This document shows, in pieces, positions 1 through 64,000 of a stretch of DNA of 64,000 bases. Numbering within the stretch: the stretch's first letter is position 1; each line of letters begins with the position of its first letter. A model generated the notes under the pieces. It was not told the origin of the DNA. It was given only the letters and a program-made list of their open reading frames with translations, and searched no databases. The position numbers and the translations under genes were made by a program. This DNA is from a virus. The stretch is from the IMG/VR virus record IMGVR_UViG_3300011269_000001. One strand, given 5' to 3'.

Positions 1-15
1 GCCGAAAAAGAATCA

Positions 16-2742
16 TTGAACTGGACTGCCGGAAAGCAATCATGGGCTGGGGAAACAAAAGTACATTCTGCCGGAGCCCGTCATGGAGAATACCACGTAT
101 TGCCACACCAATCGGGAGGTTTTGACGTCCAGTATTACAAAAAAGGGCACGACTCTCTAAGGTCATCTGCTAAAGCCTCCACTCTTGAGAATGCCAAAGA
201 ACTTGCTTCTCAGCATCATAATTCTGGGGAATGGAAACTTTACAAGAAGGAAGGTGAACCTCGAAAGCCTGGTAGCCGTGGCAGTCAAGCCCCGTCATTT
301 AAGAAATGGGTAGAAAGTGGCAAGGCCGAGACTGAGCAAGCCACCATCCGCGGCAAACCCGTGCAGCCGAATCCTCAAATCAAGCAACCTCATTTCGACG
401 AGAAAGCCGGAATTCTGCATACCCCAAAGGGCAGCTTCCCGATGTATATCCCCTCTCGGGATAAAGAGAACAAGGGCGCTGGTGAAGCTTTCCACAATAT
501 CCTCAATGACCCCAAACTCAGCAAGTTTCACGATTATGCTACTGAGAACTGGGCCCAGGTTCATAAGCTTCTGAAAGAAGGGAAACTCCCCGAGGAAGTC
601 ATTATGCACGGAGTTCTCTTCTCCCAGCTCAGCCCTAATACTCCGGTGCCGGTGCAGGAATTGATGTACGGTCATCTTGTGGATTCGATGAAGCACACGG
701 GCCTGGACCCTCGACATTCCGAATTTTCGAACATCCGTCAGGATTGGCTAGGTCGAGACAATCCGTCAGTGTTCCCAGAGCATGGCCGCAGCCATTTCGA
801 ACGGCTCCAAGAAGAACTCCGGAATAAGAGAGACTCGAAGCTCACTAACCGCAAGGCCGGGGATATCAGCAGCTTCATGTTGGCGAACAATAAGTTCAAG
901 AACATGGAGAAGTACCATACTCTCCACCAAGGTCTTGTGGAATTGGTAAATCGCCATCGCCATGATGCCCGCTCCGCCGTCCAGGAGCTGATGGACCACA
1001 AACACCGCGCCATGCTCTGGAATTCGAAGCGAAATCGGGACATCGATAAAGGTCTTCCAGACCCTGGCGAATACCAAGGCCCAGTGGTTCCTGGTCTTGC
1101 TCCCAAGACGGCCAGGTATACGTACGGGATGATGGGTGGTGGAAACGTCATAGTCCCGGATACGCACATGAGCCGGTATCTGTTCGGGTTGGAGAAGGGC
1201 AAAGACAATCCGACGATTTCTTACGTCAAGGACCTGCTCTGGAATCCGAACAACAGTGAAGTCCTGAACGCCATCGACCGCTATTACGCCAAGCACCATG
1301 ACGCCGTCAAGCACATGCGCGAGCATCCGCGTTGGGGCTCGGAATTTGAATCAGACGAAGACGCTATCTTCCCAGCGTTTTGGAAGAATTGGGTTGCCAT
1401 CGCTCCTCACGAAAAATTCCGCGGCCTGTCGACTCTGGCTCATAATGAGGCCACCGACCATCGACCTTTCTGGGAAGCAATTGCTCCGCATCTGACCAAG
1501 AACGAAGGCGAATCCCTGGATACGTCTTTGCCCGAGAAGACTGCCATAACCATGCATTCTTGGGTCAAGGAATATGGCGAAGTTCCGGCAATGATGCTCT
1601 ACTATCGATACCTGGCACCGCAGCTGTTAGAGGCTGCCAAGCGCCGGTTAAATAAGAAACCGAATCCGGTGATGAAGTTCGAGGCCATGACCATTGAACT
1701 CCGGAAGGCTTTCGGCGACCCGAATATTTTTGACCGACAGGGTCTTAAGTCGCCGGCTAAGGCGGTATTGGGTACTCCGGAACGGGCGAAAGCTTACGCT
1801 CAGGAATTTGCTCAAAAGAATGAGCAGAACCGGCTGCGAAATATTGTTGATTCTCAGCGTCATAGTGTCGGTGAGTACAATCAGCGCCCGGAACAACATA
1901 AGCTTGTCCACGGCCTTGATTTCAACAAGGAAGGCAGACGACCGGAAGCCCCTACGGCTCAAAGCGAAATGTCTCATTGGCGGAAAGCTCCAACTGGGTC
2001 TTGGGCGTTTGTAAAAGGGAGTTCTATCATACACCGGAGCGCCTATACGCCTGCGGGGGGTGGCAAGGCCCTGACTGAGCCTCACGAAGCTTTCAACGAA
2101 GCACGGCGCGAGGGATTGTTTCATAACCTAGCCCACAACGTTTTCAAGCTCGGCAATTACCTGCCCACGGTCTCGGTGGTACACCATCCAGATTCCGGCG
2201 ACGAACTTGCAGTCATCGAGAAAATCAAAGGCGGCGAGCATTACCATGATTCTCCTCAACACCGGGCAATGCTTCAGCAATTGGGTGATAGCGGTGAACT
2301 CGACAAGTTGATGGCTCAAGACCTTATCCTGGGAGTGCCAGACCGACATGACCACAACTGGATGGTAACGCCCAAAGGAATGAAGGTCCTTGACCATGGA
2401 TATGCTTTTGAGGACCCGGGCAACATTCCCGACTATATCGAGCGGTATTCATTTCTGGGCAGAGACTTCAAAAGCATGAAGCCTCACGAGCTTACCGAAC
2501 TTGCCCGGAATTGGACCGGCGCTCCGGTGCACGATAGCGCCCGTCAATTCATCAGAGACATTGACGAGGATGCTCTCCGTCATGAGATGGTCAGGCATCA
2601 GGCCCCGCAGCATATCATCGAACAGACGATGGAAAGACTCCGGAAGGCAAAGGAAATAAACGATGACGAGAAATTCAAGCACGGACTTCCGAGGATGAAA
2701 CTCTGGAATTCACACGCTTACCGTGGTCCCGAGGATTACTAA
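16..2742 (+). CDS. Multidomain putative virion protein (5'-partial): HhH-GPD DNA glycosylase-like domain plus C-terminal HipA/PI3-4-kinase-like domain
   Basis: Frame is open back to position 1, so the gene probably starts before the window. HhH-like VPGLAPKTARY...VIVPDTHMSR at about 1084-1180. Kinase motifs DLILGVPDRHDHN (DRH at 2341) and VLDHG. Linker motifs LTK|NE (1492) and LRK|AF (1699). Confidence 0.7.
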   Translation: MNWTAGKQSWAGETKVHSAGARHGEYHVLPHQSGGFDVQYYKKGHDSLRSSAKASTLENAKELASQHHNSGEWKLYKKEGEPRKPGSRGSQAPSFKKWVESGKAETEQATIRGKPVQPNPQIKQPHFDEKAGILHTPKGSFPMYIPSRDKENKGAGEAFHNILNDPKLSKFHDYATENWAQVHKLLKEGKLPEEVIMHGVLFSQLSPNTPVPVQELMYGHLVDSMKHTGLDPRHSEFSNIRQDWLGRDNPSVFPEHGRSHFERLQEELRNKRDSKLTNRKAGDISSFMLANNKFKNMEKYHTLHQGLVELVNRHRHDARSAVQELMDHKHRAMLWNSKRNRDIDKGLPDPGEYQGPVVPGLAPKTARYTYGMMGGGNVIVPDTHMSRYLFGLEKGKDNPTISYVKDLLWNPNNSEVLNAIDRYYAKHHDAVKHMREHPRWGSEFESDEDAIFPAFWKNWVAIAPHEKFRGLSTLAHNEATDHRPFWEAIAPHLTKNEGESLDTSLPEKTAITMHSWVKEYGEVPAMMLYYRYLAPQLLEAAKRRLNKKPNPVMKFEAMTIELRKAFGDPNIFDRQGLKSPAKAVLGTPERAKAYAQEFAQKNEQNRLRNIVDSQRHSVGEYNQRPEQHKLVHGLDFNKEGRRPEAPTAQSEMSHWRKAPTGSWAFVKGSSIIHRSAYTPAGGGKALTEPHEAFNEARREGLFHNLAHNVFKLGNYLPTVSVVHHPDSGDELAVIEKIKGGEHYHDSPQHRAMLQQLGDSGELDKLMAQDLILGVPDRHDHNWMVTPKGMKVLDHGYAFEDPGNIPDYIERYSFLGRDFKSMKPHELTELARNWTGAPVHDSARQFIRDIDEDALRHEMVRHQAPQHIIEQTMERLRKAKEINDDEKFKHGLPRMKLWNSHAYRGPEDY

Positions 2743-3878
2743 TGGACATTCAACATGAGAACATCTGGCTGGTCTTTGCCGTGCATCCCAAAGATGGAAG
2801 TGACACGATAGAGCGAAGCCTTGTCGGGAAATTCAGCCTACATGATGGCAGACTGGACGTCCTGGAAGACCATGTAGGTTTTCTCAGGGACTTGGAGCGG
2901 CAACCTCCGGCCGTGGCGACGCGGAAAATCTGGTCTATGGAGCATTCACCATACCTGCAGCTCATCAGTCTCGAAGAGCTGAAGCAGGGCGAACATCCTG
3001 ACCTACAGCCGTACTTGACAATGGTTCATGGTAAACTCGAAGATGTCGAACAGCCAAAGGGAGAGAATGTTTTCGAGTACCATCGACAGGGCATGGAAGC
3101 GCCTCAGACCGTCACCGTCAATGAAGATGGCACCGTCCTCCTTGATGGCCACGAGCTTATCCCCGAGGAAGTCCAGAGACTTCTCCAGAACGCAGCGCAG
3201 GGCGTTGCCACAATCCGTTATCCCCAGGACCACGAAGACCAGGCCATGCAGAAGATGGAGGCATTGCTAATGAGTCTTGACGGCGTTGGCGAGTCTGGCC
3301 TCGGCAGGGCCATGCAAGAACTCCGCAAGGCCCAGAAGGATGGCCGCATCGAATCTTACGTCGCTGAGGAAATTGCCCGGCATCTATTCAAGGACACCTT
3401 GGTTCCGGTCATGGGGAATCTGAAAGCGTACCGAGATTTTCTCAGTCGCCCGCGGCGGGGCATCCACGTCCACATCGACGGGAACCAATTTAAGTCCATC
3501 AACGACACCCACGGTCACGAAGTCGGTAATCAGGCCATCAGGGGTATCGGGATGGCAATTCGTTCAGCTCTCGATGAAGCGATCGGACGCGCCAAAGCAA
3601 AGTCCTTTCGTACCGGCGGTGATGAATTCGTGGTCCATGTGCCAACTCACCAGGAAGCGGCTCATTTCTCTAGAGTCCTGAGGTCCAAGCTCGAAGCCCT
3701 GCCGCCTGTCGGCGGTACTCATGGCCTCAGCGTGTCAATGGGATTCGGAATGGTTCCGGAGCATGCCGAAGCAGCACTGCAACAGGCCAAGGAAGCCAGC
3801 CACCAGGCCAATTATCAGCCGGGCAAGGCTCAGCATCACGTCCATAGTTTAGTTCCGGGTTCTGAGGGAGCCTTGTGA
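2742..3878 (+). CDS. GGDEF-domain (diguanylate cyclase-like) protein
   Basis: HIDGNQFKSINDTHGHEVGN and FRTGGDEFVV (GGDEF at 3615-3629), followed by LSVSMG. Start overlaps the stop of the upstream ORF. Confidence 0.85.
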   Translation: MDIQHENIWLVFAVHPKDGSDTIERSLVGKFSLHDGRLDVLEDHVGFLRDLERQPPAVATRKIWSMEHSPYLQLISLEELKQGEHPDLQPYLTMVHGKLEDVEQPKGENVFEYHRQGMEAPQTVTVNEDGTVLLDGHELIPEEVQRLLQNAAQGVATIRYPQDHEDQAMQKMEALLMSLDGVGESGLGRAMQELRKAQKDGRIESYVAEEIARHLFKDTLVPVMGNLKAYRDFLSRPRRGIHVHIDGNQFKSINDTHGHEVGNQAIRGIGMAIRSALDEAIGRAKAKSFRTGGDEFVVHVPTHQEAAHFSRVLRSKLEALPPVGGTHGLSVSMGFGMVPEHAEAALQQAKEASHQANYQPGKAQHHVHSLVPGSEGAL

Positions 3879-3977
3879 GGATAAACAAAACTTGCGGGTG
3901 TTTGGAACTTCCGCACTATGCCAAAGGTATGTGTATTCGAACTGCCATCGGCTAAAGGACCTGGGTTCGCCAACACG

Positions 3978-4319
3978 CTATTTCTTAGCGCAATCCTTAC
4001 AGATTTTCTTCCGGCCGTAGAACTGCAAGTCCACTGACAGGACTTCCAAGCAGGTTTGGCATTGCCGCAGGTTTCGCCTGGCGTTGCACCGCCGGCAGGC
4101 TCTGTTCACGTCCAGGGGCCGGTTGTTCCCGCAGACTTCACAGACCGTATCCGGGTACTGGCGCCGATAATATTCTTGGCTTCGGCACTTCCGGCACCAG
4201 GACGTAACCTCTCTCTTCCTGTCCCGGTGGGGACTCTCGTGGAACTGATTCTTGGGCTTGGGGAGGCCACACTTTGAGCAGACGTAGTTCACGAAACAAA
4301 AGATTGTCGCTTCACACAA
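3978..4319 (-). CDS. Cys-rich zinc-ribbon hypothetical protein
   Basis: Several CxxC pairs (CSKC, CRKC, CEVC, CRRC, CQTC, CKDC). Confidence 0.5.
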   Translation of the reverse strand: MCEATIFCFVNYVCSKCGLPKPKNQFHESPHRDRKREVTSWCRKCRSQEYYRRQYPDTVCEVCGNNRPLDVNRACRRCNARRNLRQCQTCLEVLSVDLQFYGRKKICKDCAKK

Positions 4320-4394
4320 TTTTTGTTCCAGCTGAGAGGCAATCTAATCCTTTGCACAAGACTTTTCAACCAACTTCTCTGAAGGAGAAAGACC

Positions 4395-4850
4395 ATGGGG
4401 CTCACTTCCTCGAAAGCAAACAGCATCGCAGGCGAACTACTTGACGCGCTTCAAAAGCGTTTTGGTAAGGCGACCGCTACTGACGGTGGCTTGGACACGG
4501 ACGGAAACCGTCTCATTAAGTACGGTCCCGGTACGGCCGGCAGCCAGTCGGCGCTCATCAAGGTCAGCGCGTTCCCGAACATTGGAGCAGATGTCCTTGG
4601 TCTGCAGCAACAGTCTTACAGCCCGACGCTGATTCAGATGGTCCTGGAAACCAGCACCATCGCCAACGTTGCGCTTCTGCAATCTGCGACCCTGATTCCG
4701 CTTAGCGATGAAATCGCGAAATTCGGGACCCGAGTTGAATTGTTCATGACCGCAAATCTCACGGGTCCTTCGGCAGCAGGTATCACGGGCAACCCCGTTG
4801 CAGTGTACGACGGCGCTTCGCTCCAGTACCGGCAATTGGCGAGCTTGTAA
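4395..4850 (+). CDS. Putative virion (head) protein
   Basis: Strong RBS (GAAGGAGA), CAATCTA motif at 4340, first gene of the scaffold-MCP cluster, structural-gene codon bias. Confidence 0.55.
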   Translation: MGLTSSKANSIAGELLDALQKRFGKATATDGGLDTDGNRLIKYGPGTAGSQSALIKVSAFPNIGADVLGLQQQSYSPTLIQMVLETSTIANVALLQSATLIPLSDEIAKFGTRVELFMTANLTGPSAAGITGNPVAVYDGASLQYRQLASL

Positions 4851-4882
4851 TCCAAAAGATTTTTTCAAGACGGGAAACGTCA

Positions 4883-6178
4883 ATGAAAATCAAAAACTCA
4901 GAGCTTATGGCAATTCTCGAAGACGTCGAAGCCGACCTAGCGAAGGCCTTCGATTCGTCTAAAGGGAACTTTGCCAAAGCTGAAGAGCGTGAGTTCGTAG
5001 AGGAAGGTCGTAAAGCCAAGGAACACGATGGCTATCACGACAGCCCCGAACATCACGACAAAGAAGTTCTGCCTGAAGTTCACAAGGCCTCTCCGTCTGC
5101 AAGTGAATCCAGTACTTCTGCCAGTAGGTCTGCCCGAAAGGCTGAAGATTCTGCTCACGGCGGCCCGGAATGGTCGAAGGTTAGAGAAGGCTCTCATTCT
5201 TCTACGGCTCAAAAGGCTGAGAGGTCTGCGAGCGAATCTTCTACGACCAGTGGTTCACTGAGCAAGGATTCACCGGATTTTGGCGACAAGTCGCCTTCTG
5301 ATGGGTCTCCGAGCGCTGCCAGCGAAGGTAGTGCCAGCGGCGGTGATAAGTCCCCTGAAGACCTTCACAGCGAATTGAGTGCTGAGGCTCAACCCGACCA
5401 GGCTCCGCCCGAGAACGGTGACCAACCCCAGGACCCAGGTGCGATGCAGTCATATAGCCCTGAGGAACTGATGTCTGAGTACCTGAAACTTCCTCCCGAG
5501 GAACTGGATATCCATCTTCAAGCTGCTATGGCGGCCAAAGAACAGCAAGCCGGTGCGCAGCAGCAACCGGCTCCTGATGCTATGGCTCAACCCCCGGCTA
5601 GCCCTTCCCCGGCAGCACCGGCACCGGCTCCTTCTCCCAGCCCCTTGGCTCAGAATGAGAACCGACTGGACGCAGTGTCCCCGAGTAAGGCCAATGGCGG
5701 ACAGAACCGCCTTCTGGATGTGAAGCCCACGGACGCCAAATCCGCAGGCCCGAGCAGACTCGCTGATGTGGCTCCGAGCAAGGAACACATGGAAAGCACG
5801 GACCCAGCAACCAAAGGAAACAAGGCCATGGGCAAGTCCGAACAAGAACAAGACAACCTCAAGAAGTCCGAAGCGGAGAAAGACTCCCTTATCAAGACTC
5901 TTCAAGAGGATGTGGAAATTCTTACCAAGGCCGTGAAACACGTCCTTGAGACTCCGGTCCGCAAGGCTGTGACCAGCATTTCTTTCATCCCCCGCGCCGA
6001 CGCGGCCCCCGCGCCTGCAGCTGAGGAAAAGAAAGCTCCACAGAATCTGAGCGATGTCCGGGCTCGGCTGAATCAACTGACCCAAGACCCCAAGTTGGCC
6101 AAGTCCGACCGTGAACTCATCACGGCTTGGTACGAGCGGCGAGCAAGTCTGGAACAGTTGGCAAAATTTTTCGAGTAA
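4883..6178 (+). CDS. Putative capsid scaffolding protein
   Basis: Directly upstream of MCP. Acidic and low-complexity with a C-terminal coiled coil. Many x-x-K|[AS] motifs (LAK|AF, FAK|AE, ARK|AE, AQK|AE, MGK|SE, LKK|SE, VRK|AV, LAK|SD). Three imperfect repeats (NRLDAVSPSK, NRLLDVKPTD, SRLADVAPSK). Confidence 0.6.
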   Translation: MKIKNSELMAILEDVEADLAKAFDSSKGNFAKAEEREFVEEGRKAKEHDGYHDSPEHHDKEVLPEVHKASPSASESSTSASRSARKAEDSAHGGPEWSKVREGSHSSTAQKAERSASESSTTSGSLSKDSPDFGDKSPSDGSPSAASEGSASGGDKSPEDLHSELSAEAQPDQAPPENGDQPQDPGAMQSYSPEELMSEYLKLPPEELDIHLQAAMAAKEQQAGAQQQPAPDAMAQPPASPSPAAPAPAPSPSPLAQNENRLDAVSPSKANGGQNRLLDVKPTDAKSAGPSRLADVAPSKEHMESTDPATKGNKAMGKSEQEQDNLKKSEAEKDSLIKTLQEDVEILTKAVKHVLETPVRKAVTSISFIPRADAAPAPAAEEKKAPQNLSDVRARLNQLTQDPKLAKSDRELITAWYERRASLEQLAKFFE

Positions 6179-6215
6179 CACTGAAGGAAACTTTTCTTAA
6201 AACAGGAGAAACGTC

Positions 6216-7607
6216 ATGGCAAGTGAAGTCACCCAAGCATTGCTGAAGGCCCTAGAGGCGGGCAACTACAATGCAGCTCCCTCGACTTTGGTCCAGGGTT
6301 CCGCATTGCAGATTGAAGACCTCTCGCCGGTGATGAACAACGTCACCTACGATGACAGCCACATTAAGCTGCAGAAGATGCTGAAAGTCGACCCGGTCAA
6401 GAGTACCTTGGCCCAATTCGACCGTCAGCTCAGCTACGGCATCTTCGGGGCTACCGCCCAGAACGAAGGCGCAGTCGGTCAAGAGGAAATGAGCGAATAC
6501 GTTCGTATCGTGGTCCCGATGGCCTATTATAGCCATGTTCGTCGTGTGACGGTGGTCGCAAACCTCGTGGCAACGGTCGACGGCGTCAAAGCCGAAGAGC
6601 GGGCAGCCAGCGACGGTGCGAAGAAAATTGCCGGCGATATCGAGTTCGACAGCTTCCGCGGTAAGGCGGACTTCTCGAACGCGGGTCTTTTCGACGGCTC
6701 CATGCTTGCTATCCCCGGTCTTCCGAACATTCTCGGCCTGGATGCCCAGGTCCGGATGTCGGACGGTCAGCGGAACGCAACGGACTTGATGTTCGGCGAG
6801 TTTGGGTCTGACGACACCGTGGTCATCCAAGGTGGCGGTACCCTGACGCAGGACAACATCGAAGACGCCAGTGTCCGGTCCTCGATGAACTTCGGTATGG
6901 CGGACAAGTTAGTCGTCGACCCGAAGGTTCTCAGCGCCTACAACAAGATTTCGTTCGGCAAAGAGCGAATCATCCTCGCCGGGGCTCCTCAGGACGCCAC
7001 CAGCGCCGACCTTCGGCGTCAGTGGGTGTCCGGTGGAACCGTCAACGTCGAGGCTTCTCGATTCCTCTCTGGCAAGACCCGTCCGGCAACGGCACGGTCT
7101 TCTTCGCCTGGCGCGCCTTCCATCGCGCTGACGGACAACGCTGCTCAAGGCACCAGTGCTCCGGCAGGTACTTACAACTACTACGCTTCAGCTGTCAACG
7201 AGCGTGGTGAGTCTGTCAAGTCGACCTCTGTGACTGTGACCATTGCCGCTGGCGACAGCGTGACGGTTACCATCACTCCTCCGGGTTCCGGCGTGGTTCG
7301 GTACTTCAACGTGTTCCGTTCGAATGCCGGCGGCAACGATGCGACCTCGCGGTTCATCGGCCGTGTGTCCAACAGCGGCGCTGCGACGACAACCTTCCTC
7401 GACCTGTTCAACAAGAATCCTGGTTTCGTCACCGGCTTCTTGATTCAGGGCGATACGATGGCTTTGAAGGAGTTAGCCCCGTATTCTAGGCTGAAGCTTG
7501 CAGTTACGGACCTGAGTATACCTGAAGCGCACTTCAGGTTTGTAACGCTAGCCGTTATGCATCCGAGAAAGAATGTTCTGGTAGACAATCTCAGAGGCGC
7601 ATTCTAA
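6216..7607 (+). CDS. Major capsid protein (Herelleviridae/SPO1-Twort-like type)
   Basis: 463 aa. N-terminal LLK|ALEAG...GSALQIEDL, IAGDIEFDSFRGKA and C-terminal ELAPYSRLKLA...PRKN parallel Twort/K-type capsid proteins. Strong RBS and downstream terminator. Confidence 0.9.
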   Translation: MASEVTQALLKALEAGNYNAAPSTLVQGSALQIEDLSPVMNNVTYDDSHIKLQKMLKVDPVKSTLAQFDRQLSYGIFGATAQNEGAVGQEEMSEYVRIVVPMAYYSHVRRVTVVANLVATVDGVKAEERAASDGAKKIAGDIEFDSFRGKADFSNAGLFDGSMLAIPGLPNILGLDAQVRMSDGQRNATDLMFGEFGSDDTVVIQGGGTLTQDNIEDASVRSSMNFGMADKLVVDPKVLSAYNKISFGKERIILAGAPQDATSADLRRQWVSGGTVNVEASRFLSGKTRPATARSSSPGAPSIALTDNAAQGTSAPAGTYNYYASAVNERGESVKSTSVTVTIAAGDSVTVTITPPGSGVVRYFNVFRSNAGGNDATSRFIGRVSNSGAATTTFLDLFNKNPGFVTGFLIQGDTMALKELAPYSRLKLAVTDLSIPEAHFRFVTLAVMHPRKNVLVDNLRGAF

Positions 7608-7633
7608 CAAACCGTAAAAACTTAGATTCTTCC

Positions 7634-7674
7634 AAGCCGGGCGAGCCCTAAAAAGCTCGCCCGGCTTCGTTTTT
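7634..7674 (+). terminator. Rho-independent terminator after MCP
   Basis: 13-bp stem AAGCCGGGCGAGC / GCTCGCCCGGCTT followed by CGTTTTT. Confidence 0.85.
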
Positions 7675-7701
7675 GAGGTTTGTGATATACTCTTCGTCAC
7701 C

Positions 7702-8268
7702 ATGGCAGATGAAGAAAGAAAAAAGAAAAACGCAGAGAGACAAAGGCGATGGAGGGAACGACATCCTCCAACGGAAGAAGATTTGAAGCGTGCTGCTGAG
7801 AGGGCTGCAAAGCGGCGACTAGAGAATCCAGAGAGGGTTGCTGAAAGCAATAGAAGGTATTACCAGAAGCATCGAGAGGATATTTTGGAGTATCAAAAGC
7901 AATACAATGCTGAGCACCCTGAGAAGAATATAGAATGGATTAAAAATCATCCCGACAACGTAAAGAACAACCGTCTAAAAAGTCACTATGGCATCGACCT
8001 CGATTGGTACAATGAGACTTTATCGAAGCAAGGTAATGGTTGTGCCATCTGCGGAACAAAAGAACCTGGAGGCGCAGCCACCAATGGTTACTTTCACGTA
8101 GACCACGACCATGAAACCGGCAAGCCCAGAGGTCTTCTTTGTCATGCCTGCAATACTTCTCTCGGTGGCTTCAAAGAATCTACAGACCTCCTCCAAAAAG
8201 CCATCGACTATCTCAAATCTTTCCTCATTTGCTCGGGTAGTTCAGCGGTCAGAACACCGCACCTGTAA
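7702..8268 (+). CDS. Endonuclease VII-family (His-Me finger) free-standing homing endonuclease
   Basis: CAICG...FHVDHDHETGKPRGLLCHACNTSLG with a basic helical N-terminus. Extended -10 TGATATACT just upstream. AT-richer than its flanks. Confidence 0.85.
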   Translation: MADEERKKKNAERQRRWRERHPPTEEDLKRAAERAAKRRLENPERVAESNRRYYQKHREDILEYQKQYNAEHPEKNIEWIKNHPDNVKNNRLKSHYGIDLDWYNETLSKQGNGCAICGTKEPGGAATNGYFHVDHDHETGKPRGLLCHACNTSLGGFKESTDLLQKAIDYLKSFLICSGSSAVRTPHL

Positions 8269-8303
8269 TGCGGCTGTCGAGGGTTCGAATCCTTCTCCGA
8301 GCT
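8231..8303 (+). tRNA. tRNA-Thr(TGT)
   Basis: Acceptor GCTCGGG/TCCGAGC, D arm GTTC/GAAC, anticodon stem CCGCA/TGCGG with loop CCTGTAA, T arm GAGGG-TTCGAAT-CCTTC. No encoded CCA. Confidence 0.85.
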
Positions 8304-8306
8304 TAT

Positions 8307-8379
8307 TCCACTGTAGCTCAATCGGGAGAGCGCCTAACTGTTAATTAGGAAGATGTTGGTTCAAATCCAACCTGTGGAG
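8307..8379 (+). tRNA. tRNA-Asn(GTT)
   Basis: Acceptor TCCACTG/CTGTGGA (one T-T mismatch), anticodon stem CCTAA/TTAGG with loop CTGTTAA, T arm GTTGG-TTCAAAT-CCAAC. Confidence 0.9.
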
Positions 8380-8401
8380 CTTTCGTGGTATACTGAAGGT
8401 C

Positions 8402-8884
8402 ATGAAAATTATTTTCCTCGACATGGACGGAGTCCTGAATTGCTATGACACCACGGACCGGATTGTGTTCCCGCCCTGGAATCAGACATTCTTGGGCCTG
8501 GACAATGATAAGGTCCAGCTGCTCTCCAAGCTCGTCCAGGAAACCGGCGCCAAGGTCATCATCAGTTCCAGCTGGCGAGAAAACTTCAAACCTCAAGAAC
8601 TTCAGAAGACCCTCAACGAGCGTGGATTCACCGGTGAGGTTGTCGGTGAAACCCCGAAGTCTTACGAGCAGGTAGGCTTTGGCCTGCCCTCTAAGCGCGG
8701 TGACCGTAGCGATGAAATCCAGGCCTGGTTGGCGGCGAATCCCGGGCTGGAGTCGTTCGTGGTCGTTGATGATATCAAGACCCGGTACTTGGACATGGGC
8801 AGGCAGGTACAGACAAGCATGGTCACAGGTTTTACGCAGGAACACTACGACCAGGCCCTGACGATTCTCAACAAAGCTCTTTGA
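8402..8884 (+). CDS. HAD-superfamily phosphatase (Swiss-army-knife RNA-repair type)
   Basis: IIFLDMDGVLN motif I, VIISSSWR motif II, RSDEIQAWL, FVVVDD motif IV. Confidence 0.8.
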   Translation: MKIIFLDMDGVLNCYDTTDRIVFPPWNQTFLGLDNDKVQLLSKLVQETGAKVIISSSWRENFKPQELQKTLNERGFTGEVVGETPKSYEQVGFGLPSKRGDRSDEIQAWLAANPGLESFVVVDDIKTRYLDMGRQVQTSMVTGFTQEHYDQALTILNKAL

Positions 8885-8950
8885 TTAGGGAGGTCAATCG
8901 TGTGGATTTTCGTTGACAGGAAAAACAGAAGCTGGCTCGTACCTTGAAGC

Positions 8951-9166
8951 GTGTCTGATGAAGTCCTGGAAGGACTTTCAGAAAAAGAAATCACGAGTTC
9001 GGAACTGGAAGCCTGCAAAGACGTGGTTGTTTCCTTGAACCCAGTTCCCCTCTCGATTGAGGTTCCGAATGCCAAGACACGAGCCGCGATGGAAGAAGCG
9101 GAGCAAGGCGGTCTGCCTTCGTTCGATACCGTGTCCAAGTTGATGGCGGATTTGAAAGAAGACTGA
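8951..9166 (+). CDS. Small protein resembling the C-terminal half of RelB/DinJ antitoxins
   Basis: VPLSIEVPNAKTRAAMEEAEQGGLPSFDTVSKLMADL matches the typical DinJ/RelB tail (PNxxTxxAMxE...FxSVxELMxDL). Confidence 0.55.
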   Translation: MSDEVLEGLSEKEITSSELEACKDVVVSLNPVPLSIEVPNAKTRAAMEEAEQGGLPSFDTVSKLMADLKED

Positions 9167-10398
9167 TGCACAACCACTCAATCACCGTGGGCTGTCACAC
9201 ACTTTGTCCGGCGTTCTGCGTCTGTGCCTGGCGGTGTGCCTACTGCAATCGTCAACGGCCGATGATGGCGGACACAGAGTCGTGGCCGGTACAGATTTGC
9301 GACGAATGTTACTTGGAGTACTACAATGCACAAGACGATAGGGCCGAAGAAGAGAACGGGGCGGTACATTGAGCGGTTTCCGCATTGCGACCAGCGCATC
9401 CTCCATGCGCCGGAGGAATGCGAGTTCTGTGACCGTCATCCTGAATGGCAGGAACTGAGGATGGCCTGGAGTATTGCCTTTACCGGTTGGACTCCTGACG
9501 CCAATGAGCTTCCCTGTCCAGCCGACAAAGCCCGCGGCCCTGACCATCAGAAATGGCCTGGAAATAGACCCGCCGGCAATGATGGCAAGACCCCTGAGCC
9601 CCTGAGCAGCTAATGACCAAGGAACTCACTGCCGACTCTAAACATTGTGACCATCGGTGGTTTCTTGTGCCCGGCGCCGAAATCGATGGCTGGCAGGTAT
9701 TGGGTTATTGGGTTATTGGCTTTGTGTGCTTTGCAAGTTAAGAGGCCCAAGTAGCCGTTTCGGATGTCCGGGTAAATGGTATGACTACTAAGAAAGAGAA
9801 GAAAGAGGATAACGCCGCGAAGTGGGCCCATGAAATAGCTTTGCGCGCCCGGGCCAAGAAGGTCATCAAGGGCCTGTGCCGCGACCTCCGGGACGCTGAG
9901 AAGATGAAGCTACCCTGTGATGAGTGCGCGGAACCGGCTACTGGCCGTTGTTCGTCCGGGAAGCATTGGCTCTGTGACAGCTGTGAACTCTGCAGGGCCT
10001 GCGGCTGTGATACAATCAGGTCATGAGATATTCTGTCCCGGGCTGGTTTGCCTTCTTGGTCCTGGTGGCCATAATCGGACTTTCTTTATTTGAATTCCGG
10101 ATGGGCTACCTTGCCGGCCTCCAGGCCCTGGAATCGCCTGAATACTGCCCTCCCCGGGGCTTGGACCCCAAACGTTTTGGTCAACCACACCGGTGGAAGA
10201 TATGAAACTGCCAGCTGAACTCATAATCCGCTGGCGCGGCAATGAATTGCGGATGGACAGACTATCTCGCGGCGGCGTGGTAATTCAGGTCGGCGTTGAC
10301 CGTGGCGGTACGCAGCTGGAGTGGAATTATATCGAGCTACCGAAACGCTTCGCGGTCTATGTTCAAAAATACCTTGCCCTAAAGCTACAGAGAAAATC

Positions 10399-10707
10399 AT
10401 GACCCCGGAAGTCGACCTTATGGCAATCTGGCGTCGTTGGGCTGCAGCAACGTCTGGACCCTGGACCGCTGAAGAGGACTCTACGCACCCCCGCGGAGTT
10501 TATCGCGTTGTTGAAGTAGACGCATATCGACGTCGCCGGGAAGCTAGGTGTTCTGCACGACCTCAATATTTTGCGACAGTCTACAGTCTTGCTGACACAG
10601 AGTTCATTGCCCATTCCCGTGAGGACGTCGGGACGTTGTTGGCAGAAATAAAGAAATTGAAAGCCGACTTGGAGGCAAGAACATGTCCTTCCTGCAAACC
10701 GTCCTAG
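10399..10707 (+). CDS. Ead/Ea22-like phage protein
   Basis: AATSGPW...DTEFIAHSREDVGTLLAEIKKL. A similar protein is at 31580-31966 (THPGPW...DVAFLAQSRETVPWLL). Confidence 0.6.
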   Translation: MTPEVDLMAIWRRWAAATSGPWTAEEDSTHPRGVYRVVEVDAYRRRREARCSARPQYFATVYSLADTEFIAHSREDVGTLLAEIKKLKADLEARTCPSCKPS

Positions 10708-11045
10708 GCCTCGCCGGTGGCTCCCTATTCGCCTACGCTGCCGTCCCACAGGCTCTGAGGACCATCAGGGCTGGCAGACACCTTGGCGTGCCCCTGGACC
10801 TCGTAGCGGCCATCCTTGGCGGCACCATGGTCATGTACACGTACCTGACCTGGACCCGAGGCTTCGATTGGGTCCTGGCTGTGAATTACAGTGTCGAGGC
10901 TGCCAGCTGGGGAGTCCTGGGTTTCTACCGACTGTTTAGGCGCCAGCCGGTACTTGAGGTCATTTCTGAAGCCTTCCGGAAGAGCGCTGAGTCCTCGAAG
11001 AATCTCATCCGGGCCATAGACGAAGCCGGTCGGTCAAGAACATGA
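10683..11045 (+). CDS. PQ-loop/SemiSWEET-like membrane protein
   Basis: Three hydrophobic segments with AAVPQALRTIR after the first. Confidence 0.65.
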   Translation: MSFLQTVLGLAGGSLFAYAAVPQALRTIRAGRHLGVPLDLVAAILGGTMVMYTYLTWTRGFDWVLAVNYSVEAASWGVLGFYRLFRRQPVLEVISEAFRKSAESSKNLIRAIDEAGRSRT

Positions 11046-11208
11046 AGGACGCCGCTTTTGTATCTAAGGTTCTTGGATTTTTTATTTTTCTGTCATTTGG
11101 CACCATGACCGTGCTCATGTGGCGGGAAGCAAACCCTTTTGTGTTCCTGTCCGCGACCACCGCGGTACTGGGTTTGACTACTGTCGTTCTTCCTGACTGA
11201 GGGTTCTG

Positions 11209-11508
11209 ATGGAAAACATTACCTGCTACCTTTGTGGAATTGTCTTCGGTTGTCCAGACAATTGGGTTGATAACCGTCGGGACCGGCACGATACCTTTTA
11301 CTGTCCGAATGGGCATGACCAACACTTCGTCGGTAAGTCTGAAGCCGAAAGACTCAAGGATGAGGTAGAAGCTCGGAAGAAGCAACTTCTTAACGCCGAG
11401 GAACGGTTGAAGGAAGTCTGGAAGCGGGTCTACCACCAGGAACGCCGCGCCCGGGCCTATAGGGGCAAGTTCTACAGCATCAAGGAGCGTTTGAATGGAC
11501 GCGCTTAA
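11209..11508 (+). CDS. Zn-finger plus coiled-coil hypothetical phage protein
   Basis: CYLCG...FYCPNGH followed by a coiled coil. Confidence 0.55.
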   Translation: MENITCYLCGIVFGCPDNWVDNRRDRHDTFYCPNGHDQHFVGKSEAERLKDEVEARKKQLLNAEERLKEVWKRVYHQERRARAYRGKFYSIKERLNGRA

Positions 11509-11779
11509 GATGGCCGGGGTTCAGCTACTGACCAACAAGATTATTGAAACGCTTCGATTCTATGGAGTTGAGCCGGCTTCGATTCAAGTCGAGCCGGTTC
11601 GTTCTGACCAACTTGACGTCTTCCCGCTGCGGTTCACCTGTGTCCTGAAGCTGCCCAACCCTGTGAAGTTCGTCCAGCTGAATCTTGAGGAACTTTCTGA
11701 TACGAACGCCCAGGTCATTCTCTCCGCGTTCCAATTGAATTTTATGGACCCGTCCGTAGAGGATTTCCCAGATGAGTGA
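11495..11779 (+). CDS. Hypothetical protein with a segment resembling the tail sheath C-terminus
   Basis: LRFTCVLKLPNPVKFVQLNL versus sheath LRVDVEIKLATAIYFVPISF. Confidence 0.4.
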   Translation: MDALKMAGVQLLTNKIIETLRFYGVEPASIQVEPVRSDQLDVFPLRFTCVLKLPNPVKFVQLNLEELSDTNAQVILSAFQLNFMDPSVEDFPDE

Positions 11780-13180
11780 ATCCTATCAGCCGGAAATTGA
11801 GAAGCTCAAGAATGACTTCGTCAACTGGTGCTGCACGTGGCAGATTGCTGCCCGTCCGCACAGCGGGATGACTGCAGTCGAATGGGCTCTGGATGAGATT
11901 GGCAGGATGACGCTTTATTACCTTCTGGACAAAATGAAAATCCGGCTCTACAACGGGCCTCGTCACGGTCGCCAGCTGGTTCACGCCGTGGTCATCGATA
12001 AAGACATCATGGCAAAGATGCTGGCCACCAAGACCAGCAGTGCGTACTACGAAATCCTAGACCCTTTTCGGAAGCAGGGCCTAGACGACATGCATTTTAT
12101 TGTTCCCGACGCCGTACACAGAATCGGATGCACCTGCTGCCAGGGCGATGGACCGGATATCGACATCCGCCACCCGCGGCCTCAACTTGATGGCTCGGCT
12201 GTGGTAGAATTCTGGGTTGATTTCGATTTCAGGATGCCGGAGGCAGAAGAAAATGAAGAAGAAAGCTAAGCCGAGCCCGTTTCCACGTGTGATTTATGTA
12301 TTCGCCGACGAAGAGTTGCATTCGGGTGTCGTTAACCTGTTAGTGAACAACGGTGACGGAGTTGATGATATTTCTGCCGGCTCGCCGGTGGCTATCTACA
12401 AGCTGGTAGAGACTGGCACGGTCAGGGTTCAGAGCCAGTTTGTTCCGCACTTCACCCCCGGGAACCTGCAGGGTCGAGGTTAAGATGTTCCCTCCTAAAT
12501 GGCTCAAAAAGTTTCGTTGGGACAATGCCAAGCGAGTCACCAAGGCCGACCGCCTGGAGTGGACACGGGGCGTCTTCCAGTCCCTCGTCGGCGGCAAGAC
12601 GAAGGATTATTATTTTCATCTCAGCGGGGATTCCGCGGTCCTGGGCTTTCGGACCGAAAAGGGTCACATCAGTATCTACGACGTGAAGGTGAGAACCATT
12701 TGGGAAGGCTTTGAGCCAAAATGAACCCCGTGGCTGGAATCAAGTATTACTTCCGGTACGGATTCTGGACCACGGTCAAACTTGACTGGCGGGTCTTCGG
12801 GCTCCGTTGGCGTACCTTCTGGAGCCAGCTATTGACGCCATACCTATGGCGAGAACTTCCTCTGCTCCGAAAGCAGATTATCCAACTGACGAACGACCTC
12901 GTCAACGCGGAACAGAATATGGGCAGATGCAATCACTTGACTATCAGAGCCCCGTTCCTGCCCTGCCCGCATCCTGACTGCTATTCGGTTGGTGGAACGC
13001 TCTACCTTAACCACTACCCTGGCCATTGGATTCCGAGACTATTCCTAACACCTGAGGAGCCTATGACGCAACAATCTTCTTGGAAGAGGGAAAAGGTAAC
13101 GATTGGATACAACGCTTATCCCCGGACTGAAGTTTGGGCCTGGATTCCTCTCTGCGGATTTCCTCCGAAGGAGAATCCAG

Positions 13181-14542
13181 ATGCCGTATAGTGGAAAATC
13201 TTTCGTTTTCATCTGTCCGTTCAGCTGCCGGCAGATTCTGAACGTCAGGGCTGCTGACCCCAACGAGGGCTGGATTGACCTTCAGGGACCCGGGACTTCA
13301 TGGGTTAACCTGCACAGGATTTACTGCGACTACGATGTTTGGGACCCCCTGGCAAAAGCGGTCGTGACGTCGAGTGTTGATGACGACCCTATTTCTGATG
13401 AGTTCCCCAATCTGGATGCAGTTCTTGGGTACTTGGTTCCCGGCTATCGCGAGGATGAAGATTTCATCAAGGAACTGAACCCTGACCTCAGTGAGCTACC
13501 GGCTGTAGAGGAAGATGTTGTTTACGACCTGCCCGACGAGAAGTTTCAACCTGCAAAGACCAAGGTCTTGACCGGCGCGGTGGCCAAGCTCATCATCAGG
13601 AATGATGACGGTACGGAACGCGAGATTATCCCTCTCAACAATGTTTCCTGGAGTATGAATTACGACACGAAGCCCGTCTTTATTCTCGGCAAGACCGACC
13701 CCGTTGAATACAGCCCCGGGGATGCTGAAGCAGTGTACAGGGCTGTGACCTGGGAGTCATCGCATAGCGAATCTGGAGAGCTTATCAATGACTCCGGGAC
13801 TCCGCCGGCAAGAGTTGAGTTTATTTCCGCTGAAGAGGCAGTGAAGAATGTGCCGCAGTACTATGACAGCGTTAAGCGGGTAACAGGACCGGTGTTTACC
13901 TTTCCGGTCGAAAAGATTGAAATCGCGGAGGAACTTATCCAAGACCCGCAAAAGGCCTGCGAAGCCGACCGAGACCTCAGCGCCGAAGGCGACCTGTTCC
14001 TGACCGACAAGAGCATTTTCGGGGACATCGACTCCATTACCTGCGATTTCAAGCCTCCAGGCCCCTTGACCATGAAGATGATTGAAGATGCATGGATACA
14101 CGCTCTCAATGACCATGGCCGTTGGCGCGACCACGATTTTGTCATGGACCCGGTAGAGTTGAAGGCTTATCAGGATATTATTGAAGAGTCCGAGAAGAAG
14201 AAATTTAGTGGTCTCGGTATCCAGCTCCCGGAGCTACCCGAAGGTTCGAAATACTGGAATGTCTACCGTGGCTCCGACAAAGTCTTTGCCGGCACCGTGA
14301 ACGCGGCCGGCAATTGGATTGACCTCGACGAGGAAGAAGAGAACGAAGAGACTCCGGTCATCGACGACGAGCCTGATGAAGGTGATGCCCCGGACTGCAT
14401 GCGCTGTGGAATTGAACTCTGCGACGCCCTGGACCATTGGTACGGGCATCCGGATGACGTCCGCCAGGACTACTGCGCCAAGTGCCGGAAGCTTCCAGAG
14501 GTCGACAAGCTCGGCCTATCACCTGACTACAAGGGGACGTGA
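13181..14542 (+). CDS. Acidic mosaic protein containing tail-tube-like and capsid-like segments
   Basis: ATG at 13181 preceded by AAGGAG. Manual alignment to this window's tail tube and MCP (see findings). Confidence 0.75.
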   Translation: MPYSGKSFVFICPFSCRQILNVRAADPNEGWIDLQGPGTSWVNLHRIYCDYDVWDPLAKAVVTSSVDDDPISDEFPNLDAVLGYLVPGYREDEDFIKELNPDLSELPAVEEDVVYDLPDEKFQPAKTKVLTGAVAKLIIRNDDGTEREIIPLNNVSWSMNYDTKPVFILGKTDPVEYSPGDAEAVYRAVTWESSHSESGELINDSGTPPARVEFISAEEAVKNVPQYYDSVKRVTGPVFTFPVEKIEIAEELIQDPQKACEADRDLSAEGDLFLTDKSIFGDIDSITCDFKPPGPLTMKMIEDAWIHALNDHGRWRDHDFVMDPVELKAYQDIIEESEKKKFSGLGIQLPELPEGSKYWNVYRGSDKVFAGTVNAAGNWIDLDEEEENEETPVIDDEPDEGDAPDCMRCGIELCDALDHWYGHPDDVRQDYCAKCRKLPEVDKLGLSPDYKGT

Positions 14543-14804
14543 CCCATGGGCTATCCAATGACCTATCGGCGGGTTATCAACCGCAACAACCTCCTGGAAG
14601 GTTATGAGAGCACGAGGCCTAACCGTCTCATTGCCGGTGACCTCCGGCGTCTGGAGGCCGACACCCGAGATGAAGGGCATTTGAATCTCTACGCTCAGAT
14701 TGCAGGCACGACCCCGGACATCGTGAAAAAGATTTTCGATGAATTCTTTGAATGCAGTCGCTGGAAGTTTACGCCAAAAGGCATCGAATTGTTTTTGAGG
14801 AGAA

Positions 14805-15107
14805 ATGAAAATGAAAAAGCTTGACGGTTTCGTAGAAATCAAAACCCTGACTCCGGACATGGAATTCGCGCCCGGAATTGACCCCACGACCGCGGGAATA
14901 GCCGTGGTCGAAGCCGGTGGGAAACTCTGGCCTTGGACCAAACTCAGCACCCAACGTGACATCGAGGAAGCCTGGGTTCTATTCGAAGGTATCGGGCTAC
15001 CGGTTACCATCGTGTACATGAATGCTGACGACCTGAAGGCTTACAATCAGTTGGTGTGGAGAACGAAGGAAACCGTTATCCTCCGGGAGTCAGATGAGCT
15101 TGCGTAG
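14805..15107 (+). CDS. Small protein resembling an internal capsid-protein segment
   Basis: VVEAGGKL...TQRDIEEAW...YMNADDLKAYNQL versus MCP VVIQGGGTLTQDNIEDAS...VVDPKVLSAYNKI. Confidence 0.55.
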   Translation: MKMKKLDGFVEIKTLTPDMEFAPGIDPTTAGIAVVEAGGKLWPWTKLSTQRDIEEAWVLFEGIGLPVTIVYMNADDLKAYNQLVWRTKETVILRESDELA

Positions 15108-16706
15108 CGAAAATATGAAATTGACCAACCGGGCCTACTGGACCCCGGTGGTCAACATGGTTGAAGTCGAGTGCGCCTGCCTGGAGAAGTTCTATGTTCG
15201 GGCCGACCGTGCTAAGATAGTGTGTCCGTCGTGCCGTCGCACGGCCAATATTCACGTCCTGAGGATAGCATGATTGGCGGAGCCAGCAAGCACAGTCACG
15301 ATGATGCCTGTTTTCTCCGCCAGGCAGGGTATAATCATCGTCTAAACGACTGCGTGAATTGTGGCTCCGGACCGGAGGAACACTTCGCCCCGGAGCTGTT
15401 CTGTACTTATCAGATGATTCCCGGTGACAGGCCAGAGAGATATGAATCGATGATACTGAGAAAAATCGCTGACTCCCCGGAGCCCTGCCGCGACCGTGAG
15501 CACCTGCCTCCGTCAATGATTAGCCTGAGCCCAGGCCTCTGGGAGCACACCTGCCCCGGTTGCGGAAAGAAAATTATTTTTTACATCTCCGGGAAGTTCC
15601 TGGAGTTGAAGCCCAACATGCACCGGAGCATTCTCCCGGTCCGCTTGCCGCGGAAAAACGAGGTCTGGATATGACAATGATAGTCGAAAATCGTCAACAG
15701 GTTATGGAGCCTTTTCTCAGTGAAAAGGCAAAAGCAGCTTTCGCGCCTGAGAAGTCGTTCAAGTCTCTGGAACGGTACCGGGATGAAACCCGTGAAGCCT
15801 CAGGTCGAATCAAGTGCATCTTTCTTTCGAAGCTTGTACCCAAGGTCAGTATCGAGGAACGGGTTGCGGAGCACTTTGCCGGAATTTTGAATCAGCTCGC
15901 CGAGTTCAATCTCCTTGAAGGGCACTTGGTCACCTTCAGCCGAATTGAGGCCATCATCTTCGGTGGTTACCAGGACCTGAAATGGACCGGGGAGCCGGTT
16001 TACGGCTACGCGTATCTGTGCTTTGTGCATGTACCGGCAGAGGAAGAATACCTGGCTACTGCCATCGCCAATGCCAATGACGTCACCGTCAGACGTGAAG
16101 GTTCGATTGGAGAAGTCTGTTATGATTTCTGTCCAATGTCCACGAGCGGGCAGACTCTGAAGGACTTGGCCGATTCCTTTAAGGGCGTTCTCAAGACCGG
16201 CGAGTCTGCGTAATGGGCTGCAAGCATGAGCATCAGATGCGGAAGCTCATCAACTTTGACGAGCAACGCGCTGACCCTGACCCTGAGTATCCAACGCCGG
16301 TAAACCACCAGGTGAACTTTTGTTGCGATTGCTGGCAGGTCATTGGCCAGGAGCGGTCGAACCTTTGGGGACGAGCTGTGTACCTCTGGTATCGGTTTGG
16401 CGTTCGCGCCCGATGACTCGATGGAAGATTTCTCGTGAAGCGCGTACGTCAGTGTCGAATCTGTAATTCGCGTCCGGCGCCGGCAGGCGTCATATGCGGC
16501 CTCTGTCTTCGGTCCTATCGTATAATCGTCCAGGAAGGTGCCTTCGATGTTGCTGTCTGGGCCGCAGAACGTGCCCGCAAGTACGAACGCCAGGCCCGTG
16601 GGGTTCTGAGTCGTCTGGAGAGTGAGTTTGTCATCAAGTTGATAAAGCGTCCGCCGCAGGTTAACAGTCGTCTTCTCCAGGCAATGAAGAACTACGAGAG
16701 TGTCTT

Positions 16707-17039
16707 ATGTCCTCCCCCAGAGTTGTCCACTGCAAGCGGGATAAATTTGACGTCTACATCGGCAGGCCCTCAAAATGGGGCAATCCCTTCAGCCACAAGT
16801 CCGGCACCTTAGCTCAGTTCCGGGTCGCTACCCGTGAGGAAGCCGTGGCCCGGTATCGTGAGTGGTTCCCCCAGCAGTCTCATCTTGTGGCCGACCTCGG
16901 GGAACTGATTGACAAGGTCCTGGGTTGATGGTGCGACCCCCATGCGTGTCATGGGCATGTGCTCGTGGATTTCGCCGGCCGGATGAAGATGCTCAGGGGT
17001 CTGAAATCAACTCCAGGACTAGCAGTTGGTTTTCCCTGA
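16707..17039 (+). CDS. DUF4326-family protein with in-frame TGA at 16926 (selenocysteine readthrough candidate or pseudogene)
   Basis: VVHCKRDKFDVYIGRPSKWGNPF...KVLG-TGA-WCDPHACHGHVL. The family motif LGCWCxPxxCHGxVL continues in frame past the stop. Confidence 0.8.
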
Positions 17040-18078
17040 ACTTCATGCTGTGGCAAATTTTGCCGTGGAGTTCGGGGTTGCTGTCCAGGGTCTCGGCATC
17101 GGGGGCCTCAGTGTTCAAGTCCCAGTGCGCGCCCATGCCCTCGGTGATGACCTGTTCATAGGCGTACGGGCCATTGAGGAGTCGACGGAAGGTTAAATGC
17201 ATCTCAGGGTTGACCGGGTTAAGGTCGTAGATGTCACCGTCTTCGTCTCGGACGATTTCGATGATGGCTCTGGCTTTCATGTCAGCTTCCCATCGCGGCC
17301 TTGGTGGTAGTGTCCTGCTTGGACGTCTTTCCAGAAGAGCATGGTCAGAACCCGATGCAGATGCCGAAAAAGTGCAAGACCCGATCGAGGATGAAATATG
17401 CCAAAGTCCCGAGGCCCCCAACCCAGAGCACGACCCGATGCCACCAGACCCTGCAGATTGGTCCGTACTTGGCTTTCATCGTGATGTCTTGCGCCAGGGA
17501 TGGTCGGGGTGGTTCTCTTCCAGGCGCCAGTTGTTGTCATCCCAGGCCTGGAGATAAGCGCCGCGTCCCGAATACTCTACCTGGTGACAACGTTCGCAGT
17601 GTCGACGCCGGGTGTAAGGGCGCCTGAACTTATAGTCCGGATTGTCCGGGCCAATGGTGTAGATTACCCAGAGATGAAATCCCAACCGGCAAAGCCAGGG
17701 GACTTCTACTTTGGGCTCGGGTTTGATGAGCACCCCATCCTTCCAATAGCCGCGCCGGCGCTCTTCCTCGTCCAGTTCGTCTTGGATTTCTTTGGCGCCT
17801 TCTCTGATGAGCCGGTCGCATTCCGCGTTGAAGCTCCTAAATAGACGCATCATGACGGCGATTGTACCAGATAATCCTTCTTGCAGGTAGGGCAGACGCC
17901 TTCGGTCGGTCGCTGACTGGTGGCCATCATAATAAAATGTGCACACGGCAGCCGATGGGTCCGGAGTCCGCGGGGTTTCCCGGTGCCCTTGTTGGTCTTC
18001 CGGCCCGCCATCCGAGCAAGAGTTCCACCGCCGCTGACGATGGGGGTCTTGCTGCCTTTGTTTGCTCCCGTCTTTGCG

Positions 18079-18477
18079 TCAGCCATTTTGTTTCTCCAGT
18101 TCCTTCACTGCCAGGTTCTCGGCTCTTGAAAGAACAGTCACTACATCCCAGGTGGATTTGGCTACTCGGTTGTTCCACTCGACCATGAATTGCCAAGGTA
18201 TAATGGTCTCTAACTCCTGCTTTTCGGTAGCGGTAAGAGTGTCCACAATGACTTCTTTTATAAAAAGGCTTGCGATGTCTTGCGAAGGTATTTCCCAGTG
18301 TTTAGAAAACTCTTTACGTTTGAGGTGGGGGCGGATTTCAATGCCCATGAGCGCTCCGCCAATACACCGCTTGCCGGACAGGTCCTGGAGAGTTCTTCTT
18401 GTCCATCCGTCTTTGATGATGAGTCGTCGGCCCAGGGCAATGGACCGTCGGGCTGATTCAATTAGGTCGGGTCTCAT
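18079..18477 (-). CDS. Hypothetical protein (DUF6197-like)
   Basis: GWTRRTL...RCIGGAL...WNNRVAKSTWDVVTVL pattern. Confidence 0.45.
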   Translation of the reverse strand: MRPDLIESARRSIALGRRLIIKDGWTRRTLQDLSGKRCIGGALMGIEIRPHLKRKEFSKHWEIPSQDIASLFIKEVIVDTLTATEKQELETIIPWQFMVEWNNRVAKSTWDVVTVLSRAENLAVKELEKQNG

Positions 18478-19952
18478 TTTGTTTCCTTTGCCATTCGGGC
18501 GTAGATGATAGCAGCTTTGGCCAATCTCCGCCAGAAACGAAGACCTACTCTATCTTTAGGGTCGTCGCGCGTTGGAAGAGGAGCATTCGTCCAGTTTCTT
18601 GCGGCTTCTCTCAGGGCTATAGCTTGTCTGCTGATTCGCAGCTCATATTGTTTTTTGGTCTCGCTCATTTGCGTTTGAGGTATCTCTTGGCTTTCTTTAG
18701 GGTCTTTGTTTTCTTCGGGCTGGGGTCACTTCTGATAAGGTCCTGCAGCTGGCTGATGCCCAGGCTCACCCCGAGAGCCATTTCGGCGTCGAAGAGGAGC
18801 TTCTGTCTCTCGCTGATGAACTTCCTGGCCTTGTTGCGGACGTTTTGAACCGCTTCTTGCGGGGTGTCACCAGACTCAGCCCAGGTGCCGCTGCCGGGAT
18901 ATTTCCCGTCGCCCAGGAATGCGGTAAACCATTCCGCCGGCTTCGTCTTATCAAGACAGTGACCTGGTACAACGGTCAGGCCCTTGAGGAGGGCACAGTA
19001 GTGCCAGCCCAGATTTTCGAAGACATGGGATTCCCAGCCCGGGCCTAGATTCTGACACAACTCCGCAGCATAGGCGGTGGCTTGTTCCCGGGTGGTGAGA
19101 TAGCCAGTGGGTTTCAAAATAAGTCCTCCTCGTACCGGTAGTCTACTCCGTAAACTCCTTCGTAGCCCTCGATATCCCGCCGCTGGTACGCAGCTTCTGA
19201 CCAGTTGTCGTATGGACCTGACTCGAACTTCTTAGGCTCTCCGTCAGGGGTCAGGCCCTGTCCTTCGACGTGATACGTGACGTAGATTTTCATGGAGACT
19301 GTGGGACTCCTGAAGGTGGGGGTCTGGTACCGCTGATTGTGGTGCCGCTGCGATGGTAGTAGTCCTTGAGTTCCCAGCGTAGCTCGGCGGTAAGCTTCAT
19401 CATCTTGGCCAGAGCCCAGCGGTTTCCTCCGACGCCGTTGTAATTAGACCCAAGCTCGTGTTCCACTTCGTCGAGGAGCTGATGTATTTTCCCTGTATCC
19501 ATGGCTAGGCCTGCTTCTTGGCCCTGAGGCCAGTCGAGGAACGGATTGCCGGAGCGCAGGTCCCGGAGAATACTGTCTTGTCACCCAGGCATCGCTTGCA
19601 CCTGACGTTATTGTGACCGAGCTTGTGACCGAGCTTCTTTGCAGCAACTCGTTGCTGGGTTCGGGACATCCTTCGCGCGGTGCGGCGCTTGGCCTTCTCT
19701 TTGGTTTGACGTTCAGCTTTGACTTTGGCTGCAGCTTGGTCGAGGACCTCATCCGATGCATTGGCCAGCATTTCCGGTGTCAGTGGAGCTTCCATTTTCG
19801 CAGCATCCTCTCTATTCCTTCCGGGGTGGGATTGTCAAGTATGGCCTGGACTTCCTCGGCATCTTCCATCCTGGGGAAGACAATCGAGGTCGACCTGCCG
19901 GTGGTGGGGTGCTTGAAAAACACACCCCATCCCCATCGGACCTTGTAGGCCA

Positions 19953-20918
19953 TTAGTTCAGGACAACTTGCTTGACGTCGATTCCCGTCGTGGACGTGAT
20001 GAAGTCGAAGGCGTGACGCTTCATCAGGGCACCGGTGCCGAACCAGGCGCTTGCGGTTCGTTGCTCGTCGACCGTGTTCGGATTGCCTCGACGGACGCGG
20101 GTCGTGCGCTTGTGGTCCACGTATTCAGCAACCGCGTTCAGCGCTGCCCAGGCGGTGCCCTGGATACGGGTTTCCTCGTGGCCGGCGCCGTTTTCAAATA
20201 GGTCCAGGAGCGTCAGGCGATTGTTGACCGTCCGGGTCGGAATCTCAGCGACACCAGGGCCGACAGGGAAGAGCATCTTGGTCAGGGCCAGCATGTTGCC
20301 AGCACTGAATCGGGTCTCGTAGAGACGATTGGCGACTCGTTCATAGGCCCTGTAAAAGCCCATGGCCTGACCAAGGGTCTGTCGGGCTACGTCGAGTTTC
20401 TCGTCCATGCCTCCGGTGTGGCGGATGCTCACTCGGTCCGAGGAGTTTGTCCGCAGGAAGCCGCTATGTAGAAGATTCGGCAGCTGGTTGGTGCAGAACA
20501 ACCGGATGGCGTTGATGAGTCCAGACAGAGCCGAGGTTCCGTCATGACTGTTGAAGAGCGTGAGGTACTTCCGGGTTACATCATTGCCAAGGCGGATTTC
20601 GCCTGGGAGTTGAAGGCTCAGGTAAATCTTCTTTCCATCTTCGAAGCTGCCGGCGCGGGCGAACTTGACGCCTTCGTCGCGGGCTAGAACGTCGGCGACG
20701 CTAAACATGTCCGCGTTCTGGACGAGGGAGTAGTTTTTGCCTACGACCCCGAGAGGCTTGCCGTCGTTGACCCGGATAATAGCCTTGTGGCTGGTCACGG
20801 GTCCGTTCGAGGCCGTGAACAGAGGTACGGTGGCTACTTCCCAGTTGAGTTTGGCGATTGCCAGCGCATCAGACGAGGTCTTTGCTTCCGAAACGTCGAT
20901 GCCGGGGATTCGATTCAT
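19953..20918 (-). CDS. DUF932 / TIGR03299 phage-plasmid protein
   Basis: LGVVGKNYSLVQN, AGSFEDGKKIY, LFNSHDGTSA, IRLFCTNQL, IRHT, GTAWAALNAVAEYVDH. TTGACA-18-TAAGGT promoter upstream. Confidence 0.85.
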   Translation of the reverse strand: MNRIPGIDVSEAKTSSDALAIAKLNWEVATVPLFTASNGPVTSHKAIIRVNDGKPLGVVGKNYSLVQNADMFSVADVLARDEGVKFARAGSFEDGKKIYLSLQLPGEIRLGNDVTRKYLTLFNSHDGTSALSGLINAIRLFCTNQLPNLLHSGFLRTNSSDRVSIRHTGGMDEKLDVARQTLGQAMGFYRAYERVANRLYETRFSAGNMLALTKMLFPVGPGVAEIPTRTVNNRLTLLDLFENGAGHEETRIQGTAWAALNAVAEYVDHKRTTRVRRGNPNTVDEQRTASAWFGTGALMKRHAFDFITSTTGIDVKQVVLN

Positions 20919-20982
20919 TGTGTCTGTTCCTTGGCCTCTGGATTGAGGTTGAGTTGACCTTAGCTCAGTCTTCTTTAACTTG

Positions 20983-21579
20983 TCAAGGATGCGAAGGGTC
21001 TTCGCCGCAAGTGCTTGGTTTTATGGTATTTCCGAACGGTGGCTTCCAGTCTTTGCCCTTGGCCAGGTAATTGTCCATGATGAACTTGGCGTGTGCGATA
21101 CTGTGTTCCAAGTCACCCATGGCCCGGTGCTTGGTACTGCCGGTGCTGGGATAGAACGTCTGGATATGGCCAAGGTCTGAAAAGGCTTTGAAGACCGACA
21201 TGTTCAGGTGCCGATACGAGAACCGTCTGAACAGGTCCGCTGGTAGAAAGCTCTTGTCGAAATGAGGATTGTTCCCGGCGAGGTAGATGTCATCGTTGTA
21301 GGCCAACTGCTTGCGGAAGAAGCCCTCCAGGTCGCCGAGAACTGCGCCGATGCTGAATCCAAATTCAACAGCCTCTTGGTAGAGTCCGGTGGTCAGGTGC
21401 GAAGCAAAGGTCATGCTTTCAAACGGATGGGTTATTGGCTTCACTAGGCTATGGAAGCGAGCCTGGTCTTGTTCCTGGAAATACTTGTCTGTGATGATTG
21501 ACGCGATTTCGAGAATCTCGTCACGCTGCGGGTCGAGGCCGGTAGTCTCAAGGTCCAACCATACGAGTCTGATGCTCAT
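20983..21579 (-). CDS. orn: Oligoribonuclease-like DEDDh exonuclease
   Basis: LVWLDLETTGLDP...ILEIA, LAGNNPHFDKSFL, FSYRH, HRAMGDL. Confidence 0.8.
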   Translation of the reverse strand: MSIRLVWLDLETTGLDPQRDEILEIASIITDKYFQEQDQARFHSLVKPITHPFESMTFASHLTTGLYQEAVEFGFSIGAVLGDLEGFFRKQLAYNDDIYLAGNNPHFDKSFLPADLFRRFSYRHLNMSVFKAFSDLGHIQTFYPSTGSTKHRAMGDLEHSIAHAKFIMDNYLAKGKDWKPPFGNTIKPSTCGEDPSHP

Positions 21580-22187
21580 GGTCTCAACTCCATTTCGATG
21601 ATGACAAATTCTCTGTCGATAGCTTCCCATCTGCCTTGGGTATAGTGTTTCCCCCAGTCGAGCATGTCGCCACCATGGTGCTCGGCGTATTCCGCGGCGC
21701 CTTTCCACGATTGGAAGACTCCCAGAATCTCGATATCATCCAAAATATCCAAACCTTTCTCTTGGAGAAGGTAGACCCTGGCGGAAGAAACAGCAGTGAA
21801 AAATATTTCCCGCTCCCCGTCGTCACGCTCTTCGTTGGGAGCAAAAGTAGTCATGCGAAAAACTCGGCCGTCGCGGATGTCAAGCCAGAAATTCTCCCAA
21901 TGGGAACCTGCCTGAGGACATTTGTCGCAACTTTGGTAGATATGAACTGTCCCAGAATACGCAGAATCTGTAGCTACGAGCGGTCGTGGAGGGTCGAGAT
22001 TAAGACCAGCAGCACGGCAGTTGTCGATGTCCGCGGTGTTGCACTCCTCTAGAATTCGACCGTCTGCCATGATGCGGTAGTTGTCCAGCGAGCAGTCCAG
22101 GTCCTTGGTCTGCCATTCTTCGCGCATCACATGCCCGTTGCGGCATAGTCGCGGGGTCTCGAAGCGGAATGAATCGAACATGCCCAT
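21576..22187 (-). CDS. Hypothetical phage protein
   Basis: Begins MGMFDSFRFE...C...WQTKDLDCSLDNYRI; its stop overlaps the orn start. Confidence 0.55.
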   Translation of the reverse strand: MGMFDSFRFETPRLCRNGHVMREEWQTKDLDCSLDNYRIMADGRILEECNTADIDNCRAAGLNLDPPRPLVATDSAYSGTVHIYQSCDKCPQAGSHWENFWLDIRDGRVFRMTTFAPNEERDDGEREIFFTAVSSARVYLLQEKGLDILDDIEILGVFQSWKGAAEYAEHHGGDMLDWGKHYTQGRWEAIDREFVIIEMELRP

Positions 22188-22775
22188 TAGCGTAGCTCCT
22201 GCAGTGCCCTTGCCACCGGGTCGAGATTGAGTTCGTTCGGAATGAACAGCGCGTCGTAGCCCTGGCATGGCGACGAAGGATAGCAAACGTAGGTGATGAG
22301 TATTGCCCATCTGAGGGCTTCGGGGTCTTCGAGCACAGCCCCGCAGAGAAACCAACTACGGAATGGCATGCAATCGACTTTTGCCCTCAGGAACTTTGAG
22401 TCAGCGAAATGCTGTTGGACCTCGACTATCGCCAGCTCTCGCTCGCTCATCGGTCGACCTTCGATGTCCACCGGCGGCGAGTCGACTTCCGCGCAGGCGC
22501 CCACCGACAAGAGAAGCATGAAGAGAAGAAGGCGCACTAGAATCCTTTCTTATGGTAGAGAATTTCCTTCAAGGCCTCGCGGGCATACCCGCTGCTTTCA
22601 TAACTGTCGAATTCTGACTCAACTTTGCCGATGATACCCCGGACCAGATAGTCAAGGTGCTCGCGAATCAAGGCCCGAGTTTCTGTGACCTGGTTAAACG
22701 TGAATTGAGATTTCCATTCGGGAAACAAGCGTTCAAACAGTTCATCCACTCGGTCGTCTAGGGTTCTTGGTCCAA

Positions 22776-23141
22776 TTATGCCCATGCTACACTGCTCCTA
22801 CCTTCCGCGATGCGGATACGGTTGTCTGGGTTGCCGTCCCATTCTACTACAAGGCCATTCAAGTTCTTGGCGGTACAGTAGACCAGATGGCCGATGTTCT
22901 TCTGTGTCAGTCCGGATGCCCCGGGGCCGACGTCGAACGCCAGGTAGACTTCCTTGCTGTCTTCTAGGCGTTCGCTATCCTGTTTGTGGTAGAAGACGAC
23001 ACCCTTCTTGTCTCTGAGTTCTTCCTCGGTCAGTGCCTCGAAGCCGCAGCCGAGGCAACACATCCAATTCTGTTTAGCCAGGAAGCCCTCCTTGCGGAGG
23101 TCCCGGAAAAATCGGTTCAATTTTTTCTTAAATTCGGTCAT
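22776..23141 (-). CDS. Hypothetical protein (DUF6891-like)
   Basis: FRDLRKEGFLAKQNWMCCLGCG...VFYHKQD...VEWDG pattern. Confidence 0.5.
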   Translation of the reverse strand: MTEFKKKLNRFFRDLRKEGFLAKQNWMCCLGCGFEALTEEELRDKKGVVFYHKQDSERLEDSKEVYLAFDVGPGASGLTQKNIGHLVYCTAKNLNGLVVEWDGNPDNRIRIAEGRSSVAWA

Positions 23142-23877
23142 GGCCCCAGCCAGATTCGGTAGTAGTCTGCGAAATCATACAACTCGTCGAGTTTTTTGTC
23201 AAAGTCTTCGACATCTGCCTCGGAATCTTCAGCCAGGTCGCGGAAGTCCTGGTCAAGGTCCGTGTCCTTGAAGAGGGTAGGATTCTCCGCCAATTTGCCG
23301 GCAATCTTCACCGCGGTCTGCCGCCAGTCGAGGGTGTTATCGTTTAGGAAAACCTTGATGTCGACGGTGCCGCGCCAGGGTTTCGGGGAGTAGCTCATGG
23401 GGTTTATCCGAATGGGTACAGGTGGCAGTTGCGTTCAGCACTCCACCGGGGACCGGCTTGGCCTTTCTTGACCCGCGGTCGATAGTGCATATTCAAAGCG
23501 TGGTCTACTTCCATCTGAGACCCACCGGTCATTTCCATGATTTCTGCCAGGCTCCAATTGCCAGGGCGTTTGATTTTGGCGAGAACTTCATCTGGGGTCA
23601 TGGAATCTCCGCGTGCTCCGGGCAGTGCCGGCCAGGATTGGTGTCAGTTCGAAGGCAATTCGGTCTGGAGCAGACCCGGACGAATTCCTCTACGTCCATG
23701 ATAGTGGCCTTGGGATAGAAGTAGAGAACCTCATCGCGGTTCCGGGCATAGCCCACCGACGTCCAGGTATGACCCATGAGGCCAGTGTCCTGGAAGATGA
23801 TGTAGCCGCCGTTGGATTGTGGCGTGGCGACGGTCAGGTCGCCGGCTGTGACTGCAAGGCGCTTAGCCATGATTCTG

Positions 23878-23906
23878 GTTTTATCCGAAGATAATATTTT
23901 TGTCAA
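23878..23906 (-). promoter_or_regulatory. Sigma70-type early promoter
   Basis: TTGACA-17-TAAAAC, ATG 7 nt downstream (gene 23598-23870). Confidence 0.65.
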
Positions 23907-24721
23907 GTAGCAGCCCCGGGAGTCGAACCGATATCTCAGGCTTATGAGGCCCGCGTTGGTTATCCGTTCCACTCGGCTGCTATAAGTCCATCTTAAAAGA
24001 AATCCTGGTACCTTTGGCTTGACTAATGACGGTGCCGTTGTCCCAGCTCTGGAACATGCTCTGCATGCGCTTGAGGACGCTGACTTCGTCTTCTGGTAGA
24101 TACTGGTTCTCGTCAATGAACCTTTGAGCATCCGTCGCAGTTTTGAAGACAGCCAGGAATTCAGTACAGCCATCGCCCGAGGTCTCTCGAAGCACCATGA
24201 ACGCTCCGCCGTCCCGCGTCTGTTTAATCAGCCACATTGGTTATGCCGTCCCTTCAGCTTCGAGTTTTTTCAGGTCCGTGATGAGCTTGCCGATTCCCTT
24301 GGATAGCCTCTGGTTGCGGGCCTTGGCTGTCTCCGTCGGCCGGCAGAGGTAGAGCACGGCTGCGGTTACTGGCTGGCCTTCGACTAGGAAGTCTCTGGTG
24401 GAAGTGAACGCCCGGTAGTTCTTGCCCCCGACATTCACTCGACCCTCAACGTCATGTCCGCTCATTTGCGGTCTTTGCAGATACCGTAGACCGTAGACTC
24501 GCAAGCCGTTGCGCGCGACTTCAATGACCAAGCCGACCAGCTTCTTGATAGTGCCGTCCTGGTGCCAGCTAACGTCGAAGCGGACTCGACCGTCGGTAAT
24601 AGGCGCCGGGAATGGGATGACTTTGGGCCATATTGCCGCCGTTAGGTCATCATTCGATGACCATTCCGCGAAGGCCACGATGCCCTTGAGTGGTGGAACG
24701 TCTCTCGTTTTCATGGTTCCT

Positions 24722-24750
24722 TCTTTAGCAAGCGAAAATATTTTTGTCAA
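24722..24750 (-). promoter_or_regulatory. Sigma70-type early promoter
   Basis: TTGACA-17-TAAAGA, ATG 7 nt downstream (gene 24241-24714). Shares TTGACAAAAATATT with the 23906 promoter. Confidence 0.65.
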
Positions 24751-25262
24751 CTGCCGAATGTGGGGACTTGGACCACGGGCTTCAAGTTCGCGTCGTGTTC
24801 CAAGGTGTAGGGGCTACCGTAGCAGCTGTGGTAGAGCAGGATTCCAACGGGCTTGATGTCGGTCACCCCGTAGTCTGCGGAAGTTTTCTTGATGGAGGTG
24901 TAGATGCGCTTGACTGTACGGCCGGTGTCGATGAGGTCATCCACGATGAGATAACGGGTCCCGTCGGACGCGAATCCGTTCACCCTGTGGCTGTCGTGGG
25001 AGTCATCCCTTTCCTTGCGTACAGATAGAATCGGGAGCTTGAGCTTGTACCCCAGGATGGCGATGATGAGTCCGGATTGACCGCAACCGGCCAAGGTATT
25101 GACTCCGTGGGTTGCCTGCAGGCGGCGGATTTTCCTCGCGAGTCTGGTCACGAGTTTCGGGAGCGTCAGTGGGTTGAAAATGTCTGACGTGTGACCGGGT
25201 GCGATGAGACGACCGGAGCCCTGTTGATAGAAGTCGTCAATTGGCATAGGATTAGCGGGCAT
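24747..25262 (-). CDS. Type I phosphoribosyltransferase
   Basis: PRPP-binding motif YLIVDDLIDTGRT; GQSGLII and SVRKE. Confidence 0.8.
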   Translation of the reverse strand: MPANPMPIDDFYQQGSGRLIAPGHTSDIFNPLTLPKLVTRLARKIRRLQATHGVNTLAGCGQSGLIIAILGYKLKLPILSVRKERDDSHDSHRVNGFASDGTRYLIVDDLIDTGRTVKRIYTSIKKTSADYGVTDIKPVGILLYHSCYGSPYTLEHDANLKPVVQVPTFGS

Positions 25263-26276
25263 GTCAGACCTTAGATGAGGGGTAGAAAACGGTCGTACTT
25301 GTCGCCGGTCGCCTTCACAATCTTGGCCGCGAGCTTGACCGTGGCCTCATTGCGGGGGTCGTACCACCCCGAGCCCTTCTCGAAGATGTCAGCCCAGGCC
25401 TCAATAGCGACCAGGAATAACCTCATCGCCTTCTGCTGTAGGGTTCGATGGGTCCGGGTCGTCAATTGCTCGGCAAACTCCTTCATGTCGCTCTCGTTGG
25501 CCTTGTTCACGAACTCGTCTACAAGCTCGGCCAATTCAGTGCCGGATAGGTCTCGACCATGGACAGTGACGGCCAGGCGATTCTCTCCATGGAGATAGAT
25601 GACTTTGCTACTCACGGGTATATCCCACTTTCAGGTAGGCGTCGACGAATTGTTTGAGGAGGGCCTCGGCGGGGACTGCAACCGCGTCCCGCATCTTGCC
25701 AAACTTCTTCCAACCGTAGCTGTGCCGGCGGCCATCGGACGAGAACCGGATGTCGCGCTTCCGGAGGATAGAACCATCGCTCATCAGCGCGACCGTGGTT
25801 CGACTCCAGTTCGTGAGGTCGTCGGTGGGGTCCTCGCGGACTTTGCTCAATCTGACCAACTCCGTTCTGCCCCGCGCGTTCAACTTTGCCATTTGGCTCT
25901 CCAGGCGTTTGTGGTAGACTCTTTATCCAACGTGGAATATTTTTTGTCAATAGGCCCTCCGCGGCACCGTATATTCTACTGTGAGTGTACCTGCGCTGAG
26001 GTCAAGAAATTTGCTGACGGTCAGGGCATACCTCACTTCTACCCACTTGACAAAACCCGCGAGGCCATGAAGAAGTTCCGTTTTTTCAAGGACATCAGTC
26101 ATCGACATTTTGCCGACAACAATCATTACCGCCCGGACTGTAAGTGTCCTCTGTTCTGGGCTGTGCACATCGGCGGAAAACACGTGATGAGTTTCAAGGA
26201 AGATAAAGGCGTCCAGTTGCTCTCTGACACAATCTCCGCTTCGCCCGGGAGTCAATCTATCCTTTAGGGAGCGTGA

Positions 26277-26732
26277 ATGTTTCTCGACCTGACAGAGCAC
26301 TTGAAAGAGCTACGCGAGACTGCGGCTCTGATTTTGCCCCGGGTTGAAAAGATTCTTGCCGTCCGGCGGAATCTCAGAGCCTTCAAAGACCATCTGGGAG
26401 TGGTTCGCTACTGCAGCTCTGACGTCAATGCGGTCGTGGACACCGTGGAGATAACTCACAGGACCGATGAAGAAGACGGGGTCCTGGAAATTCTACCGTC
26501 GGTTCTGGACGAGGGAATGCACATCTACTCGGACCCGCCAATTTTCATCCTCGGGTATCGGAATCCGAAAGGCTTTGGAGAAGTTCCGCTGCATGATTGG
26601 CGGGACATTCTCAATGACAATAATATTTCTGATGCCGTCATCCGGAAGGTCCGGTTGTATTTCAAGAAGCACGCGGCCGTGAACTACGACCAAGTCTCGG
26701 AAGAGCCAAAACCGGTTGAGGTAAAACCGTAG
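26277..26732 (+). CDS. Hypothetical protein, possibly late-expressed
   Basis: Clean ORF with RBS, preceded by CAATCTA at 26253. Confidence 0.55.
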   Translation: MFLDLTEHLKELRETAALILPRVEKILAVRRNLRAFKDHLGVVRYCSSDVNAVVDTVEITHRTDEEDGVLEILPSVLDEGMHIYSDPPIFILGYRNPKGFGEVPLHDWRDILNDNNISDAVIRKVRLYFKKHAAVNYDQVSEEPKPVEVKP

Positions 26733-28898
26733 ACTGTGGTAAACTCCTAGCTTAGGAGACTATCATGGCCACTGCAGAAGAACGACTCGATGCTTTTCGT
26801 CGCGATGCCATGAAGGCATTGTTGGAGAAGAACGCAGGTCCTTTGCTTTTTAATGGTATCCTTTGTGAGGATGCTCGCTGGGAAGAGTATAGCGTCAACA
26901 CGAAAAAAGTCATTCAGCGCTTGGCGGAAATTGCCGAGACCGTGGCTCAAGAACAATTGAAGGCTTCTTACCGTGGGTGATATTGAAGCCAAAATCCGTT
27001 GGGACCAAGACGCCAACGCTTGTTCGAAGATTCCGCAAAGGACCTGGGAGCAAAAGAAAATCCCATTCAATGAGTGGATAAACAAGATAGATATTTACTT
27101 GGACCGGGATGTCAGGTTGTATCCGAACTATTGGGCAGAAATCACCAGGCGCGCAAATGCTGAAGCGTTGCCCCTGCGCGAGCAAGAATTGGACCATTAC
27201 AAGGAAGAGCGTATACCTTCGACTTGGGACTACGCCACGACTCGGACTCGGCAAGTTCCGGTGATGAAGACTGTGGTTTATATGCCGGCAAAGGCTATCC
27301 GTCGAATGCGCGCCAAGTATCAATTGGAGAATCCTCCACGCCCGAAGTATGGTCCGAAGATTGATTTCTGGATTCAGGATGAACTCCGTGACCTTGTCAA
27401 AGAGCACGGTGACCACTGCAATAACAACTGGCGCTGGGCGGACAAAAAGAAAAATGGGGAAGTCCGGAGGTATAAGCGCGCCCGGGACAGCGGCTGCTGC
27501 GGTTCGTACGACACCGAGGTCGAGTACAAGCCCATCTTTGGGAAGCCTCGAACCTTTCTGCTAGGGTTCAACTATGGACACTAAAGAAATTCGTGTCTGT
27601 GCTCGATGTAAACATGAAATTCAAGGCAACGACATTCACCTGGCGTTGCCAGACGGCTTCAAACGTCTCTGTGCGATTGTAACCAATCTTCTGGGGACTG
27701 AAAAATGACCACGCGCCGGAGTGCAACTGGAATTGACCTGGAAAAGCTCAAATCAGACCCCGGCACCGAGGTCTTCCACAAGAAATGTGACCAGCGCGTT
27801 TTCTACGACCCGGTCACGGACTATTTTGACTGTACCAACAACCACGGGGTCCACAACGCCAAGTCTCCGTGCCCACGTTGGAAGGGGTATATCTGCGACG
27901 AGCATCAGTGGAATCAGCGTGTCCTTATAACCGGGCAGCCAACTTTGGGCTGGAAGGCGTATTTGGCCGAATATTTTTACGTCAACGCTCCCGACTTGGA
28001 AATGGTCTGGAAGCTGTACTTTGACGAGAAGCTTGGCTGCACGATGTCCAGGGAAATGACACCCGAGGAACTCCAAGAATATTATCACCGAGTCTCGCCT
28101 TGGTCCACGGCCGGCCGCAGGTTGTGATATACTACGCGCATGTTTGGAAAGTACGACTGCATCGAAGACCCGGAGATTGAAATGGAACAGCAAGAAGCGA
28201 AGAAACTGGATTTTGACGAAGTGCAGGATTTCGTGGCGCGAGCCCAACAGCAAGGCTATCCGCTGGATTTTACCGGTGACATTGCGGAGGGTTCGCCAGC
28301 TTGGGTTAGGCTCCAAATTGCCAATCTTGAAGGAATGGCAGCAAAAGGCCCTCTCAGTGATATTGATGCTCAGTACCTTGTCAGTCTTCGCGATGCTCTT
28401 GGCCGAGGTAATGTTCAGGAGTTTGTTTTCGTTGAGAATCTACTCCGAGAGAAACTTGGCAAAAACTACGCCAAGTTTGTGCGCCGACGTGGCAAGCACT
28501 CTGAAGAGCTGAAGCGCCTGGAAGCCATTAACGCAGAACTTCAGAAAGAGGTTGAGCTTGCGGCTCAGCTTCGTGGTGGGGCCTATCCCAGGTTAAATCA
28601 CATGACCACGGAAATCGATGAAGTTAGCGGGGGGTCGGTTGATGTTCCTAATACACTCGCTGCTGCTTTTGAGGGCTATTCGGCCCAGGCCCGCATTGAC
28701 CCAGGAACGTATATCGTCGATGTCGACAAGAATCACAGGCTTACCAGCTTCAAAGTTGAGCCCAAGACCTCGGAACAGACTGCGACTTCGCTCGGTGGTA
28801 AGATTATTCCGGTCAGTTTTTGGACTCGGGTTTACAATTGGTTTTTCCTCTTGGGCCGCTATCGTTTCGGGGGCTCCTTCCGCAATCGTGAGTAGACA

Positions 28899-29750
28899 AT
28901 GGCCATTGAAGCCAAAGTTCTTGCCGACAGCATCGCCAATGGCCATCGGCTGACGACCTTTCAGCTGAAGTTTCCGCGTTTCATCTTGGCTGAGTTCAAC
29001 ACTCATCGGGCCTTGAGCCGGAATGCAAGTTCCAGCCGGGCCATCCCGGTCAAGAAGGTACTGCAGATGGTCAGAGAAGACCCCGCAATGCCGGTGTTCT
29101 GGGGCAAGAATCAACCGGGCATGTTGGCTGAGGAAGAGATTTCCGGCGGAGTCAAAGATATTGCCATCAGGCGTTGGCTTCGGTTCCGGGACGATGCTGT
29201 CCACGAGGCAGAATGGTTCGACTACAATGGAATCCATAAGCAACTCAGTAACAGATTAGTCGAGTTATGGATGAACGCGCATGTTGTCTGTACAGGCACT
29301 GAATGGGAAAACTTTTACGCTCTGCGAACAGACAAAATGGCCCAACCGGAAATGAAGGTGCTGGCTGATACTATGCTCGAAGCCCACAATGCCAGCACCC
29401 CAGTCTCTCGCGAACCCTCCTGGGCCGATGAAGAAATTAACTGGCATCTTCCGTATATCAGCGAGGAAGACCGTCGTATTCTCCTGTTCCCGAATGCCAT
29501 GAAAGTTAGTGTAGCCCGATGCGCCCGAGTTTCGCTTGTAAACCACGACGGGACAACCCATAATCTGGGTAGAGATATAGAGCTTCATGACCAGCTGAAA
29601 AACAATGGCCACGTCTCGCCGTTCGAACACCAAGCCAGGCCCGCGATAGATGATGAGACTGGCTCTGGCAACTTCCGGGGTTGGATGCAGTACCGGTATT
29701 TCCTTCCCAACGAAAACCGGTCCTTCGAAGGACTTCGGAGGATATCATGA
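28899..29750 (+). CDS. thyX: FAD-dependent thymidylate synthase (phage ThyX type)
   Basis: FPRFILAEFNTHRALSRNASSSRAIP, HKQLSNRL, NFYALR...AQPE, SVARCARVS, HVSPFEHQA. Confidence 0.88.
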   Translation: MAIEAKVLADSIANGHRLTTFQLKFPRFILAEFNTHRALSRNASSSRAIPVKKVLQMVREDPAMPVFWGKNQPGMLAEEEISGGVKDIAIRRWLRFRDDAVHEAEWFDYNGIHKQLSNRLVELWMNAHVVCTGTEWENFYALRTDKMAQPEMKVLADTMLEAHNASTPVSREPSWADEEINWHLPYISEEDRRILLFPNAMKVSVARCARVSLVNHDGTTHNLGRDIELHDQLKNNGHVSPFEHQARPAIDDETGSGNFRGWMQYRYFLPNENRSFEGLRRIS

Positions 29751-32177
29751 GGGGAACAATCAGAGACGCGTTGGTCCAGGACCTGATGACCATGGACCGC
29801 CGGGAAACGGTCCGGGAACTCGACACTTTCCTGGTGGACCTGTACAAGGCCTTGGCAGACTACGACCTGAACAAAGGCGATGCGCATTATCTCAGTGTCA
29901 CCCCCGAGCTTCAATACCTTGAGGAAGTGGCAATCTTGAGTCGAGAGCGGTTCCTGAAGATTGGTCGACCGCCCGCCCCTCCTCTGCCGGCTGCAGGTGG
30001 CAAATGACCGACGACATCAAAAAGAAACTGGCCGAGATTGCCGAGAAGATGAAGACCGCGACTCCGGCGCAGAAGAAGGTCCTCAGCAAAGAGCTAGATA
30101 AGCTCTTGAACACCCGGGCCGAGGAGTCTCCTGAGGACTTTTACCCTGAACCTCAATACATCGGATACGATGATGAATTCTTCGAAGATGAGAAAGACTC
30201 CGAAGATGACATCCTGGATTACTAAATGGACACTGAAATCAAAGCCAAGTGCGAGCATCAACTGCTGGTTATCCAGGACATGCGTCGGGCTCAGTCGGTA
30301 GCTGACAACGACTATTTCAAAGTCCTGGTCTGTTTGAGCCACGAATATCTCAAAGGCGATGATGTCAACATGTGCCTCTCCCTTTTGAATCAATGCGCGC
30401 CCGCATACTTCAAGGACGTCCAGCCGCAGCAGATGCGCGAAGACCCCATGTATTGTGGCCTGGTCATTCTTCTGGCAGAGCTAATTCAGAAGAAGGGTTT
30501 GGTAGAATATGTACAGGGCGGTTTGATTCCAACCCAGGCTCCGGGGCTAGCATGAGCGAAAATACCGAGAACATCGAATCCGTATCTGACGAAGTCGTAG
30601 CTATTGAGAAGGTCTTCACTCAGGAAGAAACTAAGCTTTTTAGAACCAAGGCTCTTCTCTTTCAGTTGACCGGCGAAGCCCTGAGGGCTAAGGTCGAGCA
30701 TGCTCCGTCGGTACCGGTCTTTTCTGGGGAGAAGCTAATCGGGTATGCCAGTACCTGGCAAGACGGCCCGAGAGTGAGCGCCGAATTGGTCATCGACTAC
30801 TCGACTCCTGAGCGTCTGGAAATCGAGAACGGTGGAGCCCTCTACGCTGCCCCTCAGGTCGAGTTCTACCAGATGGTCGAGACCTCGCCGTATTCCATGC
30901 AGTGGATTCCCACAGTCATCAGGGTCCTTCAAATCAAGATTGTCAACAAGAAGCTTTTCGAAGGTATGGAGCCCATCGGGAAGATTTTATGAAACCCGTT
31001 CCCGGATGGTGTTTTTTGTCTGGAACTACTATCTGGGTTGAACCAGCTGAGGACAAATCAATGTTGATGACTTTGGAAGAGTTTTTGAAGAAGTTCCCTG
31101 AAGTGAAAAGCGCCCGGGGACTTGACCTAAACAGCCTACAAGGTCTCATGTCAACCACAGAGCGCGAGCAAGAAATCGGACGGCAGGTTCTTAGGAATCT
31201 GAAGCAAAAAGCTGATGTATGAACAGGCAGGAAATTTGGTATCCCCACTGGGTTTTCGTGGTCGGAGGTCGAGCGATGGTCTGGAAATTTGGTGACGAGC
31301 ACATAGCGAGTTACCGAGAGCATCTCCCCGACGGTAATTTTCGTCAGTCTGGTCGTTGGGCCAAGGCCCGAACCGCAGAAGAGGCAGCCGACACGGTCAA
31401 TGACCTATACTTCCGGTACGAGTTGTTGCCTTTTATAGGATATACTTGCGAGACGTGCGGAGGCTCCTACGACGCCCAGGGGCTGGATAGCATCTTGATT
31501 GTCGGGGTGAAATCTTGTGATGCCTGCATGAACGTTTTGTTGAGTTTGGGGCTCGACACTCTGGGTAAGCTCAAGCACTTTGTACAGATGTTCAAACACG
31601 CTTGGGAAGGACAGGACATCTTTGACTGAACACGACGTAGACGACGGACACTGCAGCTGCGGGGCCACCCATGACCTCTTTGCTGACCAGGCTTACCTTG
31701 AGAGAATCAGGACCTTGGAAGGCAAAACCCACCCCGGGCCGTGGATTGATGAATACAGTTACAGAATGCGTTTCCCAGATGGGATGCTGATTGCTGAGTT
31801 TAAGCACGTTGAGGATTGGCCAGTCAAGCCCAGCGGTGCTGACGTTGCATTCCTGGCCCAGAGTCGCGAGACCGTGCCTTGGCTCCTGAATCTGGTCGAC
31901 CGGACTCAAAGCTATGTCCGGGCACTCAGGGCAGAGATTCAGGCCCTCCGAGCCGGGGACCATTGATTGCCGGAAGAGTGAGATGAACAACAAGGTCTAC
32001 CATACCGTTGGCTATTGGTTGTCCGTAACCATCGTGGTCGTAAACGTTTTCATGCTGACCGTCGTATCCAGGGTCCCCAGGCTCCGGCCATTGGGCATGA
32101 TTTTTATTCTTTCTGCCTTGTCTGGATTCATCGGCGCCCTCAGCCATTGGCATAAGTCGAATCGCAAGAAGTAGCCC

Positions 32178-32633
32178 TTGGCGGAAGTTTATCAAGGCGG
32201 TCCTTGCAAGCGCGGGCATTCTGGGCTCCGGTATAAGAGCACTCGGAACTGCATAACTTGCGCTATCGGTCGCACGACCGACTGGCGTCAGCGAAACCCT
32301 GACCTTGTAAGCAAGTACATGAAGCATCCGAATAGAGCCCTATGGCACGCGGCTAAATTTCGTGCAAAGCAGCGAGGCTTGGAATTTGATATTCTTCCAA
32401 CAGAAATTGTCGTTCCTGAATTTTGTCCAGTATTTCAAATCAAACTGGGGAAGATTACCGGCAGACTTCGAAATGACACCCCATCACTTGACCGCGTTGA
32501 CAATTCCCTCGGCTATGTGCACGGTAATGTTCGTGTTATTTCTTGGCGAGCTAATCAGGCCAAGAGCAATTTGTCTGATGAAGAGCTTATTGCTCTTGGC
32601 CTTGATGCTTTTACCAGGCTGGAGGGGCACTAA
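32178..32633 (+). CDS. HNH/His-Me finger endonuclease
   Basis: VPEFCPVF...PSLDRVDNSLGYVHGNVRVISWRANQAK with an N-terminal CKRGH...CITC zinc knuckle. Confidence 0.8.
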   Translation: MAEVYQGGPCKRGHSGLRYKSTRNCITCAIGRTTDWRQRNPDLVSKYMKHPNRALWHAAKFRAKQRGLEFDILPTEIVVPEFCPVFQIKLGKITGRLRNDTPSLDRVDNSLGYVHGNVRVISWRANQAKSNLSDEELIALGLDAFTRLEGH

Positions 32634-32665
32634 GCGACAATCTTACTCCTGTAGAGGAGAAGCTC

Positions 32666-33076
32666 ATGCTGCTCAGTGCCCGACCCCTAAAGAATGTTGC
32701 CAGCGCCAATGTATTCGAATACGCCAATACCTTCGAATGGACCTCCGGGGACACGGTAACCGTCTTTTTTCAGCTAATTGACGCCCAGCTGGACCGCCCA
32801 GAGGATGGCTTCGTGCCCCCCGGCCGGCGGTTTATGCCCGCGGTTGGCTCGACACTGACCGTTACCCTTCAGACCCTCGACCAGCTGAAACAGATTGCAG
32901 GCCGGGTCGCGACCCAGCCGTTTCCCCTGGACCCCAGTATTTGGTCTTTCAACGTTCTTTCCACGGACCTCTGTACCGGGACCGCCAACCTTCGACTCAG
33001 TCTGAACCAAGGCGGTATCATCACGCAGGGCGTTCTGAAGAATGCCTTCAGGGTTCAGTCAACGACCACAATCTAA
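32666..33076 (+). CDS. Putative virion structural protein (beta-rich)
   Basis: RBS GAGGAG, CAATCTT at 32638, directly upstream of the adaptor gene. Confidence 0.5.
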   Translation: MLLSARPLKNVASANVFEYANTFEWTSGDTVTVFFQLIDAQLDRPEDGFVPPGRRFMPAVGSTLTVTLQTLDQLKQIAGRVATQPFPLDPSIWSFNVLSTDLCTGTANLRLSLNQGGIITQGVLKNAFRVQSTTTI

Positions 33077-33084
33077 GGTGACCA

Positions 33085-33927
33085 ATGGCCCAGGACTACT
33101 CAGGCAGTAAAGTTGGTCCGGGAGCAACCTTTCCTGAGGTTGCCCTCGACACAGCCAGGGTCCGCCTGGAGCCTATGCTCAAACCCGAGCAGCTCCGGGA
33201 ACGGTTTCTCTTTGGTATCCCATTGGTGTCCAGAATCAAGGACCCCATCACCGGCAAGTTCCAAGTCTTCACGGAAGAAATGCTCTCGGACATCATTGAC
33301 GGTGCCGTGGAAACTGCGGAACAGGAAACCAAGATTGACATCTTCCCGGTAAAGCGCCGGGAGAAGCATCCTTTTGACCGCAACCACTACGAGAGCTTTG
33401 GCTACTTCCAGGTGGAGCACAGGCCCATCACCAGCATTGACAAGCTCAGCGTCACGCCCTCGAATGCCATCGACATCTTCACCGTGCCCCAGGAATGGAT
33501 TGAGGCCGCATACCTTATCCGTGGCCAGGTGAACATCGTCCCGTTGACCATCAGCTTTCTGAACGGAGGTTTCGTCCCGACCCAGGGGGCCGGTGGCGCC
33601 GCGTTCCTGTCTCTCTTGGGTAACAAGGCCTGGATTCCTGCCTACTGGCAATTCGAATACACGAGTGGCTACAAGGACGGCAATGTGCCCCGCATCGTCA
33701 ATGAATTGATTGGCTCCATCGCGGCCATCGAAGTACTCAGCCAGCTGGCAGCTACGTTTAGGGTCACCAGCCATTCGCTGGGAATCGACGCCATGAGTCA
33801 GTCGGTGTCCGGGCCAGGGCCGCAGATGTTTGTGGTCCGTATCAAGGAACTCGAAGAAAAGAAGACCCGCATCGTCAAAAAGCTCAAAGCCGCCTACGGT
33901 CTCAAGATTTTTTCCTCGCACGTGTAA
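33085..33927 (+). CDS. Head-tail adaptor / neck protein
   Basis: EYTSGY...IGSIAAIEVL...SHSLGIDAMSQSVS resembles Twort/SPO1-type adaptor proteins. CAATCTA at 33069. Confidence 0.7.
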   Translation: MAQDYSGSKVGPGATFPEVALDTARVRLEPMLKPEQLRERFLFGIPLVSRIKDPITGKFQVFTEEMLSDIIDGAVETAEQETKIDIFPVKRREKHPFDRNHYESFGYFQVEHRPITSIDKLSVTPSNAIDIFTVPQEWIEAAYLIRGQVNIVPLTISFLNGGFVPTQGAGGAAFLSLLGNKAWIPAYWQFEYTSGYKDGNVPRIVNELIGSIAAIEVLSQLAATFRVTSHSLGIDAMSQSVSGPGPQMFVVRIKELEEKKTRIVKKLKAAYGLKIFSSHV

Positions 33928-33929
33928 TC

Positions 33930-36900
33930 ATGAAACTGGGCAAGTCTCAACGCGAGAAGGCCCTCGTCGTAGCCTCGGTGGCCTGCTTCAACCCCGATGG
34001 CTTGCTCCTGCTCGGCAAGCGCGACGATACCGGCAAATGGGTTCTGCCGGGCGGCCATGCTACGCTCAAGGAAGAGAACGAAGAAGACCATCGCCGGACC
34101 GCGGTCCGGGAACTTTACGAGGAAGCTGGCCTCAAGCCCAAGACCTTGGAATATCTCGGTCAAGATACTGTCCATAAGGGCGGACATGACATCGTCGTGC
34201 ACTGTTACCGAGCCGATGTTGATGGAGAGCCTACTGGCAAGCATGACCCCGACGAAGAGTGCTCTCACTGGGAATGGGTAGACGCCAGCGACGGCATCCC
34301 GGAGAAGTACGACCTCCGAGACCGGCCTAATTGCACCCTGGTCAGGCTCGGCATCGAGGCCAGCCTCAGCAAGGCCCAAAAGAATTGGCGGTCCCGGGAA
34401 GGCATCACCATCCCGACGGCTGATAATCCGGAGCGTAGGCACTGGAACGATGCCTTCGAACAACACCTGAAGGAAGTTTTTGGCAGCCAGCGAGGCCAGG
34501 ACCTCCAGCCGATAAAGGTCCCCGTTGAACAACTCCAGGGCATGAACATGCCCGTGAACCAGGACCGGCTCCGACTCTACCGTCGCATGGCCGCTGCCGG
34601 CGAACAACTCCCGCCCATCGTCGTCCGACGTTCGGGGAAGGGCTTTAACGTCATCGACGGCAACCATCGTCTGGCAGCCGCCCAGGCCCGGGGTGTCACG
34701 CACCTGAATGCGTACGAAATTCTGGACCCAGTGAAGAAGGCCTTGAAGGACATTCCTGTCGGGCCACGAGTTAAATTTCAACCAGAAGAAGTCCAGCAAT
34801 GGCGCTCGTTGACTGGTGGTTCGAATCCATGGAAATTGGACCAAGGTTTGCTCCAGGGCGCCGTCCATGACTATAGCCATGTCCTTAAGCCAGAGCATCG
34901 ACAAGCCGGCTATCGGCTCAGGGTTTACCACGCCCCGCGAGTCTCGCACCCTGACTTGAAAGGAAGATTCCCTGGACACAGGCTAGAAGCTAAGTTGTTC
35001 CACGGTGACCAATACGCAGGCGGTATTCAAGCCCTCGTCGGTCACGAAGACCCGGTAGACCCGGGTGTAATTGACATCGGTCATTCTCGGCTGAGAGACG
35101 AGCATCGGGGCAAGGGCCTCGGCCTGGCTCTCTACGAGGCTCTCCTGGCCCATGGGAAAAATAAATTAGGTGCCTCGCACGTCAGCGGAGATGCTCATAG
35201 TACCCTGGCGTCTAGAGTCCATCAGAAGCTGAGCGAAAGACACGGAATGGGGTACGAACCCGAAGAGAAAATGGGGCCATCAGAATCAAAGCCTACTGCT
35301 GCCGAATTTCAGCGCCTAGGAATTGAGCCAAAGTCCCAATACAATTATGCCGCAGAAGCCTTCGATGAGCGTTTTGCCCCGTATCAATACGCTCTGAAAC
35401 AGGAAGTGGCTCCGACCGATATCGGCCTGGAGGCCAGGGGCTACCAATTCGGAATTCATCACCTGAAGGACCGAACCGGGCAAGTCCATACCACGACCGT
35501 CTCAGTGACTCATCCTGATGAATATAAGCGGTCGGGCGACGACAAAGTTGGTGCCGTAGATTTCGAACATACGCCAGACGAGCATCTTGTTGCCAGCCAG
35601 GTTTGGGTTCATGAGCGTCATCAACGACAGGGTATTGCCAGGCGAATGTATCAGCTTGCAACTGAAGCAGCAAACAAGCCAATTAGGCCATCTTCTCTGC
35701 GGACCCAGGCGGGTGCCAATTTTTGGCTTGGTAAGGATGAACTAGATTTTAATAAAAAAGAAAATGCCGAACCTGGACACTCGGACGAGGATGATGGTAT
35801 ACTACCCTCTTTTCAGGAGCGTGATTCATTGGTTCTTGAGAAGGCACTCTGGCCGAGTTTGTTGACAGCCGCTACTCTAGCAACATCTCCGGTCCAGGCG
35901 CAAGTCCCAGGTGCAGAAATCCAACCCCAGGCACAGCAGGTCCAGCAAGTAGAGCAGAAATGGACTCCGCATGGCCTGGACCGGGAATTGAAACCTATCG
36001 CTCACCTGGAATCTGGTTTCGGCCGAAACACGAACCATGAGCCACATTCTGGGGGTCCGTATCATACGGCCTATGGAGCCCTGGGCCTGAAACCGGTCAC
36101 CGCTCACGAAACCTATAAGCACAGTCCGCGGTTGCAGAAGCTTTTCCCGGGTCTCGACTCTCCGGAGAAAGTCATCGAGAAGATGAAGGACCCACAATTT
36201 TACAACATTGTGGCCAGCGGACATTGGCGCTACCTCAAGAGAGTACTCGGTGACCCTCTGAAAGCCGCCTATGGTTGGCGTTGGGGTCTGGGTGCTGCTC
36301 AGCACGCTGACGACTATCAAATCAAGACCGAGCCCTATGTGCAGAAGTACGGCCTGATGATGGCTGCCAAGCTCGGTCAAGCGGTTATCAGCCACCTGAT
36401 GGAAAAGACCGAGCTTACGAAGTCTGAGCAGGACCATCTGATGACCCTTCTGGACCATGATGACCGTCTCGAACGACGCCTGGCCCTCAAGCACAAGAGC
36501 ATAAAGCCGTTCCACTTGCGCCACGCTCTTCATGATGAAGACCCAGAGATTCGAGCCCTGGCTGCTGCTCACCCGGCGATGACCGATGAACTTCTGACCG
36601 AGTCCTTGTATCACGACGACCCGATGGTCCGTGAGACTCTGGCTCGTCGACCGGACCTGCAGGCTCATCACCTGGACGTTCTGCTCTGGGACCCAGCGAC
36701 TCAGGCCTTGGCCAGCCGGCATCCGGCTCTGACCGAGGAACAGCGACAGAAGCTTGTCGAGCATCCCCAGACCCCGGCCGGACTCCGAGAAGAAGTGCTG
36801 CGGAAGAACATCGGCTTCCTTCTCTATCCCAATTTTGGTCTCAAGCAAGTTCCCACGCAGCCCATGATTTTGGGAGATAGAAAGCATCGCGAAAATCGAT

Positions 36901-38798
36901 ATCTGCTGCAAGCAACAAGGCTTACCGGGAAGAAGGCTCCTGCAGCTGCTCAGGTCAAAGCTTATCTTCGGGCTGCCAGAACCGGTGGTTCGATGCTTTA
37001 CAACACGATGCCCGATGCGCCGACTCCTAGCCATTGGCGGACCATGGGTGGTTTTGTCAACCCTGAGACGAATTTGAATTTACACGGTAATGTCGGTCAC
37101 GAATCTCAACACAGCGTCTACGGACAGCTTTCTCAGAACATTGGCCAAAAGGGAATGCGGGAAGTAGTTGACCGGACCATTGGTTCCTTGGATGAAAAGC
37201 ATCGCCAGGCCCTGGATAAAATCATGGCCACAAAGCGCTATGCGTATACCCCGGAGCAAGCGCCCGAGGAAAACCTGGCCTACGTCCATAACTACCTTCA
37301 GGACCCGGTGATGCGGGCGGGGGTTCATCGGCATCATGGCCTGAATGAGCAAGAAGGTCGGGAGTTGGTACAAGACGTCCGTCGGGCCTGGCAGCAGATG
37401 CAACGGTACGCCCAGACTCTGAAGCCCAAAGATATCGGGCCTCACATCTGGGCCGACCCCAAGCTCAACAAGACCGAAGAGCTTCGCGACTGGGCCAAGC
37501 ATCACGGTGCCGACCTGACCAAGCGCAGCGAGGTCCTGCTTCGAGACCCTTCGCGTGGCAAGCCCGAAGAGAAGGAAGACCTTGCCCAGGACCTGATGGG
37601 ATTCAGCGAACATGCTGACGCCGTCATGGCCGCAGCAAAATTCCTATCCGGAGGCAAAGAAATCAACGAGGAAGAATTCCGTCGTTATCTCTGGGTTCAC
37701 GACAACGATATCGAGGCCGCTGCTCTGGCAGCCTATGGCTTGGAAATCAACGAAGCCAACCTGAAGGCTCTGAAGGGTTTGCTGGAGATTCGTGACCTCG
37801 GGAAGAAGGAAAAGATTTGGGACTACGACCCGCACGTGGTCGCCGCGGTCCCTGAAGGCGAGAAAACGGCCCGTGAGGTTGAAGCAGCTCTCCGTGCCGG
37901 CAACGTGAAGCAACTTGAACTCAAGGGCAAGCACAGTAAAGGCGCCCTTATGGTTTGGGCTCCACATGGTGGCGATACCTATCTTCTGAAGCCCGGGTCC
38001 GGTAAGCCGAGTCCGGCAAAGGGGGTCAAGGAAGAACGCGCCAGCCAGTCCCAGCGCGAGGCAGCATTCGCCCACGTGGCCCGGAATTGGGACCTGGAAC
38101 AGTATCTTCCCAGTGCCGACCTGATTATCGTCGAAGACAAAAAGGACGGCCAGAAGGTAATCAAAGAATACGCAGCCATCAAATTCCTGGGCATCGGCTG
38201 GAAAAATCTTGACAAGACCCGGAGTAAGACCCCGAACCTGGGTCGCATGGCCATGACCAAGTACCTCCGGAACGGGAGTCTGCACAAGTGGGCTGTTCTC
38301 GACTGGGTGCTCGGGAATCCGGACCGCCACAGCCAGAATCTGATGATTTCTAACGAGGAAATGGGTAGCCGGTTGATGCTCATTGACCACGGCTCCGCGT
38401 TTGCCGGACAGAGCTTCGACCCCGTCCACGACGAGAGTAGCTTCACACCCTATTACCTTCGGATTTGGAATTCGGACTCACGTAAGAATTTCAACCTCCT
38501 GAATCCAGAAGAGCGTTTCAAGGTCATGCCCCGGACCAATCACTTCAGCGAAGACCTCCTGAGGGTTTGGTTGCAGGGTATCAACGAGCATGAACTGGAA
38601 TCAACACTGCTGCGCTATGGCCTGAACCCCGATGCTGAAGTTGGGCGCCTGCAGTTGGTCAAGACCTTGGCTCTCTCAATGCCGGTTGATGAAGCCATCA
38701 ATCAGATTTGGTCCGGGATGTACGGTGACCCGACTCACCAGGCCACGGCAGAGGAATTGACCGGACAAGCCGAACCGGTGGAGAACTTGGTTCGCTAG
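33930..38798 (+). CDS. 1622-aa polyvalent protein: Nudix, ParB-like, two GNAT, lysozyme/SLT-like, HEAT-like repeats, HExxH zincin-like, HipA/PI3-4-kinase-like
   Basis: LPGGH...AVRELYEEAG; PPIVV...IDGNHRLAA; HRGKGLG and HQRQGIA; IAHLESG...AYGALG...AAYGWRWG; LHDEDPEIR/LYHDDPMVR; HESQH (37098); DWVLGNPDRHSQN...LIDHG (38322). Confidence 0.85.
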   Translation: MKLGKSQREKALVVASVACFNPDGLLLLGKRDDTGKWVLPGGHATLKEENEEDHRRTAVRELYEEAGLKPKTLEYLGQDTVHKGGHDIVVHCYRADVDGEPTGKHDPDEECSHWEWVDASDGIPEKYDLRDRPNCTLVRLGIEASLSKAQKNWRSREGITIPTADNPERRHWNDAFEQHLKEVFGSQRGQDLQPIKVPVEQLQGMNMPVNQDRLRLYRRMAAAGEQLPPIVVRRSGKGFNVIDGNHRLAAAQARGVTHLNAYEILDPVKKALKDIPVGPRVKFQPEEVQQWRSLTGGSNPWKLDQGLLQGAVHDYSHVLKPEHRQAGYRLRVYHAPRVSHPDLKGRFPGHRLEAKLFHGDQYAGGIQALVGHEDPVDPGVIDIGHSRLRDEHRGKGLGLALYEALLAHGKNKLGASHVSGDAHSTLASRVHQKLSERHGMGYEPEEKMGPSESKPTAAEFQRLGIEPKSQYNYAAEAFDERFAPYQYALKQEVAPTDIGLEARGYQFGIHHLKDRTGQVHTTTVSVTHPDEYKRSGDDKVGAVDFEHTPDEHLVASQVWVHERHQRQGIARRMYQLATEAANKPIRPSSLRTQAGANFWLGKDELDFNKKENAEPGHSDEDDGILPSFQERDSLVLEKALWPSLLTAATLATSPVQAQVPGAEIQPQAQQVQQVEQKWTPHGLDRELKPIAHLESGFGRNTNHEPHSGGPYHTAYGALGLKPVTAHETYKHSPRLQKLFPGLDSPEKVIEKMKDPQFYNIVASGHWRYLKRVLGDPLKAAYGWRWGLGAAQHADDYQIKTEPYVQKYGLMMAAKLGQAVISHLMEKTELTKSEQDHLMTLLDHDDRLERRLALKHKSIKPFHLRHALHDEDPEIRALAAAHPAMTDELLTESLYHDDPMVRETLARRPDLQAHHLDVLLWDPATQALASRHPALTEEQRQKLVEHPQTPAGLREEVLRKNIGFLLYPNFGLKQVPTQPMILGDRKHRENRYLLQATRLTGKKAPAAAQVKAYLRAARTGGSMLYNTMPDAPTPSHWRTMGGFVNPETNLNLHGNVGHESQHSVYGQLSQNIGQKGMREVVDRTIGSLDEKHRQALDKIMATKRYAYTPEQAPEENLAYVHNYLQDPVMRAGVHRHHGLNEQEGRELVQDVRRAWQQMQRYAQTLKPKDIGPHIWADPKLNKTEELRDWAKHHGADLTKRSEVLLRDPSRGKPEEKEDLAQDLMGFSEHADAVMAAAKFLSGGKEINEEEFRRYLWVHDNDIEAAALAAYGLEINEANLKALKGLLEIRDLGKKEKIWDYDPHVVAAVPEGEKTAREVEAALRAGNVKQLELKGKHSKGALMVWAPHGGDTYLLKPGSGKPSPAKGVKEERASQSQREAAFAHVARNWDLEQYLPSADLIIVEDKKDGQKVIKEYAAIKFLGIGWKNLDKTRSKTPNLGRMAMTKYLRNGSLHKWAVLDWVLGNPDRHSQNLMISNEEMGSRLMLIDHGSAFAGQSFDPVHDESSFTPYYLRIWNSDSRKNFNLLNPEERFKVMPRTNHFSEDLLRVWLQGINEHELESTLLRYGLNPDAEVGRLQLVKTLALSMPVDEAINQIWSGMYGDPTHQATAEELTGQAEPVENLVR

Positions 38799-39449
38799 TA
38801 GCCGTCGTCTGGACCCAAGTCGCCAGTGAATACACGGCACTTGAGGCAAGCCGGCATTTCGCCCTCGTACGGGTCAAACTTGGTTGCTTCGATTATCTGA
38901 ACCTTGGTTACCGGCTTCGGGTTGCACTTGCAATCCCAGGGTTCGTTCCGGGTGTTGTCTCGAAACTCCGCTCGGTCCTTGAAAATCTCCGGATGCCAGG
39001 TATCCGAGACGTGCGCGTAGACTCCGAAGCCAACCAACTGACCTTCGTGGAAGACGTTAAAGTAAGTCCGACTCATGGTCGTGGGTGCGGCTTTACGAAC
39101 TGGCATTTGCCGTTGTGATTTTCGTCCAGGCTGCAGACCAGAGCGTTCCACTGACCGCAGTACTCGCAGTTCTTGGTCTGCAGGCAGGAACCGACAGCAT
39201 GACCATACTCATCGTAGACGGCCAGCTTGTGACCCTGGTGATTGGCGAAGAATTGGAGCTTGTTGCGGTCTATTTCGAGGATTTCCCGGCCGTCATCGTC
39301 TATCTTGGCAAGCGCAGCTAGGGTATCGGCGTTCTTAATCAGGTCCTGAAGCCCCGGGACATCGTAGTAAGAGGAGTCGTGATTGTTGATGTACCGGAAG
39401 GAGCCATCTTCCAGGTCGCAGGTCAGGCAACGGATATCGTATTTTGTGC

Positions 39450-40124
39450 TCACTTGGGAAAGTCTTTCGTCTTGAGTTTGGTTATGAGACGATGCCCCTT
39501 CTTATCGAAGAGAGTCTCTAATGGACGCCCCACCAACCCCTCTGCCATTTGCTTTGAATCGACGGCGCACTTCGACTTGAAGCCGTTCCAGACCATCACG
39601 GTCGCATCTTCCAGCGTCATCTCACCAAACGATGGCACGACGTCCAGACCCAGCTTTGCCGCAACATCGCAAACGTTTTCGTAGTTGAGCCACCACTTGC
39701 CGTCCACGAGCACGTCAAAGACAATCAGCTTCTTGGTAGTTGAGTACCCGCCACCTTTTTGAATTCCTGCTCCGTATCCTTCGCCGTAAATGACTACGTC
39801 GATATCCTTGAGTCCGGTGTACTCAAAGCCTCCACCTTCGCGGTCCCATTCGTCTGGAGGAAATGCAACTCGGACTTTTTCTGGCGTCACATTCTCGTAG
39901 AGCCACTTTACGAGGTCTGCGTGTATCTGTGCGTTGTCAGTCTTGCCGCCGAAGCTCAGCTTTCCATCTTTCCAGATGCAACGGATATTGGTACCGTCTA
40001 TCTTCTCGGTCCAATGCCACGTTTTTAGCAACGAATAGGTTCGGTTCTTCAGCTCGCCCACACGAACCTTGAACGTCTTTTCATCCCGTTCGTAAAGCGT
40101 TTCTATCTTGTGATACTCGCTCAT
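39450..40124 (-). CDS. RNA ligase (Rnl2-like nucleotidyltransferase)
   Basis: YHKIETL, TEKIDGTN (motif I), IYGEGYG, IVFDV, AEGLVG, ITKLK. Confidence 0.8.
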   Translation of the reverse strand: MSEYHKIETLYERDEKTFKVRVGELKNRTYSLLKTWHWTEKIDGTNIRCIWKDGKLSFGGKTDNAQIHADLVKWLYENVTPEKVRVAFPPDEWDREGGGFEYTGLKDIDVVIYGEGYGAGIQKGGGYSTTKKLIVFDVLVDGKWWLNYENVCDVAAKLGLDVVPSFGEMTLEDATVMVWNGFKSKCAVDSKQMAEGLVGRPLETLFDKKGHRLITKLKTKDFPK

Positions 40125-40776
40125 TTGCGCTCCGAACCTTGTTGTTTCATTTTGCCCTACTATGGGCTCGGTGATACTTGCGGTTCTTTTCCCGGGCCTG
40201 CTCTCGATGCGAATAGCACCACACGGTTCTATCAACCGTTGGCGAGACGACACCTATCGGGCACATGACGCAGAGACCGTCGCGCTTGCGGGCGTGGTAC
40301 TTGTTGTAACTCCACTCCCAACAATATTTCCGATTTTTGATAGTATGAGGCATGCACCGCTGTTGACCGGGGATATGTCTTTGGTCACAGCTGTGGCAGA
40401 GACCTTGGTGATAGCGGCTCTTGGACCACCGGCGCCAGCGGAATCTTGCCTTGAGCAAGTGCTTGCTGCAGATGCTATAGCCGTTCAGCTTGTCTGCGGA
40501 ACACTGCGGACACTTCACTTTGGCTTTGAAGGCCTTGATGAAAATAGGACTCATGATGCAATCTTCCTTCCCGGGACATCTTCTCCGCTGTGCGCGCCGA
40601 GGATATCTACCCAACTAGGGCTTATGATTTCTCCACCCAGGCGAGCCGGCGTGCTGTGCACGAAAACGTCAACGCGGATGTCGTCGTGAACGATGTCGAC
40701 GATGTAGACCTTTTTGTCATTCAAGGTCTCTGGGATTCGGGCAATCCGCTCTTTCAATTCTCCGACGGTCATAGAG

Positions 40777-41427
40777 TCAATCCACCTTGTATTCTTCGTC
40801 CGGACCCAGGCCTAGGTACTCACGCCAGTAGACCCAGCGGTCTTCTTTAATGAAACCCCAGTGACGGAAATGCGGTCCGGTAATAACCAAGGTCCAAGCC
40901 GGGGTTGGTGGACCAGACACAAAGGAACCGTTGGCGTCCCAACCGTAGTCCTTCGAGAACAGAATCACCCGATGAATGTGGCTAGCTGGTCTGCGGACAA
41001 TCTCTCCCGGAAAGACCGGGGTGCCTTCCTTCTGGTACCGATTACCTGGACCGCCGTCAACGCTTGGGGGCACGAAGCCCCATTCTTGGTCAAAGTAGCC
41101 GCCGCGGAGGATGATGCTGGTGAAATCGAACGGATGGTCGTGCGGGTCCGGGTCGTCGTCGCTGCGGAGAATGTGATGCAGGTAGATACTGTGGCCGGAA
41201 CTGGTATTAAAGTGGAATCTCTTTTCCGGACTGACTGCCAAAGCGTGGCGGTTGCGCCAGAGGAAGAAGCGCCGCAGGTAGACAACCTTCTCCCCGTTCA
41301 CGACTTTGGTGATTTCGAAGTACGGGAGCAGGGCCATCAGCACCCGCTCTATTCCAAGCTGGAGAATGAGGATGGTCAGGAAGGCCGCCACCCCCACGAG
41401 ACTAAGAATTATCCAGAGCAGAATCAT
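40777..41427 (-). CDS. Membrane-anchored cupin-fold protein
   Basis: N-terminal TM helix; YLHHILRSDDDPDPHDHPFDFTSIILRGGY...HIHRV...WTLVITG. Confidence 0.65.
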   Translation of the reverse strand: MILLWIILSLVGVAAFLTILILQLGIERVLMALLPYFEITKVVNGEKVVYLRRFFLWRNRHALAVSPEKRFHFNTSSGHSIYLHHILRSDDDPDPHDHPFDFTSIILRGGYFDQEWGFVPPSVDGGPGNRYQKEGTPVFPGEIVRRPASHIHRVILFSKDYGWDANGSFVSGPPTPAWTLVITGPHFRHWGFIKEDRWVYWREYLGLGPDEEYKVD

Positions 41428-42312
41428 GGTTCATTCACATTTCGGACAGAAGTTGGCGTCGCCGCCCAAGAGGCCAACGTATATTTTGGTTGGACCACCG
41501 CAGACCGTGCAAACCTTGGATTTGGCGTTTGCCGGGATGACTTTTTTGGCAGGGGCTGAAGTCGACGGTAGGGTGGATGATGCTGCTGGAGCACTGCTGT
41601 AGAGTCGGCCCGCGCCGCCGGGGAGCGGCGGCAATACATTCTGGGTTCCTTGGAACTCAGTGATAGCAAAGACCGCGTCGACATCGTACTTGTACTTTTT
41701 GATTTCCGACCAGGTATTGTTTTTTAGGATGCGGTATTGGAGTTCAACTTGGGCGTTGGTCAAGCCAGGATTTCCGGGCAGAAGAGTCAACGAGACAATA
41801 TAGAGAACCTCGTTCCTCTTGTTGGTGTAATAGTACCCGGTCTTGATGTCTTTGGCTGTCAGCGTGGCCATTTTAGTGTCCAGGCTTCAGCAAGAAGCTT
41901 GCCAACTTGTCCACCAGATTCTCGTTCTTGGTAACCAGGAATTCGATGCGTTCCCGGAGTTTTTTATTCTCTTCCAAGGAGGCTTCGTACCTGGCCTTGT
42001 AGCTGTTCCCGACCTTTGCTTTGATGGGGCGATTGGGAATCCGATATGCCGTGTTCTTGGCGTTGGTCTCGGCATTGAGGACTTGGTCGCTGTCGTCCAG
42101 CCGACCAGCCTTGGCTAATTCACTCAGGGCACGGTAGATGGGCTGGGCTCGGCGCTTGCCCTCGGTGACGCTGACTAGGTCGCTGCCATAGAAGTAGACG
42201 ATAACATCTTCTGCAGTCCCGCAACCGCCCATCCGATGAAGGGCCTCGTAGACGTCATCGTTGCTGACGCTGAACGGATTCTTGGTCGCGTAGGTGGTTT
42301 TCGAAGCATCGG

Positions 42313-42657
42313 TCATGCTTTCCTCAATGGCTGGATGCGGTGGTCACAGTTTTGGTATGGGCTCAGACCAATGCTGTTGATGAGAACCTTGGTAAGAACA
42401 TTGCCGGTCTTGCCAAAGGTGCGTCCACCAATGGCCGGGGTCCACGTTCCCTCGGGGAGGTCTCCATCGATATCGATTTCAGCGTCGACACCGCCTTCGA
42501 CTTTCTTCAGGGTCGCGGAACCGATTTTCTTCTGGGGGTCGAAACCCAGCGTGACCCATACTGGGCCATCTTCCAATTCCACTCCCGCGGGGTCGAAGGT
42601 TTCGCCCTGGCTGTCGGGCACTTCATCAAGGTTTAGGACTCGGACTGTGAATTTCAT
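42313..42657 (-). CDS. Prohead-protease-like protein, apparently lacking catalytic residues
   Basis: DSQGETFDPAGV...KIG...PAIGG...GNVL...SIGLS follows the layout of HK97-type prohead proteases. Confidence 0.45.
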   Translation of the reverse strand: MKFTVRVLNLDEVPDSQGETFDPAGVELEDGPVWVTLGFDPQKKIGSATLKKVEGGVDAEIDIDGDLPEGTWTPAIGGRTFGKTGNVLTKVLINSIGLSPYQNCDHRIQPLRKA

Positions 42658-42968
42658 GTGATGGGCTTCTCCCCTTTGGCGATGCGGTATCGGTCAGTCA
42701 TGGCCTTGGCGTCCTTGAGGTCTTTTCCGGTGCGGCTGCGCAACATCCGGATAGCGTCGATGACCCGACCATCGTCGACAAGCCCCCGTTCGACCTCACT
42801 GAGGGTATAATCGCAGCGGGCTACCATGGCCATGATTCGATTCCGGGCCTCGGCAAGAAAGGTCACATCTTCGGGGCTACCTTCGAACGCGGCCCAGCCC
42901 AAGGTATCGATAACCAAGTCGCGGAGCTTCAGTACCGACTCTTCGTATTTTTCTCGTGTCTCGCTCAT
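42654..42968 (-). CDS. Protein with ribosomal L7/L12 C-terminal-like motif
   Basis: GRVIDAIRMLRSRTGKDLKDAKAMTD. Confidence 0.6.
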   Translation of the reverse strand: MSETREKYEESVLKLRDLVIDTLGWAAFEGSPEDVTFLAEARNRIMAMVARCDYTLSEVERGLVDDGRVIDAIRMLRSRTGKDLKDAKAMTDRYRIAKGEKPIT

Positions 42969-43638
42969 GTGTTCATCCTCAGGTAATCTCGCACGGCCTC
43001 GGCGCCTTCGGTCTTGACTTGTCCCTGGCGGAAAACTTCTTCATCAGCTCTGCGAGCATACTCCGGTATGATGCGGGTGTCAACCGGAGTCAGTGGCTTG
43101 GGGGCATGAGCTAGGACCAGGTCCCGGAGTTTTACCCAGGCGGTATCTTCCGCGGTCACAGCTGATTCATACGCCCGCGAGCCTCCGAATCGATAGAGGA
43201 TTTGAGCCTCGATGAGAAGGTCTCGGATGGAATCCAATTCCTTGAGTGCGGCGCCGGTTGGAGTCATGACAGACCAGCCTGCAACTTGTTCAGGAACGCC
43301 TGGGCCTCGTGTTCTTGGTCGAAGAACCCGACGTAGTAAATACCCTTCAACACGAACCACTGACCTCTGGCTGTTTTTTTCAACGTGTACATTCAGTCCT
43401 CAACACCGGTTAGACTACGTAAGTGCCGGCCAGCACTGTATTTTCCTGATGGCGAGCTGTACAATCCGTAGCCGAACGATTCCTGACTCGGTACCCCAGT
43501 GCCCCGCTGAAGCCGGCGGTGAAAATGTTAAAGGTCGCTGTTAATTCAGTTCCCGGGGGCTGTCAACCCCCTGCGGCTTTCGCCTGGGTAATAGTCTCCT
43601 CGCAGAAACTCCGACCTCCGAAAACGATGTCAAAAATA

Positions 43639-43782
43639 TGGGTGGACACTGGCAGGAATCGAACCCGCTCCAGCCCTGTAGGGGCTAAGGCTCCAGGCCT
43701 TGAACGATGACGTCAACCCGTCCGGAAAGACCTTAAAGACAGGGTCTGCAGTTTTCTCATTCTGCTTCACCCTGTGCGTCCA
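43639..43782 (-). ncRNA. 144-nt tRNA-like structured RNA of unknown class
   Basis: 7-bp terminal stem TGGACGC/GTGTCCA followed by C-CCA, T arm GCGGG-TTCGATT-CCTGC, three further arms, own promoter. Confidence 0.6.
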
Positions 43783-43801
43783 GTCCTCAGTTCCGAGACC
43801 C

Positions 43802-43830
43802 CTTTTAGCAGGCAAAAATAAAGAAGTCAA
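43802..43830 (-). promoter_or_regulatory. Sigma70-type promoter for the tRNA-like RNA
   Basis: TTGACT-17-TAAAAG, back-to-back with the + strand CAATCTT motif at 43840. Confidence 0.6.
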
Positions 43831-43890
43831 GCGCGGCGGCAATCTTCTTCTTTGCGAGAACCTGGTCTATCCTGTACGGGGGAGTAGCAG

Positions 43891-44208
43891 ATGATTGAAA
43901 TCGACGAACGCCAGCTTGACGGGAAACCGAAGAAAGTCGGGACCCTGCATGGGAAACCTGTACTACTTTTTCGCACCAAGGGCGGTTTCTACATGAATGT
44001 CATCATGAAGAACGGTGCCCCGGAGTGGATTGGGACCGGACCTCACGCGGCTGTTTGCCGTTACGTCAGCAAGCTCCGTGAACCCGAAGTGGTCTGGACC
44101 GAGTTGTCGAAGTCTGATTGGGTCGACCCAGCGCATTTTACCGAAATGATTCCCAAGTATCAGGAACTGACAGACCGCTGCAACGAGCTGTATCAGCTCA
44201 ACAAGTAG
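43891..44208 (+). CDS. Putative virion-associated protein
   Basis: RBS GGGGAG, CAATCTT at 43840, LSK|SD motif. Confidence 0.55.
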   Translation: MIEIDERQLDGKPKKVGTLHGKPVLLFRTKGGFYMNVIMKNGAPEWIGTGPHAAVCRYVSKLREPEVVWTELSKSDWVDPAHFTEMIPKYQELTDRCNELYQLNK

Positions 44209-44216
44209 GTCCCGCC

Positions 44217-45053
44217 GTGGCCAGACAAAGACCGTTTCAGATTCAAACGGAGATTCCGTCTGAGGCACTTCTGTTTGATGCTGATGCTTTCGACACTCAG
44301 ATACGGTCGCAGGGCGTAAAGCTCGACCATTTCATCGCCATGCGGTGTCCGGTCGGGATGACAGACCTCGACGATGACCGCCGACCTCATCACGACCACG
44401 TCAGCTGTAGCAACGGGTACCTGTACAAGAACGTTGGCACCATCACCTGCCTGCTGACCTCGAATCAGAAGACCAGCCAGCAAGACGAAGTCGGTATCAT
44501 GGACCACGCCACGTTCAACATGACGGCCCCGCGGACCTACGATGACCAGGAGAACAAGCTGGTCAATATCGCTCCTTTTGACAGATTCTTTATCCACGAG
44601 GACAATGTCGTGGTCATCTACTGGCAGCTGTTCCTTGCGCACCAGAGCGGCCAGGAACGGTTGAACTTCCCGGTTGTGGAGGTGATTCGGCTCGTGGACG
44701 CCAAAGGTCGTGAATATCTTTCCGGCTGTGACTTTGATATCATCCAGGGCCAGGTCGTCTGGAAAAGCCAGAACCGGCCTGGAGTTGACCCTGAGACCGG
44801 TCGGGGCCTGGTCTGCTCCATCCGCTACACCTACCGGCCGTTCTTCTACGTGGGCCCGATTCTCCACGACGTCCGGGTGGCAATGAACATCGACCAGCAG
44901 ACCGGGGAATCAAAAATAATTCGTATGCCACAGTCAGCCCTGGTCCACCGTGAATTCGTGTTCTTGAATGAACAACACGACCATGAGGCCAAAGACAGTA
45001 CCAGCGCCCGGCAGATGTACGGGCCTGCCCAAGGTGGATTCGGTCCCAAGTAA
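44217..45053 (+). CDS. Head-closure/neck protein (Herelleviridae-like)
   Basis: GTG start; AMRCPVG...CSNGYLY, APFDRF, SIRYTYRPFFYV. Confidence 0.6.
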   Translation: MARQRPFQIQTEIPSEALLFDADAFDTQIRSQGVKLDHFIAMRCPVGMTDLDDDRRPHHDHVSCSNGYLYKNVGTITCLLTSNQKTSQQDEVGIMDHATFNMTAPRTYDDQENKLVNIAPFDRFFIHEDNVVVIYWQLFLAHQSGQERLNFPVVEVIRLVDAKGREYLSGCDFDIIQGQVVWKSQNRPGVDPETGRGLVCSIRYTYRPFFYVGPILHDVRVAMNIDQQTGESKIIRMPQSALVHREFVFLNEQHDHEAKDSTSARQMYGPAQGGFGPK

Positions 45054-45073
45054 TTGGTGGCAATCTTCTTGGT

Positions 45074-45943
45074 GTGGACCCACGCCAACATCGCTTTCTG
45101 ATAGCAACCCTCGGTTCTGATGGCGCTGCTGCCTTACTCAAGGCCGCGGAGCGTTCCCGGCCTCTTGGCAATGCCATAATCCCCCGTGCTATCCTGGCTT
45201 GGCTTGGTCTCGCCGCCCGTTTTGAGCACGACGGGGAGCTGCCGGGCAACCCCGGAACCCATGTTATTTTCAGAAAATCTGAATCCGGGTTCAGCGGCAC
45301 TATCAGGGTCAACGACGAAACCTATACCTTCCAGGACGCTAATCTCTACCGGGTAGCTGCAGGTATTGGAGTAGCTCTGGGAGCTGATTCTTCCCCTCTG
45401 AGCGAAGAGCTTCGAGACCTGGACCTGGTCAAGCTTGGCCGAACTCTTGATGCTCTCGTGGTGACCGGGGAACTGAGGAAGACTCAGCTCCCAAAGACCG
45501 GACTGCGATTGGACCGAGCAGGAATTCTAACTGACTCAAAAATTTTAGCCACGGCTAATAGGGCAACTCGCAAGGCTGAACTTCCCGGCCAGACCGCGAA
45601 GCCCATCCAGCAACAGGGTCCGATTGCAGCCGAGGTCCCGAAAAAGCAGCCCAAGCAAGTCCAATCGAATCTCCCGAAGAAAGCCGGGGCCGTCAAGCTC
45701 CCGAAGACCCCTAGCCTCAAAGTTGGCAAATCCGAGGCCCGGCGACTCTGTGAGTTCTGCGACCGGCCGCAATTTAAGGCCGACAAGTTCATCGGCTGCG
45801 CCTGTCTTCAGGACCTGGCCAAAAGTATCAACACCACGGCCTTTGGCGACGGATATGTTCTGGAGTTCAAGGGCCGGGAATGGGATGAGGATTCAGTGAG
45901 ACTTCTCATTCAAACCTTGCGAGGAGAGTCCAGTGGCACGTAA
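45074..45943 (+). CDS. Putative virion-associated protein
   Basis: CAATCTT 13 nt before the start; LLK|AA, FRK|SE, TRK|AE, VGK|SE, LAK|SI motifs; CxxC...CxC. Confidence 0.55.
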   Translation: MDPRQHRFLIATLGSDGAAALLKAAERSRPLGNAIIPRAILAWLGLAARFEHDGELPGNPGTHVIFRKSESGFSGTIRVNDETYTFQDANLYRVAAGIGVALGADSSPLSEELRDLDLVKLGRTLDALVVTGELRKTQLPKTGLRLDRAGILTDSKILATANRATRKAELPGQTAKPIQQQGPIAAEVPKKQPKQVQSNLPKKAGAVKLPKTPSLKVGKSEARRLCEFCDRPQFKADKFIGCACLQDLAKSINTTAFGDGYVLEFKGREWDEDSVRLLIQTLRGESSGT

Positions 45944-46337
45944 GATTAACCCGCCCCGTTGGCTGGGCCGCCCGATAGTCGACCCTCATCACGCCAACGT
46001 CCTGGAGCGCAATGCAGCTGCCCATGAGTTCTTGCACGGCCACCGGCGTGAAGACGCCGAACGAAAGGCTCATGAGGATTATCGGAAGGAATTCCATGAG
46101 AAGGCCGCTGGCCATCATCTCCAGGGCATGAAGATTGCCCAGGCTGCCGGCGAGCCTAACCATGCCCACAAGCATCGTCTTCTCTATGACCTGCACATGA
46201 AGGCTCTTAATCTTGACCCTATGGCAGCTGTACCGGCGCAGATTCAAGCCCACGCTGAGCAGAATCCCGGCCGGGCCACGTTTTACAAGTTTCACCCACA
46301 CAAAGGGGACTTGTTCCTCTTTGAACCGAAAGAGTAA
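45933..46337 (+). CDS. His-rich hypothetical protein
   Basis: Overlaps the end of the upstream gene; RBS GAGGAG. Confidence 0.55.
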   Translation: MARKINPPRWLGRPIVDPHHANVLERNAAAHEFLHGHRREDAERKAHEDYRKEFHEKAAGHHLQGMKIAQAAGEPNHAHKHRLLYDLHMKALNLDPMAAVPAQIQAHAEQNPGRATFYKFHPHKGDLFLFEPKE

Positions 46338-46339
46338 CC

Positions 46340-47350
46340 ATGGCAAGCGTATTCACAGAAAACAACTGGCAACAGCTGACTCCGCTGCCGACTCCCCGGG
46401 CAGTGACCTGGGCTTTGGCCCGTCAGTGGCCGGGACAGGCAAACGCTATCTATCAGGTCGGCGGCTTCAGAGGTACCGGCACCCCGACTACAGCCGGCTA
46501 CACCGCTGACATCGAAAGAACCCCCGTCAACGGAGATGGAACCCTCGGCCAGCCAGTAGTTGCTGGACAGATTCCGGTCGGCGCCCGAGGTAACTGCGGT
46601 GCTACCATCTACAACGACAGACTCTACATCATCACCGGCGACGGCCCCGGGGCTGGCGTCATCAGTTGGTTCTGTTGGGGAAACATCCAAGGTGACGGTT
46701 CTATCTCTCAGATGAGTTTTGTCCAACTCCCGGAGCAGTTTGCCGGCTCTCGATTGGTTGTAGCTAACGGGTGGATTTACATCATCGGCGGTACCTTTGC
46801 TCCGGCAAACTTTGGGAACGGGAACATCTACAGTGCCCCGATTTACAGCGACGGGTCCCCAGGTCCTTTCCAGGTCATCAGTACTCCTCTACCGACTGGC
46901 AACATTGGCCTTGGCCACTCGACAGTTTTTGAGAAGGGCGGATATCTCTACCTTGCCGGTGGCCTCAACGGATTCGGTGGTGTCTTCAACGCTTCTGCGG
47001 GAATTTGGAGTGCACGCGTACAGGCCAATGGACAACTTGACCCCTGGGTTTCGCTCGGGGCCATGAGTACCCCCCGTTGGCGCCATGGCGTCGTAGTTGT
47101 AGACGACCAGATTTTCTGGGGCGGCGGCAACGCCGGCAACCCCCTGGCCACGGTTTTATCCAGTGTCGACACGGCGTATCGCGAAGGGGAGGGACAGTTG
47201 TCAAAGCTTCGAGTCCTTACGAATCCACTTCCGGCAGCCCTCAGAAACTGTCGACTGATGGAAGTGAACGGAATCATCTACAGCATCGGCGGTGCCGACG
47301 GAACAAACACAGCTCTGGCCGCGGTGAACGCCCTTAGTGTTAAGTGGTAA
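46340..47350 (+). CDS. Kelch-repeat beta-propeller protein
   Basis: Repeats IYQVGG, LYIITG, IYIIGG, LYLAGG, IFWGGG, IYSIGG with DG-L/W turns. Confidence 0.75.
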   Translation: MASVFTENNWQQLTPLPTPRAVTWALARQWPGQANAIYQVGGFRGTGTPTTAGYTADIERTPVNGDGTLGQPVVAGQIPVGARGNCGATIYNDRLYIITGDGPGAGVISWFCWGNIQGDGSISQMSFVQLPEQFAGSRLVVANGWIYIIGGTFAPANFGNGNIYSAPIYSDGSPGPFQVISTPLPTGNIGLGHSTVFEKGGYLYLAGGLNGFGGVFNASAGIWSARVQANGQLDPWVSLGAMSTPRWRHGVVVVDDQIFWGGGNAGNPLATVLSSVDTAYREGEGQLSKLRVLTNPLPAALRNCRLMEVNGIIYSIGGADGTNTALAAVNALSVKW

Positions 47351-47893
47351 CATGAGAATTGAAACACTTAAATATTTTCGGAGCCTAATCAAAGCCACGT
47401 TGGAAGGGAAGTTCGGTGGCGATACTTTTGAGCTGCCACCCGAGCACCGGGCCGGGATGCGAGTGCCCAAAGGCGGCAGTTCCTGTGCAAACTGCAAATT
47501 TCTAGTTCCTGGTAACAAGTGCAAGAACGAGTACTGGGTGGCATGGCACGGTGGTGACAACAAGATTCCGGCTCCGGCAGATGAATATTGCTCGGATTTT
47601 TACGAGCCTCGTCGTGGTACAATGGAGAAATAGAATGTTCGAATACAAAGGCTACAAGTTTGAGGTCAAGGAAACGCGCGGGTTTTCTCTCTGGAATCCG
47701 GACCCGATGACCGGTGGGGTGAATGGCGAATTTCGAGTCACCGACAACGGCGCATGGTTTTACTTCGGTCAGTCTGAACTCGGCTTCACTTTTTCCACAG
47801 ACCCTGAAGATGCTGCGCACATGCAGCGCGTGCTCATTGAGAGAGCGCTTATGGCCGTTGAACCACCGATGGTCAGGCGCGACGATTTCAACT

Positions 47894-47965
<72 letters not shown>

Positions 47966-48323
47966 GGGGGCAAATGAAGAACGTTGTGCATCAGTTCCCG
48001 GACCAGGTCATCAGCTTTGGCGTCAGGCCAGCCGGCTAGATTGCCAATTTCCTTCACGATGGCATCCCTGGCTTCCTTCCAACCGTTTAAGTACTCTCGT
48101 CTGTATTCGACCATTTTGAGAGTCTCGGCGTCCTTCAGGTGCTTTTCGAGTTCAGCTATCCGGTCGGTTGTTGCGGAACGGAGTTCGTGGTTCTTGAACT
48201 CAACTTCCATCCATTTCTCATTGGTACGGGCAAGCTGAGACCGGAGATTGTAATACTCCAGCAACAAGTCTTCGTAGTTACTTGGTATGGGTGGTCCGTC
48301 TTTTGCTGCTTCGCTGAAGCTGC

Positions 48324-49244
48324 TCATTTCCCTGCATTGCCGACAAAGAATCCGCCTGGTGCAGGTTCACCAAGGAGAACATTCCCGGTAGCTTTGACGC
48401 CTGGGCCAACATGAAAATCATTCGGTATATAAGGTCCAATGACTTTGGGATTCTGGCTCCCGGCCAGGACGGCAACCGAAATTCCTAGTTGTCCAAGACC
48501 CCGGGTCTTGTCGTTCCTGATGACGAAATCAAACCAGGTCTCGGGGATACCCTTCTGCTCCTGTTCGCTGGCATGGCCTTTGACCCCGACTTCCGGCCTC
48601 GACTCAACTTCGACGTTCTGAATCTTGACGGTCATGCCCCCGACCCTTTTGACTTCAAGGAGTTCGTTCCTGAATCGCCCGTCGCTGATGATGACCATGG
48701 ACGGGGGAAGAATACCTTCAAAGTCAAAGATTCCTCGTTCCCGGTAGTAACCGTATCCGCCTTCCAGCAGGTCAGCCGCGGCACGAAGAGCGAAGCGTAT
48801 CCAGAGGTTCTTGTCCACGGCTCGACCAAACTCCGTACCTAGGGTCTGCAAGGCCACCCGGGGGCTGAGTCCAACAACTTCGTTTATGAATGTTTTTGGA
48901 ACAGCTAGACGTCTGACTAGGTAGAACCAATCGGTCAATTTATTCCGTTTGGGGCCATCAAGATTCATCTCATCAAGGAAATCGTGTCTATGGTTAAGGA
49001 ACCGGTCATACGATTCTTGCCAAAAAGCGGTTGAGTTTTGAAGGCTAGGTTCGTGGATAGCGTTTCGAGATTCGCTGGGTCCCCAGAGTTGGTCGTTGGA
49101 AAAAAGAAAAATCTTTTGGGCGAAGCGCTTCATCGGGTCGGCGAGACTCAACTTGATGGCTCCGTAGTCCTTCACCAGGAAGTCGGCGACTGTATCCTTG
49201 CCGCTACCTGCCTGTCCAACGAGAATTAGAATCGGGGTACTCAT
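48324..49244 (-). CDS. Deoxynucleoside monophosphate kinase
   Basis: GQAGSGKDT P-loop, LADPMKR, PRVALQTLGTEFGR, ISDGRFRNE, HASE. Confidence 0.85.
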   Translation of the reverse strand: MSTPILILVGQAGSGKDTVADFLVKDYGAIKLSLADPMKRFAQKIFLFSNDQLWGPSESRNAIHEPSLQNSTAFWQESYDRFLNHRHDFLDEMNLDGPKRNKLTDWFYLVRRLAVPKTFINEVVGLSPRVALQTLGTEFGRAVDKNLWIRFALRAAADLLEGGYGYYRERGIFDFEGILPPSMVIISDGRFRNELLEVKRVGGMTVKIQNVEVESRPEVGVKGHASEQEQKGIPETWFDFVIRNDKTRGLGQLGISVAVLAGSQNPKVIGPYIPNDFHVGPGVKATGNVLLGEPAPGGFFVGNAGK

Positions 49245-49985
49245 TTCTGTTCTCCTATCCATTTCGTCCAACAAGTTCTGCAACCGCACCGGGGCTCGCG
49301 CTTGCCCTGGTACTTATTGGCATAGGAACATTTTTCTTTCTTTGCTTTCATTTGTACTTCCTCCTACTGCCACGGCGCCGAGTCGAACGGCGGTCTTCCC
49401 ACCTATAAGACGGGGCTCTGCCCTTGAGCTACCGTAGCCAACCCCTCTAAACTTTGTGAGTCACCTTGATTGTGACCCCGAAACGGTCTCCAATTTGCAG
49501 CTTGTCCCAATCCCCAGGTAGCACTGGTATTTCCAGCGTCTTCAATCCGAAGATTCGGTCACCAACGAGAGCAGTAACGGAAACGGAGAAGACGTTTATT
49601 CCGGTGTCGCCGGTGATGTGCTTGCTGTCAACAATGTATTCAATGTTCATTGGACTTCCACCAATTCTTGTTTGGGAGTGGCAAAATTCAGCTCCAGGGA
49701 TGCTTCGAAAAGAGAGTTGAGTGTGGTCTCGTCAAAGAGTTCTTTCGAAACCAGGACCTCGATGCGGCTGGCGCCATATCCGGTCCACCGCTGCTGTTGG
49801 GTCTCGGGGACGGGAATCAAGGAGAACCAATAAGATTGCTGGAAGTTTCCCTTGGTGTCCTTGTATTGCTGCGAGAACTTCGTATCCACGCGGAACTTGT
49901 AGGCGATGGTGAACATTGACGTTTCCTTTCATTGTCGGGGCTGGCGACAATCTTTGAGAGTATAATACCACAGGTGGCCAACCGA

Positions 49986-51395
49986 ATGCACGTCTACATT
50001 TCCTGGGAGTCGGATACATTCCACGATGAGCTTCAGTCTACCATCATGGCGAACGATGCTGAAGCCATCCGACACCTAAATCAGCGTGCTGAGCACTCCA
50101 ACCTGATTTGGTCTAGCTGGTCTGCCGCCCGCGGCGGCTCGATTATTTTTCTGAGCGCCGGTCGGGGCCTGGCCGATATAGAGGCTGCACATCTTGGGGA
50201 GCTTCCGAACATTCATCAACAGTACGGCGACGACCTCGGCCAGAAAGTCAGTGTCGGTGTCGGTACCAACCCCTTTGAGGCTGACAGAGCCCGAAAGTTT
50301 GCCTGGAAGTTGGGTGGCGACAGAATTATTATCTTCGAAGAAGGCCTGGAAGACTTCAGCCATACCGAAGAGGAATCCGCAGAACTTTCGAAGGCCGAGA
50401 CTTGGCAGGACCTGACCCCGGAACAGAAGTCTGAGTTCAGGCGCCAGTACCGTGAGGACATCCAGAAGCTAGCCAAGATGGAATTCCCGATGGCTGCGGT
50501 TCGTGACGGCCAAAAATATGAAATCCTCGGCCCGCTAAGTAACGTCCAGGGTCAGTGGGGTTCTGACCACATTGTCCTTGCCAAGTCCGAAGACGGGAAA
50601 AAACATTTTCTCGACGCCCGTGAATTGTGCACCGATGGACAACCCCTGGTCCGGCCGGCTCCGCCCCGGTTTGGCTACCTGTTCAAGGCCGATGAACCCG
50701 GTCGCCACATCCCCAGTAGGCCCGCGGCACCGGCGAAGCCAACGATGTCCGGCGAGCACGAAGAGGCTCAAGTCGCCCAGCAGGCAGCCGAGGCCCAGCA
50801 AGCTGCGGTACCGGAGCAGACCGATGCCGGTGAAGGATTCCTTGGCCAGTTGAAGGCTCTGGCTGATGGACAGCAGGACCAGGACAGCCAGGCTGTTCAG
50901 GACGATGCCGGCGATGACCGTGCAGAAGTTAAAGCTACGGTGGTGAAGATTCTCAAGGACATCCAGGCTAAGAGTCCGAACCTGAACGAAATCCGCGAGA
51001 AGGACCCGGACCTCTACAATTCCATCTCCGGACTGGTCAAGGTGCTCATCACCATGACCCGGGAACTTGTCAAGGAACAACCGCAGCAAGCGGCCCAGCC
51101 GACTCAGAAGGAAGAATTAGACCCGGCTCATCCACCGCCGGAAGGTAGCCGGGTCCTGGATAAAGAGGACATCGAGAAAGCTGCACTTCCGATGCCCAAG
51201 GCTCCGACTCGACACGAACTCAACCTCCCTGTTGGTAGTCAGAAAGATTCCTCGCCTGGTGGTAGCCAGGATGCCGGTAAGCTCAAGGTCCAAGACCCGA
51301 AGACCGGCAAAGAGAAATGGCGCAGCGTTCGTGCCGGTCTTGTCATGGACCCCGGCGGTGCCCCGACTTCCAGCCGCAATCCATCAGGAGAGTAA
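49986..51395 (+). CDS. Putative virion protein with degenerate N-terminal mCpol-like (GGDEF-fold) domain
   Basis: VYISWESDTF...NDAEAIRHL...GGSIIF...VSVGVG...EADRA...GGDRIIIF. Several K| motifs downstream; CAATCTT at 49948. Confidence 0.6.
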   Translation: MHVYISWESDTFHDELQSTIMANDAEAIRHLNQRAEHSNLIWSSWSAARGGSIIFLSAGRGLADIEAAHLGELPNIHQQYGDDLGQKVSVGVGTNPFEADRARKFAWKLGGDRIIIFEEGLEDFSHTEEESAELSKAETWQDLTPEQKSEFRRQYREDIQKLAKMEFPMAAVRDGQKYEILGPLSNVQGQWGSDHIVLAKSEDGKKHFLDARELCTDGQPLVRPAPPRFGYLFKADEPGRHIPSRPAAPAKPTMSGEHEEAQVAQQAAEAQQAAVPEQTDAGEGFLGQLKALADGQQDQDSQAVQDDAGDDRAEVKATVVKILKDIQAKSPNLNEIREKDPDLYNSISGLVKVLITMTRELVKEQPQQAAQPTQKEELDPAHPPPEGSRVLDKEDIEKAALPMPKAPTRHELNLPVGSQKDSSPGGSQDAGKLKVQDPKTGKEKWRSVRAGLVMDPGGAPTSSRNPSGE

Positions 51396-51582
51396 TCGTG
51401 TGGAAAGGTTGGCCGCGAGACATCAAAGGGTTTTTGTGGGCAGTTTTTATCATGGTCGTTCTCCTTGCTGCTGTGCCGTTTATTTGGTCTGTAGACTGGC
51501 GCTGTAAACGGCGGGAAAAGCGGGGCCAGTCATTATATACATAAATTTTGACATCTCCGACATTCTCAAGCTCGGGGAAGAA

Positions 51583-52359
51583 TTGCGCCCCAAAGCCCAG
51601 GAAGTGTTCAGCGATGCCATGCGCGACCTCAGTGCACAAGCCCACGCTCACCTTCTTGAGCAGGTACAGAGCAAGCTCCATTCCACGAGACAGAAGTACA
51701 TCGACGCCCTGAGATTTGAGCAAGTCGAAGACGGGGCCTGGCTTATAACCCTGGAACCGAGTGCTCTCTGGATTGAGGAAGGTATTCCTGCCAACCGGGA
51801 GATGATTGACGACCTCCTGAAGAGTAAAAAGGCCAAGATGTCCAAAGACGGGAGCCGGTACCTGTCTGTGCCGATGCAACACAACAAGGGTCCGTCGCAG
51901 CAGACCCCGGCTCAACAGGACCTGACTGCTACTCTCAAGTCTGAACTCAAGCGCCGGAACATCCCTTACGGGAAGATTGAAAAGGATAGCGCCGGTAATC
52001 CCAAGGTTGGGCTCCTGCACAAATTCGACATCCGTCACGGGCCGATGAAGACCGCTCACGGGCCTGGTCAAGGTAAGGGGCTCATCGGCCAGGTCCGCCA
52101 GGGGTCGAGCGGGATTCCATTTCTACAGGGAGTCCGTGTCTATCAGAAACCGGTTAAGGACAAGACCGGAAAGACCAGTGTCCAGCGCTCAATCATGACC
52201 TTCCGGACCGTGAGCAGCAAGCAGAAGGGCAGCGGCAAATGGGTCCATCCGGGCCTGACGCCAAAACATTTCTTCGAAGAAACCGCGGATTGGGCGCTTC
52301 AGGAATGGGAACGTCGCATCAAGGACAAAGTCCTCGATTCCCTGGTCAAGAATCTTTAA
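51583..52359 (+). CDS. Putative virion morphogenesis/neck protein
   Basis: Basic; KLHSTRQKYIDAL...WIEEG...FRTVSS...WVHPG pattern seen in neck proteins of large myoviruses. True start may lie upstream. Confidence 0.55.
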   Translation: MRPKAQEVFSDAMRDLSAQAHAHLLEQVQSKLHSTRQKYIDALRFEQVEDGAWLITLEPSALWIEEGIPANREMIDDLLKSKKAKMSKDGSRYLSVPMQHNKGPSQQTPAQQDLTATLKSELKRRNIPYGKIEKDSAGNPKVGLLHKFDIRHGPMKTAHGPGQGKGLIGQVRQGSSGIPFLQGVRVYQKPVKDKTGKTSVQRSIMTFRTVSSKQKGSGKWVHPGLTPKHFFEETADWALQEWERRIKDKVLDSLVKNL

Positions 52360-52772
52360 CTGTTCTTGGTGATGATGTTCTTGAGCCGGGTGTAAGACGT
52401 CTGCAGGACGTCCATCAGGTCATTGATTGAAATCCGGTCGTAGGGATAGGCGGTGTTGAATCCCTGTGCCTGGGCTCCCAGGACCTGGATGATGATACTG
52501 GCTGTGTTCCGAAGCCAATCGGCTCGATATCCTTCCGGCTTCTTCCCGGCTCGTAGCTCTGACGCCATGTTCTCCCGCTGGATGACTCCCCATCGGAGTT
52601 TGGTGCCTTCGTCTGTCACCAGCTTAAATAAAACTTCGGTCGCGAACTGCATTTCTTTTTCCGAGTGCGGTGTTTCCATAGGGGAACAATCTTACCACAG
52701 AGGCCGTGAATACATACTTTCAGTATGCTTTGCGGGAATGAACAAATCCTCTAAGTGAAATAGCAGGCTGAG

Positions 52773-53426
52773 ATGCGAGATTCAATACCAGAATCATTTA
52801 CAGAAGCCCCCGGCGTCAAATTTCCTTCAACCGTTGCATGGATGGGCGGCTCGATTTCAACAAGGGAACCAGTATATCTGCCTGGAAGCATACAACCAAT
52901 TTCCTTGACCACGGCCGGCGCGGTTCGGACAAAACAGACAAATGTTACTCCTGTATATGCCCCTAGTCTATTGACGAACTCCACGACAAGTCCCTCAAAT
53001 TTGTTTGTGATTGAATCTGGTCCAACCAAACAGACAATTTTACGGGCAATAATTATCAATTTCTCTGGTACCCAGACAACAGCGGGGATAAGGACTATAT
53101 CTTTTACAAGAACTACGACCGCTTCTGTTGGCGGCGTCTTTGTCCCAAGTAGATACGACAACGGTGACGCAAATTTCTCTGGAATTTTTAGGGCGCTACC
53201 GTCGGTCCTAGGCACATTAGACCAAGGGGTTGGTTTCGATGTTGATTTTTTTGTACCGGCTACTATCACGGCAGCCTTTGCGCCAATAGTTGTTGACTTC
53301 ACTCTCGGGGGCAGCATCAAGGGTCTCGTAATACCCATCGGCACTTCAAATGGAATCTTGGTTCGAGACAGCGGAGCCCCTGGAGCCACAAACCTAAGCC
53401 TGGTGCTGATATTCACAGAAGAATAA
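52773..53426 (+). CDS. Beta-rich putative virion appendage protein
   Basis: Thr/Gly-rich, AT-richer DNA than neighbours, CAATCTT at 52687. Confidence 0.4.
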   Translation: MRDSIPESFTEAPGVKFPSTVAWMGGSISTREPVYLPGSIQPISLTTAGAVRTKQTNVTPVYAPSLLTNSTTSPSNLFVIESGPTKQTILRAIIINFSGTQTTAGIRTISFTRTTTASVGGVFVPSRYDNGDANFSGIFRALPSVLGTLDQGVGFDVDFFVPATITAAFAPIVVDFTLGGSIKGLVIPIGTSNGILVRDSGAPGATNLSLVLIFTEE

Positions 53427-53462
53427 AATCCACACCACTACGAGGGAGCAATCTTCTAGTGT

Positions 53463-54473
53463 ATGGCCCCAGGAAGCACCCCACTCGCGCCCAATCTCAG
53501 TACCACTGAAGTCCAGGGAATCTTTCAGGGTGATATCATCATCCGGAAGGCCCTGACTGCGGCTATTGCTGACATCAGGGCCAATCCCCAGTTGCTGGAT
53601 TATGTCTGGGCAGGTCTTCCCAAGGACTCTCTGTCTTCCAAGGAATACGGACAGCTGGAACTTTCCGAGGCCAAGAAGTGGATTCTGCAACATGAATTCC
53701 CGGTCAAGATGGCCCCGGCCCCGCAAGAAGGTCGGTGGCATTGTCTCACCATCCAACTTGTTGGCAGCCAGGAAATCGAAGCCGAATCTACGCTCTCGGA
53801 CGTCCACTATACCCCCAGCGAGTTGAATGACAGCAGCTGGCCGACGTACGCCGGACCTTTTACTCCGCTTGGCTACAATCCCGCCACGGGAATCATCACC
53901 GCTCCGCCGGGGGTTGTCAATCCATTTGCCCTGACCACGAATATGTTCATCGTGGATAGATTCGGGAAAGCGTTTCCAATCACCACGGTCAACGACGACG
54001 GAACCTTCGGCGTAGCTCCTGGGACTGAGACAGATTTCACCGGCGCCATTATCAAGACAGAGCGCCCGGGATTCATTACCTCCTTGGAGTCTTCGAGCTT
54101 CAGGGAAACGTACCGAATCGGAGTCCATACCGGTTCCGAGCCCGTGTATCTTTTCTGGTTGCACAGTGTCCTGGTCTTCATCCTGCTCCGGTACAAGCAA
54201 GTCTTTCTGGAGGCTCGCGGATTCGAGCGGACGACTATCAGCAGCAGTGACTTTGCCCGGGACCCGAATTTCGAAATATATGAGGGCGTCTACAGTCGGT
54301 ACGTGACCGTGACCGGATATTGTCGCAACTTCTGGCCGAAGTTCACCGACCTCCGCATCAGCACCACGGTTCCTGAAATCATGACCGATGGCGGTAGCAA
54401 GAGCCCGTCGAACGTGAATCCGAATACTGAGCTTTGGTTCATGGACCAAGATGCTCTGACTCCGAAGAAGTAG
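53463..54473 (+). CDS. Putative tail completion/terminator protein
   Basis: Lies in the structural block upstream of the sheath gene; CAATCTT 14 nt before ATG. Confidence 0.5.
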   Translation: MAPGSTPLAPNLSTTEVQGIFQGDIIIRKALTAAIADIRANPQLLDYVWAGLPKDSLSSKEYGQLELSEAKKWILQHEFPVKMAPAPQEGRWHCLTIQLVGSQEIEAESTLSDVHYTPSELNDSSWPTYAGPFTPLGYNPATGIITAPPGVVNPFALTTNMFIVDRFGKAFPITTVNDDGTFGVAPGTETDFTGAIIKTERPGFITSLESSSFRETYRIGVHTGSEPVYLFWLHSVLVFILLRYKQVFLEARGFERTTISSSDFARDPNFEIYEGVYSRYVTVTGYCRNFWPKFTDLRISTTVPEIMTDGGSKSPSNVNPNTELWFMDQDALTPKK

Positions 54474-54489
54474 GCGCAATCTTCTACCC

Positions 54490-57400
54490 ATGGACTCGAT
54501 TGCGCCCCAGCCTCAGACTCAGCCTTTGCTCGGCGGCGGAACCTTCGGAATCATGTCCGCGGAAAAGCCTCTATACCCGAGTCTGGCGCCACACGGTCAC
54601 GAAGCGCTCGGCAAAATATTAAAGCGCCATGGACTTCAATTCCAGGAAACTCACGGTCGCTACCAGGAACCTGAGCGCGCGTATATCATCCACGGCATCC
54701 AACCCGACTTCCTCCGGTACCTGGGCAAGCTTTTCGGCCAGGAGTCTGTAGTCCACAGCCAAGACGGACAGCACCGACTCATTTACACGAACGGTCCCCA
54801 CGAGGGCAAGTATCACCCGCAAGACGTTCAGAATCCGGTGGAGATGTTCCAAGACCACCCGGATGACTATTATACGCACGTCCCCGGCCAAGGGTACGCC
54901 CGCATCAACTTTGATTGGAACCGACTTCATCCCCTGGTCGAGACCGGTGTCCGCAAGGATGAGTACACCATTGAAGAAGCAGTTGCTATCCTCAGAAAGC
55001 ATTTTGCTCATGCGAAGTTTCAGCCTCACCCGCACGCATACAGCTGGCATGACGGTCACACCGACCATCACCTGGAGGTCAATGACCCGCTAGGTAAAGC
55101 CGACCCAGTGCATCCGCACATGAGCCAACCAGAACCTCCTGTGGCTCCGAAGAATTTCGAGAACGAGCAGGCCATGGCCCCGGGCGGCGCGACCTACCAT
55201 CAGTTCGCGGCCCCATACGGTCAGGTGACTCCGGCTCAGCAGACCAATCTCCGACACTACCGATATGAAGGCAAGCTCCCGCAGATTGAAGACCTAGTCA
55301 AGCGCCACGGCTACCAGACCTACTATGCCGGCGGCCGGTACGGGAAACCGGACCTTGCCAGGAAGAATTATAACACCGGGCACCTGATGGTTTATGACCC
55401 GACTCCGGGTAGTGGTGGCGACTTCAAAGACGAAGAGTACAACCGCGGTTGGCGACAGATTCACGAACTCAGTCACGCTCTGACCTATCCCGAATTAAAT
55501 AAAATCTACGGCGAGGGTCGACGCATCGGCAAGCTCGGTACCCACCGAAACCTCCGGGAAGCTCTCCGGGCCGTGCACTGGGAATGGTTGGCGGCTCACA
55601 AGCAGCGAGAACTCAGTAACCAACTCGGGGTCCCGATGAGTGACGAGGACTTCCACCGGGAGCTGAATACGGTCATGCACGATGCCGCGCATCGGGCCGT
55701 GACGGGACAATTCACCGAACCCGGGGGCGAAGGCTTTACACCCCACAGCCACAAGATTCCCTTGGCTACGGCGTTGGACATGGTCCGCGACCACGCTGTC
55801 CGTCTTGGGCTCAAGGGCATGGAAGACACGCTGAAGAAGCCGCTGCTTCGAAGCGAGCAGAACACAATCTTAAAGAGTAACGAGGAGACTGCTGTGGCCG
55901 ATGAGAAAACCTTTAGTCCCGAGGAAGTGAGAAATATTCTTCTCGGCTTCACTCAAGAACGCATCGCAAAGATGGAACAGTCTCTCGTCGACCTCCGACA
56001 GCGAGAACTCAAGAAGGCTGTCCCCCCGCAGAGTAGAACCCCGGGTCAGACCGCTGTCAGTTCCGGCATTGATGATATTCCCCCTGGCGCTCTTGAAGCA
56101 GCCGGCAGAAAGTCCGAGCTGGAGAAAGTGACTCCCCCGGGTCGCGAGGAACAAGTCCGGAAACTGAAGCAAAAGCCCGGTATCGACAATCCCTGGGCGG
56201 TGGCTTGGTCTTCGTACAACAAAGACAAGAAAAAGGCTGAATACTCTTCAGAGGAGTATCACAAAGATGAAGTCAGTGTCAGTGTCAGCGAGTCCTCGGG
56301 CGAGAGCCCTGAGATTCGTGTCCGCACCAAGAAGACTGCTCAGACCGATACTCATACCGGCCAGATGCAGGCTGAGGCTATTTCTCTGGCTGAGAAAGAA
56401 CCCCGGGACAGGAAAGCGTATCTGAAAAGCATTGCTCATTCCGTGAGAACTCACTACGCCACCGGCGCTGGACCTAAGCGTCTGCAGAGCCAACATTCCA
56501 TCACCCCGCGTGAGTTTCATGAGATTCTTTCCGGGACACATACTCAGAAAGCAGAAGCCGGCCCGAGTCCTCATGAGTCCATGGGGGCTGAGACCGGTTC
56601 TGGGACTCTGGCGGCTAGCGAAAAGTCTGTTGGCGAGCCGATGAAGAAAAACATCACCGGACCGGCGAGCCCAATCACCAGCACCGCGGCATCACTGGAA
56701 CCAGGCGGAGCCACGGGGCCATTCCTGGCCATGGCTGAAAAAGGACCGAGCAGCCCAGAAGAGCATAAGCTTCGAATCGCCCGGCAGACCGGCAAGATGC
56801 CCAAGGAGATGGTAGGTGTCATGGGCGGCCCGTCTAAAGAACAAGCCGCACGAACTATTGCTGAGGATAAAGCAAAGCGGGCAAAGGAAGCCAAGAAAAC
56901 TGAACTCCAAGGTTGGAAGGGCCACGACAAGCACAACGAGGTCGACAAAGAAGGTGTCCTGCCCAAAGACGCGGAGCCCAGGCTCTACCAGCGCGATACC
57001 GCAACTGGCAGTGGCGGGAAAATTATCGACAACCGGAAGAATGTCGGCAAGACTGAACCCAAGGCCGAAAAGCCAAACATGCCCAGAGATTACACCGCGG
57101 CAGGCGTTATCAATGCCCGCGGGGCACAAAAAGCCGAACCCCCGATGGCTAAGCCACCGAGTGGTAAAAATCCAGCTACTAACATTTCGGCCAGTAAACC
57201 TGCGGCCCCAAAGGCTGGGGGAATGCCGGCTGGTGGCGGTGGAATAAAGACCGGGGGAATGCGCATGCCCGGGCTTAGAGTCAACACCGGTGGCGTGAAT
57301 ATCGGTGGCCCGATGGCCATGAAGTCCGAAGCGGAAATGAAGAAGTTCATCGGTGGTATGTCCGGTAGTTCAGGCGTCAGTAGTCCTCGTCTCTTTTCTC

Positions 57401-57930
57401 GGCCGAACAAGCCCTTCAGGCAAGGCGTTGGCCCGATGCAACCGACTGCGACCCAACCGGCTCCGGCTCCAGGTGCTGTACAGAAGGGTGATTTCGGTCT
57501 CGACCCAACAGGTCGTCCGGCAACTCTTCCTCCACGTGAGGCTCCGGCACAGAGACCGACTCGTCCTGCTTCTGAATTCAAACTTCCCCCGAAGCAAACA
57601 TATACTACTCCTCCGGCTCTTCAAAGAAAGCCCCCGGTCCAAAAGGCCCTGGCAGCTGGGGCTGGCGGGGGCGCTGCACCCAGCGCTCAAACCGGCATGA
57701 GGCCAGCCGGTCAAGTAAGTCAGAGCAGTCGGCAAATCCTGAAGCATGGTGAGATGCCGGCTCATAAACCAGGAATCTTCGGCCGGATGAAAGACCGTCA
57801 CCTGGCTCAGCCACCTGAGGATTTGAGTCACCTTAACGCACCGCCTCCGGCCAATGCACCACGAATTACAAGTCGTGCCCGGGCTGTCGGAGCAATACCT
57901 GCCGTTCAGAGTCCGGTGAAAGCGCCTTAA
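54490..57930 (+). CDS. 1146-aa putative internal virion polyprotein: DUF3293-like domain, HExxH domain, long K-motif-punctuated low-complexity tail
   Basis: FGIMSAEKP...GRYQEPERAYII...FGQESV; QIHELSHAL; more than 15 x-x-K|[ASTDN] motifs. Confidence 0.65.
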   Translation: MDSIAPQPQTQPLLGGGTFGIMSAEKPLYPSLAPHGHEALGKILKRHGLQFQETHGRYQEPERAYIIHGIQPDFLRYLGKLFGQESVVHSQDGQHRLIYTNGPHEGKYHPQDVQNPVEMFQDHPDDYYTHVPGQGYARINFDWNRLHPLVETGVRKDEYTIEEAVAILRKHFAHAKFQPHPHAYSWHDGHTDHHLEVNDPLGKADPVHPHMSQPEPPVAPKNFENEQAMAPGGATYHQFAAPYGQVTPAQQTNLRHYRYEGKLPQIEDLVKRHGYQTYYAGGRYGKPDLARKNYNTGHLMVYDPTPGSGGDFKDEEYNRGWRQIHELSHALTYPELNKIYGEGRRIGKLGTHRNLREALRAVHWEWLAAHKQRELSNQLGVPMSDEDFHRELNTVMHDAAHRAVTGQFTEPGGEGFTPHSHKIPLATALDMVRDHAVRLGLKGMEDTLKKPLLRSEQNTILKSNEETAVADEKTFSPEEVRNILLGFTQERIAKMEQSLVDLRQRELKKAVPPQSRTPGQTAVSSGIDDIPPGALEAAGRKSELEKVTPPGREEQVRKLKQKPGIDNPWAVAWSSYNKDKKKAEYSSEEYHKDEVSVSVSESSGESPEIRVRTKKTAQTDTHTGQMQAEAISLAEKEPRDRKAYLKSIAHSVRTHYATGAGPKRLQSQHSITPREFHEILSGTHTQKAEAGPSPHESMGAETGSGTLAASEKSVGEPMKKNITGPASPITSTAASLEPGGATGPFLAMAEKGPSSPEEHKLRIARQTGKMPKEMVGVMGGPSKEQAARTIAEDKAKRAKEAKKTELQGWKGHDKHNEVDKEGVLPKDAEPRLYQRDTATGSGGKIIDNRKNVGKTEPKAEKPNMPRDYTAAGVINARGAQKAEPPMAKPPSGKNPATNISASKPAAPKAGGMPAGGGGIKTGGMRMPGLRVNTGGVNIGGPMAMKSEAEMKKFIGGMSGSSGVSSPRLFSRPNKPFRQGVGPMQPTATQPAPAPGAVQKGDFGLDPTGRPATLPPREAPAQRPTRPASEFKLPPKQTYTTPPALQRKPPVQKALAAGAGGGAAPSAQTGMRPAGQVSQSSRQILKHGEMPAHKPGIFGRMKDRHLAQPPEDLSHLNAPPPANAPRITSRARAVGAIPAVQSPVKAP

Positions 57931-57959
57931 TCTTTATCATGCTGGGAGAAATGTAGACC

Positions 57960-60548
57960 ATGGCACAAAGCTTTATTACAGACCAAGGCACCCTGATAAT
58001 CCCAGGCGGTTATCCGTCTATTCGAGTTCAGACCGCGGCCAGTGGTCTTGCGACCTCCGGCGTCATCATGCTCGTCGGCGAAGCTGACCAAGGCCCGGAC
58101 TTTACGCTTGAAACAGACCTGGAGACAACCTCCGCCTTCGGTCCTGACCAGCTGTCCTCAGTGGTGGCGAAGTACAAGAGCGGCAACTTGGTTGATGGAT
58201 TCCGTGCCGCTGCTCAGGCCTCGAACGACCCGCAGATTACCGGTGCTCCGTCCAGAATCATCCTCGTCAAGACGAACCCCAGTACCAAAGCCAGTGCCAC
58301 GGCCCTGACCTGGGGTGCGTTGACTTGGACCCTGGCTGACCGTAGCTTCGGCAAGCTCGGGAACCTCATCAGCTTTACTGTCACCGCGGCTACTTCCGAA
58401 GTTGTTCCCACGACCGGTTCCTTTACCTGGATTCCGAACGCCGGGACTACGGCATACAATGTCCGTATCAACGGCGGTGCTGCACTGACCAGCGGTAACT
58501 TGGCTGCGAATACTTCTCCTGCTGCCTTCGTGGCGGCAATCGGTGGTCTTGCCGGTATCACGGCTATCGGCGGTGCTGACAGAGGCATTCTCGCAGCTGC
58601 TGCCGGAACCCTGGCAGTTGTAGCCAACCCCGGCGGTGCCGGTGTCACGGTTGTCACCGTCACCCGGAGCATCAACTTCGACGTAATCCCGACGGCCGGC
58701 GATACAATGATTATCCCCCTCGGCTCTGTAATCGCCGGGGCCGGTAGCGCAAACGTCGGTGCATACGTTGTCACGGCTGCAACGGCAACGGTCATCACCG
58801 CACAAAAACTCAGTGACGCCGGTGCTGCGGCCCCGGTTCCTGGAACCATTACCAATCCCGTCAACGTGGCTGCGGCTGCTGTCGTGGCTACGACAGATGT
58901 TCAAGCCAAGGCTCCGGTTACGGTCAGCCTCGCGGCTGCAAATCCTGTCGACGGTATCGGCAAGTCTCTGGAAATCAGCGAACTGACGACCGGCACGGAC
59001 CTGCTCAGTCGCAGCACCTTCGCTCTCGGCGTACTGCCTGTGACCTGGGTCAGTAAGGCCCTCAGCCCCCAGAACCTGGTCTCTGCGACCGAATACCGGG
59101 CTACTTATACCGGCAGCCGTCAGGTCGACAACGTCCTTGAGACCTTGACTGCGGGCGGCGAAATTGCCTTGCTGATGAGCTATAAGGGCACGACCGCCAC
59201 TGTCACCATTACTGCCACAACCTTCAGCACCACGGTCACCGGCGGCACCGGTGCCGGCTTCAGTATCAACCTCAGGGATTACCCGACCATCAACGACCTG
59301 GTGAAGTTCATCAACGCCCAGACCGGTTATACGGCAGCAGTCGGTACCGCGGTCCTCGGACAGATTGTCCTCACGACCCCGGGTGCGAACATCGGCCAAG
59401 CTGCTCTGACGGCTCTCGACCAGGGTACCTTCGGCATCTGCTCGACCCAGGGTGTTCAAAACGGCCGCATCAAGATTGACAGCTTCCGGTTCTTCAACGC
59501 CATCAACAACAACAGCGTCCTACTGCAGACCGGCACGGGTCTCTTCCCGACGCAGGCGACTGCCGGCGTTCCTCAGCCCACGGCCCTGACCTTCTTGGCC
59601 GGTGGAGCCAAGGGTGGAACCACGGCCGTGAACTACAACGCGGCAATCGACGCCCTCCAGAAGGCCCGCGGAAACTTCGTCGTCCCCCTCATCAGCCGTG
59701 ACGCGACACTGGATATTGCCGATGGTCTGACGGAAACGACCAGCACCTATACTATCGACGCGGCTAACGCGTATACGAATACTCACTGTCTGACAATGTC
59801 CACGCTGAAACGGCGTCGGAACCGTCAATGCTTCCTCAGCAAGGAAGATACGTTCCTGAACCAGAAGCTCGCGGCGGCAAACATCGCCAGCTTCCGGGCT
59901 GCGATGTGCTTCCAGGACCCGAAGGTCGTGGCAGCCAGCACCGGCAATATCACTCAGTTCCAGCCCTGGATTACGGCCTGCGTTGCAGCCGGCATGCAAG
60001 CCGCTGGATTCCGTCTCGCCATCGTCAACAAACAGTTGAACATCTCCGGACTCGTGAACCGTGCCGGCGACTTCAACGACAAAGACGACACCGCGATGGA
60101 AGACGCTCTGAACAACGGTCTGCTTCCTGCCCGTCGTGCCGTTACCGGTGGATTTACTTGGGTCAGCGACCAGACGACTTACGGTAAGGACAACAACTTC
60201 GTCTTCAATAGCATCCAGGCCGTGTATACGGCTGACGTCATCGCCCTGACCACTGCTCAACAGATGGAAGCCCAGATTGTCGGCCAGTCGGTCGCTGATA
60301 TCAGCGCCCCGATTGCACTGTCTATGCTGGAAGCCATCATGGGGAACTTCCTCCGGCTCAAGCTCATTGCCCCCAGCGATGATGCCCCGAAGGGTTTCAA
60401 GAACGCAGCCGTGGCCATCATCGGCGGCAAGGCTCTCCGTGTGGACGTGGAAATCAAGCTCGCGACGGCAATCTACTTCGTGCCTATCAGCTTCCTGGTC
60501 AGTCCAGTGAATCAATCGGCCGGCTCCAGCAGCGGACCTACGAGATAA
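57960..60548 (+). CDS. Tail sheath protein
   Basis: IIPGGYPS...LVGEADQGP at the N-terminus; LAGGAKG, VSDQTTY...NSIQ and IYFVPISF at the C-terminus; directly before the tube gene. Confidence 0.9.
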   Translation: MAQSFITDQGTLIIPGGYPSIRVQTAASGLATSGVIMLVGEADQGPDFTLETDLETTSAFGPDQLSSVVAKYKSGNLVDGFRAAAQASNDPQITGAPSRIILVKTNPSTKASATALTWGALTWTLADRSFGKLGNLISFTVTAATSEVVPTTGSFTWIPNAGTTAYNVRINGGAALTSGNLAANTSPAAFVAAIGGLAGITAIGGADRGILAAAAGTLAVVANPGGAGVTVVTVTRSINFDVIPTAGDTMIIPLGSVIAGAGSANVGAYVVTAATATVITAQKLSDAGAAAPVPGTITNPVNVAAAAVVATTDVQAKAPVTVSLAAANPVDGIGKSLEISELTTGTDLLSRSTFALGVLPVTWVSKALSPQNLVSATEYRATYTGSRQVDNVLETLTAGGEIALLMSYKGTTATVTITATTFSTTVTGGTGAGFSINLRDYPTINDLVKFINAQTGYTAAVGTAVLGQIVLTTPGANIGQAALTALDQGTFGICSTQGVQNGRIKIDSFRFFNAINNNSVLLQTGTGLFPTQATAGVPQPTALTFLAGGAKGGTTAVNYNAAIDALQKARGNFVVPLISRDATLDIADGLTETTSTYTIDAANAYTNTHCLTMSTLKRRRNRQCFLSKEDTFLNQKLAAANIASFRAAMCFQDPKVVAASTGNITQFQPWITACVAAGMQAAGFRLAIVNKQLNISGLVNRAGDFNDKDDTAMEDALNNGLLPARRAVTGGFTWVSDQTTYGKDNNFVFNSIQAVYTADVIALTTAQQMEAQIVGQSVADISAPIALSMLEAIMGNFLRLKLIAPSDDAPKGFKNAAVAIIGGKALRVDVEIKLATAIYFVPISFLVSPVNQSAGSSSGPTR

Positions 60549-60566
60549 GTGAAGGGGTAAGATAAA

Positions 60567-61040
60567 ATGGCTCCACCGAAAGTCCTACATGGTGCCCGCG
60601 CACAGCTGATGATTGTCGACCCGAATACCGGGGACAGCAAAGTCGTGGGCATCTTCAACAACGTCTCGTACAGTCTCATCTACGACGCGCAGCCAGTTTT
60701 TATCCTCGGTCGCTTCAGCGCCGCGGAAATTGGTTACACGGCGATGGAACCGATTCAAGTCACGGCCACAGGCTGGAGAGTTGTGAATGCCGGCCCGCAT
60801 CGGGTCGCGAAAGTCCCCCGGCTACAAGACCTCATCCGCCACGAGTACTGCGAATTGGCTCTCTTTGACCGCCAGACGAACCAACGCGTGGCCAAGATTC
60901 ACGGCCTCCGACCGACTGGGTATTCAACGACGGTCACGTCCCGTCAGTTGGAAGAGATTACCGTTACATGGATGGGTCTGTTACTTGACGACGAGGACAC
61001 GGACAACGTCGAGGGCACCGGCGCAAGCGACTTACCGTAA
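60567..61040 (+). CDS. Tail tube protein
   Basis: 157-aa beta-rich protein directly after the sheath; PVFILG...EI motif; followed by a terminator. Confidence 0.85.
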   Translation: MAPPKVLHGARAQLMIVDPNTGDSKVVGIFNNVSYSLIYDAQPVFILGRFSAAEIGYTAMEPIQVTATGWRVVNAGPHRVAKVPRLQDLIRHEYCELALFDRQTNQRVAKIHGLRPTGYSTTVTSRQLEEITVTWMGLLLDDEDTDNVEGTGASDLP

Positions 61041-61044
61041 AATT

Positions 61045-61084
61045 AAGAGAAAGGCATTCAAATAGTCTTGAATGCCTTTCTCTT
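61045..61084. terminator. Bidirectional terminator between the tail operon and the RAMP/array locus
   Basis: Perfect 17-bp stem AAGAGAAAGGCATTCAA / TTGAATGCCTTTCTCTT with a 6-nt loop, between convergent units. Confidence 0.85.
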
Positions 61085-61349
61085 TTACCATGCTAAGTCC
61101 GGGCCACGCCGGGCCGCTCCTCACCGAACCCTGCTCCGCCTAGCCTGCTTTGATGTGCTTCGCCTTGCTTTGCCCTACCAAGCCAGGCCGCGCCTTGCCT
61201 TGCCTGCTTTGATTTGCCCTGCTCAGCCTAGCCTAGCTGCTCCTAGCCGGGCCAAGCCTGCTTTGCTAGTCCTTGCCCTGCCTGCTTTGTCATTGCTCTG
61301 CTCGACCACGCCATGCCTTACCCGACCGCGCCACGCCCGGCCTGCTTTG
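61085..61349 (-). repeat. Pentameric (GGY-NN)n array in five units delimited by CAAAGCAGGC; candidate guide-RNA array
   Basis: GCCTGCTTTG (+ strand) at 61143, 61202, 61256, 61280 and 61340, with strict 5-nt periodicity between copies. Confidence 0.9.
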
Positions 61350-61353
61350 AAAA

Positions 61354-61803
61354 CTACTTTTGTGACTTCCGAGACTGCAACGACTTCCGTGCCTTTGCTA
61401 CTTCCTGTCGAATTGCGGCAAGTTCCTTCAGAGTCTTATACTTCTCACCAGCTCGTTCGTATTCCTCCAATGCTTGAGCCAGGAATGCCGCCCGTTTCTG
61501 CGCGTTGCTCAAGACGCTAACAAGTGTGACGTATCCTTCCTTTCCACGGGAGACGATTGGTGATACATAGGTTTGTTCTTCTCTGCCGTCAGGGTAGGTG
61601 ACCCGAACTTCCGTGATGATTTCTCGGGCCTGCCAGAGTCTGTACTCGCGACCGGCAACAGTATCATCCCACTCGAATCTGGAGTGCAGGGCACTGTCAG
61701 GATGACTTTCTGCCCAATCCACGACAACCTCGGGCTTGAGGCCACCATGTTTTTCGTAGAGCTTAGATAGCTCATCTACAATGGCTTGCGATTTCTTGTT
61801 CAT
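61354..61803 (-). CDS. Partner protein of the RAMP gene (helical, unknown function)
   Basis: ATGA overlap with the RAMP stop; LKPEVVVDWAESHPDSALHSRFEWDDTVAGREYRLWQAREII. Confidence 0.75.
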   Translation of the reverse strand: MNKKSQAIVDELSKLYEKHGGLKPEVVVDWAESHPDSALHSRFEWDDTVAGREYRLWQAREIITEVRVTYPDGREEQTYVSPIVSRGKEGYVTLVSVLSNAQKRAAFLAQALEEYERAGEKYKTLKELAAIRQEVAKARKSLQSRKSQK

Positions 61804-62453
61804 TTTGTCTCCTCTGTTTTTGCGATTCTGAAAGTGCCCCAACCCATGCCGGCTGAGTCTGTGGAATCGGGACGGCCGGCGCCGATACCGACCTGCATAC
61901 CCATTCGTGCAAGTAGATTTGTCACGTCGGTCAAAGTGAATTGGTCCGCGTCATAACAAATCTTCGGATTTGCTTCCCAGCCCTCGGTCCACATGGGTCT
62001 TGGTCTGATGTCAGCAACACCCGTCTCATTACGAACGGCGAAGTCTGTGCGGATTGGCTCGCCTTTAGTAATCTTGACCAGGGGTTGAATCCCGAACCGG
62101 TCTCGTTCGTAGCCATCAGGCACCACGAAGATACTGAGCTTGGCGAGAGTCATTTTGAAATTCACTAGCCGACAGGTAGAAATCAGCCCTCCCCGAAATG
62201 CGCTGGCCGGAATTCCTGCCCAGCCTTCTTCAGAGAAGTGGGTTGCTTCTTTGAAGCAAAGGTCGAAATCTTTTGCCTCTCTTTTGCCCTTCTTGGCTGT
62301 ACTGCCTGCCGCTTGAGTTTTGGCCATACCTTCTAGGGCCCGTTGAGAAAACTTGTTCTGAACCATCGGGGCGGTACCGATGATTTTGAACGCTGCGGTT
62401 AACAGATTGGGAGGGGTAATCGCAACGGCTTCGCTCTTGTTTTTGAATGCCAT
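61800..62453 (-). CDS. Stand-alone RAMP / Cas7(Csm3)-like RNA-binding protein
   Basis: N-terminal strand KIIGTAPMV, GIPASAFRGGL (RAMP IPGSSLKG motif), C-terminal G-rich loop GIGAGRP...GMGWGTF; RBS AAGGAG. Confidence 0.75.
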   Translation of the reverse strand: MAFKNKSEAVAITPPNLLTAAFKIIGTAPMVQNKFSQRALEGMAKTQAAGSTAKKGKREAKDFDLCFKEATHFSEEGWAGIPASAFRGGLISTCRLVNFKMTLAKLSIFVVPDGYERDRFGIQPLVKITKGEPIRTDFAVRNETGVADIRPRPMWTEGWEANPKICYDADQFTLTDVTNLLARMGMQVGIGAGRPDSTDSAGMGWGTFRIAKTEETK

Positions 62454-62479
62454 TTCAGTTGGCTCCTTTGATTTTTAGG

Positions 62480-62518
62480 ATACTAACACAGTCCCAAACG
62501 GAAATCAACTGTGATTTC
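62480..62518 (-). promoter_or_regulatory. Promoter of the RAMP operon with an overlapping palindrome
   Basis: TTGATT-17-TAGTAT. Inverted repeat GAAATCA-ACTG-TGATTTC (62501-62518) covers the -35. Confidence 0.6.
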
Positions 62519-62805
62519 AAAACGATAGAGCATCGGCTTTTTACGGCAGTGCTCTACCATTTTTTCAGCAACGGTTTCGATGAGATGCAAAGGACAGCTG
62601 AAAAGAAACGGTTGAAAGAAACAGCCTCAAAACTTCTTCACGACCGACTCGGGGAATTAGGGCTTACTCTTGGCCCGGACCTGTTCACGGACATTGAGAA
62701 GCGGTAAGCCAGCGTCGATGCCAGTTCCGGTGGACCTTCAGTGCCCGCCGGCTCCCGAACAAGCGCTCACAATCCAGGCATTGTCGCCCACGGCCCGTGC
62801 GCCTT

Positions 62806-63174
62806 TCAGCCTGACCCTCCGGATGCGCTTGCTTTCCGGAAGTGCCAGACAAGCTTGCGCAGCCGTGCCTCAGTACTGGGTTCAATTCCCAGTGCCAGCA
62901 ATGCCCCGACCTCGGGTTCATAGACACCGGTGATTCTGACGTACTTAATCCCACGCCTGTCAAGTGCCGTAGCCAATAATTCCATTGGCCCGGCTTCGGC
63001 TTGGAGGGCAATGAATGCAGTCCTGGAATCAGGAGCCAGGCCAAGGACACCAGACTCTCCGGCGGCATGGCCTATCATCACCATCTTCATCTCAGGTGCG
63101 AGGTCTTCGCGGACCAGGCAATAGTGCCTTGCCTCCCGGCTGCCCTCGCCCTTTTCAGCAGGTACCGTTCCCAT
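62806..63174 (-). CDS. Peptidyl-tRNA hydrolase (PTH2 family)
   Basis: YCLVREDL...MIGHAAGE...YEPEVGALLALGIEP. Confidence 0.7.
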   Translation of the reverse strand: MGTVPAEKGEGSREARHYCLVREDLAPEMKMVMIGHAAGESGVLGLAPDSRTAFIALQAEAGPMELLATALDRRGIKYVRITGVYEPEVGALLALGIEPSTEARLRKLVWHFRKASASGGSG

Positions 63175-64000
63175 TTTACCGCCCTCCGGGTAGCCAGGTC
63201 CCCACGATGGTCTCGAACATCATCTTCTCCCGGAGCGCTTCGCCTTTCATCATCAGCGCCGCAAACTTGTTGGATTCCTCTCGTAGACGTTCGTTCTCTA
63301 GGGTGAGCCTTTGGTTCTCCAGTCGAAGACTTCGAAGCTCATATCGAAGCTCATCCATTGCTGGCTCCTGCCTGCGACTTCATGAAGTTGTCGTAGAGGT
63401 CCCGGACGGCCTTGTTGGTATCGAAGAGAACTTTGAAATCTGGATTTGGGTCGATATCCGACTTAATTTTTTTGGCAGTATGCGCGCCGTACCTTTTGAC
63501 AAGGTCAGATTTTTCTTTCTCTTCTGCCCCATAGTGCAAAGTCACTTCGAGAAGAACGCCGGTCAACCGCCAGACAGCCACCCGTGGTCCGACCGTATTC
63601 AACTCTCTGATGAACGCGTCTTCGATTGTCTGGAAGTCCATTTATTAGTCCTTTTCTATAGCGGCCCCGTCGGGGGTGAATTTTACCAAGATGAAATCGC
63701 TTTCGCCGGCGCCGTTTTTTGGAAAGACCCGATAACTGTTCTTTGAATGAGGCTCGATTACCATCAACCGTCCGGGTCCATAATACCTAATCAGCTCATC
63801 CCGTTTGAGGCCCGGCTCCGAAGCTCCGACGCGGTATCCGGTGCTGCATTCGATGCCCAGGTTTCTGTCGGTGGCCCATCCCAACACTTCTTCAATTGAC
63901 ATAACCCGACTCCATCCGGGAAGTCCGATATTGGGGGCAAGGGCACCGTGATGGTCCATCCTGGAAAGGTCGACTCGGAGTCGAGTCACTTCTTCGAGCA

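Follow-up and report, generated by a model that had tools for sequence, protein, structure and literature searches.

The SECIS element of Escherichia coli fdhF includes a 17-nt upper stem-loop that occupies nucleotides 15-31, begins 11 nt from the UGA codon, and carries G23 and U24 in its loop (PMC8659212). Among eukaryotic viruses, fowlpox virus encodes a selenoprotein, GPx4 (PMC1802603). Literature searches produced no report of a phage selenoprotein.

The DUF4326 family has been placed in the rhodanese-phosphatase superfamily by Iyer, Burroughs and Aravind, and its members are predicted to process the terminal phosphates of ADP-ribose derivatives during virus-host conflicts (PMC9503650, PMC7824862). 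DUF4326 is not treated as a selenoprotein, or as having a form with selenocysteine (Sec), in the literature that we found mentioning it. According to selenoproteome surveys, rhodanese-type and other thiol enzymes reportedly occur as Sec/Cys pairs in bacteria.

Here we describe a DUF4326 gene with an in-frame TGA in a phage genome, IMG/VR record IMGVR_UViG_3300011269_000001, of which a stretch of 64,000 nucleotides (the window) was analyzed. As in fdhF, the UGA stands where homologues have Cys, and a stem-loop in the coding sequence follows directly 3' of it; this stem-loop starts 10 nt past the UGA, as opposed to 11 nt in fdhF, and has G23-U24 in its apical loop. Unlike the fdhF element, the window stem is a perfect 6-bp helix of ordinary energy that lacks the bulged U17, which is known as a feature of the E. 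coli element and need not be shared by other hosts. The gene also differs from bacterial genes that use SelB and SECIS elements, because it is borne by a phage that has no Sec machinery, and its UGA is not kept in the closest relatives. Dependence of a virus-borne gene on host Sec machinery would be shared with fowlpox GPx4, which, however, uses a eukaryotic SECIS with SBP2 and eEFSec rather than a bacterial-type hairpin. DUF4326 would resemble the Sec/Cys pair enzymes in that one family has Sec and Cys forms differing at one conserved Cys. Those enzymes form Sec clades in cellular genomes, whereas the TGA forms of DUF4326 are sporadic and viral.

A DUF4326 gene with TGA at an invariant Cys codon

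The gene lies on the plus strand at 16707-17039. It starts with an ATG at 16707, and its translation begins MSSPRVVHCKRDKFDVYIGRPSKWGNPF. Codon 74 (16926-16928) is TGA, after which 36 sense codons (16929-17036), encoding WCDPHACHGHVLVDF...GFP, lead to a terminal TGA at 17037-17039. The features of the locus are collected in Table 1.

Table 1. Features in and around the phage DUF4326 gene, in window coordinates
Feature	Position	Strand	Basis or remarks
Small ORF with two CxxC pairs; enters the DUF4326 ORF by 105 nt, in another frame	16435-16812	+	No Pfam family
DUF4326 ORF, codons 1-73 (VVHCK and KWGNPF motifs), ending ...DKVLG	16707-16925	+	73-aa product recorded, 7 contigs (P0123)
In-frame TGA, codon 74, in the invariant first-Cys column of GCWCxPxxCHG; proposed Sec codon	16926-16928	+	TGY in 70 of 70 homologues
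Downstream 36 codons (WCDPHACHGHVLVDF...GFP) and terminal TGA	16929-17039	+	Length and tail are those of Cys-type relatives
Predicted weaker, G-U-rich outer helix around the hairpin, which could be the lower stem of a SECIS of ~40 nt	16930-16966	+	Minimum-energy structures; uncertain
Hairpin, six Watson-Crick pairs CCCAUG/CAUGGG, loop CGUGU (16945-16949)	16939-16955	+	Stem arms 16939-16944 and 16950-16955
Convergent ORF, 47-nt overlap with the 3' end of the read-through frame	16993-17421	-	ORF list

When translated through codon 74, the 110-aa product matches Pfam DUF4326 (PF14216) with an E value of 3.6e-23 over residues 5-87, and this match spans the TGA. The score is 82.4 bits, compared with a cut-off of 25, and 74.9 bits were obtained in a six-frame search of the genome. 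The match to the family is full-length, with the first Cys of GCWC encoded as TGA. Every position of the motif L-G-C-[WFY]-C-x-P-x-x-C-H-G is retained other than this codon, which is TGT in 45 and TGC in 25 of the 70 IMG/VR homologues (41-70% identical). In an alignment of 30 sequences, C74, C76, P78, C81, H82 and G83 are invariant, and the window gene keeps the invariant DUF4326 residues H8, C9, W24-G25-N26, C76, P78, C81, H82 and G83. A second stop codon or frameshift was sought in the gene and was not found, and its length equals that of its Cys-type relative (that is, one with a Cys codon at this position). These data bear out the preliminary description of the locus, which had read the TGA as a replacement of the first Cys of LGCWCxPxxCHG in a frame that stays open for 36 further codons with the rest of the motif intact.

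In an AlphaFold2 model (mean pLDDT 67), a strand at residues 71-72 is followed by a loop at 73-81 and by a helix starting at 82. C74 is thereby placed directly past the strand and ahead of the loop and helix, as is typical of an active-site Cys. No fold match in the PDB was found by Foldseek (E <= 0.001) or by sequence. Sec at this position would presumably stand in place of a catalytic Cys.

The TGA allele in soil metagenomes

A 1-kb stretch of the phage sequence was found in 15 soil-metagenome runs (2017 and 2019) that belong to 12 studies, and 8 of these runs contain all sampled words; no RNA run is listed among them. The TGA allele is identical in 8 soil runs and is partially covered in more (12 or more runs in all). 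Contigs from runs X5, X9, X12 and X13 show no difference over the TGA and the hairpin. Independent assemblies thus support the TGA well; read support had been named as a check in the preliminary description. In the protein collection, the truncated 73-aa product is present as two haplotypes, K10 (P0123, 7 contigs), which is that of the window, and Q10 (P0003). Identical contigs in independent runs, together with the two haplotypes, rule out an assembly error, and the earlier suggestion that the TGA could be a sequencing error fails because independent assemblies, runs and years carry the identical allele. The TGA allele has outlived at least one strain split.

The closest relatives, P0002 and P0122, are 90% identical to the window protein, have 110 aa with the same C-terminal tail, and encode Cys at codon 74, where they read LGCWCAPHACHGD. 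The TGA is therefore younger than the split from the lineage of these relatives. Their type co-occurs with the TGA allele in run X12, from which a diverged contig shows 19 differences in 139 nt and matches P0002 at Q56N, S58P and H59Q; Cys at its codon 74 is deduced from this match. Ten of the 13 listed differences in the contig fall at third codon positions, which indicates that the gene evolved under purifying selection.

At the protein level, the window gene differs from its Cys-type relative at 5 of the 36 residues behind the TGA and at 5 of the 73 before it. When the downstream changes are polarized with outgroups, A77D, D84H (in CHGD), E88D and D91G are apparently derived in the window lineage. 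The denser change behind the TGA is a weak and statistically non-significant hint that constraint might have been relaxed there. The preliminary description had set out what would speak against a Sec codon. The closest relatives indeed have Cys and there is no old TGA clade, but the TGA is not unique to one assembly.

TGA at the same codon in other DUF4326 genes

The pattern L-G-TGA-[WFY]-C-x-P-x-x-C-H-G was used to scan IMG/VR, JGI metagenomes and 185,579 species genomes. About nine further intact DUF4326 genes have TGA in the codon 74 column (TGA-type genes). Two of these, L073 and L074, are in other phages from IMG/VR that use the standard code and in which TGA is also a true stop. Seven real DUF4326 genes (L199, L201, L202, L205, L206, L209 and L210), with GC contents ranging from 26 to 63%, came from the JGI metagenomes, which also gave L200, a questionable remnant, and four chance matches. 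The species genomes yielded only L197, a remnant with an N-terminal deletion, plus chance matches. Both L197 and L200 have lost the N-terminus.

L201 (Ga0114958_10062336, GC 26%) is a TGA-type DUF4326 gene that lacks a hairpin and whose N-terminal extension is long. Possible explanations are a pseudogene or a giant-virus gene that follows a different (3'-UTR) SECIS rule; Rfam detects no eukaryotic SECIS in it. The TGA-type genes at L199:2397-3554 and L209:161-1821 adjoin phage tRNA clusters (Gln, Ser, Ser, Arg and Gly, Gly, Ser, respectively). Neither cluster includes a tRNA-Sec or a UGA suppressor, and no such tRNA was found beside the remaining TGA-type genes.

Scans for TGA at control positions gave one match at the second Cys (L211), none at the third Cys, and none for the F/Y variant in IMG/VR, numbers that are too small to discriminate. 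The L211 gene, at L211:3745-3779 on the minus strand (IMGVR_UViG_3300001335_000513), is an otherwise intact DUF4326 gene that reads GCW*KPLPCHGD. It shows no hairpin out of the ordinary and, as what is probably a simple nonsense allele, exemplifies the background. Broken N-termini occur in about 4 of 170 Cys-type genes (about 2%), and IMG/VR holds at least 120 Cys-type DUF4326 matches. The 12 TGA genes (counting the window gene, L197 and L200) require 11 changes on a tree, where they are scattered and form no old Sec clade. The one TGA sister pair, L206 and L210, is not significant, being no more than is expected by chance. By themselves, the counts of TGA-type genes fit background decay and are no argument for function.

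The hairpin of the window gene

The hairpin sequence CCCATG/CATGGG is found once in the window, as an exact match. If the U of UGA is numbered 1, then the 17-nt stem-loop comprises nucleotides 14-30, with the stem formed by 14-19 and 25-30 and the loop by C20, G21, U22, G23 and U24. The loop lies 16 nt from the UGA and has G as its second base, and G23 and U24 (16948-16949) are bases 2 and 3 of the third-Cys codon UGU. The perfect stem, the loop CGTGT, its distance from the UGA and the G at loop position 2 are thus all present in the sequence as first described. The outer helix in Table 1 appears in minimum-energy structures and is absent from the centroid structure.

The energy of this hairpin is no better than that of dinucleotide shuffles (z +0.78) and is ordinary among synonymous recodings (z -0.26). 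Its stem, in contrast, is longer than synonymous recodings of the same peptide provide (6 bp versus a mean of 3.6; p 0.038), and a stem of this length is present in only 7% of Cys-type homologues. The preliminary description had itself suspected that the stem is partly a by-product of the P-H and H-G codons. No Rfam SECIS family matches the region of the window gene or nine TGA loci. On its own, the window hairpin is weak evidence.

Hairpins of TGA-type genes as a class

The 12 TGA-type genes, including the window gene, L197 and L200, were compared with 155 non-redundant Cys-type genes that have the same motif; metagenome contigs supplied most of the TGA set and IMG/VR the controls, and the hairpin measures were chosen after the sequences had been inspected. 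The minimum free energy of nucleotides 4-48 is -12.8 kcal/mol for TGA-type and -8.4 kcal/mol for Cys-type genes (p 4e-4). Relative to synonymous recodings based on the codon usage of the respective locus, the mean z score is -1.36 for TGA-type genes, all 12 of which are negative, and -0.03 for Cys-type genes (p 1.6e-4). A contiguous stem of at least 6 bp that closes a loop containing G23 is formed by 9 of 12 TGA-type genes, compared with 11 of 155 Cys-type genes (p 3e-5). When stem length is evaluated against the synonymous null, p is 2e-5 for the 12 genes combined, and values below 0.05 are reached by only 1.9% of Cys-type genes. The stem is also longer than that of the nearest Cys-type neighbor on the tree in all 10 untied pairs.

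Codon choice within the hairpin follows the same division. The third-Cys codon is UGU, which supplies U24, in all 12 TGA-type genes, whereas Cys-type genes have 105 UGU and 50 UGC (p 0.012); the second-Cys codon exhibits no bias. In one form of the hairpin (class A), the loop CGUGU is combined with the 3' arm CAUGGG. This form is shared by the window gene, L199 and L074, the last having a GC content of 35%. Among genes encoding x-A-C-H-G, the string GCG-UGU-CAU-GGG occurs in these same three of four TGA-type genes and in none of 40 Cys-type genes (p 3e-4). A second form (class B), found in L073, L202, L205, L206 and L210, has a loop around UGUCA and stems of 8-9 bp. Among genes encoding x-P-C-H-G, the third bases of the Pro and His codons are able to pair in 5 of 5 TGA-type and in 16 of 42 Cys-type genes. 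Between L206 and L210, the stem contains a compensatory change of G-C to U-A.

Four genes lack a significant hairpin. Two are the remnants L197 and L200, the third is the stemless L201, and the fourth is L209, whose 5' end is cut and which has a 6-bp stem (p 0.30). The first three look like decay or unclear cases. As a class, TGA-type DUF4326 genes show adaptations in codon choice through which a hairpin forms at precisely this location. The search that had been proposed for independent homologues with both the TGA and a hairpin was therefore productive, in that the roughly nine intact genes have, as a set, significantly better hairpins around G23/U24 than Cys-type genes.

Phage genome and candidate hosts

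The phage record is a complete genome of 164,871 bp with 123-bp terminal repeats. The nearest cultured relative is Myxococcus phage Mx1, with which it shares 59.7% identity in the major capsid protein. Under code 11, the genome is 94% coding, and TGA is the commonest stop, ending 108 of 224 ORFs. The eight phage tRNAs include no suppressor and no tRNA-Sec; the sole, weak match to RF01852 is a tRNA-Thr(UGU). Searches of the phage for the SelB wing domain and for Sec genes found none. Genome-wide recoding of TGA is ruled out by the coding density, by the frequency of TGA as a stop and by the lack of a suppressor tRNA.

The nearest kin in IMG/VR, whose major capsid proteins are 72-76% identical, have no DUF4326 gene, which implies that the gene is accessory and dispensable. 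An apparent DUF4326 match in one of the kin, G008, is to a repeat protein. In the phage relative L224 (IMGVR_UViG_3300015360_000051), a long MORN-like repeat protein (DGDLPAIE..DG.K.W) at about 54.8-55.1 kb gives a spurious weak match to the query. In Mx1 (L217:3049-3807; OR576727.2 55548-56306), DUF4326 is fused to a YspA-like SLOG domain. Because this fusion is only 30% identical to the stand-alone window gene, it was rejected as an orthologue, and the two phages gained the domain separately.

The genes that neighbor the window gene belong to no informative families. In one contig of run X12, 48 nt are skipped (17295 to 17344), which corresponds to an in-frame deletion variant of the convergent ORF. 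A crude scan of the phage for read-through extensions revealed no convincing second selenoprotein candidate.

SelB, detected by its SelB-wing_3 domain, is encoded by 85 of 101 sampled genomes of Myxococcales, the order of Cystobacter fuscus and of the Mx1 host, which serves here as a proxy for the host of the phage. All five genomes of this order that were tested contain tRNA-Sec (about 70 bits) and SelD. No in-frame TGA interrupts SelD or the molybdopterin oxidoreductases in five Myxococcales genomes, which therefore offer no host SECIS for comparison.

Sec decoding and alternative explanations

The UGA occupies the position of an invariant Cys, and the allele is real and persistent. About ten unrelated copies share the UGA together with an unusually good hairpin, and for this reason we lean, by a little, toward Sec decoding of codon 74 in the window gene. 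For the class, the data are best explained by a mixture in which Sec is inserted in most of those TGA-type genes whose G23/U24 hairpin is good, and a few genes are decaying. In the window gene, the hairpin belongs to class A, the frame is intact and the allele persists, yet the TGA is young and the stem is energetically ordinary. The original proposal of a Sec-containing UxC protein that depends on host SelB is strengthened by the recurrence of TGA with hairpins and weakened by the Cys codons of the closest relatives and by the lack of a TGA clade.

If Sec is inserted, SelB and tRNA-Sec of the host would read the UGA at codon 74 as selenocysteine in a DUF4326 enzyme of 110 residues. The signal would be the hairpin 10 nt past the UGA, whose loop would present G23-U24 of the third-Cys codon UGU. 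SelB would be expected to bind this hairpin, the host would have the Sec trait, and Sec would replace a catalytic or metal-binding Cys. The conserved CxPxxCHG coding motif already sets the UGU in a near-palindrome (CCN UGU CAY GG) at SECIS distance and, because of this arrangement, may act as a proto-SECIS that allows repeated Cys-to-Sec switches. A broader hypothesis, for and against which we consider the case evenly divided, is that DUF4326 is an unrecognized selenoprotein family, the first in bacteriophages. According to this hypothesis, CxPxxCHG is a proto-SECIS, phages of Sec-competent hosts could exchange the key Cys for Sec repeatedly and independently, and host SelB is borrowed to make a more reactive counter-defense enzyme.

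The main competing explanation is that a recent change of TGY to TGA truncates a dispensable accessory gene at residue 73, with the hairpin being a by-product of the P-H-A-C-H-G codons. We hold this to be a real possibility for the window gene, although on balance a doubtful one. It would account for the Cys codons of P0002 and P0122, for the absence of the gene from the nearest phage kin, for the ordinary energy of the hairpin, and for the greater amino acid change behind the TGA than before it. Broken DUF4326 genes do occur (L197, L200, L211 and the approximately 2% of Cys-type genes), and the TGA is followed by T; UGA-U is a strong termination context. What a nonsense mutation leaves unexplained is the longer stems of the class relative to Cys-type genes, nearest neighbors and synonymous nulls, as well as U24 in all TGA-type genes and GCG-UGU-CAU-GGG in three of them. 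Moreover, the window gene has no second lesion and retains the frame and length of its Cys-type relative, and the TGA allele is dominant over sites, years and two haplotypes. The preliminary description had considered such a mutation the simple alternative to Sec. It is a serious one for the window gene, but it does not explain the class-wide excess of hairpins.

It is much less probable that the UGA is read through independently of Sec. In such a scheme, the hairpin would slow translation, and the UGA would occasionally be read by a near-cognate tRNA for Trp or Cys, yielding a little full-length protein. A hairpin behind the UGA would likewise be selected, and the host would need no Sec machinery. 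However, Trp at the invariant Cys would probably inactivate the protein, and the exact G23/U24 spacing and the preference for U24 are predicted by SelB recognition and not by pausing. We know of no bacterial precedent for hairpin-driven, Sec-independent UGA read-through. Finally, an error in sequencing or assembly or a reassignment of TGA throughout the genome, in favor of which there is nothing but the single odd codon, can be dismissed given the identical contigs in independent runs and years, a genome that is 94% coding with TGA ending 108 of 224 ORFs, and the lack of a suppressor tRNA.

Implications

If Sec decoding proves wrong, the window gene would be an ordinary young pseudogene, and the class-wide link between TGA and hairpin would still want explanation. 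If it proves correct, the gene would encode the first selenoprotein known from a bacterial virus, and phages would be seen to exploit the most elaborate recoding system of their hosts. Gene callers would systematically truncate such genes, as exemplified by the 73-aa product on record here. The first Cys of DUF4326 would be a chemically critical residue in an enzyme family that is thought to be active in NAD/ADP-ribose conflicts. The coding motif of the family would be pre-adapted as a recoding signal, and these genes would offer a natural setting in which the origin of Sec codons can be studied.

Follow-up and report, generated by a model that had tools for sequence, protein, structure and literature searches.

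A handful of preformed proteins are known to enter host cells along with phage DNA, and polyvalent proteins, long strings of domains found in phages and conjugative elements, have been predicted to be delivered in this manner (Iyer, Burroughs, Anand, de Souza, Aravind 2017, PMC5512222). The way in which such strings might be converted to working enzymes is a question raised by an ORF at positions 33930..38798 (+) of the 64,000-nt stretch of IMG/VR virus record IMGVR_UViG_3300011269_000001 that was analyzed here (the window). The ORF was confirmed in the sequence and encodes a 1622-aa protein, P0001, which the initial annotation described as an eight-domain polyprotein with a putative maturation-protease site at nearly every domain boundary, and which it took to be packaged in the prohead, cut into separate enzymes and injected. 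A packaged multi-enzyme kit is an idea already published for the polyvalent proteins (PMC5512222), and what is new is its link to the prohead protease. The source genome, a virus record of 164.9 kb, has terminal repeats, and the source phage is a relative of Myxococcus phage Mx1.

Module organization of P0001

Eleven Lys sites were considered in P0001 (K5, K148, K270, K490, K602, K638, K826, K831, K959, K1181 and K1292), and all 11 of the tripeptides listed in the initial annotation were found at the residues it had given. Blocks of P0001 cut exactly at these sites aligned with its relatives from end to end, and nine modules were distinguished where eight had been claimed. The Nudix, ParB-like, two GNAT and kinase domains were recovered by profile searches and the "lysozyme-like" domain proved to have a lytic transglycosylase fold, while the HEAT-like repeats gave weak matches. 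A BLAST block map of 17 relatives carrying a Nudix module showed that this module is mostly N-terminal, that many of the proteins share the kinase end and that the modules in the middle are shuffled.

In the order of the chain, with all modules on the + strand, the Nudix module (aa 6-148; 33945..34373; Pfam NUDIX, 61.8 bits) ends at LSK148|A, within a cluster of block edges at residues 142-157, and the corresponding site in relatives reads LSK|S, LSK|G or LSK|N. The ParB/Srx-like module that follows, a putative NTPase/nuclease (aa 149-270; 34374..34739; phrog_1033, E 6.6e-6) contains a DGNHR motif, ends at VKK270|A and matches relatives over its whole length (1-122 of 122), their end site being LKK|G or VRK|S. 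GNAT-1 (aa 271-490; 34740..35399) scored above the cut-off for Acetyltransf_1 (24.4 bits) and ends at ALK490|Q, an atypical site with Leu at P2; the pattern Y-x-L-K-[SAT]-E is kept at this end in all relatives, several of which have a second canonical site 5-7 aa downstream. GNAT-2 (aa 491-602; 35400..35735; Acetyltransf_1, E 7.9e-11) ends at LGK602|D, with an atypical P1', and is absent from relative P0003, in which the join falls exactly at the positions of K490 and K602. An acidic spacer of 36 aa (aa 603-638; 35736..35843) leads to LEK638|A, in a cluster of block edges at residues 629-645.

The lytic transglycosylase module (aa 639-826; 35844..36407) ends at MEK826|T and opens, right after the LEK638 site, with a weakly hydrophobic helix rich in Gly, Ala and Ser. 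Pfam PF01464 gave no match to it at E values up to 1. Its AF2 model (pLDDT 81) matched lytic transglycosylases exclusively in Foldseek and VIA searches, with Z scores of 12.1 for LtgA (5mpq), 11.9 for Slt70 and MltC, and 9.4 for T7 gp16, and an alignment of 11 sequences showed Glu694-Ser695 to be invariant. On the strength of this model, the module is a divergent family of the SLT/goose-lysozyme fold. A Pfam-positive SLT gene of the related contig L009 was considered as kin of this module and discarded, there being no similarity on comparison. The pentapeptide TELTK (aa 827-831; 36408..36422) separates the transglycosylase from the next module and ends at a canonical site, LTK831|SE, whose Lys is aligned with a Lys in five of six collinear relatives; the sixth has its Lys one residue upstream.

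The helical repeats (aa 832-959; 36423..36806) resemble HEAT/LRV repeats at scores below the cut-off (LRV_2, 5.9e-5; HEAT, 6.4e-4) and end at LRK959|N, where K959 and the Leu at P3 are invariant in 6/6 collinear relatives and in 8/8 sequences of a second comparison. The putatively zincin-like HExxH module (aa 960-1181; 36807..37472) ends at LNK1181|T, a Lys site kept within 2 aa in relatives and in Mx1. That this region holds an HExxH domain was borne out by its residues, since H1057, E1058 and H1061 as well as a downstream EE pair are invariant in an alignment of eight sequences; Pfam and a PDB profile search returned no match. Nothing significant in the PDB was hit by profiles built from the alignments of the transglycosylase, the HExxH module and the protease. 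A small helical module (aa 1182-1292; 37473..37805), defined by block alignment with relatives, ends at LGK1292|K, the aligned position in Mx1 reading LKK|GE. The chain closes with a PI3/PI4-kinase/HipA-like module (aa 1293-1622; 37806..38795; Pfam PF00454, 35.2 bits, cut-off 27.1), which contains the DRH..N catalytic loop and, as its DxG metal loop, the IDHG motif of PI3/PI4-kinase-like proteins.

A lysine motif at module junctions

P0001 by itself contains only four copies of the strict motif L.K[SGA] (Poisson p 0.05 relative to its rate in the genome), and three sites (ALK|Q, LGK|D and LGK|K) are off consensus. Tripeptides that fit the motif also occur within the kinase fold (K1429 and K1578), so that the motif by itself does not define a cut. 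The motif of the initial annotation is loose and was barely enriched in this one protein; enrichment became clear in the junction analyses, which covered 16 non-redundant mosaic relatives. In these, 253 ends of BLAST blocks lay within 8 aa of L.K[SGA], against 54 expected (4.7-fold), and reversed or permuted control motifs gave ratios of 0.7 to 2.1. The wider motif [LM]xK[SGAT] was present in 47 of 114 junction clusters, compared to 15.4 ± 3.3 at random (maximum of 26 in 2000 trials); this amounts to only 41% of the clusters, which was counted against the proposed processing of P0001. When all junction Lys residues were examined for their unbiased context, Leu/Val at P3, Ser at P1' and Glu at P2' were recovered, and relatives carry sites such as LSK|S, LNK|SE, LEK|SE, VRK|SE, LKK|G and LAK|S at their joints. 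Throughout the genome, the head set had 3.1 times the L.K[SGA] density of the remaining genes, compared to 0.9 to 1.2 for control motifs. Codons at the 11 sites of P0001 differ, with Leu encoded by CTG, CTC or CTT and nothing in common beyond AAG, which implies that selection on the motif acts on the protein. Taken as a whole, these sequence comparisons support the view that genuine borders between modules are marked by the Lys motif, and that selection maintains it at the protein level.

The head-maturation protease, capsid and scaffold

The motif found at the joints also occurs in the capsid protein, scaffold, portal and protease of the source phage, a distribution that points to a head-maturation serine protease acting in trans. 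A six-frame search of the whole genome with Pfam S78 and S77 (E up to 1) returned nothing, and no protease was found among the small ORFs of the head operon (two of 174 aa, and others of 609, 151 and 431 aa) in comparisons with PHROG, Pfam and PDB sequences. The protease was found only by way of gp3.2 of phage SPO1, in P0019, a 1282-aa protein whose gene starts 1106 bases before the window and whose C-terminal 913 residues are encoded at 1..2742 (+). Residues 1-215 of P0019 aligned with SPO1 gp3.2 in hhalign (probability 98.45%, E 4.2e-15), with His and Ser in register, and His45 and Ser124 are invariant in 37 sequences. An AF2 model of this domain superimposed on T4 gp21 with a Z score of 10.8 (rmsd 2.3 over 123 aa) and on herpesvirus assemblins with Z scores of 7 to 9.3; unrelated folds gave 5 or less. 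Judged by these alignments and models, the head operon encodes a head-maturation protease with the SPO1/T4/herpesvirus fold, namely the N-terminal domain of P0019. Its kinship is visible solely by profile-profile and fold comparison, hence it is not filed under S78 or S77.

The protease domain of P0019 is followed by VRK217|A and a copy of the capsid N-arm, by further Lys sites and by a C-terminal kinase-like module, to which the kinase module of P0001 is homologous (E 4e-8). Lys217 of this putative cut site, with the N-arm copy behind it, is invariant in 37 family members and is also present in SPO1 gp3.2. Proteins with this arrangement of a protease plus an extension form 835 clusters at 50% identity, a large family that lacks annotation and would consist of cargo proteins headed by a protease.

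The major capsid protein (6216..7607, +; phrog_752, E 9e-49) has a putative maturation cut at LLK11|A. The initial annotation had pointed to LLK|A near its N-terminus, and this site indeed aligned with Lys23 of the SPO1 capsid protein, L9, K11 and A12 being invariant in a three-way alignment with Mx1 and SPO1. The equivalent sites are LRK|A (Mx1), LVK13|A (L010) and LNK23|A (SPO1), and capsid proteins of A511-like phages, Twort and 812 have a hydrophobic-x-K|S site at residue 23 or 24; those of A511 and Twort we take to be matured by a cut after the aligned Lys. Joint sites in the P0001 family share the pattern of the capsid site, L/V/M-x-K|S/A/G/T. Upstream of the capsid gene, a scaffold-like acidic protein of 431 aa rich in Pro and Ser (4883..6178, +) contains eight [LMIV]xK[SGAT] sites (Poisson p 5.6e-4), and its counterparts contain 5 in Mx1, 6 in L010 and 11 in the 244 aa of SPO1. 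A GGDEF cyclase gene of the head operon (2742..3878, +; Pfam GGDEF, 57.8 bits) has LRK196|A ahead of its catalytic domain.

Proposed processing of P0001

We favor, with a probability of roughly 0.6, the reading that P0001 is a polyvalent virion protein from which the head protease releases the individual enzymes. As judged from sequence, P0001 would consist of independently folding modules on short linkers that bear the recognition site of this protease; in this site P3 is hydrophobic and mostly Leu, P2 is free to vary, P1 is Lys, P1' is Ser, Ala, Gly or Thr and P2' is often Glu. P0001 would first be incorporated in the prohead core, where the protease of P0019, to go by the motifs that its substrates have in common, may trim the capsid protein after Lys11, shred the scaffold and cut P0001 to ~9 products of 110 to 330 residues. 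The fragments would be retained in the head and exit with the DNA; the transglycosylase could then open the cell wall, and the remaining enzymes would have nucleotides, nucleic acids and proteins of the host as their targets, ahead of phage gene expression. The hydrophobic helix of the transglycosylase module becomes N-terminal only after a cut at LEK|A, which, on a transglycosylase of the T7 gp16 kind, fits a role in cell entry.

The same motif might instead be an uncleaved linker or docking element, which could for instance touch the inside of the capsid or serve as a structural cap; P0001 would then work as a single long chain, whether or not it is packaged. Cleavage is predicted here from the motif and some sites of P0001 are off consensus, and transfer without cleavage is on record for the virion RNA polymerase of N4 and for several polyvalent proteins of plasmids (PMC5512222). 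A pure linker, however, needs neither Leu at P3 nor Lys at P1, and both are conserved while their neighbors drift. Such a linker also leaves unexplained why the motif ends the N-terminal peptide of the capsid protein and recurs throughout the SPO1 scaffold, and a hydrophobic anchor in mid-chain, ahead of the transglycosylase, is most sensible if it is freed by a cut. We consider an uncut chain unlikely.

Cleavage at the joints could also be carried out by the HExxH module of P0001 itself or by a host protease, either before packaging or after injection. Zincin modules have been predicted to process polyvalent proteins (Iyer et al. 2017, PMC5512222), and the HExxH module has its His, Glu and His as well as the EE pair intact. 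The junction motif, however, is kept in the 6 of 16 relatives, Mx1 among them, whose chains are free of the HExxH module, which argues for processing in trans. The motif also occurs at the capsid N-terminus and in scaffolds, the classic substrates of head proteases, and it does so in SPO1 as well, where no such polyvalent enzyme protein was seen in the region examined. T4 gp21 cuts at Leu/Ile-x-Glu, and sites of both gp21 and the herpesvirus assemblins have a hydrophobic P3 and a small P1'; the joints of P0001 agree with this pattern, and these enzymes have the same fold as the P0019 protease. Self-processing or processing by the host thus appears quite unlikely compared to a cut by the head protease.

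If P0001 is indeed cut by the head protease, the free swapping of modules would be explained, each module bringing its own release site, and the exact mature ends of ~9 injected enzymes per chain could be predicted. By extension, Leu-x-Lys|Ser/Ala may be a general address-and-release code, by which any module flanked with it is strung on a head-borne carrier, cut free and injected. This generalization is tentative, and we put its chances slightly short of even. If true, one such chain, P0019, would begin with the protease itself, the capsid would be a modular, evolvable device for protein delivery and, given the 835 clusters, many uncultivated phages would use the scheme.

Gene context and location in the virion

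The P0001 gene adjoins a phrog_772 structural gene and lies inside a structural cluster in the source phage, Mx1 and L010, which was counted in favor of head cargo; the distance of 26 kb to the capsid gene in the source genome was counted against it. The 5-residue start of P0001, MKLGK, ends in the first putative cut, K5|S6, and 11 of the 16 relatives begin with MKLGKS. As a candidate capsid-targeting signal, this N-terminal peptide of five residues compares to ~10 or more in T4-type cargo, and no other capsid-targeting signal was recognizable in P0001. When the gene was used as a DNA query against phage records, no match was obtained, and a scan of viral contigs by pattern yielded no confirmed relative.

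The gene comes after one of the phrog_772 "tail fiber" type, and transglycosylase domains are common in tail proteins. P0001 might on these grounds be placed outside the head, as a wall-degrading protein of the tail or baseplate with accessory domains, or as a string of enzymes in the cytoplasm. The prohead protease would not encounter a protein of the tail, yet the joints of P0001 bear its motif; moreover, a tail has no use for Nudix, GNAT or kinase modules, and relatives of P0001 contain ART-PolyVal domains, which are typical of injected proteins. A location outside the head is therefore very unlikely. That the Lys motif is merely a scar of module-shuffling recombination at microhomologies, with no role in the protein, is the least credible explanation and highly improbable: exchange does fall exactly on Lys residues, as in the deletion of P0003, but a recombination signal in the DNA was rejected given the differing codons at the 11 joints, and the motif persists at module identities of 30-45% and is present in capsid and scaffold genes that are not shuffled.

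Comparison with known systems

P0001 resembles the polyvalent proteins (PMC5512222) in combining many unrelated effector domains in one chain. Polyvalent proteins have 2-15 such domains; P0001 has nine modules, five of which have Pfam or PHROG support and one support from its fold. Its two GNATs, ParB-like, transglycosylase, HExxH (zincin) and kinase modules belong to the domain repertoire of the polyvalent network, as does the ART-PolyVal domain (PF18760) of relatives P0011, P0014 and P0016. As in polyvalent proteins, the orthologs are extremely mosaic, as seen in the block map of the 17 relatives, and the genes are found among late virion genes. The kinase is of the PI3/PI4K-HipA type in P0001, whereas a truncated Ser/Thr/Tyr kinase is part of the polyvalent set (PMC5512222). 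In that work, processing by an intrinsic zincin was predicted, without a defined site, in contrast to the Leu-x-Lys|Ser/Ala joints of P0001. The match of this joint motif to the capsid maturation site turns the prediction into a concrete proposal for a mechanism, namely processing by the head protease within the prohead.

Cargo that is processed in the head is well known from T4, whose IPI-III and Alt proteins, a set of enzymes and anti-defense proteins, are loaded in the prohead core, cut by gp21, kept in the head and injected (PMC9026906, PMC9958956). The two systems share a protease of the same fold and a motif of the type hydrophobic-x-P1, with Lys at P1 in P0001. They differ in that T4 has a separate gene for each cargo protein, with an evident N-terminal targeting peptide and one cut, whereas P0001 unites up to nine modules in one product with a predicted cut at each joint and no recognizable targeting peptide. 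Giant phages use one prohead protease (phiKZ gp175, SPN3US gp245) on many head and ejection substrates, by means of a short motif present in several copies per substrate; in SPN3US, 13 of 14 mapped cuts remove N-terminal propeptides (A-x-E) and the other removes the C-terminal propeptide of the protease (PMC10052503, PMC5694885). A string of enzymes released domain by domain, as in our reading of P0001, has not been described in this work on giant-phage heads (PMC10052503, PMC5694885). The large multi-domain anti-defense proteins of P1 (DarB, DdrB and DarA) are also placed in the procapsid and injected, and DarA and DdrB are proteolytically processed (PMC9024508); unlike P0001, they are encoded by several genes, have a defined loading order, localize via N-terminal residues in the case of DarB and have no known joint motif in common (PMC9024508). 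The literature on Felix O1 and P1 contained nothing bearing on a Lys site.

Further parallels are in the head module of the Herelleviridae (protease gp3.2, scaffold gp3.3 and capsid protein gp6.1 of SPO1, and the counterparts in A511, Twort and 812), with a homologous protease, a homologous capsid protein (27% identity to that of SPO1) whose site is at Lys23/24, a motif-saturated scaffold and, in SPO1, the capsid N-arm copy after the protease domain. The SPO1 protease, however, is a stand-alone protein of 256 aa, whereas that of the source phage heads a chain of 1282 aa, and a second chain, of 1622 aa, bears the sites. If the proposed processing is correct, these joints would show, by a natural example, how foreign proteins could be designed for loading into the heads of phages.

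The cultivable Myxococcus phage Mx1 has the same genes. Its "NUDIX hydrolase" WNM70333 and "kinase" WNM70334 (OR576727.2) are homologs of P0001, with ~40% identity over 64% of the query, lie in the same neighborhood and contain the junction motif. In Mx1, by contrast, the chain is split in two genes, the modules follow another order with the Nudix domain internal, ART-PolyVal is present and the HExxH module is absent. A search of the Mx1 literature found no virion proteome or genome analysis beyond the genome announcement. Both WNM70333 and WNM70334 are annotated by their first domain only.

Modular organization of P0001

The window lies within a 164,871-bp virus record that bears direct terminal repeats and has Mx1, a Myxococcus phage, as its sole relative among deposited phages. 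The protein under study, P0001 (1622 residues), is encoded at 33930..38798 on the plus strand. Directly after its gene, at 38795-40253 on the minus strand, come small ORFs and a gene for an RNA ligase (Pfam RNA_ligase, E 1.1e-14); they break the structural cluster, which picks up again near 44118. The capsid and thymidylate synthase genes, which adjoin in Mx1, are separated here by ~20 kb (7700-28900). This stretch holds an endonuclease VII/HNH-type ORF at 7702-8268, and a second such ORF was found at 32178-32633.

Sequence profiles bore out the Nudix, ParB-like, two GNAT and C-terminal PI3/PI4-kinase-like modules proposed in the initial annotation, and to its eight domains we added a ninth, a small helical module at aa 1182-1292. 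The Nudix box (33930-34373) retains an intact catalytic core; the loop linking its first Glu to R-E-x-x-E-E, the core, spans 11 residues, versus 7 in the canonical signature. The part termed lysozyme-like had no match by sequence. Its AlphaFold model (pLDDT 81), for which 11 relatives were used, matched only lytic transglycosylases in fold (LtgA, Z 12.1; Slt70 and MltC, 11.9; T7 core protein gp16, 9.4; phiKZ gp144, 9.1), and a Glu-Ser pair is invariant in the module. A weakly hydrophobic helix precedes the transglycosylase, an arrangement kept in all relatives, and this helix would become N-terminal only upon a cut at LEK/A (slash, putative cut point). The HEAT-like part had LRV/HEAT matches, but these were weak. 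In the HExxH module, the His, Glu and His and a later Glu-Glu pair are invariant in eight sequences, and profile searches with this module returned no match. By the criteria tested, P0001 is a polyvalent protein.

A lysine motif at module joints

All eleven Lys tripeptides that had been named as putative maturation-protease sites were confirmed at their respective residues of P0001. The pattern is loose, with Leu, Val, Met or Ala at P3 and, in one site, Leu at P2. In P0001 by itself the motif hardly exceeds chance, and the support for it comes from relatives. The protein contains 106 Lys residues and four occurrences of strict L.K[SGA] (Poisson p 0.05), and tripeptides fitting the motif were found within the kinase fold too. 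K5, K148, K638, K831 and K959 are canonical and conserved; K270, K826, K1181 and K1292 are conserved with a variant P3 or P1'; and K490 and K602, at which cutting would be less certain, are off consensus. In relatives, canonical sites occur a few residues from the positions of these last two.

A protein search returned 17 relatives, in most of which the Nudix module comes first and in many of which the kinase module comes last, while modules in between have been shuffled, lost, duplicated or replaced. When P0001 was cut at the named Lys residues, the resulting blocks aligned with relatives from first to last residue, and nearly every joint in the relatives carried hydrophobic-x-Lys with Ser, Ala or Gly next and, in many cases, Glu after that. 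Among 16 non-redundant proteins, 253 BLAST block ends lay within 8 residues of L.K[SGA] versus 54 expected; with the motif reversed, permuted or rewritten with Arg or Glu, the ratio was between 0.7 and 2.1, and for Lys sites lacking a hydrophobic P3 it was 1.1. Enrichment at joints held up by junction cluster as well (47 of 114, versus 15.4 ± 3.3 for random placement; 2000 trials, maximum 26). Comparison of junction Lys with all other Lys, no motif being chosen beforehand, yielded Leu/Val at P3, Ser at P1' and Glu at P2'. The junction motif is almost certainly a real, selected feature.

P0003, an NCBI metagenomic relative with 90% identity to P0001, has lost GNAT-2, with the join exactly at Lys490 and Lys602. 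Its ParB-like and GNAT-1 modules are separated by an additional 88-residue insert that has a K-A-L junction on both sides. In P0003, module exchange at these sites is caught in passing. In related phages (L010:16201-18708 and L001:12040-13899), the chain is split or extended in other ways. Mx1 has a gene of its own for the kinase part, whose Lys sites are residues 35, 222 and 323, and another contig encodes an 835-aa ART-PolyVal protein after the polyvalent gene.

Head proteins and the head protease

As the initial annotation stated, the capsid protein (6216..7607) has the motif near its N-terminus, where an 11-residue peptide ends LLK/A. The Leu, Lys and Ala of this site do not vary when aligned with Mx1 and SPO1; in the latter the Lys is residue 23. 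A hydrophobic-x-K/S site occurs at capsid residue 23 or 24 in an A511-like Listeria phage, Twort and phage 812, which fits the 23 residues that are reportedly removed from the A511 capsid protein. The scaffold-like protein, whose gene lies upstream of that for the capsid, carries eight such sites over 431 residues, compared with five in Mx1, six in a related contig and eleven in the 244 residues of SPO1 gp3.3. Genome-wide, L.K[SGA] density in the head set was 3.1 times that of the rest, with control motifs near 1.

Pfam S78 and S77 models found no protease. The SPO1 protease gp3.2, used as query, matched the N-terminus of P0019 (1282 residues; L008:107-3955, minus strand), whose start lies 1106 bases upstream of the window and whose end is at 2742; its first 215 residues are the head-maturation protease. 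A profile of this domain (37 sequences) matched gp3.2 with 98.45% probability (E 4.2e-15), and the catalytic His and Ser line up. The domain model (pLDDT 82) matched T4 gp21 (Z 10.8, rmsd 2.3 Å over 123 residues) and herpesvirus assemblins (Z 7 to 9.3), versus 5 or less for unrelated folds. An invariant Lys217 site directly follows the protease domain and precedes a copy of the capsid N-arm, and SPO1 gp3.2 likewise has a Lys site and an N-arm copy there. Beyond this copy, P0019 continues for about 1000 residues with more Lys sites, and its C-terminal, kinase-like module is a homologue of the one in P0001. The protease-plus-extension family comprises 835 clusters at 50% identity; among the best 150, 127 exceed 600 residues. 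The extensions contain 377 L.K[SGA] motifs versus 152 in shuffles, and a DRHxxN motif lies close to the C-terminus in roughly half of the long members.

Proposed processing of P0001

The initial annotation regarded P0001 as packaged in the prohead, cut into enzymes and injected. Its motif and module boundaries, a protease and shared sites were all found here; packaging, cleavage and injection are what we infer. The most economical reading makes P0001 a substrate of the P0019 head protease, which would require P0001 to be in the prohead. Packaging is favoured by gene position, which in Mx1 and a third contig, as in this phage, is within the structural cluster beside a phrog_772 gene, and by the ART-PolyVal domains of relatives. 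The P0001 transglycosylase belongs to a type also seen in the core protein that T7 ejects. If cut, the chain would give some nine products, each 110 to 330 residues long; unfolding and passage through the tail could plausibly be easier for single domains of this size than for the intact chain, as for the T4 internal proteins and Alt. Possible host roles of the enzymes can be suggested from family names only. We give the full mechanism, in which P0001 is packaged, cut by the head protease and injected, a probability of about 0.6.

The scheme resembles that of T4 gp21 with IPI-III and Alt and those of the phiKZ/SPN3US proteases. In these systems, however, each cargo has a separate gene, whereas P0001 is one string of enzymes, and 13 of 14 mapped cuts in SPN3US take off N-terminal propeptides. 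The literature searched described no string of enzymes in which every joint has a head-protease site, nor a head protease at the front of such a string.

Alternatively, the motif could be an uncut linker or docking element, which we consider unlikely. Published work on polyvalent proteins (PMC5512222) would lead one to expect that the HExxH module of P0001 itself does the processing, but the module is absent in 6 of 16 relatives, including Mx1, in which the motif is kept, and the motif is also common to classic head-protease substrates; self-processing is thus distinctly unlikely. Location of P0001 in the tail would leave the motif unexplained and seems very improbable. Because codons differ among the eleven joints, the constraint acts on the protein, and a recombination scar is unlikely.

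Lys sites were noted in other proteins as well. The portal (L003:5154-7364, minus strand, upstream of the window; 736 residues) has Lys sites at 30-36, 79 and 685-688, near both ends, and the SPO1 portal has SLSK9/A and LEK33/S; the portal is likely trimmed by the same protease. A GGDEF nucleotide cyclase, which may be further packaged cargo, is encoded inside the head operon (2742-3878), its gene overlapping the P0019 stop, and has LRK/A at residue 196, immediately ahead of its catalytic domain.

What the first reader, a model, noticed from the sequence alone, without database searches (positions are those of the whole stretch)
61085..62453. Candidate RNA-guided system: lone Cas7-like RAMP, partner gene and a non-CRISPR GGY-NN pentamer array
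Seen: one minus-strand unit runs promoter, 217-aa protein, ATGA-coupled 149-aa protein, a 265-nt array starting 4 nt after its stop, then a terminator. The 217-aa protein has RAMP hallmarks (IPASAFRGGL and a terminal G-rich loop GIGAGRP..GMGWGTF). No cas1, cas2, cas3, cas6 or CRISPR repeats are in the window. Established: Cas7-family RAMPs polymerise along a guide RNA with a fixed nucleotide step. Inference: each subunit binds one constant GGY triplet and presents the variable dinucleotide, so each unit is a guide with a non-contiguous code. With no nuclease evident, it may silence or block targets such as competing phages or host defence genes. From memory, phage RAMP plus GGY/NN RNA systems may have been reported recently under the name VIPR; I cannot verify this here, so this may be a new instance rather than a new class.
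Basis: partly seen in the sequence, partly recalled or inferred. Interest (0 to 1): 0.95.

Follow-up and report, generated by a model that had tools for sequence, protein, structure and literature searches.

The report
Phage VIPR guide-RNA silencing locus
This soil phage carries a complete VIPR system (a Cas7-like protein, a partner protein and five guide RNAs built from five-letter repeats); the kind was first described in 2026 preprints, so this is a new example of a known system rather than a new class.

Summary
On the minus strand a 217-aa gene (62453-61800) overlaps a 149-aa gene (61803-61354) by ATGA. A 250-nt tract of NN-GGY pentamers starts 4 nt after the stop and ends at a 17-bp hairpin. 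Only the claimed promoter is unsupported.

The tract is a staggered vrRNA array of five units, each closed by a 4-nt AGGC step. NN positions carry 0.08 bit and the constant triplet 0.8-1.6 bit.

Of 80 related viral loci, 70 have same-strand arrays and 75 have the same partner gene (PHROG 15946, unrelated to SUSP1 vap1). One relative's guide matches a rival phage's Walker-A codons 20/20 under the published 1-nt-skip rule.

No target was found for this phage's own guides. The cassette is absent from 28 phages with a related tail sheath.

VIPR is published (bioRxiv 10.64898/2026.04.26.720920), and this scan has noted it in at least 75 other genomes. Verdict: new member of a known kind. One possibly new detail is a Glu-to-Ala change at a guanine-reading residue that goes with more AGY triplets.

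The parts
61800..62453 (-). vipr: 217-aa stand-alone RAMP (Cas7-like) protein. The G-loop is GIGAGRPDSTDSAGMGWGTF (residues 189-208).
61354..61803 (-). vap: 149-aa accessory protein, translationally coupled (ATGA). It has a small helical N-terminal domain with the motif HSRFEWDD..YRLWQAR and a 48-residue C-terminal helix.
   Evidence: PHROG 15946, E 2.4e-20. Homologous to the gene after vipr in Cy-LDV1 and in mycobacteriophage Quico (99.5% and 99.4%). Present downstream of vipr in 75 of 80 viral loci. Unrelated to SUSP1 vap1, which is PHROG 5926. Model pLDDT 90.8.
61344..61349 (-). Lead-in C-AAAGC before the first AGGC step; it starts 4 nt after the vap stop.
61284..61343 (-). vrRNA unit U1 (60 nt). 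AGGC step, then NN = CG GT GC CG AA AT GT CG AG AA (+AA); it holds one extra base (AATGAC).
   Evidence: A unit is taken as the stretch between two AGGC steps, by analogy with L012, where the whole such unit matches a target.
61260..61283 (-). Unit U2 (24 nt), truncated: NN = AG AA CT AA.
   Evidence: Units in relatives run 8-14 steps, so this one is probably a remnant.
61206..61259 (-). vrRNA unit U3 (54 nt): NN = TT CC TA GC TA TA TG AG AA AA.
61147..61205 (-). vrRNA unit U4 (59 nt): NN = AA AA GC CT TT AG AA AA GA AC AA.
61098..61146 (-). vrRNA unit U5 (last; no closing AGGC step): NN = TA GG AG TC GA GC CC GT CC, then CT-TAGCATGG running into the terminator.
61045..61084 (.). 17-bp hairpin plus short U tract: a likely bidirectional intrinsic terminator shared with the convergent tail-tube gene (60567-61040, +).
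   Evidence: dG -29.7 kcal/mol, z -8.2, 0 of 200 shuffles as stable. It was not picked up by the consensus terminator scan.
62454..62520 (-). 5' region with a strong Shine-Dalgarno (AAGGAG, 62468-62463) and a weak promoter-like TTGATT-17-TAGTAT (62508-62480).
   Evidence: Read from the sequence. The sigma-70 scan found nothing at its threshold, so the promoter is unverified.

Best explanation
The locus is a VIPR (Viral Interference Programmable Repeat) system carried as an accessory cassette by a complete 165-kb tailed phage from soil metagenomes.

Shown here: vipr encodes a minimal RAMP homologous to the characterised SUSP1 Vipr. vap encodes the accessory protein typical of this Vipr clade. 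The tract after vap is a 'staggered' array of four full guide units and one truncated unit. Each unit is about 10 NN-GGY pentamers, and a 4-nt AGGC step separates it from the next.

Inferred from the published mechanism: the operon is transcribed as one RNA and cut into vrRNAs of about 55-60 nt. One Vipr protomer binds each constant triplet, forming a helical filament that presents the NN dinucleotides. These pair with double-stranded DNA while skipping every third base, usually the codon wobble position. The bound filament then blocks transcription of a gene in a competing phage, satellite or prophage.

The targets of this phage's four guides are not identified.
For: Protein:
- It hits the same PHROG (4652) as SUSP1 Vipr, Quico gp57 and Cy-LDV1 g34.
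- hhalign of its family profile against SUSP1 Vipr gives 94% probability, E 1.4e-7, nearly full length, with the G-loops aligned.
- The SUSP1 RNA-contact residues R138 and R179 are conserved as R152 and R194.

Array:
- Strict 5-nt periodicity, present on one strand only and unique in the genome.
- Variable NN against a constant triplet.

Family context:
- 70 of 80 IMG/VR loci encoding relatives have at least 8 in-phase GGY triplets on the vipr strand; 4 of 80 do on the other strand.
- 75 of 80 have the vap homologue.
- Most of the 409 in-phase runs end NNGGC|AGGC.
- Relatives whose Vipr is 78-79% identical carry entirely different NN strings.

Rule in this clade: in an all-against-all test of 165 guides under skip 0-3, the only non-self perfect match is at skip 1. 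L012's guide matches L015's AAA_24 ATPase gene 20/20, in the wobble register, on the codons YGQPGVGKTT. L012's own allele matches 17/20.

Published mechanism: 10.64898/2026.04.26.720920 and .720927.
Against: - Nothing here shows transcription, processing, RNP formation or silencing for this locus.
- No target was found for U1, U3, U4 or U5: not in its own genome, IMG/VR or JGI metagenomes, and not in five large relatives allowing up to 3 mismatches.
- The array is less regular than in relatives. 14 of 45 pentamers have AGY rather than GGY, and the authors report that perturbing GGY abolishes silencing in SUSP1.
- Three SUSP1 contact residues differ: H17->N33, D177->A192, W178->G193.
- U2 is truncated.
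- No consensus promoter was found.
Confidence: 0.88

Rival explanations
1. It is a decaying or inactive VIPR cassette. The genes are intact, but the array has drifted (AGY triplets, one truncated unit, one unit with an extra base) and no longer guides silencing.
For: - 31% of in-register triplets are AGY, against about 1% in Glu-type relatives.
- U2 has only 4 NN, and U1 is out of register by one base.
- The acidic residue that reads G1 in SUSP1 is Ala here.
- No targets were found.
Against: - Both ORFs are full length and keep the family's invariant residues: G185, G193, R194, G206.
- Ala at this position marks a large clade: 97 of 118 close clusters and 71 loci that carry arrays. It is not a private lesion.
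- The locus is identical in five assemblies from several samples.
- The authors note frequent internal degeneracy of natural vrRNAs.
Confidence: 0.08
2. The pentamer tract acts at the DNA level and is not a guide RNA. For example, it could be an iteron-like binding array or a recombination-prone microsatellite next to a RAMP protein that has some other RNA function.
For: No expression data exist for this locus. The tract lies between convergent operons, where a structural DNA element could sit.
Against: - The arrays are strand-specific relative to vipr in 70 of 80 loci, against 4 of 80 on the other strand.
- They occupy variable positions (upstream, between the genes, downstream) but always lie inside the transcription unit.
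- NN is hypervariable between close relatives.
- One clade member's unit spells a rival gene exactly under the RNA-guide rule.
- In SUSP1 such tracts are sequenced vrRNAs that co-purify with Vipr.
Confidence: 0.03
3. It is a remnant or minimal form of a class 1 CRISPR-Cas system (a Cas7 orphan).
For: The best structural matches are Csm3, Cmr4 and type VII Cas7.
Against: - The 165-kb genome has no Cas1 and no repeat-spacer array.
- PADLOC gives no hit and Pfam/NCBIfam give no cas hit.
- Sequence identity to Csm3 is 9-14%, whereas the protein falls in the Vipr PHROG.
Confidence: 0.01

Closest known systems
VIPR systems (Vipr + vap + vrRNA), bioRxiv 10.64898/2026.04.26.720920 and 10.64898/2026.04.26.720927; characterised example: type II VIPR of Escherichia phage SUSP1 (NC_028808.2; vipr 29061-28474, vap1 28471-28031)
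   Same: - Gene order vipr-vap-array on one strand, as in SUSP1.
- The Vipr belongs to the same PHROG and aligns over nearly its full length.
- It has the RAMP fold with a G-loop.
- The array is built of YNNGG/GGY-NN pentamers, about 10 per guide.
- The carrier is a phage, with no cas genes and no CRISPR array.
   Different: - The Vap is an unrelated family: PHROG 15946 against 5926.
- Guides are about 55-60 nt and abut one another through a 4-nt AGGC step. SUSP1 guides are about 100 nt with a structured pseudoknot tail.
- The G-loop carries an 8-residue insertion (SxxSxGxGW).
- SUSP1 D177/W178 are A192/G193 here.
- The constant triplet is RGY rather than strict GGY.
'Staggered' vrRNA arrays mentioned in the VIPR preprint (fig. 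S18; only the legend could be read)
   Same: Units follow one another without spacer or tail, and the end of one marks the start of the next. The register drops by one base at each boundary.
   Different: I could not see the figure or the type tables, so I cannot say which of types I-VII this clade is, or whether the AGGC step is the boundary drawn there.
VIPR loci of Cyanophage Cy-LDV1 (g34/g33) and Mycobacterium Cheoctovirus phages such as Quico (gp57/gp58); both are annotated 'hypothetical protein'
   Same: The Vipr is 62% and 30% identical. The Vap family is the same. Both carry NNGGC arrays with GGC-AGGC steps next to the genes.
   Different: Those are temperate phages of 47-59 kb, with the locus in the immunity/early region. 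Here the cassette sits after the tail-tube gene of a 165-kb phage that has no tyrosine integrase. The arrays lie upstream (Quico), or between the genes and downstream (Cy-LDV1).
Cas7/Csm3 backbone subunits of type III CRISPR-Cas
   Different: - The step is 5 nt, not 6.
- The guide is a tandem repeat, not a spacer flanked by repeats.
- There are no Cas10, Cas5, Cas6, Cas1 or Cas2 genes.
- The target is double-stranded DNA read with gaps.
- No nuclease is present.

Membership tests
VIPR | The Vipr protein is homologous to the experimentally characterised Vipr. | tested here: met
   PHROG 4652 is hit by the window protein (E 6.5e-12) and by SUSP1 Vipr (E 1.4e-96). hhalign gives 94%, E 1.4e-7, 172 columns.
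VIPR | Adjacent tandem YNNGG (GGY/NN) repeats, at least 4 units, on the vipr strand. | tested here: met
   About 45 pentamers in five units. This is the only such array in the genome.
VIPR | Constant triplet conserved, NN hypervariable. | tested here: met
   0.08 bit at each NN position against 0.96, 1.59 and 0.81 bit at the triplet. Close relatives carry different NN strings. Caveat: 14 of 45 triplets are AGY.
VIPR | Small locus with a vap accessory gene; no cas genes and no CRISPR array. | tested here: met
   The vap is translationally coupled and conserved in 75 of 80 loci. The genome has no Cas1 and no CRISPR-like array. PADLOC gives no hit.
VIPR | Residues that hold GGY in SUSP1 (H17, R138, D177, W178, R179). 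| tested here: inconclusive
   R138->R152 and R179->R194 are conserved. H17->N33, D177->A192 (family majority Glu) and W178->G193 differ, and an 8-residue insertion carries a conserved Trp. This rests on a profile alignment, not a structure.
VIPR | Guides match natural DNA targets under the 1-nt-skip rule. | tested here: inconclusive
   Nothing above chance was found for the window's own guides. Within the clade there is one perfect, in-frame match from L012 to L015.
VIPR | vrRNAs are expressed, processed and bound by Vipr, and the RNP represses transcription. | not testable with these tools
   This needs small-RNA sequencing, pull-down and reporter assays.
VIPR type II (SUSP1 / P. fulva clade) | A vap1 accessory gene and vrRNAs of about 100 nt with a conserved structured 3' tail. 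| tested here: not met
   The Vap is unrelated to vap1 (hhalign 0.2%; different PHROGs). Units are 54-60 nt with no tail between them. Rfam finds no structured element.
CRISPR-Cas class 1 | A repeat-spacer array plus further cas genes (Cas5/6/8/10, Cas1-2). | tested here: not met

The most novel reading that the evidence does not exclude
The window's Vipr belongs to a sub-clade in which the acidic G-loop residue that hydrogen-bonds the first guanine of GGY in SUSP1 (D177; Glu in most of this family) is Ala. Arrays next to Ala-type Viprs have about five times more AGY triplets than arrays next to Glu-type Viprs, while CGY and TGY are unchanged. The window is an extreme case, with 31% AGY. The change may therefore relax the protein's reading of the constant triplet from GGY to RGY. 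That would be a natural specificity variant showing how protein and repeat co-evolve.
Probability: 0.25. Interest if true: 0.5.

Novelty: new member of a known kind. Interest (0 to 1): 0.3.

Why it matters
The locus adds a well-delimited, complete example of a VIPR system with a staggered array, a non-vap1 accessory protein and short tail-less guides, in a large and apparently non-temperate soil phage. It shows that the cassette moves between very different phages: 28 phages with a related tail sheath lack it at this site, and its closest Vipr relatives sit in phages of about 40-60 kb.

The family survey gives two leads of wider use. First, the 1-nt-skip/wobble rule established for type II holds in this distant clade, and a unit bounded by two AGGC steps behaves as one guide. 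Second, a Glu-to-Ala change at a guanine-reading residue goes with AGY triplets. This is a cheap hypothesis to test about how Vipr recognises its repeat, and it bears on re-engineering the constant part of vrRNAs.

None of this changes the class, which is already in print.

Tried and rejected
- **Targets of the window's guides.** Self-search under skip 0-3 gave only background, best 16/20 at skip 1, no better than the other skip rules. Exact 1-nt-skip patterns for U1, U3, U4 and U5 gave 0 hits in IMG/VR, and U5 gave 0 hits in JGI metagenomes. A 9-NN version of U1 gave 15 metagenome hits. These fall in unrelated genes and mixed reading registers, and none extends to the 10th NN, so they look like chance. 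Five large phages with a related tail sheath have no match at up to 3 mismatches for any guide.
- **Host.** The genome-contig scan with Vipr gave only two distant MAG hits, a Verrucomicrobia and a Hyphomonadaceae. The host remains unknown.
- **Vap function.** Pfam, NCBIfam and PADLOC gave nothing significant. Foldseek against the PDB gave nothing. VIA wide matched only the long C-terminal helix to coiled coils, and the N-terminal domain was effectively untested. BFVD returned only uncharacterised phage proteins.
- **Vipr-Vap complex prediction.** No verdict; it is not used as evidence either way.
- **PDB sequence search with Vipr.** No hit. The VIPR cryo-EM chains are apparently not in the copy.
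- **Rfam.** No family and no hammerhead between units.
- **TRF.** It misses the array because the units differ at NN.
- **Ala/AGY association on a tree.** There are only about 5 state changes and 2 well-supported independent pairs, so the test cannot reach significance.
- **VIPR type (I-VII).** It could not be assigned, because the preprint's figures and supplementary tables are not held.
- **Overlapping plus-strand ORF.** The 150-aa ORF across the array (61068-61520) is rejected as a gene. It is low-complexity and antisense to vap, and a 5-nt period cannot encode a peptide repeat.

Full report
**What is there**

On the minus strand a 217-aa ORF (62453-61800) is preceded by AAGGAG at a 9-nt spacing. 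It overlaps a 149-aa ORF (61803-61354) by ATGA. Four bases after that ORF's TAG stop, the sequence CAAAGCAGGC opens a tract that runs to about 61098.

In the tract, GGY triplets recur at exactly 5-nt spacing in four successive phases. A 265-nt window there holds 21 lag-5 GGY pairs; the maximum elsewhere in the 64-kb window, on either strand, is 3. It is the only such tract in the whole 164,871-bp genome. Tandem Repeats Finder misses it because the units differ at two of five positions.

Read in register, the 45 pentamers carry 0.08 bit at each of the first two positions and 0.96, 1.59 and 0.81 bit at the last three. All 16 dinucleotides are used.

The tract divides into five units that each begin AAAGC-AGGC, of 60, 24, 54, 59 and about 49 nt. 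The register drops by one base at each boundary, because AGGC is a 4-nt step.

A 17-bp hairpin (61084-61045, dG -29.7 kcal/mol, z -8.2) followed by AAUUUU lies between the array and the stop of the convergent tail-tube gene. No sigma-70 consensus promoter was found. By eye there is only a weak TTGATT-17-TAGTAT at 62508-62480.

The array is identical in five assemblies from at least four samples.

**The 217-aa protein**

Pfam, NCBIfam and PADLOC give nothing. The protein hits PHROG 4652 (E 6.5e-12).

I located the published SUSP1 VIPR locus in NC_028808.2 by its pentamer arrays. Its Vipr (29061-28474) hits the same PHROG at E 1.4e-96, as do the homologues in mycobacteriophage Quico and Cyanophage Cy-LDV1. 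A profile of 91 relatives aligns to SUSP1 Vipr with 94% probability (E 1.4e-7, 172 columns), including the G-loop.

The family is large: 3,272 hits among 90%-identity clusters and 1,674 representatives of 50%-identity clusters.

Of the SUSP1 residues reported to hold GGY:
- R138 and R179 are conserved as R152 and R194.
- H17 is N33.
- D177 is A192, where the family majority is Glu.
- W178 is G193, next to an 8-residue insertion that carries a conserved Trp.

**The 149-aa protein**

It belongs to PHROG 15946. It is homologous to the gene that follows vipr in Cy-LDV1 and in Quico (99.5% and 99.4%). It shows no similarity to SUSP1 vap1, which is PHROG 5926.

The model (pLDDT 90.8) has a small helical N-terminal domain bearing the conserved HSRFEWDD..YRLWQAR motif, followed by a 48-residue helix. 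No informative fold match was obtained.

**Do relatives have arrays?**

Yes. Cy-LDV1 has NNGGC arrays between the two genes and after them, and Quico has one upstream. Both are punctuated by GGC-AGGC steps.

Among 80 IMG/VR loci encoding relatives:
- 70 have at least 8 in-phase GGY triplets on the vipr strand; 4 have them on the opposite strand.
- 75 have the vap homologue downstream.
- The array position varies. The window's order, vipr-vap-array, is the commonest (17 loci).
- Most of the 409 in-phase runs end NNGGC|AGGC.
- Units are mostly 8-14 steps long.

Relatives whose Vipr is 78-79% identical have entirely different NN strings. This is what one expects of guides.

**Does the published rule apply to this clade?**

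I parsed 165 unique units from 52 loci and scored them against 1.2 Mb of held sequence under skip 0, 1, 2 and 3, with the arrays masked.

The only non-self perfect match is at skip 1. The ten NN of unit L012:3880-3933 match L015:2611-2639 at 20 of 20 positions. NN fall on codon positions 1-2 and the skipped base on the wobble position. The matched codons spell the Walker-A motif YGQPGVGKTT of an AAA_24 ATPase gene, just downstream of L015's own VIPR locus. L012's own allele (YGAPGIGKTT) matches 17 of 20.

The chance of any perfect 20-nt match in this search is about 2e-4. So the 1-nt-skip, wobble-skipping logic reported for type II also holds here, and a stretch between two AGGC steps behaves as one guide.

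**Targets of the window's guides**

None was found. The searches covered its own genome, IMG/VR and JGI metagenomes (where the hits look like chance), and five large relatives at up to 3 mismatches. The host is unknown.

**Genome context**

The window lies in a complete virus record with terminal repeats. The locus is convergent with the tail sheath gene (PHROG 279) and the tube gene. The genome has no tyrosine integrase, no Cas1 and no CRISPR-like array.

None of 28 phages found through the tail sheath protein carries vipr, vap or an array in the stretch held around that gene, which reaches up to 4 kb downstream where the contig allows. Five of their long records lack Vipr altogether.

The closest Vipr relatives sit in phages of about 40-60 kb, beside lambda-like terminase, portal and repressor-type genes. 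The cassette therefore looks horizontally acquired.

**Comparison with what is known**

VIPR is described in bioRxiv 10.64898/2026.04.26.720920.720927 and 10.64898/2026.10.15.759431. The first preprint lists seven types, six vap families and 'staggered' arrays.

This locus meets every sequence-level criterion of the class. It does not meet those of type II, because the vap differs and the guides have no tail. I could not assign a type number because the figures and tables are not held.

This scan has already noted VIPR loci in at least 75 other genomes. The same array grammar was also read in an overlapping window of this genome.

**One detail that may be new**

The window's array has many AGY triplets (14 of 45), and its Vipr has Ala where SUSP1 has the G1-reading Asp.

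Across 138 loci, arrays next to Ala-type Viprs (n=71) average 5.2% AGY. Arrays next to Glu-type Viprs (n=67) average 1.0%. CGY and TGY are equal in the two groups.

The Ala/Glu state changes only about 5 times on the tree, with 2 well-supported independent pairs. The association is therefore confounded by relatedness and remains a hypothesis.

**Verdict**

The locus is a new member of a known kind.

Noticed in passing
L012:3880-3933 and L015:2611-2639 (IMG/VR relatives): [quoted passage not shown] The guide-bearing phage's own allele (YGAPGIGKTT) matches 17/20. It was the only non-self perfect match among 165 guides tested at four skip rules.
   Followed up: yes
window 61878-61880 (codon of A192 in vipr) and array 61343-61098; loci L005-L210: Vipr proteins with Ala instead of Glu at the position of SUSP1 D177 sit next to arrays with about 5 times more AGY triplets (5.2% against 1.0%; CGY and TGY equal). 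The association is confounded by phylogeny: about 5 state changes and 2 well-supported independent pairs.
   Followed up: partly
window 57960-61040 against L108-L135: The VIPR cassette follows the tail sheath and tube genes only in this phage. 28 phages found through the sheath protein show no vipr, vap or array in the stretch held around that gene, and five of their long records lack Vipr entirely. It looks like an acquired accessory cassette.
   Followed up: yes
window 49932-51395 (+): A 487-aa ORF has a weak, sub-threshold Pfam match to the minimal CRISPR polymerase domain (mCpol, PF18182; E 2e-4, 22.1 bits against a cut-off of 26.4). PADLOC gives no hit.
   Followed up: no
window 33930-38798 (+): A 1,622-aa ORF combines NUDIX, GNAT and PI3/PI4-kinase-like Pfam domains. 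Another reader of this genome noted it as a possible polyprotein.
   Followed up: no
window 61354-61803 (-): The protein on record for this genome's own vap is a 118-aa form from a later start (P0271). Gene calls on four other assemblies of the same phage give the 149-aa ATGA-coupled form, and homologues of 139-174 aa cover up to 95% of it.
   Followed up: yes
The cause was not examined.
   Followed up: no
L001 (Cyanophage Cy-LDV1 g34/g33) and L002 (Mycobacterium phage Quico gp57/gp58): Cultured, deposited phages carry this VIPR clade (vipr, vap and NNGGC arrays) next to their repressor, Cro and excisionase genes. All of these genes are annotated 'hypothetical protein'.
   Followed up: partly

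Follow-up and report, generated by a model that had tools for sequence, protein, structure and literature searches.

What is encoded by a tract of fixed triplets and changing dinucleotides on the minus strand of a large viral genome? The tract lies within a 64,000-nt stretch of DNA (the window), taken from the minus strand of a virus record that is 164,871 bp long and has direct terminal repeats. We find that the tract, with its five-base repeats, encodes an array of guide RNAs (vrRNAs) belonging to a VIPR system. VIPR systems are CRISPR-related, RNA-guided DNA silencers of phages, and the element described here is a real example of this already known kind. They were first described in 2026 in two preprints (bioRxiv 10.64898/2026.04.26.720920 and 10.64898/2026.04.26.720927).

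Among RNA-guided DNA-binding systems, VIPR is a recent discovery and very compact, and CRISPR effectors have been proposed to descend from it. It comprises a single minimal RAMP protein (Vipr) that has an RRM core, a G-loop, and a thumb, an accessory gene (vap), and vrRNAs with 9-16 YNNGG repeats, and is divided into seven types (10.64898/2026.04.26.720920). The protein holds the GGY triplet while NN pairs with DNA, with one target base skipped per step, and silencing in trans has been demonstrated (10.64898/2026.04.26.720920). Cryo-EM of the VIPR system of Escherichia phage SUSP1 shows filament assembly, GGY sequestration, and gapped pairing (10.64898/2026.04.26.720927). The original prediction for the tract had likewise placed the guide information in the dinucleotides only, and had suggested that guides could ignore codon wobble positions if one target base is skipped per step. 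The first idea matches the published mechanism, and the second is the published rule (10.64898/2026.04.26.720920). More specifically, the tract at 61349-61096 is very likely a “staggered” array of about four full-length VIPR guides (vrRNAs A, C, D, and E) and a stub (B), predicted to form the 3' portion of the transcript of a vipr-vap operon in an uncultivated 165-kb tailed phage.

Repeat grammar and units of the array

The array comprises five exact CAAAGCAGGC delimiters and 42 phase-locked pentamers (61349-61096, minus strand). After each delimiter, the pentamers consist of GGC, GGT, AGC, or GGA followed by NN. Information per pentamer position is 1.35, 2.00, 0.98, 0.04, and 0.03 bits (42 pentamers), which bears out the constant triplets, variable dinucleotides, and minus-strand delimiter that had been proposed. 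The G at pentamer position 2 is invariant (42/42). Canonical GGY makes up 31 of the 42 triplets, the other 11 (26%) being non-canonical (AGC, GGA). Pairs of GGY triplets occur 21 times at a spacing of 5, 17 times at 10, and 16 times at 15, and never at spacings of 1-4, 6-9, or 11-13; by comparison, 2000 shuffles yielded 0.8 spacing-5 pairs on average and never more than 5. No second such array was found in the 64-kb window or in the 164,871-bp genome.

On the minus strand, the motif CAAAGCA occurs at 61349, 61289, 61265, 61211, 61172, and 61152. Five of these six copies are CAAAGCAGGC, and the copy at 61172 sits in phase within unit D; seven other copies are present in the window when both strands are counted. 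The tract is thereby divided into five units (Table 1), for all of which the NN strings had been read correctly. The array had been placed at 61085-61349: its start holds, but it ends at about 61096, and 61085-61095 is the approach to a terminator hairpin. Similarly, unit lengths of 24, 54, and 59 nt are confirmed, although unit A measures 60 nt rather than 59 nt.

Units A, C, D, and E carry 10, 9, 10, and 10 pentamers, respectively, as anticipated for full units (9-10 dinucleotides) and inside the published range of 9-16. Unit B (three pentamers) falls below this range. Being shorter than any guide of published length, it is probably a remnant or a delimiter duplication.

Units A and C share a pentamer pair, (A/G)GCAG (A/G)GCAA, close to their 3' ends, and the same pair is found at the start of unit B. 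Unit D carries the variant GGTAG GGCAA, and GGACT(T)AGCA terminates both units B and E. Units A, B, and C have their last two dinucleotides (AG, AA) in common, which may therefore be constant and not part of the guide. Part of the apparent guide may thus be a constant element or the trace of a unit duplication.

The array RNA is without significant structure (z -0.6), as expected for a protein-coated guide. Its guide tracts are spaced only 7-10 nt apart, and there is no structured 3' tail. Tandem Repeats Finder does not report the array because the units differ from one another.

Table 1. Features of the VIPR locus, with positions numbered from the first letter of the window.
Feature	Position	Strand	Description
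vipr leader	62454..62510	-	Weak promoter-like pair (TTGATT, 17 nt, TAGTAT); putative AAAGGAG ribosome-binding site before the vipr ATG
vipr gene	61800..62453	-	217 aa, coordinates including stop codon; lone Cas7-like RAMP
vap-like accessory gene	61354..61803	-	149 aa; ATG overlapping the vipr stop
vrRNA unit A	61290..61349	-	CAAAGCA + 10 pentamers + TGA, 60 nt
Unit B	61266..61289	-	CAAAGCA + 3 pentamers + AG, 24 nt
vrRNA unit C	61212..61265	-	CAAAGCA + 9 pentamers + AT, 54 nt
vrRNA unit D	61153..61211	-	CAAAGCA + 10 pentamers + AT, 59 nt (39+20); in-phase CAAAGCA at 61172
vrRNA unit E	61096..61152	-	CAAAGCA + 10 pentamers; last unit, leads into terminator
Terminator hairpin	61037..61088		Hairpin with a stem of about 16-17 bp and a loop of 6 nt, followed by UUAAUUUUA

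The Vipr protein, its accessory gene, and the operon

A lone Cas7-like RAMP is encoded upstream of the array. A profile of 38 sequences (the 217-aa protein and 37 homologs) matches PDB 36pp_D, “SUSP1 Vipr protein”, with an E-value of 1.3e-10 over 186 of 202 residues. A comparison with the Vipr of phage Alf5 (SUSP1 family) using hhalign gives a probability of 97.4%. The AF2 model of the protein (pLDDT 91.9) appears to fold like Cas7/Csm3 RAMPs: every top match that Foldseek gives in the PDB is a Csm3/Cmr4/Cas7 chain (E-values near 1e-5, probability 1.0). We found 3272 homologs; the protein matches phrog_4652 and belongs to no Pfam family. In some database homologs, such as P0118 and the long ORF in locus L012, the N terminus is falsely extended by translation of an upstream array. 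The repeats had also been considered as a TRAP-like site, a small-terminase pac site, or a G-quadruplex tract; these readings were dropped once the Vipr match appeared.

The vap-like gene adjoins vipr in nearly all related loci, as well as in Mycobacterium, Gordonia, and cyanophage records. Its product matches phrog_15946 and contains the conserved motif H..FEWDDTVA..YR..QAR. In its AF2 model (pLDDT 92.2), residues 1-95 have a weak likeness to winged-helix/Z-alpha folds (Z 5.3-5.6) and a helical hairpin makes up residues 96-149; a Foldseek search with this model returned nothing below an E-value of 2. This likeness hints at a DNA-binding role and fits, without proving, the published prediction that several vap genes encode DNA binders (10.64898/2026.04.26.720920). 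Similarity to the vap1 of the SUSP1 family is not detectable (probability 0.8% against Alf5 vap1).

On the minus strand of the window, the order is vipr, vap-like gene, array, and terminator hairpin. The ATG of the vap-like gene overlaps the vipr stop codon (ATGA coupling), and the array begins 5 nt past the stop codon of the vap-like gene. The hairpin has a fold of -26.5 kcal/mol (z -7.2) that was equaled in 0 of 200 shuffles, and was not listed by a simple terminator scan. From its sequence, it is predicted to end the vipr-vap-array transcript and to close the convergent gene for a tail tube-like protein, which is accompanied by a convergent tail sheath gene (phrog_279). The leader of vipr contains a candidate promoter and a candidate ribosome-binding site (Table 1); the TTGATT/TAGTAT pair falls below the threshold of a consensus promoter scan. 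There is no GGY array upstream of vipr at this locus. An Rfam scan of 60000-62500 gave nothing above threshold, with sub-threshold chance matches on the terminator hairpin only, and Pfam and NCBIfam searches of the neighboring ORFs returned no families.

The locus carries the following features of VIPR: a Vipr protein, an accessory gene, the GGY/NN grammar, and hypervariable NN, within a viral genome. Its gene content, repeat grammar, hypervariable dinucleotides, and lack of RNA secondary structure are direct observations.

We compared the neighborhood with those of close-relative loci (L036, L038, and L039). The vipr-vap-array module lies between portal and capsid genes in L036, and beside HTH repressor-like and ERF/PDDEXK recombination genes in L038. 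As these neighborhoods differ from the tail sheath and tube genes found here, the module seems to travel as a cassette from one phage genome to another. A contig search for host clues matched only two MAGs, one from Verrucomicrobia and one from Hyphomonadaceae.

Conservation and targets of the guides

A search with the accessory protein extended the comparison to 30 distant viral loci. We find same-strand GGY-NN arrays in 28 of 34 related loci, with almost none on the opposite strand. The 1397 same-strand pentamers in these loci carry 1.77, 1.56, 1.04, 0.09, and 0.00 bits per position, and the dinucleotides are thus far more variable than the triplets across relatives, in keeping with the original prediction. 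Compared with the arrays of close relatives, the NN strings of the present array show likeness at the level of shuffles, despite a vipr DNA identity of 70-71%. The arrays keep their kind, strand, and position beside vipr in loci whose proteins are 18-80% identical.

Such conservation bears on whether the tract could be non-functional simple sequence, whether a slippage microsatellite, a quadruplex-prone G2N3 tract, or the coding sequence of a plus-strand ORF (61068-61520). GGNNN repeats could in principle form two-tetrad quadruplexes, and the 150-aa ORF does span the tract, running antisense to the entire array and into the vap gene. Slippage, however, duplicates whole units, whereas NN differ in nearly every unit here while the triplets stay fixed, a contrast with microsatellites that had been recognized from the start. 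The overlap of the ORF with the vap gene also argues against a coding role, and by our own derivation its length is expected from composition, since antisense NNRCC pentamers give a stop (TAG/TAA) only if NN is TA. Together with the conserved strand and position beside vipr, this makes a simple-sequence origin highly improbable.

A search for targets with the NN strings, set against shuffled controls, had been suggested as a check. In the phage's own genome, guide matches under skips of 0-3 nt are no better than those of shuffles, and there is no self-target; self-targeting is also absent in published VIPR phages (10.64898/2026.04.26.720920). Exact matches to the full-length patterns of A, C, D, and E with a 1-nt skip number zero each in IMG/VR. 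Using the first eight dinucleotides under the same skip, A has 14 IMG/VR matches in unrelated ORFs, none of which extend, C has 8 scattered matches, none of them wobble-phased, and E has a single match. In metagenomes, nine dinucleotides of E give 11 matches that reduce to six different sequences, among them a TetR-like gene and a gut contig; in these matches, the skipped base lies off the wobble position. Peptide motifs decoded from the guides have no matches among 120 listed Vipr homologs. These exact-match scans thus yielded no convincing target for guides A, C, D, and E. Because they required exact matches, they would not have picked up a target that is 80-95% identical.

One might therefore ask whether the array is decaying or orphaned, i.e., a VIPR descendant whose guides no longer direct anything. 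The empty scans are compatible with this, as are the 26% of non-canonical triplets and the three-repeat unit B, which suggest that some units may be decayed. For the array as a whole, we nevertheless regard this reading as improbable. The vipr and vap-like genes are intact and modeled with high confidence, and the second pentamer position has kept its G without exception. Furthermore, internal degeneracy is frequent in working vrRNAs, and an NN identity of 80% is accepted for guide-target matches in the published work (10.64898/2026.04.26.720920), to which exact-match scans are insensitive.

A broader test of the skip rule was made within the clade, by comparing 95 guides from all loci with 368 kb of related DNA under skips of 0-3 nt. 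We find that a 13-unit guide from a related virus (L022:3535-3599; IMGVR_UViG_3300031885_000098) matches the vipr gene of another (L034:3883-3920; IMGVR_UViG_3300031586_000023) at 24 of 26 positions with a 1-nt skip. The match is in frame: NN fall on codon positions 1-2 and the skipped base falls on the wobble position. Under skips of 0, 2, and 3 nt, the same guide scores 19, 19, and 18, respectively, against a maximum of 21 in 300 shuffles, and it matches the equivalent site of its own vipr at only 18 of 26 positions. The target site lies inside vipr 3754-4338 of L034, at residues M44-K56. Judged by sequence, this looks like an anti-VIPR guide. Published VIPR guides often aim at rival VIPR systems (10.64898/2026.04.26.720920). 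The match suggests that the published skip code, and the habit of targeting rival VIPR systems, hold in the broader clade.

This match also weighs against a role in cis, in which Vipr or a TRAP-type oligomer would coat the repeats of a 3' UTR and so regulate its own mRNA at the level of stability or translation, there being no target in trans. TRAP (the trp RNA-binding attenuation protein) binds sites of 11 (G/U)AG triplets separated by 2-3-nt spacers. A triplet plus a 2-nt spacer is therefore TRAP-site grammar too, and the array both starts just past the vap stop and shares the terminator of the operon. Both TRAP sites and the array have a triplet-plus-spacer grammar read by an oligomeric protein, but this is a resemblance only: the TRAP fold is unrelated, and TRAP spacers hold no information for a target in trans. 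Protein binding alone would not need dinucleotides that are fully hypervariable between relatives, nor would it account for a relative's guide that matches a rival vipr gene in frame. As published VIPR systems silence in trans (10.64898/2026.04.26.720920), we consider control in cis very unlikely.

For the VIPR array, homology with the SUSP1 system suggests that Vipr protomers would polymerize along the array RNA, one per pentamer. Each protomer would bury GGY and expose two N bases. The exposed bases could then pair with double-stranded DNA that is read as NN-x-NN-x, the skipped base usually being a codon wobble position. Binding of the guide would in turn keep a competing mobile element from being transcribed. 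By analogy with the systems in the preprints, filament assembly, DNA binding, and silencing are to be expected at this locus.

Relation to known systems and the setting of guide boundaries

The locus shares features with type II VIPR (Escherichia phage SUSP1, Alf5) but differs from it in several respects. The order of vipr, vap, and downstream array is common to both, and the layout in Alf5 is identical. Also shared with SUSP1 (PDB 36pp) are the homology of Vipr (E 1.3e-10), the thumb and G-loop arginines, and GGY/NN repeats. However, vrRNAs of the SUSP1 type are GGT-rich and stand as separate units, about 100 nt long and each closed by a conserved pseudoknot tail, whereas those described here are tail-less and GGC-rich. 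The vap gene is unrelated to vap1 at the sequence level. Thus, neither the structured 3' pseudoknot tail nor the vap1 of type II is found at this locus.

Similarities to Class 1 CRISPR lie in the Cas7 backbone (Csm3/Cmr4), which has the RAMP fold, a glycine-rich loop, and a thumb that periodically breaks the guide-target duplex. In contrast to Class 1 CRISPR, the locus is without CRISPR repeats, cas1/cas2, or other cas genes; we found no repeat-spacer array (repeats of about 23-50 nt) and no Pfam cas families in neighboring ORFs. The period also differs. Vipr has a period of 5 nt with three bases sequestered, giving a non-contiguous guide, whereas Class 1 CRISPR has a period of 6 nt with one base flipped.

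The closest resemblance is to the “staggered” vrRNA arrays, in which, according to the legend of fig. S18 in 10.64898/2026.04.26.720920, neighboring guides overlap by one base. Within what that legend describes, the locus and these arrays have in common a lone Vipr RAMP, one accessory gene, and GGY/NN guides of 9-10 units. In both, guides abut directly, the register shifts by one base from guide to guide, and structured spacers are absent. Set against the same legend, the locus adds CAA before the short unit, giving CAAAGCAGGC. The locus leaves knowledge of the VIPR class unchanged; its contribution is a complete example of the “staggered” kind, without a tail and carried by a large uncultivated phage.

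Throughout the family, we find that guides meet at GGCAGGC, a pentamer minus one N, and the delimiter is a 4-nt short unit (RGCA) with a phase shift of -1. In related loci, unit lengths from GCAGGC to GCAGGC are 39, 44, 49, 54, 59, 64, and 69 nt, i.e., 5n-1, and in-phase runs are most often separated by 4 nt (63 cases). These 5n-1 units and 4-nt gaps agree with the “staggered” arrays as presented in the legend of fig. S18 of 10.64898/2026.04.26.720920. CAAAGCA had originally been proposed as a phase-resetting delimiter. The phase reset is borne out by these spacings and gaps, but only the RGCA before GGC is conserved family-wide, the CAA prefix being specific to this locus. We infer that RGCA, as a pentamer without one N, could break the register of the Vipr filament and so mark a guide boundary in the absence of a structured tail.

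The Vipr residues that read GGY in SUSP1 are H17, R138, D177, W178, and R179 (10.64898/2026.04.26.720927). By alignment, the thumb arginine R138 and the G-loop arginine R179 are conserved as R152 and R194, respectively, while H17, D177, and W178 are replaced by N33, A192, and G193. [quoted passage not shown] These replacements and the insertion suggest that the details of recognition may differ from those in SUSP1. More distant relatives in the alignment keep the H and W, which indicates that the replacements are a feature of a subclade.

It is conceivable, if rather doubtful, that register alone sets guide boundaries in this Vipr clade, with RGCA before GGC stopping or restarting the filament so that no structured tail, ribozyme, or dedicated nuclease is needed, and that GGY is read by a rebuilt pocket (N33, A192, G193, and the G-loop insertion with W205), which may alter the code or the skip length. 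The Vipr clade is abundant, with its thousands of homologs, and three of its guanine-reading positions are not those of the solved SUSP1 protein. The locus therefore offers a reasonable place to study what fixes the ends of guides in tail-less arrays, and whether a 1-nt skip applies beyond type II.

Among the 120 listed of the 3272 homologs, a close subclade (about 60-82% identical) shares the three guanine-contact replacements and an insertion of the form PDSxxSAGMGW (D196-W205). The arrays of this subclade are still GGC/NN despite the changed guanine-contact residues.
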